Assembly: GCA_016219835.1 (NCBI GenBank)
Contig: JACRKL010000128.1
Location: 1 to 32,064, forward strand
Source of the DNA: Candidatus Woesearchaeota archaeon
GTDB lineage: Archaea; Nanobdellota; Nanobdellia; Woesearchaeales; JACRKL01
DNA: 32,064 nt
Reading direction: 5' to 3'
The translations under genes and the position numbers were made by a program. Each line of letters begins with the position of its first letter. Position 1 is the stretch's first letter. Positions 1-32,064 of the stretch are shown here, one piece after another. The notes beneath the pieces are model-generated. The model saw only the letters and a program-made list of their open reading frames with translations, did not search any database and had not been told where the DNA came from.

Positions 1-893
1 AGACAAAGAGTTGGAAGAGTAGTGAGAAAGACATGCTCATTCTCGAAATCTTTAGAAAACCACGACAAGGTTATCGGGTTGTTTCTTCAAGAAAGAAACA
101 TGGAGCGTTTATCAGTCAAATGATAACACTTCCTTATTTTTATGCATCTGCTGTAGCAGTTATTGGGATGAGTGCATTTGCCTACAGCCTTTTCCTGAAA
201 ATCAGGATGTTCAAGAATGCGATCTACAAGGTGAGTTCTATCGTGCAGCGCAGTCCGGTATATGAGATCAGCATGGTGCCAGAGCACAAACCGATCTCCT
301 ACACCTCCGGGCAATTCATTTTCGTCCGGTTTTTCAATGAAAAGCTCTCCCGAGAGTCTCATCCATTCTCCATTGCTTCAAAGTCAAATGCTCCACAGCT
401 AACGATTCTTGTAAAACAGCTGGGTGACTTTACCAGTAAACTAGAGCACCTACAAGTTGGTGATAAGGTAGCTATTGAGGGTCCATATGGCAAGTTTAAC
501 TATCAAGCTGCGCAAAGCAGGAATCAAGTCTGGATTGCCGGAGGCATTGGCATTGTGCCTTTTCTCGGCATGACGCAGGATCTTGAAGATGGACTGATGC
601 CTTCATACACTGTTCATCTCTATTATTCGGTGAGCGATGATGCTGATTTTATCGGATTAAACATGCTCAACACTCTTGCCGCCACCGCCAACAATTTCCG
701 TTTTATTCCCTGGAACTCCAAGAGGCAAGGTCGCCTTGATGCAGCAGCCATTTACCAGTTGAGCGGAAGATTTAAGGATCGTGATTTCTTCCTCTGCGGT
801 CCGCCTCCGTTTAAAGATAGCATCGTTACAAGTCTACTCAAGCAGGGTGTTCCGAACAGCAGGATTCACGAGGAGGTGTTTGATTTCCGATGA
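1..893 (+). CDS. NOX/ferric-reductase-like oxidoreductase, FAD/NAD(P)-binding dehydrogenase part (probably 5'-partial)
   Basis: Track ORF 33..893 has no in-frame stop back to base 3, so it probably continues off the left edge. After one TM helix it carries HPFSIAS (FAD-binding HPFS/T motif), GPYG and VWIAGGIGIVPF (nucleotide-binding GxGxxP). These are the FAD_binding_8/NAD_binding_6 signatures of NOX/FRE enzymes. Confidence 0.7.
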   Translation, partial: TKSWKSSEKDMLILEIFRKPRQGYRVVSSRKKHGAFISQMITLPYFYASAVAVIGMSAFAYSLFLKIRMFKNAIYKVSSIVQRSPVYEISMVPEHKPISYTSGQFIFVRFFNEKLSRESHPFSIASKSNAPQLTILVKQLGDFTSKLEHLQVGDKVAIEGPYGKFNYQAAQSRNQVWIAGGIGIVPFLGMTQDLEDGLMPSYTVHLYYSVSDDADFIGLNMLNTLAATANNFRFIPWNSKRQGRLDAAAIYQLSGRFKDRDFFLCGPPPFKDSIVTSLLKQGVPNSRIHEEVFDFR

Positions 894-1228
894 GATTCCT
901 CAAACTCAGGGTAGCCCTAGTGATTGCCTTGGCTCTTTTTGTTCTGATCACCGGCAATATCATAGCCTTTGGTCTTCTTCAGAAATCAAAAGATGTCCAG
1001 CAAACGGTGCCTATCGAACGTGGAACTTTACTCCAAGATCAGAAACCCCTAGCAACCTCTCCTCCGAATGAGACAATAACGCCGCGATCGCTCTCTCCAG
1101 TTCCAACGCCCGTTGTTGTTCAGGAATCGCCTTCTCAGCAGACACAAGTGAGACCATCACCGCCACCTGATCCAACACCGCCTCCACCAGTTATTATCTC
1201 TCACAGCAGAAGAACAAGGGCATCATGA
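890..1228 (+). CDS. small membrane-anchored proline-rich protein (hypothetical)
   Basis: The ATG overlaps the upstream TGA (ATGA at 890-893), suggesting translational coupling. It has an N-terminal TM helix (LRVALVIALALFVLITGNIIAFGLL) followed by a P/T/S-rich tail. No family recognised. Confidence 0.45.
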   Translation: MRFLKLRVALVIALALFVLITGNIIAFGLLQKSKDVQQTVPIERGTLLQDQKPLATSPPNETITPRSLSPVPTPVVVQESPSQQTQVRPSPPPDPTPPPPVIISHSRRTRAS

Positions 1229-1272
1229 AGACAGGAGGAAGAATTTAGACGGTTGTTGCGCAAAACTCAAAA

Positions 1273-2226
1273 CTATTTCGAGAGTAACTCGTGATATTTC
1301 TCTCCGGATGCATCCTGCGGGTCAATGTGGATCGTCACACCAGAAAGATAGTGCAGGTGGTCGAGTAATCTCTTTCTGAGAGCCATACTAATGGTATGCG
1401 CTTTCTCGACAGAAATCTTTGGTGCAACTGCAATGTTGATTTCAGCATGCATCCTATGCCCGAGCCAACGTACCCTGACTTCGCTGACGTCTTTCACCTG
1501 CGGAGTTTTGCTGGCAATTTCTCTAATGTCCTCTACAACTTCAGGATCAATGCCATCAAGTATTCTGGTGAAGACCTCTTTTCCGGAGTCCCAGAGAATT
1601 TTAAGGATAGCAAGGGTGATCAGGATACCAATCAGAGGATCAGCGAGCGGAAAACCGAGCCATACTCCGATTGCTCCACCAAGCACGGCAAGGCTCGTGA
1701 ATCCATCTGCCCGTGCATGATAACCGTCGGCGATGAGCGCGCCGCTTCCAATCTTCTTGCCTACCTTGATCCTGAACCACGCTACTGCCTCATTGCCAGC
1801 AAAACCAATGATGGATGCGATGACCACAATCCACAGATGCTGCACGGGTTGAGGATGCACCAAACGGTTGACGCTTTCATAGGCAATGATCACTGCACTG
1901 ATCAGAATAACGGCAAGCACCACAAGCCCTGCAAGATCTTCGACTCTTCCAAATCCATAAGTAAATCGCTTGCTTGGCTTCTTTTTTCCAAACCTGAAGG
2001 CAATCGCCAGCGGCAATGCAGTGATCGCATCACCCAGATTGTGAATTGTATCGGCAAGCAGAGCGACACTTCCGGTGACGAAGACGAGCAGAAGCTGGAA
2101 AATGGCTGTGGCAAGCATGGCAAGAAATGACCATTTGACCGCCCACATGCCACGATCGATGAGTGCATGATCAGTGTGTGATTCTCTGGAATGATCCTGA
2201 TGAGTGTGTATATGACCAAATCCCAT
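1273..2226 (-). CDS. cation diffusion facilitator (CDF) family metal transporter
   Basis: His-rich N-terminus MGFGHIHTHQDHSRESHTDH and a six-TM core with LLADTIHNLGD and DGYHARADG motifs, plus a cytoplasmic C-terminal domain. The start is trimmed to ATG 2226 (M27 of the track ORF) because a TATA-like box lies 24-34 nt upstream. Confidence 0.85.
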   Translation of the reverse strand: MGFGHIHTHQDHSRESHTDHALIDRGMWAVKWSFLAMLATAIFQLLLVFVTGSVALLADTIHNLGDAITALPLAIAFRFGKKKPSKRFTYGFGRVEDLAGLVVLAVILISAVIIAYESVNRLVHPQPVQHLWIVVIASIIGFAGNEAVAWFRIKVGKKIGSGALIADGYHARADGFTSLAVLGGAIGVWLGFPLADPLIGILITLAILKILWDSGKEVFTRILDGIDPEVVEDIREIASKTPQVKDVSEVRVRWLGHRMHAEINIAVAPKISVEKAHTISMALRKRLLDHLHYLSGVTIHIDPQDASGEKYHELLSK

Positions 2227-2249
2227 GACAACCTCGAGACAGCTCCCGG

Positions 2250-2260
2250 TTAAATATATT
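2250..2260 (-). promoter_or_regulatory. TATA-like box for the CDF transporter gene
   Basis: TTAAATATATT lies 24-34 nt upstream of ATG 2226. The same spacing recurs at many genes in this window. Confidence 0.4.
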
Positions 2261-2485
2261 TCGCTTTGTGAAGCCGACCGAGGGCTCTCCCGCGACCTAA
2301 ACATTCAGTCTCTTTGAGTTGAAGGGTTTGGAAATAGCATTTCCAAAAGATCGGGGTACGCAAAAGCAGGAGCTTTTGGTATCACGCTCATGCTTCGGTG
2401 ACTTCGCCATCTCGGTCGGCAGACTTGGGAACGGCTTCATCCCAGCACTAAAGGATTGGGCTTTCGCACTCGTTCCCAAGTAAGT

Positions 2486-2695
2486 TCACTTCTTCTTCAC
2501 AAACCTTGGCACTGCTTTCCCGTCTACTACGACCAAATCAAGAAACTCCTTTTTCGGTCGGACGTAGAGGCGTTGATCATCTAATGCACGATACACAACA
2601 ACTTCTTCCTTCGTTTCGGTGTACTGTGCTGTTCCGATCACGTCATACTCTTTGCCCTTGTAATGATGGTAGATACCTGGTTGGATGTTGTTCAT
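2486..2695 (-). CDS. DUF1653 domain protein
   Basis: 69 aa. IYHHYKGKEYDVIGTAQYTETKEEVVVYRAL...YVRP...F matches the DUF1653 pattern (YxHYKG..Y.V.g.a.hsEt.e..VvYral...wvRP) as I remember it. Confidence 0.7.
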   Translation of the reverse strand: MNNIQPGIYHHYKGKEYDVIGTAQYTETKEEVVVYRALDDQRLYVRPKKEFLDLVVVDGKAVPRFVKKK

Positions 2696-2721
2696 GAGAT
2701 CACCTTTGGTTTTTTCTTATC

Positions 2722-3516
2722 ATGAAGGAGGGGATTTTTAAAGATGACGCTCTTTTGGTCAACCATGAAAAAGATTATAATCTCTTTTGGATTCTTTCTC
2801 TTATGATTGGTCATCATGATTTCCTAACGGATCAGGAATTTGTAGACTTGATAGTTCGGCTTCACCCAGATCTTAGAGCACTCAGAGATACAATTCTGAG
2901 TTATGAAGATTGTACGGTAAAACCTGGATCGTTTCACGATTACAATGCCTATTTTCATAGGGAGATCATCCCTCTCTTTCAACGGCATCATTTTCCATTA
3001 GCATCTTTTTCTAAGGTAGGCGTTGCAGTAAAACCATTAAACCAAGGTGCATCCGTGAGCTACGTTCTTGAGCAAGGTCGTTATGAAATAACACTTGGCT
3101 TCCCATATGTCGGTGGAACCAACGATATCCTCATCGCAGGACTCGTACATGAAGCAGCACACGTGCATCAAGCTGAAGGAACCAGAGATCCAAGAGCTTT
3201 TCTCAAGTTTAAAGGATATGACATGCATATCGAAGGTTCGGCAAATCTTCTCATTTGGAGCATCGCTCAAGAGCATGCAAACGGTTATTTTTGTAGAGTA
3301 CAAGACGAGTTGGCAAAAATGCCTGAGGAGGTATTCAGCAATCCTGCAGCCTATCTGTCCATGCTTGAGTTAGTGCTTCAAGATGTTAGTCGGTTCCCGA
3401 ATGCTCGATCTCTCGTAGGATCTTTAACGCTCATCGATATCTATCAGAGAAACGGCAGCAGTATCATCAAAGCGATGGCAGAGCACCGCATGAAACAGTA
3501 TCTCCAGTCTCTCTAA
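2722..3516 (+). CDS. hypothetical protein with HExxH motif (possible Zn metallopeptidase)
   Basis: 264-aa ORF with no competing ORF. It contains LVHEAAHVHQ (HExxH). No family recognised. Confidence 0.5.
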   Translation: MKEGIFKDDALLVNHEKDYNLFWILSLMIGHHDFLTDQEFVDLIVRLHPDLRALRDTILSYEDCTVKPGSFHDYNAYFHREIIPLFQRHHFPLASFSKVGVAVKPLNQGASVSYVLEQGRYEITLGFPYVGGTNDILIAGLVHEAAHVHQAEGTRDPRAFLKFKGYDMHIEGSANLLIWSIAQEHANGYFCRVQDELAKMPEEVFSNPAAYLSMLELVLQDVSRFPNARSLVGSLTLIDIYQRNGSSIIKAMAEHRMKQYLQSL

Positions 3517-3525
3517 ACTGCATGG

Positions 3526-4737
3526 CTATCCAAACGGATTTCCCAGATATCCAACGATCAGCCCAAAGGCAATCAAGAAGAGGCAGAGCATCCCAATAAA
3601 CACCCAGACCTTTCTTGCCTTGTTCTCGTCGCCAATGCTGGAATGCAGCAGGGTTTCCATGATCCTCCCGCCGTCGACAAATCCTAATGGAAGGAGGTTT
3701 GCAAGACCAATAAAAAAGTTCAGCAGATAGAGCCATCGTAAAAAGCCGCGGAGCCAATAGTAGAACGGGGCATACGGTTCCATGCCTGGCTTGATCTTGC
3801 GTTCATGCTTCAGCTGCGTTATGCCAAGAAATCCTTTAGCAGCATTACTTGGATTTGGAACGGTGGTAAGATGGTACGTTGCATTTGCTGTCGAGAGATT
3901 TAACGTTGTTCCTGGTTCAACACAGGAAAGGCGGGTTAAGAAAGCATCCGCATTCTTCATGGGTTCGCCGTTGACCTTGCTGACAACTTCGCCGCCTTTG
4001 AATCCTGCTTGAGCTGCAGGCAGCGAGTCATTGAGCAGAGCAAACGAAAATCCAACGGGCTCGCTGATCGAGTTTTCAAATGGTGCAGGTGTGTTATCAG
4101 TGAGATCGGCAACATACGGAAAAGCAAGCAAGAGCAGCACAGCCAATGCAATGTTAATCATAGGTCCAACGGCAAAAACGCTGTATTTGACAACTTCATT
4201 TTTCTTTTTGAGATGCTCTTCATCCGGTTCGACAAATGCCAATGGGATGAGGGGAGCAAAAAGACACATCACGCCAAAGCCGCTTGATTTAACGGGAACT
4301 CCATGAGCTCTTGCGACAATGCCATGGGCAAATTCATGAATAACTGCAAGAATGAAAATGCAGAGGATCCAGTCTACAAAGGGGAGATAGCCAATGCCTG
4401 GGATGTTCGTAAACGGAAGGACTAATGCAACGCCTGGCGTATTTTGCTGAGGGTGGGCAACATATTGGTATCCTGTCCACAGTAGAGAGAAAGAAACAAC
4501 AAGCATGCCTATAAAAGAAAACCCTATGCAGGCATATCCTAAGTTTTTCACGAGCCCATTGTATTTCTTTGCCCATCGATCCATCAGGTTGAGACCAAAC
4601 TTCGTACGATAGAGAATCAAGTAGAGCAGGGGAAATGCAATCTTCTCGAGTGAAAGCTTTTTTCGGTTAAGAAACAACACCAGCGAAAGCAGCACAACAA
4701 AGGCAATGAGGAGGTAGACCTCCAGTGAGATTGCCAT
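3526..4737 (-). CDS. site-2 protease, peptidase M50 family, with PDZ-like insert
   Basis: HEFAHGIVARAHG (HExxH in a TM helix) and NLLPLGFVDGGRI (second M50 metal-ligand motif). Multiple TM helices. PDZ-like segment AAQAGFKGGEVVSKVNGEPM. Confidence 0.85.
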   Translation of the reverse strand: MAISLEVYLLIAFVVLLSLVLFLNRKKLSLEKIAFPLLYLILYRTKFGLNLMDRWAKKYNGLVKNLGYACIGFSFIGMLVVSFSLLWTGYQYVAHPQQNTPGVALVLPFTNIPGIGYLPFVDWILCIFILAVIHEFAHGIVARAHGVPVKSSGFGVMCLFAPLIPLAFVEPDEEHLKKKNEVVKYSVFAVGPMINIALAVLLLLAFPYVADLTDNTPAPFENSISEPVGFSFALLNDSLPAAQAGFKGGEVVSKVNGEPMKNADAFLTRLSCVEPGTTLNLSTANATYHLTTVPNPSNAAKGFLGITQLKHERKIKPGMEPYAPFYYWLRGFLRWLYLLNFFIGLANLLPLGFVDGGRIMETLLHSSIGDENKARKVWVFIGMLCLFLIAFGLIVGYLGNPFG

Positions 4738-4744
4738 GGTGTTT

Positions 4745-4906
4745 TTACTTCTTGCGCACCGGCTTCAGCGCTTTGCTGTTACATTTTTGGCAGCTTACTT
4801 TGCCAGCGAGTACTTTCATATTCGGAGAACGTACGGTTGATTTGCAACGCTTACAGACAAACTTGTTCTGGAACAAGCGCACTTGAGCTTCGGGAAATCG
4901 TGTCAT
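4745..4906 (-). CDS. rpl40e: 50S ribosomal protein L40e
   Basis: A 53-codon ORF below the track cut-off, translated by hand: MTRFPEAQVRLFQNKFVCKRCKSTVRSPNMKVLAGKVSCQKCNSKALKPVRKK. It has a CxxC...CxxC zinc ribbon and the RFPEA start typical of archaeal L40e. It fills the gap between aIF5A and the S2P gene. Confidence 0.85.
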   Translation of the reverse strand: MTRFPEAQVRLFQNKFVCKRCKSTVRSPNMKVLAGKVSCQKCNSKALKPVRKK

Positions 4907-4919
4907 GGGGTCCTCGTGT

Positions 4920-5318
4920 TTATTCTGTCTTAATCTGTTTCATCACTTTGTCATTCAGGATGATCCAGTAGAGTATGTTGCTTCCTTCTTTGATCTCTGC
5001 TTTCAACTCTTCAGCAATCTTCATATCGAAGGTTTCAAAGGTCTCAGCATCCATCACATTTGCAGTATCACCGGTTATAGAGAGTACTTGCGCAGTTCTT
5101 TTGTCAATGACCGGTACATCCATGCTTTCGTCGCCAGGCACGACAATAACCCGCTTTTTGTCATCAATCAAGCCGACTGCAGATAATCGGCATTTAGAAT
5201 GCCCGTGCTTTCCTGGTTTTGAAATCTGGGTATCAACCACTTTGCACGCAACACCTTCGATGATGACGAAGTTGCCTTTCTGCAGACCGCCTGCTCTGGT
5301 TTGTTTGACATCTGCCAT
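4920..5318 (-). CDS. eif5a: translation initiation factor 5A (aIF5A)
   Basis: MADVKQTRAGGLQKGNFVIIEG...ISKPGKHGHSK (hypusine lysine loop) followed by a C-terminal OB domain. The start is trimmed to ATG 5318 (M32 of the track ORF). A TATA box lies 22-31 nt upstream. Confidence 0.9.
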   Translation of the reverse strand: MADVKQTRAGGLQKGNFVIIEGVACKVVDTQISKPGKHGHSKCRLSAVGLIDDKKRVIVVPGDESMDVPVIDKRTAQVLSITGDTANVMDAETFETFDMKIAEELKAEIKEGSNILYWIILNDKVMKQIKTE

Positions 5319-5339
5319 ACCACTTCGGGAAAAGCGGAG

Positions 5340-5349
5340 ATTTATAAAT
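5340..5349 (-). promoter_or_regulatory. TATA box of the aIF5A-L40e-S2P operon
   Basis: ATTTATAAAT lies 22-31 nt upstream of ATG 5318. Confidence 0.45.
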
Positions 5350-5413
5350 GTTACGGGGAGACGATGTCGATTCCAACAAAAAGCATATAATCTCTGACTC
5401 CGATAACTCACCT

Positions 5414-5686
5414 ATGCCTCCAAAATCTGTGAATCATCAGATCATGGTACTCCTTGCCCTCTCTCTCGTTGGCATCTTCCTACTCGGCAATGGCATCACC
5501 GGGTTCTTGATCATCAGCCAGAGCTGCTGCTTTCCCCCTCATTGCGATGCAGAAAACCTGTGCGATGCAGCTAAAATCGTAAGCTCAACGGAAGGAAGGC
5601 GACATGCCATCTTTTTGTCGTTAGGAGCATTCATGATCGCTGGATCATTGCTTAGCGTGCTGAAGATGCAGAAGATGACGAAGTAG
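5414..5686 (+). CDS. small two-TM membrane protein with Cys-rich loop (hypothetical)
   Basis: ATG 5414 is preceded by CATATAAT at 5384-5391. It has two hydrophobic helices flanking SQSCCFPPHCDAENLC. No family recognised. Confidence 0.4.
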   Translation: MPPKSVNHQIMVLLALSLVGIFLLGNGITGFLIISQSCCFPPHCDAENLCDAAKIVSSTEGRRHAIFLSLGAFMIAGSLLSVLKMQKMTK

Positions 5687-6033
5687 CCATTTCTCAATGA
5701 CCTCTTTACCGCTGATGGAATAACAGCTCATGCGTTTTTAGACGTTAAACTTGGAACTGATAAATTGAGCACCCTGGTGCAGTTCTACCAGATACTGATA
5801 CCTCCCGAAGAGGGCAGAATTTAGATCTCTAACTCTTATTTTATAGTTTAGTCTTGGTATTGAGTCTACATCTGGTAATAGAATCCCGAATTTAGACACT
5901 CTACTGAAAATGCCGAGAGGCATAGTTTTCGACTCAGCTTTTGATAACTGCAATCCGATTTGCAGTCAACGTATCTATTTATATAAGTCTATCTCTTTCT
6001 TCATCTGAGAGAACAAAAGATGGAGATGCACCC

Positions 6034-6450
6034 ATGAATAAATCATTACCTGTTATGATATCTGTTGTTGTCACGCTTGTTGTGCTTTCTCTTCTGCTGA
6101 TCGGTAATACTTATGCAAAGTCTACTCCGATTAAGGTATGCACGAAGGAAGCAAAAATCTGTCCTACTCAATCCACCAAAGAAGGGTGTGAAGCAGCTGG
6201 TGGATTCTGGGTAGTTCTGGGAGATCCAAAGGGATCCACTTTCTGTAGCCTTCCAACAGCTGATGGAGGGAAGAAATGCAAGAGTAACGCAGCATGTCAA
6301 TCCGGATGCATGCCGGTCTATGACTATAATACTTCTGACCAAAGCAGACATTACAGAGGTTATGGCATCTGCAATAACTTCTCAAGAAGTACCTGCTTTG
6401 CAGAATGGGGAAAAGACAGCTCTGTTGAACCTCTCGTAGCTTGCTATTAA
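6034..6450 (+). CDS. secreted/anchored cysteine-rich small protein (hypothetical)
   Basis: ATG 6034 with GGAG 8 nt upstream and TATTTATATAAG at 5976-5987. It has an N-terminal signal/anchor (LPVMISVVVTLVVLSLLLIG) and 10 Cys in the mature part. Confidence 0.55.
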   Translation: MNKSLPVMISVVVTLVVLSLLLIGNTYAKSTPIKVCTKEAKICPTQSTKEGCEAAGGFWVVLGDPKGSTFCSLPTADGGKKCKSNAACQSGCMPVYDYNTSDQSRHYRGYGICNNFSRSTCFAEWGKDSSVEPLVACY

Positions 6451-6506
6451 TCCGAAATCAAGGGTCTACGTCTTTACGATCAGATATTTAGACCCATTAA
6501 TCTAGT

Positions 6507-8102
6507 CTACACCATCCCTAACCGTTCCATCATCTTTGCTTTGTCGAATGGCTCAAGATCGTCATAATTCTGTCCAGTCCCCAGATATAAGATTGGCTTG
6601 CCTGACACATAAGAAAGAGAAACTGCAGCTCCTCCTTTCTCGTCCAGATCCGCTTTGCTCAGAATAACGCCATCAATATTCACATAGGATCCAAAGATCT
6701 TGACTTGCTCCACACAGTCATTGCCCGTGATGCTTTCTCCAACAAATAAAATCAAATCAGGCTTTGCAACCCGAACCACTTTCTTCAGCTCTTCCATCAG
6801 GTTTTCGTTGCTGTGCAATCTCCCTGCTGTATCAATCAGGACCGCATCAACGCCCCTTGCTCTGGCATGGGCTATAGCATCAAAGGCAACGGCAGCAGGA
6901 TCAGAGCCGTATTGATGCTTTATGAGCTTGATATGCAGATTATCAGCATGGGTTTGCAGCTGCTCCAACGCAGCAGCTCTAAAGGTGTCAGCAGCAGCGA
7001 TCACGCAAGTGAGCTTCTCATCCTGAAGCCGCTTTGCAACCTTTGCAATCGTTGTCGTTTTGCCAGTCCCGTTCACACCCATGAACACAATAACGGTCGG
7101 CTTCTCTTTCTGTTGCCGGATTCTATCTGCAATTTCAAAGGTAGAAAATGAAAACAGCCCATCAATGCTGTGGGTCAATGCTTGCTGAATGATCTCTTCA
7201 ATTTTCCCTCTAGAGAGTGGCTTGCCAACAACGTCTTGCTTGAGATCCGCCTTGATCTTCTCAATCACTTCAACGGCAACATTGCTTTCCAGCAACGCAA
7301 CCTCCAATTCCCAGAACAGCTCGTCAAACTGCTCTTCAGAAATGATTTTCTTAGTAATGGTTTCCTTGAGCTTTGCAAAAAATCCTTTTTTCTCCGACTC
7401 GGATGGTGGTGCTGGAGATGGTTGAGTAAAGACAATATCCTCTTTGTCTTCATGAGGCTTGGGAACTGCTTGGTGTTCAGGTTTCTGGATCTCTGCGTGC
7501 CTGTGCTCTTTCTTCTCATCTGGAACGAATATTTCTTTCTCTTTTATTTTCTCGATGTCTGGCTCAAACCCTCCGGATGCAGGATTAAACGTTAATGGTG
7601 CTTCTTCAAAGATCATTTCTTTCCGCTGAGAACCTTGTTCTTTCGGTTTATACTCTGGCTCTTTGCTCTCTGTTCTTGGAGACTTCTGCTCTTTGATTTT
7701 TTCGGCAGGATGCACTATCTTCTTGACTGGCTTTGCTTCCTGTTCTTCTTTCTCCGTTGCGGGCTTTTTCTCTTTCTTCTTCGCTTCCGGTTTCTCAGTT
7801 TTTTCGTGCTGCTTTTTTAGTTGCAGTTTCTCCTCTTTAGCTGATTCGTTCTTCTGCTCAACGATTTTTGGTCGTGCTTCTTCTTCCCTCTTTTGCTCTT
7901 CTTTTTTCCCTGTAAACGTCTCTTTGAGCTTTGCAAAAAAACTTTTCTTTTCTTCCCTCTTTTCAGGAGTTGGCTCTATCTGCGGCGATGGAGTAATCTC
8001 TTCCTTGTCTTGTTCAACATCTACTTCTTTCGCAGTCTCCTCTGCGCTCTTCGAGAACTTCTGCAATGCTCCCTTTAACTTGTCTTTCAGAAAGCCAAAC
8101 AT
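6507..8102 (-). CDS. ftsY: signal recognition particle receptor FtsY with about 235-aa K/E-rich N-terminal extension
   Basis: C-terminal NG domain with GVNGTGKTTTIAK (G1), DTAGR (G3) and SKADLD (G4). The start lies 3 nt after the pfdA stop. Confidence 0.9.
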   Translation of the reverse strand: MFGFLKDKLKGALQKFSKSAEETAKEVDVEQDKEEITPSPQIEPTPEKREEKKSFFAKLKETFTGKKEEQKREEEARPKIVEQKNESAKEEKLQLKKQHEKTEKPEAKKKEKKPATEKEEQEAKPVKKIVHPAEKIKEQKSPRTESKEPEYKPKEQGSQRKEMIFEEAPLTFNPASGGFEPDIEKIKEKEIFVPDEKKEHRHAEIQKPEHQAVPKPHEDKEDIVFTQPSPAPPSESEKKGFFAKLKETITKKIISEEQFDELFWELEVALLESNVAVEVIEKIKADLKQDVVGKPLSRGKIEEIIQQALTHSIDGLFSFSTFEIADRIRQQKEKPTVIVFMGVNGTGKTTTIAKVAKRLQDEKLTCVIAAADTFRAAALEQLQTHADNLHIKLIKHQYGSDPAAVAFDAIAHARARGVDAVLIDTAGRLHSNENLMEELKKVVRVAKPDLILFVGESITGNDCVEQVKIFGSYVNIDGVILSKADLDEKGGAAVSLSYVSGKPILYLGTGQNYDDLEPFDKAKMMERLGMV

Positions 8103-8105
8103 GGT

Positions 8106-8579
8106 TTATGCAATGAGCTTGGTTAGCTCCTGCTCCAGTTTTTTGACATGATGTGCCATTGCATCCAGCTGCTGCTCGAACTGCTTTTGGTAATGGCTGA
8201 GGTGGTGAATTTGCTGTTCGATCATCTGCTTTGCTTCATCAACGGTTTTCTCAACAACAATATTTGCTCCGACGTTTACGGCAACCTTCTGCTCTTGCAT
8301 CAAGCTTGCTTTTGCAAAAATGCCGTTGGAAACGGGTATCAAAACTTCGCTGCCATCGGCTGCTGCACTGAAACTATCGAGTACCATAACCGTGTTCATC
8401 GCTTCCTGCAACTGCTGCACTAACGTTTGCAGCTGTTCTTCTATTGCTTTCTTCTGCTGCTCGAACATTTGGTATTCCATGTACTTCTCTTGGAGGAGTT
8501 GCTTCTGCGCTTCAACGTCGTTCTGCTTGGTATTGCTGACTGGTGCGTTGTTTACGTTTTCTTTCTGATGATGGTTCAT
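8106..8579 (-). CDS. pfdA: prefoldin alpha subunit
   Basis: Architecture is coiled coil, beta-hairpin (EVLIPVSNGIFAKASL...VAVNVGANIVVEK), coiled coil. It sits in the canonical archaeal position immediately upstream of ftsY. Confidence 0.8.
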   Translation of the reverse strand: MNHHQKENVNNAPVSNTKQNDVEAQKQLLQEKYMEYQMFEQQKKAIEEQLQTLVQQLQEAMNTVMVLDSFSAAADGSEVLIPVSNGIFAKASLMQEQKVAVNVGANIVVEKTVDEAKQMIEQQIHHLSHYQKQFEQQLDAMAHHVKKLEQELTKLIA

Positions 8580-8600
8580 AGTCCACAGAAAAGGATCGTT

Positions 8601-8610
8601 GTATATAAAG
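8601..8610 (-). promoter_or_regulatory. TATA-like box for pfdA-ftsY
   Basis: Minus-strand CTTTATATAC lies 22-31 nt upstream of ATG 8579. Confidence 0.4.
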
Positions 8611-8663
8611 GTAGTGGAGTTTCTAAGCCTTGCGTTTGATCAGAATATCGAGCTTTCCATCAC

Positions 8664-9623
8664 TCACCCAAACAACGTCGTTCCTTTGAACAGCGACATA
8701 TCGCTCAACGGTTCGTTGCTATGGATGCGGTCAATCGCTTCTGCAAGAATCTGCGCAATGGAAAGCACACGGATCTTCTCCTGCGAATGCGACAAGGGCA
8801 AAGAATCAGTCACTAATACTTCCTTGAAGGGAGATCCTTTGATGCGTTCAAACGCCGGCTCAGAAAAAACCCCATGCGTTGCTGCTGCATAGATATCCAG
8901 TGCACCTTTTTCCTTAAGGCATCGGGCGGCTTCGACAATCGAGCCTGCTGTATCAATAATGTCGTCGATGATGATCGCATGCTTTCCTTCTACATCACCG
9001 AGCACATGCAAGGCGGTTGCCACATTATGGCTCGTCCTTCGCTTGTCGATAACTGCAAGCGGAGCATTGAGCAGCTGGGCAAAACTTCTTGCCCGTTTTG
9101 TTCCGCCGGCATCAGGAGAAACAACAACAATGTTGTCCATACTCTTTTCAATAAAGTATTTTGCAAACACGGGAATAGCGCTGATGTTATCGGTTGCCAC
9201 ATTAAAAAAACCTTGGATGGCTCCTGAATGAAGGTCAAAGGTCACCATACGGTTGATGCCACTCGTCTCCAAAAGATTAGCAACTAATCGTGCAGTAATT
9301 GGTTCTCGCACAGCAGCTTGCTTGTCCTGCCGAGAGTAAATAAAATACGGCATGACAACGGTAATATCGCCTGCAGAGGCGCGCTTTAATGCATCAATCA
9401 AAACTAACAATCCAATAAAATTCTCGTTCAGATTTCCGGTAGGAGCATGAATAATAAACACTTCAGTTCCACGGACTGATTCCTCTGCCTTCACATAGAT
9501 TTCTCCGTTCTTGAACTGCTCAACATCTATCTTTTTTAATGGAACTGTAAGATGCTCGCTGACTTTTGCTGCAAGTTCTTGGCTGTTGAGACTTGCAATC
9601 AGACTAAGCTTGCGTTCTTTCAT
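8664..9623 (-). CDS. prs: ribose-phosphate pyrophosphokinase
   Basis: VVSPDAGGTKRARSFA and the PRPP-binding loop IIIDDIIDTAGS. Length and layout are typical of class I Prs. Confidence 0.9.
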   Translation of the reverse strand: MKERKLSLIASLNSQELAAKVSEHLTVPLKKIDVEQFKNGEIYVKAEESVRGTEVFIIHAPTGNLNENFIGLLVLIDALKRASAGDITVVMPYFIYSRQDKQAAVREPITARLVANLLETSGINRMVTFDLHSGAIQGFFNVATDNISAIPVFAKYFIEKSMDNIVVVSPDAGGTKRARSFAQLLNAPLAVIDKRRTSHNVATALHVLGDVEGKHAIIIDDIIDTAGSIVEAARCLKEKGALDIYAAATHGVFSEPAFERIKGSPFKEVLVTDSLPLSHSQEKIRVLSIAQILAEAIDRIHSNEPLSDMSLFKGTTLFG

Positions 9624-9632
9624 GGGTCATGA

Positions 9633-10304
9633 TCACCTGTTCAAGAATCCCAATGCTTCATCGGCATTCACAATCTCTGGTCCGCCGCACTGATCTCCAA
9701 CGATCAGCCCATGGTCATTGCAAATGATGCCGGAATGAATGTGAGATACGCCTAAGTTGATTGTCCCTTCCATACAGGGGACTTTCAACAACTCTTCAAC
9801 CATCTCTTTTTCAAACGCAAGAACATCACGGTGGATCAAACATCCTTTGTTATTTACAGCCGCAAGACTTCCCACATTCGACATCGAGGCAATCTCTCCT
9901 TTTTTGACCGGCACGTTCAATACCTGCGTAATCTGCTCGATGTCCTGCTTCGAGAAATCTTTGTTCACCAATGCACCGTGATCATTCACGAGAATATTAT
10001 TCCCCAAGGCAGTGAGTCTTGTAGGTAACACGGTACATGGAATGCCATGTTTCTTTAATGTTTCGATCTCATAAGGAAAAGCAATGCTCGGAATGAGAAG
10101 CCCATGCTTGTTGCCTGCCAAGAAAATCCCAACCAGCGATGTGCCACAGATTGTGGTCACAATAATCTCTGCATCCAATGCTTCCTTTATCTCTTTCATC
10201 GTCTTCTCTGGTATTCCCGGTCCAACAATGCAATACCTGTTATTTGCATAGGCATACAGTCCTACGTTGGGATTTCCCTGAATAGTGAGTTTGGCAAGGT
10301 GCAT
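9633..10304 (-). CDS. eif6: translation initiation factor 6 (aIF6)
   Basis: 223 aa. MHLAKLTIQGNPNVGLYAYANNRYCIV... with repeated GN..vG.l motifs of the eIF6 pentein fold. Confidence 0.9.
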   Translation of the reverse strand: MHLAKLTIQGNPNVGLYAYANNRYCIVGPGIPEKTMKEIKEALDAEIIVTTICGTSLVGIFLAGNKHGLLIPSIAFPYEIETLKKHGIPCTVLPTRLTALGNNILVNDHGALVNKDFSKQDIEQITQVLNVPVKKGEIASMSNVGSLAAVNNKGCLIHRDVLAFEKEMVEELLKVPCMEGTINLGVSHIHSGIICNDHGLIVGDQCGGPEIVNADEALGFLNR

Positions 10305-10336
10305 ATGACGGGATAAAGGTGGTTGCTTTAAAAGGT

Positions 10337-12058
10337 TTACGACTGACCGTTTACTTTCATGAGATCATAGACATACGCGATATACCGACTGTTTGTTGTT
10401 CTCGCCATTTTCTCGACGATCAATTCCGGTGTTGAATGAGCTAATCTTCCTAATACTGGATTATGGTCGACGATGAGCTCCATCTGCTCATTCAGCCCTT
10501 TTGCTTCAATGCCATCGATCCTTGCATGCGGAGGAAGCTGCTTGCTGATCTCCTGCCCAAGATGGGTAGCGATGATCATCCAGCATCCGTGCTCTATGAA
10601 ATAAGCAGCAGTCGCACAAATAATCTTCGCTGCAACACCTGGTTCGGTGACTGCTTCGATCTCATCGGCAAGCAGCAGCGTCTGTTTTCCAGGCGTGACA
10701 GAAGCCATTTGATTAAGCAACGTTTCAAATGCCCCTTTACTCATGCCACCTTTGGTTTTGGCGAAGTAATAGATCTCAGTGAACAACGGCAACTCAACGG
10801 TTCCATCGACTGGAAGCCCAAGGTGATGGAAGACAATGATCTGGAGGAGATGCTCCAGCAGCGTTGTTTTTCCTCCGCTGTTTGCTCCGGTTAACATCGA
10901 GCAACGGTCTTCCGCAGTAAGATGAAAAGAAATCGGCTCAGGCTTTTGCAGGAACAGATTTCTGGCATGCTGTATCCTCACCTGTTCGCTGAGTTGAGGA
11001 TAATGACCCTGCAGAAATGGACTCGTGCCTGCAATGAAATCAGCCAACAGCAGACACTCTTCTATCCTCTTGAGCTCTTCAGGAATACTCCTTAACGCAA
11101 GGGCATGTTGCTTCAGTTTGCGTACAAATGTTGTAGACTGCTCATTGCCCTGATCTTTAGTGTAGTTCTGCAACGCTTCAAGATCCGGTGCAACGGGAAT
11201 AGCCATGGTAAACAACATCGCAGGAAGACCCGACTGCTGCATGCTTTCCGCAATCACTCGTCGAACATCTTCGGGATAGATTCCTTTGCTCATTGCCGTG
11301 ATCAGTGCTTCTCCGGAAAGGGTTAATCCCTGCAAGTGCTCATTGAGCCGTTGATTGATCTTTTTGCACGCGTGCTGCAGCATTTCTTCGTCGATTTTTT
11401 GGTCATGCCTTTCCAGCAATCCTAAGAGTGGCACTAAGTTTTCCAGTTTGATCCGGTTTTGCAGGAGTGGCGGTAGTTGCACATTTTCAAGTACCTGAAG
11501 ATTTTCCTTCCATGCCGATAACATCACGAGATAGTGCTCCAGATACGCTTCATCTTTCTCTACAAAGACGGTCTGGGGGAGTTGTTCCAGCGCTTCTCTG
11601 TACGTATCTGCGCCAACAACTTGCACGAGATCATATCCTTCGAGTTCGCGAAGATCATGGGCTGACTGCACCAGCATGACCGGAATCGCTCTTCTTCTGA
11701 AATCAAGGTAAGCATGCTCATCTTCCGTAGCGATGATGATGTTATACGGCGGCTTCCAGTATGGCTTTGGTTCCTTCATGGTCTCCAGAAAATGGCCGCC
11801 TATGGTTGGCAAGGACTGGAAAAAAGATTGCCGTTGCTTGATTTCTTCAGGTGATGACGTCTCAAGAAGCGTCAGCAGCCTGGCAGTTGCTGCAAAATGA
11901 AATCTTCTTGATATTCTCTCGAGCACCCTTGTCTGCACTGCCTTTGCTTCTTTCGTCTTAAATGCAGACTTCTTTTTGTCTAAGCTTTCCGGAGCAGCAG
12001 ATTCGGTAAACGGAGAAAGCCGCTGCTTTCGTATGGTGTCGAGGAATTGATCAAGCAT
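10337..12058 (-). CDS. MutS-related ATPase (MutS domain V, MutS2-like, no Smr domain)
   Basis: LTGANSGGKTTLLEHL (MutS-type Walker A), LLLADEIEAVTEPG (Walker B) and MIIATHLGQEI (MutS TH motif). The protein ends about 180 aa after Walker A. The ATG start is taken at 12058, with a TATA-like box at 12086-12096. Confidence 0.75.
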   Translation of the reverse strand: MLDQFLDTIRKQRLSPFTESAAPESLDKKKSAFKTKEAKAVQTRVLERISRRFHFAATARLLTLLETSSPEEIKQRQSFFQSLPTIGGHFLETMKEPKPYWKPPYNIIIATEDEHAYLDFRRRAIPVMLVQSAHDLRELEGYDLVQVVGADTYREALEQLPQTVFVEKDEAYLEHYLVMLSAWKENLQVLENVQLPPLLQNRIKLENLVPLLGLLERHDQKIDEEMLQHACKKINQRLNEHLQGLTLSGEALITAMSKGIYPEDVRRVIAESMQQSGLPAMLFTMAIPVAPDLEALQNYTKDQGNEQSTTFVRKLKQHALALRSIPEELKRIEECLLLADFIAGTSPFLQGHYPQLSEQVRIQHARNLFLQKPEPISFHLTAEDRCSMLTGANSGGKTTLLEHLLQIIVFHHLGLPVDGTVELPLFTEIYYFAKTKGGMSKGAFETLLNQMASVTPGKQTLLLADEIEAVTEPGVAAKIICATAAYFIEHGCWMIIATHLGQEISKQLPPHARIDGIEAKGLNEQMELIVDHNPVLGRLAHSTPELIVEKMARTTNSRYIAYVYDLMKVNGQS

Positions 12059-12191
12059 GTTCAACAAGATGCTTAAAATGGCTGCCTTTTATATTGTTAT
12101 AGGTGAGAGACATGGAGAGGGCAGTACCCAGTTTAGGGATGCAGCCAGCATACTGTAAACACATAAAAACCTCCTCAGCTTTCCAAACCTC

Positions 12192-13229
12192 ATGAAAGAA
12201 ATACTCCGCCGTTTTGCTGATGATCTTCGTGCTTCTCCACAGCAGGGCGAACGTATCTTCTTTGGTAATGCTACCTATGACGGCTTGGAAATCAGCAGCA
12301 GCAATTTCCATACGCTTTCTCTCCGCGATTCTGGGATTGGATCTACTCCTCGTATTGCCTTTGTTGACGGCGGCAATCAGGAGCTGTTGGGCGGCGCAAA
12401 TTTCTCCCTGCAACTGATGCGCATCGCTGCCTGCGTCTTCCAGCATGACCAATGCATAGAACGAAAAATGGTGGAATTTCTGTTATACTGCCATGCCACT
12501 AAAAGCAAGAGCCTGATCTATACTGCACATCCATCGATTCTGCAGGGTAACTTTTCTCTGGCATCCTGCGAAGTTGATCCGTTTGATCCTGCTCTCCGGC
12601 AAGGTCACTTTCGTATGCCGATCTCACGCATGGGTGATCTCTTTCGCCGAAGGGCAGAATTGCAGATGGCAGAATCAATGCTCTCTACGCTCCGCAAGGG
12701 TGATCTTCTGTTGCTGGATGGTCAGTTGCAAGAGAACATTGCGTACGATGATACCTACCCTCGTTTGCTCACTGCAACTGCAATGCAGCAGAATATTTTG
12801 CTTACCGCACTTGCAAAAACAGACACCTTGCTCACTGAAAACGGCAAGAGTGTTTCTTCCCTTCTGCAGCAGATGGCTCCTTCGGGTGCATGGTACTATC
12901 ATCCGTGTGCAGCTTGTCAACCTACGCAACCGGATACTGCATTTGTGAAACTTCATCCAAAGGCGACGCATCTTTTTCGCCTTGAGTTTCTTCATGACCA
13001 GCCGTTGCAGCAGATCGCACTGCTCCTTGCATCCCATGCTCATGACCCTGTCTTTTTGGGCTATCCCTATGGCATGATTGCAGCAGATCAACTCGCCAGA
13101 ATTACCAACCATGATGCGGCATTCATGAAAACGAAAGTCCTGATTTCTCTGGGAAAAGATGCTCAACATCTTGGCTCAGCCCTCGCTGCACAGGATGCCC
13201 ACAGCGTGCTCGATCACATCCGTTTCTAG
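12192..13229 (+). CDS. NurA-like 5'-3' nuclease domain protein
   Basis: RIAFVDGGNQ, GDLLLLDGQL, GYPYGMIAADQLARI and AHSVLD resemble the acidic and DGS/L-type motifs and the C-terminal YP...A..LA motif of NurA. ACATAAAAAC lies 22-31 nt upstream of the ATG. Confidence 0.55.
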   Translation: MKEILRRFADDLRASPQQGERIFFGNATYDGLEISSSNFHTLSLRDSGIGSTPRIAFVDGGNQELLGGANFSLQLMRIAACVFQHDQCIERKMVEFLLYCHATKSKSLIYTAHPSILQGNFSLASCEVDPFDPALRQGHFRMPISRMGDLFRRRAELQMAESMLSTLRKGDLLLLDGQLQENIAYDDTYPRLLTATAMQQNILLTALAKTDTLLTENGKSVSSLLQQMAPSGAWYYHPCAACQPTQPDTAFVKLHPKATHLFRLEFLHDQPLQQIALLLASHAHDPVFLGYPYGMIAADQLARITNHDAAFMKTKVLISLGKDAQHLGSALAAQDAHSVLDHIRF

Positions 13230-13366
13230 GGGTTCATTCTCTCTTGAACTGCAACAACAAGGAATATTATCAACAAGAGATATTCCTCTAAGAATATTTC
13301 TGCCATGAATATTTTTAAACGCTGATGATCTTCTGGAGTCTCAAGAGTTATCCTTGGAGGGAAACC

Positions 13367-14524
13367 ATGAACGACGTCTATTTTATAACTTCGGAAAGTG
13401 TTACGGAAGGTCATCCCGATAAAATCTGTGACCAAGTCAGCGATGGCATCCTTGACGAATTGTATAAGCAGGATCCTTATTCTCGCGTTGCTGTGGAAAC
13501 CTTGACGACGACTGGCTTAGTCATGGTCGCCGGTGAAGTTACCACCAAAGGGTTTGTCGATGTGCAGAAAGTGGTACGAGATACATTGCGCGCTATTGGC
13601 TACACTGACCCTGGCTACGGCATTGATTGCGAAGATGCCGGTGTCTTGGTAAGCATCCATGAACAGTCTCCGGATATTGCACAAGGCGTAGATGAAAGCA
13701 AAGACAAAGAGCAAGGGGCAGGCGATCAGGGTATGATGTATGGCTTTGCATGCGATGAAACTCCGGAACTCATGCCTCTTCCGATTATGCTCTCACACCG
13801 CTTGACTCGGCGCTTGTCTGAAGTTCGTAAAAACGGCACGCTTCCGTATCTTGGTCCTGATGGCAAAAGCCAGGTTTCTGTTGAGTACCACCATGGCAAG
13901 CCCGTGCGTGTTGATGCCGTTGTTATTGCAGCACAGCATCGTGAAGAAATTAATTTAGAACAGGTGCGCAGAGACATTCTTCGAGAAGTTATCAAGCCCG
14001 TGTGCGGAACATTGCTCGATGCAAATACAAAACTCCACATCAATGCAACGGGTAAGTTCGTCATCGGTGGTCCACAAGGCGATACGGGAGTAACAGGACG
14101 TAAGATCATTGTCGATACCTATGGTGGTGTCGGCAGGCATGGCGGCGGTGCTTTCTCGGGGAAAGATCCAACGAAAGTGGACAGAAGCGGAGCGTACATG
14201 GCACGCTATATTGCCAAGAATATTGTTGCTGCCAACCTTGCCAGTAAGTGTGAAGTGCAATTGTCCTATGCAATAGGCGTTGCCCAACCTACTTCGGTCA
14301 ACGTTGATTGTTTTGGAACTGCAAAAATCCCTGAAGCAAAGATGGCGGAACTCGTTCGAAAGCATTTCTCCCTCACGCCAAAAGGAATTATTGATTCCCT
14401 GAACTTGAGGCGTCCGATCTATAAAAAATCAGCATCCTACGGTCATTTCGGACGGCATGAAGAAGAATTCACTTGGGAGAAATGTGACAAGGCAGAAGCC
14501 CTGAAGAGAGACAGCGGGTTGTAA
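13367..14524 (+). CDS. metK: S-adenosylmethionine synthetase, bacterial/eukaryotic MetK type
   Basis: [19 protein letters not shown] and [16 protein letters not shown]. The start is at ATG 13367, with GGAGG 6 nt upstream. Confidence 0.95.
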
Positions 14525-14568
14525 TCTGTTGGGCATTCCGCCTTTTCTTTTTGCTTTTCTTCTATGCA

Positions 14569-15147
14569 TTAATCCGTCAACCCATGTTCTCTGATTCTTT
14601 CCGGGTTAATGTATGCCCCATCCATAATCCAAAGTGAGCCTTCGTTCTTGCTCTGCCCTTTGTTGTAAGCGTAGAGGATCTTTGCACTGGACAGATGGCT
14701 TACTGCTGTTCGTCTGATTCTCACGATGATCTCGCCGGTAATCACATTCCAGCAGGGTTTTCCTCTGAGAACTGCGCCTTGCTGAAACTCGTCTCGTGTG
14801 GTGAGAAACAATGATTCATAAGCCAGCGTGATGGGTCTGCCTTCCAATGCTTCCTGATAATGGAAGTGAAGTTCATCAGTAAGGTCATGAGGTCTGATCT
14901 CTGAAATAATCAGGTATTGCTTCGTGACCAAAGACTGAAGGTCATTTCCAAAAGCACCTTCCGATTTTAGTCGATCAAAAGCCAAAGCGCCAGTGTCATA
15001 CAGGTGGAGGCTCTCTCTCTGCTGGAGCTGCTGCCGTGCAAATGCATCTAGAAACGCGAGGTAGTTGAACTCTGCATTCTGCAAGCGTTGCCATAACTCG
15101 TTGTTCATGAGCGATTGCAGATGAAGATAGGGGTAGTTTTCTTCCAT
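14569..15147 (-). CDS. hypothetical protein
   Basis: 192-aa ORF with an AT-rich TATA-like tract (15175-15191) 28-44 nt upstream. No family recognised. Confidence 0.5.
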   Translation of the reverse strand: MEENYPYLHLQSLMNNELWQRLQNAEFNYLAFLDAFARQQLQQRESLHLYDTGALAFDRLKSEGAFGNDLQSLVTKQYLIISEIRPHDLTDELHFHYQEALEGRPITLAYESLFLTTRDEFQQGAVLRGKPCWNVITGEIIVRIRRTAVSHLSSAKILYAYNKGQSKNEGSLWIMDGAYINPERIREHGLTD

Positions 15148-15191
15148 GGTAATCCAGAATATTCAAGGGAATCATTTTTTAATTTTAAAGG

Positions 15192-15536
15192 TTACGATCT
15201 TTCAACGATCTTCATCTGGTCTATGAGCACTTCTTTCTTGCCCCTATTGTTGGAGACTCTTCCGGTGACCTCTACAGTATCTCCTTGTTGCACTTCCAGC
15301 TGATCAAACGCAACAGCTTCACTCACGCAAGCATGCTGCACCGTTAGCTGTGTTGTTCCCGTCGTATGCTTGACATCTAGAATCACTCCGTGAAGCCTTA
15401 CCATCTCTTGGTCGTCAGCAAGCTGAATCATCTTCTCCGGCAGCGGTACGAGAGCAGAGATGATTATGATCAGGGCAATGCCGATGATGCACAGAATCAT
15501 ACTAAGTTGAAGAAGCGTATTATCTGTCATTTCCAT
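15192..15536 (-). CDS. membrane-anchored OB-fold protein (hypothetical)
   Basis: An N-terminal TM helix (LLQLSMILCIIGIALIIIISALV) is followed by about 70 aa resembling tRNA_anti-like OB folds (VRLHGVILDV...GDTVEVTGRV). Confidence 0.55.
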   Translation of the reverse strand: MEMTDNTLLQLSMILCIIGIALIIIISALVPLPEKMIQLADDQEMVRLHGVILDVKHTTGTTQLTVQHACVSEAVAFDQLEVQQGDTVEVTGRVSNNRGKKEVLIDQMKIVERS

Positions 15537-15566
15537 CTCTCGGTTATCGGTGCATGCCTTAAAAAA

Positions 15567-15760
15567 GATCTCGACAGAAAATCTGAAAATCCTTCGGATT
15601 TCGTCAGAGCCTGCCGAAAGGGCTCTGTAGAAAGTCTCGCTATCGCTCGACTGAGCAGCTCAAAACCTTCGCTTCTGCTTTCTAATAATCGACATTCCCC
15701 GTAAGGGGCATCCCGATGCATCTACGCTCCGGTTTTTGACGAGAAAATCACAAGATAGAG
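15567..15760. repeat. cluster of degenerate fragments of the MITE termini
   Basis: Three fragments resemble the MITE ends. At 15567-15611, GATCTCGACAGAAAATC...GGATTTCGTCAGAGCC forms an inverted mini-pair. At 15621-15640, GGCTCTGTAGAAAGTCTCGC resembles the 5' end GGCTCTGACGAAAATCACGC. At 15731-15760, GGTTTTTGACGAGAAAATCACAAGATAGAG resembles the 5' end plus the CGCAAGATGCGAG hairpin. Confidence 0.45.
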
Positions 15761-15762
15761 AT

Positions 15763-16581
15763 TCACTCAAACACCATCCCCCGCGCATCTTTTCCTTCCA
15801 TTATACCAACAACATGATGATCTTTCAGAGTCAACGTTCCGTTCTCGTGAAGTTGCTGTACTATAGGAGAAGATTGATCCACCATAAAAGAAGTGTACCT
15901 AAAACGACCAGCTGCATATGTACCTTTGAAGAGAAAAATACCCTTGTCGGAGTATACAGCAAGTGTACGAAGATGGATTTCCATGGATCTAGACACTCGG
16001 GGATCATCCTCATGGATCAGCTGAAGCCTTCTTTCAGCCATCTTCAAAGACTCATTGCAATGAAACGAACATGGGCAATGGCTCAACGTCGGGAAATCAA
16101 AGTACCGCCCGAAAATGTTCATGGGGAAAGGAGCAGTATCTCCTACCGTGTTGTCAAAAGCAGGAAGCACAAAGTCGTTGTTCTTTTGCTCTTCTTGCTG
16201 ATGATGCTTCTTAAAGAATGAGCAACAGCATGATGGATAACCCAGAACGTTGCCCAAGCCAAGATGATCCTGCCGTTGTTCCAGAAAAGCAGCACGATCG
16301 GCATCCTCTTTTGTGAGAGATGCATAGAACAGCTGCGACGTCTGCTTGTTCTGTTCTCTGGGAATCAGATAGCCTTTGCTTGAATACCCGCCACTTGACG
16401 AAGATCCGACTGCCGCTCCCCAGCAGAACGCAATTTTGTTTGAGGTACAATAGTTCTCAACACCTTTCTGAAGGTGCTCCGGAATGATCATCCTTGCAAC
16501 GGGTTTTATTCCTGCAAGCACTTCCATAATCTCAAACGCCCTGCTCTGGTTGCCAAAGACCTGCATCAGATAAGGAATCAT
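15763..16581 (-). CDS. hypothetical Cys-motif protein (GYPSCCCSFF ... SHCPCSFHC)
   Basis: 272-aa ORF. Minus-strand CTATTTAAG (16603-16611) lies 22-30 nt upstream of the ATG. Clustered Cys/His motifs suggest metal binding. Any resemblance to archaeal DUF483-type GYPxCC proteins is a vague recollection only. Confidence 0.55.
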   Translation of the reverse strand: MIPYLMQVFGNQSRAFEIMEVLAGIKPVARMIIPEHLQKGVENYCTSNKIAFCWGAAVGSSSSGGYSSKGYLIPREQNKQTSQLFYASLTKEDADRAAFLEQRQDHLGLGNVLGYPSCCCSFFKKHHQQEEQKNNDFVLPAFDNTVGDTAPFPMNIFGRYFDFPTLSHCPCSFHCNESLKMAERRLQLIHEDDPRVSRSMEIHLRTLAVYSDKGIFLFKGTYAAGRFRYTSFMVDQSSPIVQQLHENGTLTLKDHHVVGIMEGKDARGMVFE

Positions 16582-16625
16582 AGGTACTCAAGAGGATGAT
16601 TACTTAAATAGATGATGTCTGCACT

Positions 16626-16789
16626 GGCTCTGGTGAAAATCTCGCAAGATGCGAGGTTCTGCCATCGGTTCGCATGGTTTCTGGGTATTCTGCTAGCGGA
16701 AATTCCCATTGGAATTCCCTTTCCGCCTGAATGGTTTATGCTACTGATGCTCACATGAGGATGGCAGAACTGACATTTTCACCGGAGCC
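16626..16789. mobile_element. MITE-like non-autonomous element, copy A (164 bp)
   Basis: The terminal inverted repeats are GGCTCTGGTGAAAAT (16626-16640) and ATTTTCACCGGAGCC (16775-16789). An inner pair is GTTCTGCCATC (16656-16666) and GATGGCAGAAC (16760-16770). It is flanked by the perfect 9-bp direct repeat GTCTGCACT (16617-16625 and 16790-16798). It has no ORF, and its ends are homologous to copy B. Confidence 0.8.
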
Positions 16790-17177
16790 GTCTGCACTTA
16801 GAAATATGCAACGCCGGTGCGATGATACTGCCCTCGATCATGCACCAGAGGAAAAGCAAGCCCAGAGCTAATGAAAAGAGAAGTGTTGATGACAGCATCA
16901 GACAGAGAACAAAGAAGACAAGTACACGAACTCGAGAGAAAAAACGCTGCATGATGATCTGCAAGCCAAAAGCAAGAAGCACTGCTGCAGGAAGCGGTGC
17001 CATGGTAGAAAAAAAGGACATCAGAAGGGCAAACGTGATACCGTGACTTGTGAAACGAAGGTACGACATTCCATAAGCAATCTCTTCATGAGCAAGCAAG
17101 GCAAGCACGACCCCAGTTATCACCCCTAAACCTGTAGAAAACAAGATAATCAAAACAACGAAGAGTAAGGAAGTCAT
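16779..17177 (-). CDS. small multi-TM membrane protein (hypothetical); 3' end rewritten by MITE copy A
   Basis: The start is taken at ATG 17177 (MTSLLFVVLI...), with AGTATATAATTTTTAC 21-36 nt upstream. The last 3 codons and the stop (16779-16790) come from the MITE. Confidence 0.5.
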   Translation of the reverse strand: MTSLLFVVLIILFSTGLGVITGVVLALLAHEEIAYGMSYLRFTSHGITFALLMSFFSTMAPLPAAVLLAFGLQIIMQRFFSRVRVLVFFVLCLMLSSTLLFSLALGLLFLWCMIEGSIIAPALHISKCRRLR

Positions 17178-17287
17178 ACGTTCATGCCAATATGCTAGTA
17201 TATAATTTTTACCTTCGAGGTAATGACAATATTTATAAAGAGGTTTCTCTTCAATCAAGATTAATTGTCACAGAGGGGGGGTTTAGA

Positions 17288-18079
17288 ATGGCATTTTCCA
17301 AAACGTTTCTTGACGACGTCAAGAGAAAATTTGATTTGAATATTTATGAAGCAAAGATATGGACTGCTTTGCTTTCCAGGGGCATTGCATCTGCAGGGAC
17401 ATTGTCTGAGATTTCTAATGTGCCAAGATCAAGGAGCTACGACGTTCTTGAGAGTTTAGAAAAGAAAGGATTTGTGATTATGAAATTAGGAAAGCCGATC
17501 AACTACATTGCCGTTCCTCCGGAAGAAGTCGTCAAGCGCATGAAGCAGGAAATTAAGAAGCATGCAGAACAGCATGCAGAGACATTGCAGACGATCAAGG
17601 AGATGGATGTCTTTTCCGAGCTGGAATTGCTCTACAAGAACGGCATCGAACACATTGATCCGACCGATATGAGCGGCGCAGTTGTGGGAAGAGAAGCGAT
17701 TACTGCTTTTGTCAAGCATGCGATGCGCGATGCTAAAAAAAGTATTACCATTGTAACGACAAAAAATGCGTTCACCCGAAAAGTTAGCATGCTCAAGAGC
17801 GCGTACAAAAAAGCAGGCAACAAGAGCATCAAGATTACGTTTGTTGGACCAGTGGATGGAAGAGCAGAGCATATCCTCAAGTCTATGTCAGCTAATGTAG
17901 CAGTGCACAGTCATGACAAGATCAAAGGAAGGTTTATCATCATCGACAACGAACTGATGATCTTCATGATGTACGACAGCCAGAAGGATTTGCATCCGAG
18001 CTATGAAGTAGCGATCTGGACCAAAGCACCGTTCTTCGTGAAGTCGTTTGAGAATTTAGTGCATCTGGCGGCGAAGTAG
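17288..18079 (+). CDS. TrmB family transcriptional regulator
   Basis: N-terminal wHTH: LNIYEAKIWTALLSRGIASAGTLSEISNVPRSRSYDVLESLEKKGFV, then the coiled linker and C-terminal domain typical of TrmB. ATG 17288 has a G-rich SD at 17273-17280 and ATATTTATAAAG at 17229-17240. Confidence 0.8.
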   Translation: MAFSKTFLDDVKRKFDLNIYEAKIWTALLSRGIASAGTLSEISNVPRSRSYDVLESLEKKGFVIMKLGKPINYIAVPPEEVVKRMKQEIKKHAEQHAETLQTIKEMDVFSELELLYKNGIEHIDPTDMSGAVVGREAITAFVKHAMRDAKKSITIVTTKNAFTRKVSMLKSAYKKAGNKSIKITFVGPVDGRAEHILKSMSANVAVHSHDKIKGRFIIIDNELMIFMMYDSQKDLHPSYEVAIWTKAPFFVKSFENLVHLAAK

Positions 18080-18100
18080 GTCAGGTACATTCTTTTTATT

Positions 18101-18706
18101 TTATTTCTTTGATCCCTTCTTCTTATACGTAGTCGGTTTCATCAAACGAGCAAGCCGCAGGAGCTTTTGCAGCCGGGAAATAATGGGGTACCATACTCGT
18201 GTAGCTCTTACTTCTTTCTCAATCAACCTCACTTCTTTTGCTGCGATCTTCTCAGAATCAGCAGTCACATGCGCAAGCTGCTGACCTTGGGTGATGAACT
18301 CCTCGCCTAATCTTCCCGGAGCACTCAAGCGCCCAATAGCCCATCCTAAAGGAAGGACTGCAAGAATATCAATGAAATACATCCTTAGAAACCTGCCCAG
18401 ACTTGGTGACTCAAAGAACTTAAAATACAAGTCCATAACAATAAACAGGATAACCTGCAGATCAGCAAGTTCAACAATCTGGTGATGCTGCTGGAGGAAG
18501 ACACCATAGGCAGCCAGCTGCTCGGATGCATGTCCAAACATCCAGAGCATAGCACCATTGATCTGGGCAGCAAAGACGCCGATAAGCATGAATAAGAGGA
18601 CAAAAATCAGCCAAGGTGTTAAGAGCTCAACCAATTCTTCAACGAGATGGAGATGTATTTCATTGAAGCGACGGATACGAAGCTTGAGAGGGAGTAAGGA
18701 GGGCAT
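18101..18706 (-). CDS. voltage-sensor-like (ion_trans S1-S4) membrane protein without pore domain
   Basis: It has four predicted TM segments. FFESPSLGRFLRMYFIDILAVLP resembles the S2-S3 linker and S3. SRLQKLLRLARLMK has R/K at every third position, like S4. The ORF ends 11 aa after this segment. Confidence 0.5.
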   Translation of the reverse strand: MPSLLPLKLRIRRFNEIHLHLVEELVELLTPWLIFVLLFMLIGVFAAQINGAMLWMFGHASEQLAAYGVFLQQHHQIVELADLQVILFIVMDLYFKFFESPSLGRFLRMYFIDILAVLPLGWAIGRLSAPGRLGEEFITQGQQLAHVTADSEKIAAKEVRLIEKEVRATRVWYPIISRLQKLLRLARLMKPTTYKKKGSKK

Positions 18707-18756
18707 AGAAAGATTGTGAGTGCTGAGATATTTAAATGTAGAGGGTTTTCAAACGG

Positions 18757-19308
18757 TTAAATTTGAAGGAGTCTAAATGCTTCCTCATACGACATTGCTC
18801 CAAGATTAGGAATAGTGGCGTTTGGCCATCGAGACCTATGCTTGTCATAATAGACGACTTCATCAAGCGTACGGAAGAGAGGAATCTTCTCCTGAGCAAA
18901 GGATTCGACGACCTGACGAAAGCTGAGATCGGTAAAATAGGTTCCATGAATAATATCGGGGATTTGACGATAAGCATCACGATCATGTGCAAGGTTTATG
19001 AGATGTGAGGCAAAGTAAAGCATGCCTGCATCGTAAACAAAGCCACCCGCAGGATTTCTGCTTTCAGGATCAGTAATGCAATAGAAACATTCACCGCTTC
19101 CCGGCAATGCAACAAGAGGTTTCCGTTTCCATCGATGTTCTGGCTGCCGTTCAGAGAGATGACTGATTAAGAAAGGAACAACGGGATAGGGAGAAAAAAC
19201 ATGCAATGCACCAGCTTCATTTCTTAGGATCAATTCAGGTATGCTTATGTCTAAGGGAATAAGTTCTGGTTCATCTTTCTCTATACGAAAGTTCCCGTCG
19301 TAGAGCAT
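18757..19308 (-). CDS. hypothetical protein
   Basis: 183-aa ORF. Minus-strand TCTTTAAATC (19330-19339) lies 22-31 nt upstream of the ATG. No family recognised. Confidence 0.5.
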   Translation of the reverse strand: MLYDGNFRIEKDEPELIPLDISIPELILRNEAGALHVFSPYPVVPFLISHLSERQPEHRWKRKPLVALPGSGECFYCITDPESRNPAGGFVYDAGMLYFASHLINLAHDRDAYRQIPDIIHGTYFTDLSFRQVVESFAQEKIPLFRTLDEVVYYDKHRSRWPNATIPNLGAMSYEEAFRLLQI

Positions 19309-19346
19309 AGAGCTAAGATTTTGGTTGAGGATTTAAAGATGATGTT

Positions 19347-20084
19347 TTACTTTTTCGCGATCTTCCAGAGAAACATAAAGTGGTCGATATAGCTCTGCGC
19401 TATTTGTCTATTCTCTAGGATTATGGTCGTGAAAGGTTTTGTAAAATCAACAAGAAACACTTTGCTTCCTGCGATCATCGTCCTTACCGGTGCAATAAAC
19501 TCCGAAGGCAAATATCTAATCTCTGCATGCGGCTGTTGTTGTCGATGACCTTGAGCAAAAATAAGCAGCGTCTTGAGCTTGTGTTTCTTTTCAGCGTCAA
19601 AGAATGCTTTAAGGTCATGAGGGAAAAATTGAACAAAGGGATTTTCCTGCGTTCCATAACCATAATTGTACCCTGTTTCTTTGCTTCCTTCTGCAAGCTC
19701 TTTGAGCACTATTTGTGGTCCCTGATTGCCAAGATACATTCTAACGTTGCTATGCTCTGACTTGTTTGCCTGTTTTGCTTTGATAACTGAGATAAGAGCA
19801 ACCATTTCCTGCTGCGCATCTTGAATTTCAATCTTCTTCTCCTCAAGAAAGTCAACAAGACGCTCAGGCGGCGTTGCTTGGTAGTGTCTAACACCTTCTT
19901 TTTCAATAAAGCTAGCAAGACCCTTATTCAGCAGTTTTTGGAGAACATCATAAACTTTCGAACTCGCAAGGTTTGATCTCTTGATGATCGCGCCTGCCTT
20001 AGTCTCACCAGACTCAATAAGCAGTTCGTAGATCTCGCTCTCTCCCTTGGTAAGCCCAATCTTGTGCAGTTTTTCTTTAATCAT
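19347..20084 (-). CDS. TrmB family transcriptional regulator (paralog of 28690..29424)
   Basis: LTKGESEIYELLIESGETKAGAIIKRSNLASSKVYDVLQKLLNKGLASFIEKEGVRHYQATPPERL. The start is trimmed to ATG 20084, with AATTATATAAATG 19-31 nt upstream. Confidence 0.8.
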   Translation of the reverse strand: MIKEKLHKIGLTKGESEIYELLIESGETKAGAIIKRSNLASSKVYDVLQKLLNKGLASFIEKEGVRHYQATPPERLVDFLEEKKIEIQDAQQEMVALISVIKAKQANKSEHSNVRMYLGNQGPQIVLKELAEGSKETGYNYGYGTQENPFVQFFPHDLKAFFDAEKKHKLKTLLIFAQGHRQQQPHAEIRYLPSEFIAPVRTMIAGSKVFLVDFTKPFTTIILENRQIAQSYIDHFMFLWKIAKK

Positions 20085-20172
20085 AAAGGAAGAGATATCC
20101 TGAATTATATAAATGTTCTCCATTAAGGGGGGAGTAATATTTATATCCCAGATACCATTACTCAATAACAAC

Positions 20173-21234
20173 ATGGCAGATGAAGAACATATTCAGAGTA
20201 TAGAATCTTGGCTTAGAAGACTCATAGGACGACCTCTGCGAGAAAGAAATCAGGCAGCATATCATGAGTATAGAAAGCAACATAAAAGTGAGATAGGTAC
20301 GACGCTCCTATCTGATGACCTCATGAGCAGATGTAGTGGGTATGGTTCCATCTTTGAATCCATTATCCCAACGGATAAGATAGATCACTTTTATCATATC
20401 CCTAACTATCTCTGGCAAAAGCATATAACTGAAGGTACACCACTTGAAAAGCTTGTCCCTGAGAAAGCAGCTGCCATCCTGGAAGAAGTTGGAGATAACC
20501 TTGAGAGAAAACTCAGCCTTGATTGGGATCTTGCTGCTACGCACGCGCTTCTTGAGAATAACTTTTTCAGCCTTGTAGGGTATAAACAGTTTGTTGAAGG
20601 GTCATTTCCTCTAAGAGTAGATACCAGATATCGGGAACTAAATATCCCGTTTCATGAGTTTGTCTGGCACTCTTTTCTGTTTGCATCGCAGAGCGGCGGA
20701 ATCTATTACTGGAAACCTAGGGAGGCTGTTTGTCTAAAGGTTAGCGAATTTGATGAATACGAGAAGGACATAACAGCTATGCCAACAACATGGAACATGC
20801 TAAAAGCGGATGAATATGATAGAGAAAGGCGCCTTCTTAGAGAGATGATGTTTGTTCCGCTTGAGTCTGAACTAGATAAGCTGTGCCTTGAATTAACAGG
20901 TCCTGTTACAAAGCAAGGAAGAATGTTAGTGATAAAAACACTTGAGAGGCTGAACTTTGAAGAGGAAAATCAAAGACCGGTAGCTGTCGAAGAAGGTAAA
21001 GATAGTTTTTCAGGAAGAGATCTGTTGGTTATGAAATATGACAAGAGTCCTTATCCAACAAGACCTGGTGATGCAACTGATTTTCAAATACTCTATAAGC
21101 AGCCAATAGGCAAAGGTAACCCACTCTCTATTAGAAACGCTGATCCAAGATGTGGTTATGATGGTATAATGGATATCAGAGAGAGTAAGCTTATTGGTGA
21201 TAGAGCTATCCCATATCAGGGATGGGAGTTTTGA
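20173..21234 (+). CDS. hypothetical protein (353 aa)
   Basis: The start is at ATG 20173, with AATATTTATAT 27-37 nt upstream. It is divergent from the TrmB gene. No family recognised. Confidence 0.55.
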   Translation: MADEEHIQSIESWLRRLIGRPLRERNQAAYHEYRKQHKSEIGTTLLSDDLMSRCSGYGSIFESIIPTDKIDHFYHIPNYLWQKHITEGTPLEKLVPEKAAAILEEVGDNLERKLSLDWDLAATHALLENNFFSLVGYKQFVEGSFPLRVDTRYRELNIPFHEFVWHSFLFASQSGGIYYWKPREAVCLKVSEFDEYEKDITAMPTTWNMLKADEYDRERRLLREMMFVPLESELDKLCLELTGPVTKQGRMLVIKTLERLNFEEENQRPVAVEEGKDSFSGRDLLVMKYDKSPYPTRPGDATDFQILYKQPIGKGNPLSIRNADPRCGYDGIMDIRESKLIGDRAIPYQGWEF

Positions 21235-21292
21235 TCTGACCTTTTTGCGCAGCCGTTTTTCACGCCAAAAGACTATGAAAGAATACTTGGCT

Positions 21293-23875
21293 CTAAAGCT
21301 CCTTCTTCCCTTTCTTCAGCTCAATCTTCGCCAATACCATCTCATGCATCCTGCGCAGGAATTCAACTTTCTCCTCGATCTTGATCACATCGGTAAATCC
21401 CTGGACATACAGGTTGAAAGCGAATGGACTGGGAATTTGTGTCGTAATTTCCGTTAGCGTGATATCCCCAGATTCAATGTTAGTAAGTACCTCTTGTGCA
21501 TGAGGCAAGTCCATGAGATCATTAAGCACTTCTCTTCTTGCTTCTTTCAAGATGGGGAATTGTTCTGAAATTCTTCTCACGGCAGCCAAGAGTAACTGTG
21601 AGCTGACTTGTTGCATGCCTACACGCTTGCGATGGCCACGGTAATTGCGGAGGATCATTAATGCTCTTCCAGCACAATGTCGGAATCTTCGCTTTAAGAT
21701 TTCCGTTTTATCGAGGGCAAGTTCCATCGTGCCACGAAGTTCGTTTGCTTTGAGCATTTGCAATGCTTTTTTTGCATCAACCCTGCTCTCCGAAGCGATG
21801 GAAAAGCCGTGGTCATTAATCCCGATTTCCACATCACGGTGCTGCATTCTTGCAATCGCAAAAGCAACAGCTCTTGCCAACACGTCATTAACTCTTCTGC
21901 CATAGAGCGCATGGAAAAAATAATACTCTCTGCCTTTCTCCTCCTCAAAATGCTCGATGAGCATGTTTTTATCGTTGGGAATAACAGCATAGGCAAACTG
22001 CTCTTTCATGTAATCATAGAGTGCATGGGCGCTGTTCTGATCTGCATAGACATAGCGGTTTATGAAGGCAAGGATTTCCTCCTCGGTCTCTCCTGCGGTA
22101 AATTTTTCACGCAGCAATCTTCGGAATTTGCCGATGTCGAGAGCAAGGTCATAACTCAACGGCAACATCTCACTTGCCCATGACGGAATCGTTGGAGGTC
22201 TCATGACTGAAGCGGTAACTTGTGCAACCATACCTCTGGCAAATTGAAATTCATATTTCTCTCCGCCCAAGACAAAGACATCTCCGCGTTTTAAGCGTTC
22301 GAGAAATGCTTCATCAATATGACCTACGGCATGATCGCCTACTTTGACGGTGATAAATGATTCATCCGGAATCGTCCCCACATTCGTCATGTACATTACT
22401 CTGCTCATCATGCCTTTCTTTCCGATCTTTCCTTCATTGCGCCAGATTTTTGCATAGACATGACGATCTTCCAGCGATGCATACGCACCGGAAAGATAGT
22501 CCAAGATTTCGTTAAATGTCTGCTTGGAGAGACCCTGATAGCAGTAGCTTCTCCGCAAGACGCCAAGCAAGAGATCTTCATCCCACACTTGCTCAATGGC
22601 CATACCAAAAATCTGCTGTGCTAAGACATCAAGGCTGCTTTTCGGAATGTTGATGCGGTCTATTTTTTGTTCTAGCGCGTTCTTGAGCAGGACGCTGCAT
22701 TCGACGAGATCATCGCGATCAAGCACGATGATTCTTCCTTTTGCAACTTCATGCAGCTTGTGACCACTTCTGCCAATGCGCTGCAAGCATCGGGCAATGC
22801 TCTTTGGACTACCCAAGAGAATGACGAGATCAATAAAACCGATGTCAATGCCTAACTCCAGCGAGGTTGAAGTTACCACCACTTTCAGCTTACCCTGACG
22901 CAAGCTGTCCTCGATGTGGTATCTTGTTTCTTTGGAAAGGCTGCCGTGATGCGCACCGATATTTTCCAGGTATTTTGCCGGGAACTTTTCTTTAAGATGG
23001 TTAACGACACGCTCGGTTGCAGCTCTGGTGTTCGTGAAGATAAGCGTTGTTTTATGTTCTTGAATCAGTGAGTCAATCATCTCATACATCTTGCGATGCA
23101 ACGTTTCATGCGGCGTATCAATAATGTTGGAGACGGGACAGAGCACTTGGAGATCCATCTTCTTGATGAACTTGACATCGATGAGATCGCAGGGACGATC
23201 AACACCAACCAAGAAACGAGCGACTTCATCTAAGGGAGAGACAGTAGCACTCAACCCAATTCTGCACATGCCCTGCGAGTGAAAATGCAAACGCTCGAGA
23301 CTGAGTGAGAGATGGACACCTCGCTTGTTTTCTGCTAAGGCGTGCACTTCATCGACAATGCACCATTCGACCTGCTTCAAGTTTTCAATAAATTTGCTGC
23401 TGCTGAGCATGATTGCCAAGCTTTCAGGAGTCGTGATGAGAATGTGTGGCGGTTTTTTGAGCATGGCAGATTTTTCTGACGCTGATGTATCACCCGTTCT
23501 GGTTGCAACGCGAATGCCTAATGGTTTGCCGGCGAGCTCTTCCATTTCTTTTAAGGGAGTGGTAAGGTTGACTTCAATATCCCGAGAGAGTGCTTTAAGT
23601 GGATTAACATAAACACAATAGACTTTGTTCTCGAGAGCATTACGCTCGGAGAGACCGATGAGCTCATTGAGGATCGCTCCAAACGCACACAAGGTCTTAC
23701 CACTGCCCGTCGGAGCGCTGACTAAGGTGTTGATCCTGCAATGGACGTTATACATGGCATAGCGCTGCGGCTCGCTGAGCTCTTTAAACTTGTTGAAGAA
23801 CCACTTCCTGAACAACGACTGCATCATGCCTTTGGTCAGATTATCATCATGTGGCTCAGTTAAGAGGCGGATCAT
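21293..23875 (-). CDS. lhr: Lhr-like large ATP-dependent helicase
   Basis: APTGSGKT (motif I), VDEVH (II), LSAT (III) and QRIGRSGH (VI), plus a long C-terminal Lhr/DEAD-associated region. The start is set at ATG 23875 (M57 of the track ORF) for two reasons. GTTTAAAAGC lies 21-30 nt upstream of it, and the longer ORF reads into MITE copy B. ATG 23827 is an alternative start. Confidence 0.85.
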   Translation of the reverse strand: MIRLLTEPHDDNLTKGMMQSLFRKWFFNKFKELSEPQRYAMYNVHCRINTLVSAPTGSGKTLCAFGAILNELIGLSERNALENKVYCVYVNPLKALSRDIEVNLTTPLKEMEELAGKPLGIRVATRTGDTSASEKSAMLKKPPHILITTPESLAIMLSSSKFIENLKQVEWCIVDEVHALAENKRGVHLSLSLERLHFHSQGMCRIGLSATVSPLDEVARFLVGVDRPCDLIDVKFIKKMDLQVLCPVSNIIDTPHETLHRKMYEMIDSLIQEHKTTLIFTNTRAATERVVNHLKEKFPAKYLENIGAHHGSLSKETRYHIEDSLRQGKLKVVVTSTSLELGIDIGFIDLVILLGSPKSIARCLQRIGRSGHKLHEVAKGRIIVLDRDDLVECSVLLKNALEQKIDRINIPKSSLDVLAQQIFGMAIEQVWDEDLLLGVLRRSYCYQGLSKQTFNEILDYLSGAYASLEDRHVYAKIWRNEGKIGKKGMMSRVMYMTNVGTIPDESFITVKVGDHAVGHIDEAFLERLKRGDVFVLGGEKYEFQFARGMVAQVTASVMRPPTIPSWASEMLPLSYDLALDIGKFRRLLREKFTAGETEEEILAFINRYVYADQNSAHALYDYMKEQFAYAVIPNDKNMLIEHFEEEKGREYYFFHALYGRRVNDVLARAVAFAIARMQHRDVEIGINDHGFSIASESRVDAKKALQMLKANELRGTMELALDKTEILKRRFRHCAGRALMILRNYRGHRKRVGMQQVSSQLLLAAVRRISEQFPILKEARREVLNDLMDLPHAQEVLTNIESGDITLTEITTQIPSPFAFNLYVQGFTDVIKIEEKVEFLRRMHEMVLAKIELKKGKKEL

Positions 23876-23943
23876 GGAAGAATAATGCTGATGCAGTTTA
23901 AAAGCATTATGGGGGCGGTTGACCAGTGGAAGAACAACAAAGA

Positions 23944-24158
23944 GGCTCTGACGAAAATCACGCAAGATGCGAGGTTCTGCCATCGGTTCGCATGATTTAG
24001 GGTTCATTTGCTGGCGAGAATTCTTGCGAAGCAAGTGTATCACTCGAGCTGACCTTAGTCCTCGAGTGATTTCACCTCTGGAACACCCTTCTCGCTCAAA
24101 CCGATTCTTCTAAGAATGCTCACAGAAGGATGGCAGAACTAACATTTTCGTCAGAGCC
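23944..24158. mobile_element. MITE-like non-autonomous element, copy B (215 bp)
   Basis: The perfect 15-bp terminal inverted repeats are GGCTCTGACGAAAAT (23944-23958) and ATTTTCGTCAGAGCC (24144-24158). The inner pair is GTTCTGCCATC / GATGGCAGAAC. It is flanked by the perfect 9-bp direct repeat CAACAAAGA (23935-23943 and 24159-24167). About 50 nt at the 5' end and about 45 nt at the 3' end are homologous to copy A. The centre differs from copy A and is rich in hairpins. Confidence 0.8.
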
Positions 24159-24209
24159 CAACAAAGAAAAAGGATTATATAGATAACACATTAATGGTTA
24201 TAACAAAAC

Positions 24210-25610
24210 ATGACACCGTCAACACGTGCTTCAGGGATAATCGCTGCATGCCAGAAGATCCAGAAGGCCTGCAGGGTTCTCTTGATACTAGAGAAGAGAT
24301 CGTTGGCAAAGAGCGAGCTCGTGGTGAAGAATGCAACGGCATTGTTGGATGTTGCACCGACAGGAGTTTTCTCTTGGGCATTTCAGGGCAAACAAAGAGC
24401 ATCAGACAAGGAGCGGATCTTTGAGGAAGTTGAGAAAGAACTGCAAAATCTGGGTACTATCCTTGAACTCCAGAATAAGTATCTCCTTATGGATTTTGGA
24501 AATGACACGGAAGAGGAAACTGTCCAATGGATACTCTCCCTTCCACTGCTCCATTCAGTTATAAACTCGCATGATGACAAGGAATTGCTTGAAGAGATCG
24601 TCTATAAGCATCCAGAAACAATCCGGCGCATTCTTGCCTGCCTTATGGAACACAAAGAGAAAGTTATGGCACAGGAAGCAGCAGCAAATCTGTTGTTCCG
24701 CCAGCTGAAAGAAATAGAAGAGAGATTCCGCAAGAGCCAAAATTATTTTCGGTTTGCCGAGCTGGAAGAGACAAGGAAGCAAGAAGTTACTGCTTGCGTG
24801 CAGTCGTTTCAAGAGCATTTTAAGCAGCTGGACAGGTTCGAGCATGAGCATCCGCTGGACGGGGCATCCTTCCGTCTCGGAGAGATGGCGAGGGAAGCTT
24901 CAAGAATCGTTGCTGAGAATCGGGAGATAGAACGACTATTTAATCAGAGAGATCTTGCAGAACTCAAGGAGCTGGCAGGACAGCAGGCAAAGAGAGAACA
25001 GGATAAGATTGCCTACTTTAACCGGAAGCTGGAGGAGATGCGACGGCTTCAGCTAAATTTCCGTCCAGAGCAGCTCATTGCAGTGCATGTAACAAACCAT
25101 TTTCCGGAAAACGGAGTTATGAGAACAACTGGCCAGTTTACGGGCAAGATTTTTAGTAACGACAAGCGGTCGAAGGAACGGGAAGTCAAGTTTCCAAGGG
25201 AAACTATTCATTTTTCCCTCAACGGGAAAGTCGGCTCACATGTTTATGGAAACTGGGATTCAGTAAAGTTTGCGGTTCTTATTCCTGTTCATCTGATCAT
25301 GCAGCGGATTGTAAACCTAAATCCGGTTGATACTTATGTTGTTGGAGAATTGAATCTTCCGCATGGAAGTGAGATTATTGCGCGAGAAGAGGATGCGGTA
25401 GGACATCAGTTTGGGAATGCCAAATTTGTTCCGGTTCCGAATGGAAAGGCACTTGAAGAGGTGATTTCATTGCGCATAAAGGAACGCGGGTTTACGCCGA
25501 TGGGTGTTGGGATTGGATTGGTACAGAAGATAAAGGTGTGTTTGAAGCATATGCACGAGCTATCAAGGAAGAAGATGACTCCTTATATGATAAACGTTCT
25601 AGGGGTTTAA
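24210..25610 (+). CDS. large orphan protein, coiled-coil middle plus His-rich C-terminal domain (hypothetical)
   Basis: 466-aa ORF with GATTATATAGAT 26-37 nt upstream. It has a heptad-rich E/K/R/Q middle region, then a C-terminal domain HVTNHFPENG...RETIHFSLNGKVGSHVYGNW. No family recognised. Confidence 0.55.
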   Translation: MTPSTRASGIIAACQKIQKACRVLLILEKRSLAKSELVVKNATALLDVAPTGVFSWAFQGKQRASDKERIFEEVEKELQNLGTILELQNKYLLMDFGNDTEEETVQWILSLPLLHSVINSHDDKELLEEIVYKHPETIRRILACLMEHKEKVMAQEAAANLLFRQLKEIEERFRKSQNYFRFAELEETRKQEVTACVQSFQEHFKQLDRFEHEHPLDGASFRLGEMAREASRIVAENREIERLFNQRDLAELKELAGQQAKREQDKIAYFNRKLEEMRRLQLNFRPEQLIAVHVTNHFPENGVMRTTGQFTGKIFSNDKRSKEREVKFPRETIHFSLNGKVGSHVYGNWDSVKFAVLIPVHLIMQRIVNLNPVDTYVVGELNLPHGSEIIAREEDAVGHQFGNAKFVPVPNGKALEEVISLRIKERGFTPMGVGIGLVQKIKVCLKHMHELSRKKMTPYMINVLGV

Positions 25611-26026
25611 TCTCTGCTGAAGAATACACTCAACGGTTCAGGGAAGGGCGTGATCTCTTAAAACTCGTCCAAGAAGGAACAGGTTCTGGAGGCAGGGACA
25701 CAAATTTCTACAGGATAGCTCATGAATTTAACTTAGAGTGGGGTCATCATACAGACACCTCCTGGGGAGATATTGAGAAACTTGCAACACGGCTATATCA
25801 CAAATATTATTTTGAAGGGCAGTTTTTAGCAAAACAGGAGATTGAATATGAGAAACGCAAAATCAAGGAATACGCCTCATTCCTTCTAGAGAGAAAAAAG
25901 CGGCTTACGTCTCCCAAAGAGAGGGAAGCGCAGGTAAGGATAGCGGTCATTCTGGGCAAGCTCTACAAGGGACTGGTGAAGAAGTATGATGCACAGAGGA
26001 AAGGGGAACGGTTTATTCATGCGTGA
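25538..26026 (+). CDS. hypothetical protein; probably the -1-frame continuation of 24210..25610
   Basis: It has only a GTG start and no ATG. It overlaps the upstream ORF by 73 nt. Its frame is open from 25457. Confidence 0.4.
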   Translation: MFEAYARAIKEEDDSLYDKRSRGLISAEEYTQRFREGRDLLKLVQEGTGSGGRDTNFYRIAHEFNLEWGHHTDTSWGDIEKLATRLYHKYYFEGQFLAKQEIEYEKRKIKEYASFLLERKKRLTSPKEREAQVRIAVILGKLYKGLVKKYDAQRKGERFIHA

Positions 26027-26054
26027 GCATTGGAGAGAAAAAAAAAGAAAAAAT

Positions 26055-26855
26055 TTATTCTTTCCTCTCAAGCGTCCGGTAAACGCTGTACAGTTGGGTG
26101 TACTGATCCCTCGTCATCGTACGCTTTTCAAGCAGCTCGCTCGCTTGGTTTACCAAGGCATGAAGCTCCACCATCGGGCGTTCAACTTGTTCTTTCTGCT
26201 CAACGAGTCCCATGATTTTTGCATCATACGTTGCAATAACGTTTGCTTTCAAGCCGTTTATAGTATGTGGATCAAGGAAGCTGGTATCATTCTTGCTGCT
26301 GTACCGGTGCCTGTTATTGAGGTACTCCTTTACACGTCTTGGATCTCCTGCCTTTCCAAATAGGAAATCATACGACGGAAAAGAAACCTTGTATTTGACG
26401 TCTATCGCTTCCAGATCATGTCCTCTTTGGGTTCTTAACTTATACATATCATTGCAAAGCTGGGCAACCGCCTTCAGTTCGTCAGGGAAGAGTTGCTCAT
26501 ATTCTTTGTCTCCAACATAAGGAATGAAGCGCTGACGCTGATAGGGATTCTCATGGCTGCCGTCGCCAAACAACTGCTGATAATGCTTCTCAACAGCTTC
26601 AGCAAGCTGGGGCTTGCCTAATTCTTTGAACAGGTGACTGATCGTTCTACTCTTCTTAAAGATCCCTTCCTTCTTGTGTTCTTCAAGACTGTTTTCAAGA
26701 TCCATACGTTTCTGCTTGAGTCTCTGCTGCTCTTGGTAACCTACGGAAGCTAATTCCACCACGGGTGCTTCGAGAGCTGCAACTGTAGGTTGTTCCTCTT
26801 GCTTCCCTTCAGATGCTACCGTTGGTTGTTTCCAGGTTTTGCTGAACAAGCTCAT
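26055..26855 (-). CDS. hypothetical protein (266 aa), second gene of a coupled pair
   Basis: Its ATG overlaps the stop of the upstream gene (4-nt overlap at 26852-26855). N-terminal MSLFSKTWK. No family recognised. Confidence 0.55.
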   Translation of the reverse strand: MSLFSKTWKQPTVASEGKQEEQPTVAALEAPVVELASVGYQEQQRLKQKRMDLENSLEEHKKEGIFKKSRTISHLFKELGKPQLAEAVEKHYQQLFGDGSHENPYQRQRFIPYVGDKEYEQLFPDELKAVAQLCNDMYKLRTQRGHDLEAIDVKYKVSFPSYDFLFGKAGDPRRVKEYLNNRHRYSSKNDTSFLDPHTINGLKANVIATYDAKIMGLVEQKEQVERPMVELHALVNQASELLEKRTMTRDQYTQLYSVYRTLERKE

Positions 26856-27889
26856 GGTTTCACCTGATTTGGTTGATACTTTGCAATCGTTGTTCTGATG
26901 AAGTCGAGCGCCTGAACATACGGCTGCTTATACGTTGCTTCAAGCTCACTGAACAAACGCTCATCATCTTCTTTCGTAGATCTCAGGGAAACAAAAGATC
27001 CCTGCTCATTCCACGTCCATTCTTTGCCGTGAGAACCATCAGAGAACAGATGTTGATCCTGAACATCGTCCATGGCGTAAATACTCCAGGGGCAACGATC
27101 AGATGGCTCATCCTTAAACAAGTGTTCAATAGATCGTGCATGATCCAGAACAGCCTCCATCTTTTCCGTAAGCTTGCCATAGTCTCCATAAGGCGCAAAC
27201 TTGAGAATCTCACCAACTTTTTCCAGGACAGCATTCTCCACACCATGCCCATACGCCAAGAGAATGGCGTAGTTGATAGCAGCACTCCATTGCTTGCTTC
27301 CCTTTTCTTCTTCCCATGTATCAAGGTAAGCTTCAATTATTTTTCCGGTGCTGAACCCATAAGTATTACCAGCCATTTTATAGCCCATGTTTGATCGAGC
27401 ATCACGGAATGCTTCATACTGTTCTCCATGATGGTTTCCCGAGGTGTTATACACAAATGGTGTACCAGCATCGTCCAAGAGCTTTCCGAGGTTCAGTGCA
27501 CCATGTGACGTCGGCTGTTCACCTGCTTTCAAAGGAAAGAAAATATCAGACGCCACTGCATGAAATCTCTTTTGCTGAAGATGCTGTTCTGCTTCTTCGT
27601 ACGTTGAAGCAAATGTGAAATTGATGCCGACACACTGCGAAGCAGTACTCTTGGCATCTGCAAGATGCTTGGGGGTGTCTTCGATGATTAGCATCTCCAA
27701 AGAACCTGAGCCAATAGCTAAAGGAGGTGGCACAATTCGGTGGTGTTCTTCTGGTGCTGGCTCTGGGACAGCTGCCTGTGCTGATGCTTTCAAGACATCT
27801 GGAGATGGAGATACCTGAAGCGGTCCTTCTGTTCTCTGCTTCTTCATTCCATATCCAAATATATTCTTCATACTCTGGTATAAGCTCAT
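26852..27889 (-). CDS. hypothetical protein with receiver (REC)-like segment
   Basis: GGAGG lies 7 nt upstream of ATG 27889. LEMLIIEDTPKHLADAK...FTFASTYEEAEQHLQQKRFHAVASDIFFP follows the beta1 acidic pair / beta3 Asp pattern of CheY-like receivers. The remaining roughly 220 aa are unrecognised. Confidence 0.5.
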   Translation of the reverse strand: MSLYQSMKNIFGYGMKKQRTEGPLQVSPSPDVLKASAQAAVPEPAPEEHHRIVPPPLAIGSGSLEMLIIEDTPKHLADAKSTASQCVGINFTFASTYEEAEQHLQQKRFHAVASDIFFPLKAGEQPTSHGALNLGKLLDDAGTPFVYNTSGNHHGEQYEAFRDARSNMGYKMAGNTYGFSTGKIIEAYLDTWEEEKGSKQWSAAINYAILLAYGHGVENAVLEKVGEILKFAPYGDYGKLTEKMEAVLDHARSIEHLFKDEPSDRCPWSIYAMDDVQDQHLFSDGSHGKEWTWNEQGSFVSLRSTKEDDERLFSELEATYKQPYVQALDFIRTTIAKYQPNQVKP

Positions 27890-28046
27890 GGTCGTTTCCT
27901 CCGGTTTTGTGTTTTTTTAGTTATTTCTAAGTAGTAAGAGAAAGAACGATGTATATAACCGTTCGCTCTCCAGAAAAGGAGGAGATACTAGTATTACGGC
28001 GACCTTAGAGTAAAATTTATATACAAGTATTACTTTATTACCACTT

Positions 28047-28307
28047 ATGGCAGAAGTCAAAACCATTAAAGGGATAGACGATGCAAGCTGGTCGGAGTTT
28101 AAGTCACTTGCAGCTCAACACAAAAAGAACATGGGCGAGTTCTTTGGTGACTTGCTTGCGGCATACAAAGCAAGAGAAGTTCGCAGATTTTGGGACGATA
28201 TTCTTACCATTGAACATCGGCTAAGCAAAGAGGCAGCAGATGAAATTCGAAAAACAGTAGCTACTCTCCGCAAAGAGGATGGGTTCAGGGAGACTCTATG
28301 GCATTGA
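28047..28307 (+). CDS. vapB: antitoxin of the VapBC pair (putative RHH/VapB-like)
   Basis: 86 aa, immediately upstream of the PIN gene and overlapping it by 10 nt. The N-terminal IKGIDDASWSEFKSLAAQHKKNMGEFFGDLL resembles a ribbon-helix-helix fold. Confidence 0.65.
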   Translation: MAEVKTIKGIDDASWSEFKSLAAQHKKNMGEFFGDLLAAYKAREVRRFWDDILTIEHRLSKEAADEIRKTVATLRKEDGFRETLWH

Positions 28308-28693
28308 TCCTGGATACCTCTATTCTCATCGATATTGAACAAGAAGTTCCGGAAACGTTACACGCTTTAGCAGAAATTGTGCGCTATGAGCAACATCCTG
28401 CAAGCATCAGTTTCATGAGCTACTTTGAATTTCTCTATGGCTTGAGGAACCAGTCCTATCAAGTCAAACAGGAGAAAACTGCTTGGCTGAGGAAGTTTTT
28501 GTGCCTTGAAGCGGGGCTTCACACTGCTGAAATTCTTGCTGAACTGAGGCAGCGCTATGCGACAAAAGGGAAACCTTTACCTCTTGCAGATATGATCATT
28601 GCCGCTCAGACAAAGGAACACCACCTCACGTTGGTAACCAAAGATAAACTGTTTGACAAGATCGAAGAGATAAAGGCGATAGTGATCACATGA
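28298..28693 (+). CDS. vapC: PIN-domain ribonuclease toxin VapC
   Basis: MALILDTSILID (first catalytic Asp), FEFLYG, LADMIIAA and TKDKLF together give the PIN acidic quartet pattern. 131 aa. Confidence 0.85.
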   Translation: MALILDTSILIDIEQEVPETLHALAEIVRYEQHPASISFMSYFEFLYGLRNQSYQVKQEKTAWLRKFLCLEAGLHTAEILAELRQRYATKGKPLPLADMIIAAQTKEHHLTLVTKDKLFDKIEEIKAIVIT

Positions 28694-29424
28694 ACATCTC
28701 CATCCTTGAAGACATTGGATTAACAAATGCAGAGATCAAAGTATATCTCGCACTTCTGGAAATTGGAAGCTCAACTGCTGGCCCTATCATCGAGAAAAGT
28801 CAACTCCAAAGTTCTGTCGTGCACATGACGCTGAACAAGCTGGTTGAGAAAGGATTGCTCTCGTTTGTCAAAGAAGGTCAGAGAAAGCATTATCAGGCAG
28901 CAAATCCTCAGCACATTACCGATTACCTTGACGAGAAAAAGAAACGCTTCGAACAAATTCTTCCCGAGCTGATGCTGAAGCAAGAACTCGCAAAGCAAAA
29001 ATCTGAGGTGATTGCGTTCAAAGGAATTAAGGGTATTAAGGAACTTCTGCTAGAGCTTCTGGAAGCTGGAGGATCTGAGCATCATACCTTTGGCTCCAGC
29101 AGTGTGTCGCTGATGATCAACGATGCATGGTGGGTTAACTACCACAAAAAACGAGCAGAGAAAGGCATTACTGCAAAACTGTTGTTCAACGCATCGCTGG
29201 TATCGTGGAAAGCTGAATCAAAATATCCAAAGTCCGAAGTGCGCTATACCAAAGCAGGATTTGAACCACTAACGGAAACCATTATCCGTAATGACAAGAT
29301 AGGCATCATCATCTGGACAGAAAAACCCATGGGCACATTAATCCACAGCAAGGAAGCTGCTGATTCGTATGAGCAGTTCTTTCAAATGCTATGGGGTAGA
29401 GCTAACACCACCAAGAAAAAATAA
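28690..29424 (+). CDS. TrmB family transcriptional regulator
   Basis: LTNAEIKVYLALLEIGSSTAGPIIEKSQLQSSVVHMTLNKLVEKGLLSFVKEGQRKHYQAANPQHI. Its ATG overlaps the vapC TGA (ATGA at 28690-28693). It has the same architecture as 19347..20084. Confidence 0.8.
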   Translation: MNISILEDIGLTNAEIKVYLALLEIGSSTAGPIIEKSQLQSSVVHMTLNKLVEKGLLSFVKEGQRKHYQAANPQHITDYLDEKKKRFEQILPELMLKQELAKQKSEVIAFKGIKGIKELLLELLEAGGSEHHTFGSSSVSLMINDAWWVNYHKKRAEKGITAKLLFNASLVSWKAESKYPKSEVRYTKAGFEPLTETIIRNDKIGIIIWTEKPMGTLIHSKEAADSYEQFFQMLWGRANTTKKK

Positions 29425-29439
29425 TGAAGAACACCCTAG

Positions 29440-29718
29440 CTACTTCTTTCCTTTCTTTGCTTTTGACTTGGGTTTCTTTGCCTTCTTGGCAGGCTTCTTC
29501 TTCGCAGCTTTTGACTTGGCTTGCTTTTTGAAGTCATCTGCCGTTGGCGCGTCAATCGGTTCCATGTGCTCAAATGGAAGAACTGTCGTATTTGGCTCTG
29601 GCTCCGGCGTTGGAGCAGTTGACTCCATCGAAGGCACGAATGGTTCCGATGTTGTCTGCGATTGCGTTGTCTCTTGCTTTTTACCAAACAGGTTTTTGAA
29701 AAATGATCCGATTCCCAT
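29440..29718 (-). CDS. small protein with N-terminal amphipathic helix and C-terminal AKK-rich tail (hypothetical)
   Basis: MGIGSFFKNLFGKK..., then an acidic/Pro-rich middle, then KKQAKSKAAKKKPAKKAKKPKSKAKKGKK. A TATA-like box lies 23-31 nt upstream. Confidence 0.5.
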   Translation of the reverse strand: MGIGSFFKNLFGKKQETTQSQTTSEPFVPSMESTAPTPEPEPNTTVLPFEHMEPIDAPTADDFKKQAKSKAAKKKPAKKAKKPKSKAKKGKK

Positions 29719-29740
29719 ATCTTATTTTATGAACGTCAAC

Positions 29741-29749
29741 ATATTTAAA
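29741..29749. promoter_or_regulatory. single shared TATA-like box midway between two divergent start codons
   Basis: ATATTTAAA is centred at 29745. This is 27 nt from ATG 29718 (minus strand) and 27 nt from ATG 29772 (plus strand). Confidence 0.4.
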
Positions 29750-29771
29750 CCTTTTGATTTATAGAGCTTAT

Positions 29772-30413
29772 ATGAACATCTTCGACAACCTTGCTGAACT
29801 GCACAAATACATCAAAAAACACCGACGGGCAAAAGAGATCTGCCTCGTCGTGGTAACAAAGCAACGGTCGCTTGATGAGATCAAAGAAGCAATAGGTGCA
29901 GGAGCAGTTCATCTGGGTGAAAACAGAGTGCAGGAAGCTGAGAAAAGGCAGCAGGCTATAGCAGCAAACGTACATTGGCACATGATCGGCAGGCTGCAGA
30001 GCAATAAAGTCAAGCTAGCAGTCCAGCTGTTTGAGTATCTGCATTCCATTGGTTCGATGAAGCTGGCAGAGCTCGTCAGCAAGGAAGCAGGAAAGCAGGG
30101 GAAGAAGGTCAAGATATTTTTGCAGGTCAACGTTTCTGGAGAAGGGAGCAAACAGGGATTTTCAGAGGAAGAAGTCATTAAGGTACTGCCTGCCCTGAAA
30201 AAACTACCGCATCTCGACATCCTCGGACTGATGACGATGGCTCCGCATGCCGAGGCTGAAAAGACAAGACCCGTGTTTAAGAAGCTTGCCCTGCTTAAGG
30301 AGAAGCTTGGACTTAAGCACTTGTCCATGGGCATGAGCAATGATTATCAGGTTGCATTGGAGGAAGGAGCTGATTTCATCAGGATCGGAACGAAGGTGTT
30401 TGCACGTGGCTAA
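29772..30413 (+). CDS. yggS: YggS/PROSC family pyridoxal-phosphate-binding protein
   Basis: LVVVTKQRS, HLGENRVQEA, HMIGRLQSNKVK, LSMGMSNDY and IRIGTKVF are signatures of the YggS (alanine racemase N-terminal fold) family. The start is at ATG 29772. Confidence 0.85.
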   Translation: MNIFDNLAELHKYIKKHRRAKEICLVVVTKQRSLDEIKEAIGAGAVHLGENRVQEAEKRQQAIAANVHWHMIGRLQSNKVKLAVQLFEYLHSIGSMKLAELVSKEAGKQGKKVKIFLQVNVSGEGSKQGFSEEEVIKVLPALKKLPHLDILGLMTMAPHAEAEKTRPVFKKLALLKEKLGLKHLSMGMSNDYQVALEEGADFIRIGTKVFARG

Positions 30414-30525
30414 AGAAGAAGGATCAGCCAGCAAAGGCGGGAGACTGATCTTCGATCCTATCCCATACCCCGTAGGGGGCATCCCCCTCAGGATCTCCGC
30501 CAAGGCTGGCATCTCTAAGAATATC

Positions 30526-31176
30526 GTGCTGCTTGCTTTCTCATGTGCCTGCCTTGCTTTAATTATCTTTCTGAGCACCGCTTCAGTAGTGGTGTTTGAT
30601 CGGGGCATGTATCAGGATCACCTCGAGAAACGGGGGATCTATAGCGACATGAAGTTCTTCAAGAACATGACTCCGGAAGAGACACGCATGGTGGTGGATC
30701 AGTTGCTTGGCTATCTCCAGAAAGGAACGTCCTATGATCAGCGATATTTCTCAGAGGAAGAGATTATCCATATGAGAGATGTACGGGGGTTATTTTACCG
30801 GAGTAGAGTTTTTGATGGCGTGCTCATGGTTCTGGGTGCCATCCTCTTCTTTTTGCTTCTGAGAGAAATACCACGAAACGCAAATCTCTTCACTAACCTG
30901 TTACAAGGAACAGCGATCGTTGGAGGGATCTGGCTACTGATGCTGCTGGTCTTGGGATTATTTTTTGCCCCTGCATTTCTGCTCTTCCATCAACTGCTCT
31001 TTGCCAACATGTACTGGCTGCTGCCTCTCGATTCAACGCTGATTCTACTATTTCCGGAGCCGTTTTTTAGGGAGGTTTTTTTCAAGATCGTGCTCTGGAG
31101 CGGGGTTGGATATCTCATCGGTGGGGTTTTTGGAATAGCATTACAGCGGTTCAGAAAAAGGGTAATCGATTCCTAG
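30526..31176 (+). CDS. DUF1461 / TIGR01906-like integral membrane protein
   Basis: An N-terminal TM helix, an extracytoplasmic region with EEEIIHMRDVRGLF (the HM.DV motif of DUF1461) and C-terminal TM helices. The start is uncertain. GTG 30526 is preferred because 30464-30485 repeats a non-coding motif seen at 15693-15714. GTG 30406 is the alternative. Confidence 0.6.
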   Translation: MLLAFSCACLALIIFLSTASVVVFDRGMYQDHLEKRGIYSDMKFFKNMTPEETRMVVDQLLGYLQKGTSYDQRYFSEEEIIHMRDVRGLFYRSRVFDGVLMVLGAILFFLLLREIPRNANLFTNLLQGTAIVGGIWLLMLLVLGLFFAPAFLLFHQLLFANMYWLLPLDSTLILLFPEPFFREVFFKIVLWSGVGYLIGGVFGIALQRFRKRVIDS

Positions 31177-31880
31177 AACTCCATCCAGCGATGCGGAAGA
31201 TGAACCTTTAACTCAAGGTCAGAACGCGGCTCGCTGTATTTAAAATGCTGGTTCGGTCCGAAATAATACTGCTTCACCAAGAGATCATCCCCGGTGAATG
31301 TAACGATCGTATACGAAGACCTGCCATGATTTTTGTGATTATCTGGAGCAATAGGATAAATCGGTCCGCAATTAACGATCACCGGCTTTGTTTTGGTGTC
31401 AATGCCGTGTGTGTGTTCATGTCCGATCAAAACAAGCTTAGGCTGGAGCTCCTTAATCGCATCACGCAAGGACAGAGTTTCTGAATGTTCGAGTTGGTGT
31501 AAGAGCAAGACATCAAGAGTCTCTAAATCGAATGCCTTGAGCATTTCATGGGGGTCGATTCTAAAGCGCCGATTCTCTACCTGCTCCCATGCTCCACGAT
31601 AGACAAAGGCAAAACCTCCACCATACGCTCCAACACGATAGCCGTTGTACGTCCTCTTTTCTTTATGAAAAACGTACGGTTGTAGATCGCCCAAGGTGCC
31701 ATCATCCAAAGCAATCTCATGATTGCCAGGCACGAAACCAACCCTCTGGATATCATCGGGGTTCATCCGTTGGAGATGAGGGACATGCTTCCGGAAGACT
31801 GAAGCGAGCCGACCATAGACAGCATGAGCATTCCATGGCGAACCTTCGTAGTTATTCAGTGCATCACCTAAGTGGAACAA
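31173..31880 (-). CDS. calcineurin-like metallophosphoesterase, apparently N-terminally truncated
   Basis: HLGD (motif II), PGNHE (III), LLLHQ and IGHEHTHG (V) are present. Motif I (DxH) is absent. Only a TTG start is available. The frame stays open and MPE-like (TETALSYIGREDPPIDAL) up to 31961 with no start codon. Confidence 0.6.
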   Translation of the reverse strand: MFHLGDALNNYEGSPWNAHAVYGRLASVFRKHVPHLQRMNPDDIQRVGFVPGNHEIALDDGTLGDLQPYVFHKEKRTYNGYRVGAYGGGFAFVYRGAWEQVENRRFRIDPHEMLKAFDLETLDVLLLHQLEHSETLSLRDAIKELQPKLVLIGHEHTHGIDTKTKPVIVNCGPIYPIAPDNHKNHGRSSYTIVTFTGDDLLVKQYYFGPNQHFKYSEPRSDLELKVHLPHRWMEF

Positions 31881-31988
31881 AGCGTCGATGGGTGGATCTT
31901 CTCTTCCAATGTATGATAAAGCAGTTTCGGTAGTGTTAGTAAATGACTGACAGAAAGATTTTTATTCTTTGAAATATTTGGTGTGCGT

Positions 31989-32064
31989 ATGGCACCAAAA
32001 CTCATCTGCACAAGCTGCAACAGCAGCAATATCGTTATGAATGGACTTACTTCTGCCAAGAAGC
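31989..32064 (+). CDS. 5' end of a zinc-ribbon ORF, possibly an IS transposase (InsA/IS1-like N-terminus); runs off the window
   Basis: Hand translation gives MAPKLICTSCNSSNIVMNGLTSAKK..., which is CxxC followed by (I/V)xxNG as in InsA-type zinc fingers. GATTTTTATTC lies 22-32 nt upstream. Only 25 codons are visible. Confidence 0.3.
   Translation, partial: MAPKLICTSCNSSNIVMNGLTSAKK

Follow-up and report, generated by a model that had tools for sequence, protein, structure and literature searches.

MITEAba12 of Acinetobacter baumannii is 113 bp long and is mobilised by ISAba12, an IS903-like member of the IS5 family (PMC6382973). ISAba12-type elements are ~1040 bp in size, generate a 9-bp duplication, and end in the repeats GGCTTTGTTGCACAAA (PMC6382973 Table 2). 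The archaeal MITEs that have been reviewed come from Sulfolobus, Halobacterium, and Haloquadratum walsbyi (PMC10969869), while those of DPANN archaea, Woesearchaeal ones included, were catalogued in bulk in a 2024 census, in which one Woesearchaeal genome ranks with the most MITE-dense of the archaea (PMC11602168). Among the bacterial elements with a strong secondary structure, QMITE2 of Coxiella is known by direct repeats of 7-9 bp and terminal repeats of 23-29 bp (PMC10969869).

The window analysed here is a stretch of 32,064 nucleotides from a Candidatus Woesearchaeota archaeon (contig JACRKL010000128.1). The contig is a housekeeping stretch, with genes for aIF5A, eIF6, SRP54, prefoldin, PRPP synthetase, MetK, an Lhr-type helicase, TrmB-family regulators, and a PIN domain protein. 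Three TrmB-family regulator genes (17192-18079, 19347-20174, and 28690-29424) lie within 12 kb, the last of them adjoining the PIN-domain gene (28298-28693), and neither Pfam nor NCBIfam gave a match for several ORFs of 180-470 aa (e.g., 24210-25610, 20113-21234, 12192-13229, and 26852-27889). The S-adenosylmethionine synthetase encoded at 13325-14524 shows the S-AdoMet_synt_N/M/C Pfam domains, which we take to be those of the bacterial/eukaryotic and not of the archaeal MetK type; in an otherwise archaeal-looking contig this may reflect gene acquisition, which is frequent in DPANN. A TATA-like box lies ~24-31 nt upstream of the ATG in most genes of the window, a spacing expected for archaeal leaderless or short-leader transcripts.

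Two full copies of a short element, of 164 and 215 bp, are readable as DNA in this window. In all probability they represent a MITE family moved in trans, whose parent is most likely an IS903-group-like element of the IS5 family.

Two complete copies and their insertion sites

The initial annotation described an inverted-repeat element of 164 bp, bordered by a perfect 9-bp target-site duplication and interrupting the gene of a membrane protein at its 3' end. Both the element and its duplication are found in the DNA as it had drawn them, with paired termini and a perfect inner pair, and a BLAST search with the element against the window revealed a second, longer copy. The features of the two loci are as follows:

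16626..16789, + strand: copy 1 of the putative MITE, 164 bp, no coding capacity
16626-16640: left terminal repeat of copy 1, GGCTCTGGTGAAAAT
16641-16655: small hairpin of copy 1
16656-16666 and 16760-16770: inner inverted pair of copy 1, GTTCTGCCATC and GATGGCAGAAC, perfectly complementary
16775-16789: right terminal repeat of copy 1, ATTTTCACCGGAGCC
16617..16625: left 9-bp target-site duplication of copy 1, GTCTGCACT, abutting the terminus and identical to 16790-16798
16790..16798: right 9-bp target-site duplication of copy 1, GTCTGCACT
16779..17258, - strand: hydrophobic (membrane-like) ORF of 159 aa, its last three codons and TGA coming from the right end of copy 1
16603..16611, - strand: TATA-like box of gene 15763-16581(-), CTATTTAAG, 24-31 nt upstream of the ATG
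23944..24158, + strand: copy 2 of the putative MITE, 215 bp
23935..23943: left 9-bp target-site duplication of copy 2, CAACAAAGA
24159..24167: right 9-bp target-site duplication of copy 2, CAACAAAGA
24174..24182, + strand: TATA-like box of gene 24210-25610(+), ATTATATAG

The terminal inverted repeats of copy 1 pair at 14 of 15 positions and are 89% complementary when followed over 18 nt. At a fixed position, an exact 9-mer repeat would arise by chance with a probability of ~4e-6 per copy. A generic scan for terminal inverted repeats with a flanking duplication of at least 7 bp returned nothing from 20 shuffled windows, and from the window itself it returned no other element of this kind. The structure of copy 1 is therefore far beyond chance, given that the shuffled windows are empty and that copy 2 has a perfect 9-bp duplication of its own.

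The ORF interrupted by copy 1 (16779-17258, minus strand) has no Pfam or NCBIfam match. At present it ends ...HISKCRRLR, and its TGA (16779-16781) sits inside the right terminus of the element, so that the stop codon is indeed, as claimed at the outset, donated by the insertion. Removal of 16626-16798 in silico yields a minus-strand ORF of 161 aa which ends ...HISKCRHHLFK with TAA at 16600-16602, exactly the restored frame that had been predicted. Copy 1 would thus have entered the gene of a small membrane protein within its final five codons, replacing HHLFK by RLR and a new stop. In the reconstructed pre-insertion arrangement, the end of this ORF, with its final codons and TAA (16600-16602), abutted the TATA-like box of the next gene (16603-11) and overlapped the region just upstream, which indicates a very compact genome. 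The box itself, which had been noted as lying a few bp from the insertion, is present, with 14 nt (the 9-bp duplication and 5 nt) between it and the left end of copy 1.

Copy 2 starts and ends with the GGCTCTG/CAGAGCC-type motif of copy 1 and is flanked by a different perfect 9-mer, CAACAAAGA, which occurs nowhere else in the window; on both points, shared boundaries and one duplication per copy, it behaves as the initial annotation had proposed for a further copy. Its terminal repeats pair at 15 of 15 positions (GGCTCTGACGAAAAT and ATTTTCGTCAGAGCC), the inner inverted pair is the same as in copy 1, and a 34-nt core (23961-23994), CGCAAGATGCGAGGTTCTGCCATCGGTTCGCATG, is identical in the two copies. 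Copy 2 carries in addition an apical segment of 51 bp, absent from copy 1. As this segment has no flanking repeat of its own, it seems to be a length variant of the apex and not an insertion within the element. The region of this segment (23994-24075) comprises two extra hairpins, TTGCGAAGCAA and GTGTATCACTCGAG...CTCGAGTGAT.

Copy 2 is placed between divergent promoters, that of the Lhr-type helicase gene, whose TATA box is 40 nt from its left end, and that of the 466-aa ORF 24210-25610(+), whose box is separated from its right end by the duplication and 6 nt. The Lhr-type helicase ORF, as delimited mechanically (21293-24043, minus strand), begins at a GTG 56 codons into copy 2; the true start of this gene is probably the ATG at 23875.

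The copies are thus consistently found upstream of, and close to, core promoters, at 14-15 nt from the TATA boxes in the case of copies 1 and 2. Owing to the duplication, the sequence of the 14 nt upstream of each TATA box is unchanged, which leaves the core promoters intact. The promoter-side position may reflect either a choice of target or the persistence, in a compact genome, of those insertions that do no harm.

Further copies and an independent assembly

A search for additional copies at the protein level, with the six concatenated reading frames of copy 1 as the query, gave a single database match, P0015, a protein of 194 aa annotated as 'hypothetical protein HZB02_02455 [Candidatus Woesearchaeota archaeon]' and encoded on a 9.8-kb contig. 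Of its first 35 residues, 33 match the minus-strand translation of copy 1, and the remainder of the protein is unrelated. The match reads out through the left terminus (...ARFSPE corresponds to ...TTTTCACCAGAGCC), and the similarity ends no more than one codon from the GGCTCTG terminus, the boundary expected from copies 1 and 2. Judged from the translation of this chimeric ORF, through which it is known, it is a third copy, of the copy-1 subtype and with the same boundary, on another Woesearchaeota contig. It precedes the first plausible ATG of the neighbouring gene by 52 nt. P0015 used as a query returned only itself. The family comprises at least two diverged subfamilies, and the two copies of one subfamily are ~94% identical as protein translation.

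The terminal motif GGCTCYGNNGAAA has six perfect occurrences in the window: copies 1 and 2 account for four with their ends, and a pair of relics for the other two, as follows:

15599..15611, - strand: terminus-like relic GGCTCTGACGAAA (copy-2 type), outer end facing right
15621..15641, + strand: terminus-like relic GGCTCTGTAGAAAGTCTCGC, 17/20 identical to the left end of copy 1, with the perfect motif at 15621-15633

The two relics lie back to back, their outer ends facing each other across 9 nt (TGCCGAAAG), in the order ATTTCGTCAGAGCC, then GGCTCTGTAGAAAGTCTCGC. The 45 bp at 15567-15611 form a small hairpin closed by the left relic and a degenerate second terminus. The left relic (15599-15611) has no flanking duplication, and a right end matching the right relic (15621-15641) is found nowhere in the window. 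Beyond the termini, the similarity of 15537-15762 to the element does not exceed that of shuffled controls, and the fold of this region is unremarkable (z = -0.8). The left relic is probably a degraded mini-copy, and the pair as a whole is read as degraded or truncated relatives of the element: it may consist of two degraded adjacent copies sharing one duplication, or represent the solo end of a third subfamily.

An independent assembly is provided by the Logan contigs of run SRR12113407 (k=31), of which those carrying genes of the window were compared with it. They are 100% identical to the window, and between ~4.5 and 32 kb they are broken at only three sites, in copy 1 (16654/16766), in copy 2 (23990/24129), and at the relic site (15623-15649). 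Position 23990 is exactly k-1 (30 nt) inside the core that copies 1 and 2 have in common, where repeated DNA would be expected to break the assembly. At 24129, the distance to the right end of copy 2 is again exactly 30 nt, as another copy-2-type end elsewhere in the sample would be expected to produce; the remaining break positions are accounted for only roughly. Such breaks are the signature of dispersed repeats. They also show that, as far as the repeat cores, the window has not been mis-assembled.

Further DNA-level searches for copies were made with the invariant 20-mer GGTTCTGCCATCGGTTCGCA in collections of genome, metagenome, and viral contigs; they gave only chance matches, in high-GC bacteria, in which the similarity ends with the 20-mer itself. 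Three scans of the viral contigs with patterns of terminus pairs and right ends gave 0 matches. An empty site would read ...GATGATGTCTGCACT joined to TAGAAATATG... at the copy 1 locus (16600-16810) and ...GAACAACAAAGA joined to AAAAGGATT... at the copy 2 locus (23920-24180). None was found in the 90%-identity clusters of eight ORFs of the window, identified by exact look-up and including six located between 14.5 and 28 kb, as these clusters hold only the sequence of the window or Logan sequence of the same run. The nearest homologues of the adjacent gene come from MAGs of Candidatus Woesearchaeota and show 33-35% identity.

Class, candidate parent, and predicted fold of the element

MITEs are transposase-less elements of about 50-800 bp, a range that includes both 164 and 215 bp. 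The terminal inverted repeats, paired at 14/15 and 15/15 positions, reach the length of at least 10-15 bp typical of the class, the target-site duplications differ between the copies (GTCTGCACT vs CAACAAAGA), and the copies are dispersed and share their boundaries (two full copies in the window, copy 3, and the relic ends). Copies 1 and 2 have stops in all six frames. No transposase was found on the contig with Pfam (30 ORFs), with NCBIfam (10 Pfam-negative ORFs), or in a PDB sequence search with the 466-aa neighbour of copy 2.

In the mechanism proposed here, a DDE-type transposase, presumably encoded elsewhere in the genome, would move the elements in trans by binding the ~15-bp terminal inverted repeats and possibly also the invariant 12-bp inner repeat. 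The ends would then be joined to a target cut with a 9-bp stagger, whose repair would give the 9-bp direct repeats. The anatomy, the duplications, the common boundaries of the copies, the absence of coding capacity, and the restored frame are seen directly, while the transposase, its mode of action, and any effect on expression are inferred, the sequence being compatible with either a cut-and-paste or a copy-out/replicative pathway. An active transposase must be present now, or must have been so recently, as the duplications are perfect, at least two subfamilies exist, and copies within a subfamily are highly similar.

The parent would most likely be an IS903-group-like IS of the IS5 family, in view of ends starting with GGCT.TG.TG and of the 9-bp duplication. 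IS903 makes 9-bp duplications, and the duplication is exactly 9 bp in both readable copies. The IS903 repeat GGCTTTGTTGAATAAATC (18 bp), verified on a real 1057-bp copy, agrees with the left end of copy 1 at 13 of 18 positions, and the termini of the element agree with the ISAba12-type repeats at 10 of 16, both figures coming from a comparison picked after the fact among many IS families. As a lead from these termini, an IS903-group-like parent appears to fit best among the IS groups with 9-bp duplications; a full-length parent element would be expected to be bounded by ends of the pattern GGCTCTGNNGAAAAT.

A MITE of the same kind may have had another parent, from the IS256 (Mutator-like), ISL3, IS1595, or IS1 groups, which we regard as possible, if on the unlikely side. 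Both IS256 and IS1 can give a 9-bp duplication (IS256-type duplications are of 8-9 bp), the ends of ISL3 elements typically begin with GGCTCTT according to the ISfinder family descriptions, and an IS903-like transposase is not among the ORFs of the contig. Nevertheless, ISL3 and IS1595 give 8 bp, not the 9 bp of both readable copies, and the best concrete terminus match is to the IS903-type repeats.

Whatever their parent, both copies are predicted to fold as RNA into a rod with side hairpins, at -70 kcal/mol (z = -6.2) for copy 1 and -92 kcal/mol (z = -7.4) for copy 2, and their folding as DNA gives a similar result. Between copies 1 and 2, substitutions affect 36 of the 164 aligned positions (22%), and all 45 consensus pairs are kept, this comparison being one of two sequences with a consensus structure derived from the same two. 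All 14 differences in paired columns preserve the pairs and none breaks one; they include six double (compensatory) changes, two in the terminal helix, three in the central helix, and one in the small hairpin, as well as two G-U/A-U switches. Random placement of 14 substitutions breaks 10.4 pairs on average and never fewer than two (200,000 trials), while sliding of the pairing partners leaves only 33-46% pairing. The covariation at the termini could follow from the need of a single transposase to accept both ends. That of the central helix goes beyond the recognition of termini and suggests, as a hypothesis, that self-complementarity is maintained as such, in the form of RNA or of single-stranded DNA.

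On these grounds the element could be seen as a mobile module of structured RNA or of single-strand DNA hairpin, in which the rod-like fold is under selection and transposition serves only for spread. Such a module could end transcripts, stabilise them, insulate tightly packed genes from one another, act as a small RNA, or be a substrate recognised by its structure. The persistence of the 45 pairs through 36 differences, with three compensatory changes far from the termini, speaks for it, as do the z-scores of -6 to -7, four G-U pairs favouring the plus strand, and the fact that all copies adjoin promoters or gene ends. Nevertheless, this explanation seems improbable, as the comparison involves two sequences and a structure derived from them, and stable hairpins are general in transcripts of prokaryotic MITEs (PMC10969869). 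Moreover, transcription of copy 1 would use the less stably folding strand, where A.C takes the place of G-U pairs, that of copy 2 is not evident between divergent promoters, and the copies have no conserved internal promoter or oligo-T terminator and no Rfam match. That the fold is selected in a mobile RNA or hairpin-DNA module which DPANN archaea tolerate or exploit directly upstream of core promoters is, as a prediction from folding, decidedly improbable; the element could then be an insulator or terminator between back-to-back genes of a very compact genome, or a protein-binding platform acting via the 34-nt core and its CGCAAGATGCG hairpin.

Movement without staggered cuts, whether of an IS200/IS605-type palindrome-associated element, a REP/BIME, or a casposon derivative, or by site-specific integration into an att site, would agree with the hairpin-rich structure and is nevertheless very unlikely. 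IS200/IS605-type elements and REPs lack terminal inverted repeats with target duplications and have subterminal hairpins only, while the element analysed here has both the repeats and the duplications. An att site would be the same for each copy, and a site-specific attachment site is excluded by the difference between the direct repeats of copies 1 and 2. Casposons generate target duplications of about 14-15 bp.

The last explanation, an immobile non-coding RNA gene or regulatory palindrome with coincidental flanking 9-mers, draws on the very stable predicted structure and the identical 34-nt core, and is effectively refuted by the second duplication: two different perfect 9-mers at the exact termini of two copies (joint chance ~1e-11) exclude coincidence. 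In addition, copy 1 interrupts an ORF that its excision restores, shuffled windows give no combination of terminal repeats and duplication, and the assembly graph breaks at each copy as is typical of dispersed repeats. A known RNA family or tRNA was rejected separately: Rfam 15 gave no match over the window at gathering scores, and no match overlapping 16626-16789 over 15400-16900 at E up to 10, while ARAGORN found no tRNA or tmRNA.

Significance and relation to known elements

Regarded as a MITE family moved in trans, the element shows recent transposition in a small, gene-dense genome of a DPANN archaeon. It also matters for annotation, as it supplies the stop codon of one gene (ORF 16779-17258) and the family creates false N-terminal extensions, both in the Lhr ORF and in P0015 (35 residues), and for genome reconstruction, as it breaks short-read assemblies. 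Only the fold, kept at 22% divergence, and the promoter-proximal positions might repay more work.

The element shares with MITEAba12 and ISAba12 the ~16-bp terminal inverted repeats beginning with GGCT.TG.TG and the 9-bp target-site duplications, and with the former also its small size and non-coding nature; the skeleton common to its termini and the ISAba12-type repeats is GGCT.TG.TG.A.A. Like MITEAba12, it is inserted into or next to genes and, by inference in the present case, is mobilised in trans. The two differ in that their similarity is limited to the terminal skeleton (the 10/16 given above), and in the host, which is here a DPANN archaeon. Moreover, the element is longer (164-215 vs 113 bp), its inner inverted pair is conserved, and an extra hairpin makes one of its ends asymmetric. 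IS903, whose terminal repeat agrees with the left end of copy 1 at the 13/18 positions given above, is distinct in being an element of 1057 bp with its own DDE transposase, whereas the element described here encodes nothing.

The long, rod-like, and very stable predicted hairpin is a feature in common with QMITE2 of Coxiella. The Correia elements of Neisseria, ERIC, and RUP are likewise predicted to form stable rod-like hairpins. These structured bacterial MITEs differ from the present family in that roles in processing, as terminators, or as small RNAs have been shown or proposed for some of them.

With the archaeal MITEs, finally, the element has in common its short length, the lack of coding capacity, the terminal inverted repeats with flanking duplications, the presence in multiple copies, and the mostly intergenic location. 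It differs from them in belonging, by the core search of genome, metagenome, and viral collections, to another sequence family, the sequences catalogued in PMC11602168 lying outside that comparison. As judged from the collections searched with its core, it is a new sequence family of a well-known class of elements, with a mechanism equally well known.

Follow-up and report, generated by a model that had tools for sequence, protein, structure and literature searches.

MITE-like elements at a fixed spacing from BRE/TATA promoters in Woesearchaeota and related archaea

What is the 215-bp segment with inverted-repeat ends that separates the gene for the helicase Lhr from a divergently oriented 466-aa gene, and why does it lie exactly where it does? 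The question arose from the window, i.e., the whole 32,064-nucleotide stretch of Candidatus Woesearchaeota DNA analysed here. The segment is very probably a MITE belonging to a large DPANN family of Woesearchaeota/Nanoarchaeota type, whose integration is position-specific and falls upstream of BRE/TATA. Its anatomy, its membership in the family, its 9-bp TSD, the fixed spacing to BRE/TATA and the covariation of its hairpin are demonstrated below. The segment, called copy B, and its immediate surroundings are composed as follows.

23944-24158, plus strand (the element top strand is the window plus strand): copy B, the probable MITE, 215 bp; full-length match to the covariance model R1
23944-23958, plus strand: left TIR GGCTCTGACGAAAAT, 15 bp
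24144-24158, minus strand: right TIR, the exact reverse complement of the left TIR
23935-23943, no strand: left 9-bp TSD CAACAAAGA, identical to 24159-24167
24159-24167, no strand: right 9-bp TSD CAACAAAGA, identical to 23935-23943
23974-23984, plus strand: second inverted repeat GTTCTGCCATC, pairing with 24129-24139 in a stem that co-varies across the family (helices 3 and 4)
24129-24139, plus strand: GATGGCAGAAC, the arm that pairs with 23974-23984; exactly here a Logan contig of run SRR12113407 begins
24014-24020 and 24089-24095: hairpin GCGAGAA/TTCTCGC
24024-24074, plus strand: 51-nt extra segment, not in copy A, with its own hairpin and lying inside the central motif of the family
24040-24069: hairpin TCACTCGAG/CTCGAGTGA within the 51-nt extra segment
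24168-24181, plus strand: putative promoter of the 24210 gene, consisting of BRE-like AAAAGG and then the TATA box ATTATATA

The perfect 15-bp termini and the 9-bp flanking duplication that an earlier note on this DNA had claimed for the segment were both confirmed. Without mismatches, GGCTCTGACGAAAAT occurs in the window only at the two termini of copy B. CAACAAAGA occurs just twice, at the two flanks of copy B, a count that is weak by itself since two or more occurrences were also seen in 9 of 100 shuffles. The same note had described the segment as the second copy of an element also present further to the left (copy A), and this was borne out by the matches of both to R1 and by their identity, which is 94% in the initial 51 nt and 91% in a 34-nt stretch close to the right end. 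The second inverted repeat GTTCTGCCATC is common to both ends of the element in copies A and B, and a pattern combining the TIR with this sub-terminal sequence gave four matches in the window as against none in 100 shuffles. Folding of the whole element gave z = -8.9 for copy B and z = -7.2 for copy A. Both hairpins proposed inside copy B are present, although TCACTCGAG/CTCGAGTGA extends to 24069, one base beyond the 24068 given for it. Copy B has no coding capacity in the list of 60-aa ORFs, in which no ORF is confined to it, and no internal BRE/TATA was seen when its sequence was read by eye. An origin of the 51-nt insert and similar inserts from the element's own left end was considered and rejected, as the scores did not exceed those of shuffles except at one locus.

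The two genes that flank copy B bear directly on where it ends and what it disturbs.

21293-23875, minus strand: Lhr helicase gene, 860 aa, starting with the ATG at 23875
21293-24043: six-frame Lhr ORF, 916 aa, running 100 nt into copy B and adding 56 residues
23897-23903, minus strand: TATA-like TTTTAAA on the Lhr side, with the Lhr ATG about 25 nt downstream; the left end of copy B is 40 bp away
24210-25610, plus strand: 466-aa gene without a Pfam match; its putative promoter is the insertion target of copy B

The upstream extension of the Lhr frame is the only listed ORF that runs into copy B. The earlier note had suspected that 100 nt of element inflate the helicase by 56 or more residues, and named as contrary evidence Lhr orthologs conserving the residues encoded across 23876-24043. 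Instead, the N-terminus implied by 60 of 120 orthologs is residue 57 of the 916-aa ORF. The Pfam helicase domains begin at residue 88-92 of that ORF, and the closest ortholog starts MIRLLDKPHDD where the window protein, read from 23875, starts MIRLLTEPHDD. The ortholog N-termini thus place the gene at 21293-23875 and make the 56 residues encoded by element and flank spurious. The insertion of copy B lengthened the divergent region from 110 bp to 334 bp while sparing both the TATA-like sequence of Lhr and the core promoter of the 24210 gene, as these are predicted from sequence.

Copy B is not alone in the window, which holds two complete copies and two or three remnants.

16617-16798, plus strand: copy A, 164 bp (element 16626-16789), with 9-bp duplications GTCTGCACT; R1 67.6 bits
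16617-16625 and 16790-16798: TSDs GTCTGCACT of copy A, perfect
Ends of copy A: GGCTCTGGTGAAAAT (left) and ATTTTCACCGGAGCC (right)
16603-16610, minus strand: TATA-like TATTTAAG, at offset 16 from the left end of copy A and 29 nt upstream of the ATG at 16581
15763-16581: 272-aa gene with its ATG at 16581, between copies C and A
15621-15741, plus strand: copy C, 3'-truncated; left TIR GGCTCTGTAGAAAGT and central motif CGACATTCCCCGTAAGGGGCATCCC retained
15597-15611, minus strand: fourth copy, a right-end fragment GATTTCGTCAGAGCC, 9 bp from copy C
30418-30512, plus strand: hairpin with the central motif CCCCGTAGGGGGCATCCCCC and no TIRs, a possible decayed copy

Copy C was detected by R1 with E values of 4e-4 and 0.12, and by nhmmer with the central motif at E 1.5e-5. 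For the possible copy at 30418-30512 the values were 0.013 (R1) and 0.012 (nhmmer), with a weak fold score of z = -2.3. The remnants ending at 15611 and beginning at 15621 are 9 bp apart, which is also the spacing in the tandem arrays of two metagenome loci, L051 and L054. The 272-aa gene was considered as a transposase and discarded: it has a weak DUF483 match only and copy A has a duplication of its own, so that it is taken as a host gene. On its other side, copy A supplies through its right TIR the stop codon of the ORF 16779-17258, whose last residues are altered. This clipping is of the same class as the clipping of upstream-gene 3' ends in family loci.

The earlier note had proposed a search for further copies elsewhere, and many were found. 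A TIR-to-TIR pattern, i.e., two TIRs 131-191 nt apart with nothing else required, was run on metagenomes and matched at least 120 loci, with up to four copies per 10-kb family locus; most of the copies come from a groundwater series. Among the matches listed, lengths have their mode at 162-166 bp, typically 164 bp, and a second group lies at about 204-213 bp. The 15-bp TIR consensus is GGCTCTGTAGAAAAT; the bases G1, G2, C3, T4, C5, G7, G10 and A11-14 are invariant, but they had been fixed by the search pattern itself and are not independent evidence. The window copies fall in the largest similarity cluster, and GC-rich loci with the TIR pattern form separate clusters that may be unrelated. We built the covariance model R1 from 16 metagenome copies, leaving the window copies out. 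It recognised both complete copies over their full length, copy A as given above and copy B on the plus strand with 63.7 bits (E 1.9e-14). True strands of elements scored 47-170 bits with R1 and reverse strands about 24-40 bits, which gives the element a fixed polarity. The strict pattern of TIR plus GTTCTGCCATC found nothing in JGI metagenomes, and its match in a Lachnospiraceae MAG among species-representative genomes lies within coding sequence and was dismissed as chance. The TIR-to-TIR pattern had no match in viral contigs. Four single-end matches in viral contigs were likewise taken as chance, since they lie among long ORFs, presumably phage genes, and have no model match.

Insertion itself is recorded in the flanks. 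Among the matches listed, 9-bp flanks with at most two mismatches accompany 63 of 113 non-redundant insertions and none of 118 displaced controls; the duplication is perfect in 44 cases, and in only five elements is the longest exact flank match 8 bp. No empty-site allele was found for the window, whose genome was reached through exact-protein look-ups in one sample (SRR12113407); the collections hold no close relative of it, which accounts for this result. At locus L096 no empty allele was visible in the one place shown, the four others having the same neighbouring genes. In place of an empty site, the duplication statistics and the tandem array of L051 show the insertion. This array reads gtttttaag|E1|gtttttaag|E2|gtttttaag, that is, TSD-E1-TSD-E2-TSD, and L054 also has a tandem array with exactly 9-bp separation. 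The elements are thus short and non-coding, bounded by TIRs and by a TSD of constant length and variable sequence, and present in many unrelated contexts, as MITEs are. One might still take the palindromic segment between two divergent promoters for something immobile, either a chance palindrome or an operator specific to the lhr/24210 locus. Against this stand over 100 related copies, whose contexts are unrelated and whose 9-bp flanking duplications vary; together with the detection of copy B at E ~1e-14 by a model made from other copies, they leave this explanation next to no probability.

Which organisms carry the family? Genes of the window encode eIF-6, aIF5A, prefoldin, an SRP-GTPase, PRPP synthase and three TrmB-type regulators; Pfam revealed no transposase among them, and the window has no tRNA genes. 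The best matches of its Lhr are 64-65% identical, and those that bear names are from Woesearchaeota. Exact-protein look-ups found the genome of the window only as short Logan contigs of run SRR12113407, which break at 24129 (in copy B), 16654 (in copy A) and 15623 (at the beginning of copy C), as is to be expected where sequence is repeated. The sampled hosts of the low-GC family are archaeal, with an archaeal replication factor C large subunit among the genes of the family loci. The one host taken to phylum level belongs to Nanoarchaeota/Woesearchaeota: the pyruvate ferredoxin oxidoreductase (PFOR) of locus L096 and that of a Nanoarchaeota MAG share 100% identity, and Woesearchaeota follow as the next closest.

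The element is built as a long hairpin. From the outside in, the TIR is followed by a short segment present on the left only, by a second and a third stem and by a central stem, which encloses a small hairpin with a C-run after it (consensus ..CTGACATTCCCCGTAAGGGaCAACCCCCTTGTCAG..). The conserved central motif of the family is ..TGACATTCCCCGTAAGGGaCAACCCCCTTGTCA... The long variants of about 197-218 bp, including copy B, carry 45-50 extra nt in the form of added hairpins at differing positions in or near the centre. Over 78 distinct sequences, 94.3% of the cells are paired, compared with 70% for shuffles and 38-47% for slid partners, and in 44 of 45 pairs of the full-length hairpin changes occur on both sides; these counts come from an alignment fitted to the structure of R1, which biases them toward that structure. 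An ordinary MAFFT alignment already shows the covariation for the TIR and the central stems. A reading of the central dyad and C-run as an archaeal origin-recognition box was rejected by reasoning alone, as the dyad co-varies and the C/G-run lies on the wrong side.

Such a structure raises the possibility that the element works chiefly as RNA, either as a mobile structured-RNA gene or as a cis-acting RNA module, with TIR and TSD serving as its means of spread only. The strong covariation over the whole length would suit this explanation, as would the strict polarity and the conserved central motif with its GNRA-like loop (GTAA/GTA/GAA on one strand). So would the core hairpins without recognisable TIRs at L035:6467-6586 and L038:22-136, and possibly the one at window 30418-30512. 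Selection on an RNA is nevertheless not supported: G-U (G-T) and A-C mismatches number 188 and 142, without clear strand asymmetry, the two strands of the element fold about equally well, and its orientation shows no bias toward the neighbouring genes (++ 13, -- 8). Rfam 15 gave no family match, either at gathering score or with E values up to 1, copy B has no internal BRE/TATA that we could see, and the transcript of neither gene is expected to cover copy B, which lies between divergent promoters. We regard a primary role as RNA as improbable. For the MITE reading the hairpin may instead act in cis during transposition.

Then, what determines where these elements insert? On one side of the elements, the flank read outward consists of the 9-bp TSD, then nnAAAn and then TTTAWATA. 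A strict TATA-like 8-mer at offset 16 was found in 41 of 156 flanks, i.e., at 41 of the 78 elements among the matches listed. The counts per offset were 4 at 15, 41 at 16, 10 at 17 and 4 at 18, followed by background; with a control rate of 0.0024 per offset, the peak stands at about 110 times the control. The base frequencies on the promoter side agree, with A at positions 12-13 at 0.80-0.84 and T at positions 16-18 at 0.82-0.92. Near-canonical boxes occur at offset 16 in many of the elements that the strict test did not pass, and by eye we estimate that about four in five listed elements abut a promoter in this fashion. The flank opposite the promoter is flat and has no motif. Recognition is therefore one-sided, and a symmetric sequence preference of the transposase is ruled out. 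From the TATA to the start codon of the outward gene the distance is 29-32 nt in 25 of 36 cases. The 381 genes on the same contigs without a nearby element show the same BRE/TATA at -37 to -23, with a TATA peak at -30 and a BRE-like AgaAAna, which identifies the motif as the usual promoter of these organisms' leaderless genes; its function as a promoter is deduced from sequence and spacing. The offset rule is followed by the low-GC subfamilies that have the same TIR and another interior, and not by the GC-rich ones.

Both complete copies in the window obey the rule. Copy B ends at 24158, AAAAGG occupies 24168-24173, ATTATATA begins at 24174, which is offset 16, and the ATG is at 24210; its TATA-to-ATG distance of 36 nt lies outside the 29-32 mode. 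For copy A, read on the minus strand, the TSD is followed by ATCATC and then by TATTTAAG from 16610, again at offset 16, with the ATG 29 nt on. The earlier note had placed a TATA-like box about 5 bp beyond the right duplicate of copy B. The box is there, at a spacing of 6 nt. This remark, made in passing, touched on what proved to be the defining target feature of the family.

A fixed spacing might also be left behind by selection after insertion, if only the insertions just upstream of the BRE were harmless in compact genomes. The contigs are indeed gene-dense, 71 of 78 copies among the matches listed are intergenic, and there is some excess of divergent intergenic regions (22 of 57). Yet the peak is a single nucleotide wide, and the same 9 bp were struck repeatedly, giving tandem arrays; their 9-bp gaps arise because one promoter was used repeatedly. 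On the side away from the promoter, spare DNA is usual (median 25 nt to a stop codon and 74 nt to a divergent start codon), yet the upstream gene has its stop codon within the TSD or the element, and so a clipped 3' end, in 5 of 15 cases. The survival of the only harmless site therefore does not explain the precision, and we consider selection of this kind very unlikely as the source of the spacing.

Position-specific integration, the reading we prefer, can be put as a sequence of steps. A transposase encoded elsewhere would have mobilised copy B in trans, cutting the target with a 9-bp stagger. The 9-bp target would be the one 6 bp upstream of the TATA and directly upstream of the BRE, so that the core promoter stays intact, and the element would end 15 bp upstream of the TATA; the start codon of the leaderless gene would follow about 46 nt from the element end. 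In this way copy B would have used the promoter of the 24210 gene, and copy A that of the 272-aa gene (15763-16581). The position may be chosen by tethering to the TBP/TFB-promoter complex or to its DNA bend; alternatively, the BRE/TATA sequence may be read directly. A TSD at about -45 to -37 would presumably lie near the upstream edge of archaeal initiation complexes. We put forward only tentatively, as the less probable case, a transposase of the family that takes its guidance from the archaeal pre-initiation complex (TBP/TFB on BRE/TATA, or the bend) and integrates at the complex's upstream edge.

Were integration to depend on TBP/TFB, integration directed by the initiation machinery would be older and wider than the cases known from eukaryotic retrotransposons, and the persistence of transposons in tiny, gene-dense DPANN genomes without destruction of genes would be explained. 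Each insertion would also place upstream of a promoter, from about -46 outward, the same structured element with its TIR, and the family could in this way spread a common upstream module, e.g., a regulator binding site, over many promoters. For annotation, the elements mark promoters in uncultured archaea. They also create hazards: false N-terminal extensions as in Lhr, altered C-termini as in the ORF that stops inside copy A, and breaks in assemblies. With its geometry fixed, the mechanism lends itself to a direct test in vitro.

Which enzyme would have moved the family? ISAba12 and its relatives belong with IS903 to the IS903 group of the IS5 family, and the IS903-type DDE transposase is Pfam DDE_Tnp_1. 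The IS903-type TIR GGCTTTGTTGAATAAAT and the family TIR GGCTCTGT(A/T)GAAAAT agree at 12 of 14 positions, a similarity and not an identity. The archaeal family shows the 9-bp duplication of the IS903 group and a TIR that starts with GGC, to be compared with the type of about 16-18 bp. ISAba12 and MITEAba12 have the TIR GGCTTTGTTGCACAAA and 9-bp TSDs (PMC6382973). An autonomous element or transposase was found neither in about 820 kb of flanking DNA nor in the window. Inverted TIR pairs 0.6-3.5 kb apart around a plausible transposase were absent from the loci and the window, as were ORFs next to solo ends and any protein recurring across loci as a transposase would. Queries with an IS903-type transposase (tblastn and phmmer) had no match in the loci or the window.

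A partner of IS6/IS26 type, or of another family altogether, has to be weighed against the IS5/IS903 type. The IS6 TIR consensus GGTTCTGTTGCAAA has conserved G1, G2, G7 and G10 (PMC6807381) and matches the family TIR at 11-12 of 14 positions, and the archaeal member ISPfu5 is listed with a 9-bp TSD (PMC6807381). The duplications of IS6 are, however, generally 8 bp long, unlike the 9 bp that prevail here, the four G residues also occur in other IS families (PMC6807381), and no IS26-like protein was found in the loci by tblastn and phmmer with an approximate IS26 query. An enzyme outside the IS5/IS903 type is thus possible, though it is not the reading we favour. By TIR and 9-bp TSD the family comes nearest to the IS903 group (IS5 family) and next nearest to IS6, and the enzyme would be a DDE transposase, most likely of IS5/IS903 type.

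How does the family compare with known systems that insert at chosen positions? Tn7 is directed to the single site attTn7 or by a guide RNA; its duplications are 5 bp long and its machinery comprises several proteins. Tn7-like elements share with the archaeal family insertion at a fixed offset from a recognised site that is left intact, but the archaeal family apparently has many target sites per genome, potentially any promoter, and makes a 9-bp duplication. The yeast element Ty3 is directed by TFIIIB (TBP and Brf1), to components of which archaeal TBP and TFB are homologous, and TRE5-A of Dictyostelium inserts about 48 bp upstream of tRNA genes. Both keep a fixed distance from an initiation complex and spare the genes of a compact genome, as the archaeal elements do. 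They are, in contrast, retrotransposons that rely on an integrase or on target priming and act at Pol III genes, whereas the archaeal family consists of TIR/TSD-bounded DNA elements at promoters of protein genes. Of the Ty3 features, the fixed distance is seen in the archaeal family and a protein tether would be hypothetical.

Among small elements, ERIC elements are palindromic bacterial MITE-like repeats comparable to Correia elements, and Correia elements have their own promoters, IHF sites and a TA target. At about 100-160 bp, multicopy, mostly intergenic, often beside promoters and with long hairpins, ERIC elements resemble the archaeal family. Correia elements resemble it in the same respects (PMC10969869), whereas the archaeal element lacks a recognisable promoter and sits at one fixed distance from a promoter of the host. 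MITEBth2 and MITEHarch3 of the IS6/IS26 family have in common with the archaeal elements a TIR with G1/G2/G7/G10 and the CTGT..AAA pattern, and that family has archaeal members and MITE derivatives; it differs by its 8-bp duplications, where the archaeal family has 9 bp, and by cointegrate formation. Closest in build are MITEAba12, ISAba12 and IS903. MITEAba12 is a small, non-coding TIR element with a 9-bp duplication (PMC6382973), and the TIRs of the three start GGCTTTGTTG..., compared with GGCTCTGT(A/T)G... in the archaeal family. Unlike MITEAba12, the archaeal element has an archaeal host, no cognate transposase that we could find, and a long co-varying hairpin with a conserved centre. A rule for position relative to promoters is not reported for MITEAba12 in the part of its description that was consulted (PMC6382973), and open-access text yielded no account of archaeal or bacterial MITEs whose insertion is anchored to a TATA. 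Several archaea are known to have MITEs (PMC10969869), and a census recorded a very high MITE density in one Woesearchaeal genome (PMC11602168). The exact string of the family TIR had zero matches in open-access papers, and no named family bearing it was found there either. What was found is a new family of MITEs, a known kind of element, set apart by its unusual single-nucleotide positioning upstream of archaeal promoters.

Insertion of copy A, the 164-bp element of the window, seems to have swapped the last residues of its upstream gene for others, judging from the reading frame with and without the element.

16779-17258, minus strand, ORF of 159 aa, without a Pfam match

In window 16779-16798, the TGA stop of this ORF lies within the right terminal inverted repeat (TIR) of copy A. 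The C-terminus reads KCRRLR* with copy A in place and would read KCRHHLFK* if the element were removed.

Two remnants of the family stand side by side elsewhere in the window.

15597-15611, right-end fragment, with a 9-bp gap to the left end of the third copy
15621 to about 15741, truncated third copy, retaining the family central motif at 15691-15716

The 9-bp spacing between these remnants (15597-15741) is also that of the intact tandem arrays in the metagenome loci L051 and L054. The second element of the tandem pair in L051 (L051:1338-1494) differs in its TIR, which reads GGCTTCCCTGAAAAT at one end and ATTTTCAGGGAAGCC at the opposite one, and positions 5-9 are altered in concert at both ends. 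Despite the differing TIR, this element and its neighbour have one common 9-bp target.

The sole other public trace of the window's genome is short Logan contigs (L002 and L125) from run SRR12113407. Logan contig ends fall at window 24129 and 16654, both inside element copies, and at 15623, the start of a copy. The break at 15623 has no 31-mer in common with the other window copies, and this suggests that additional copies are present elsewhere in this genome.

Long variants of about 197-218 bp were found in L004, L017, L048, L056, L065, L073, L075 and L086 and in the window as copy B (segment 24024-24074). As compared with the 164-bp form, they carry 45-50 nt of extra hairpins, whose insertion points vary but are in or near the central motif. 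The similarity of these hairpins to the element ends is not significant.

Hairpins at window 30418-30512, L035:6467-6586 and L038:22-136 have the family central motif and the inner stems but no recognisable TIRs. The window hairpin is located between a YggS-like gene and a Lit-like gene, and its statistics are weak (E of about 0.01, fold z of -2.3). The three hairpins may be decayed copies in which the core survived longer than the ends; alternatively, they may hint at a core with a role of its own.

The TIR pattern of the family is also matched by other clusters, namely L008, L022, L068, L087 and L099 (GC 0.66-0.68) and L010, L013, L025 and their relatives, on contigs that are GC-rich or otherwise different. 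These clusters show neither 9-bp duplications nor TATA association, and may represent palindromes with no relation to the family or else relatives from different hosts.

Three TrmB-family transcription regulators are found inside 12 kb. Several genes neighbouring them are without any family match (24210-25610, 20113-21234 and 26055-27889).

17192-18079, TrmB-family transcription regulator
19347-20174, TrmB-family transcription regulator
28690-29424, TrmB-family transcription regulator
13325-14524, S-adenosylmethionine synthetase, with matches to the three MetK domains (PF00438, PF02772, PF02773)

The rest of the window gene set around the synthetase is archaeal; the synthetase itself is of the bacterial/eukaryotic type, unlike the usual archaeal enzyme.
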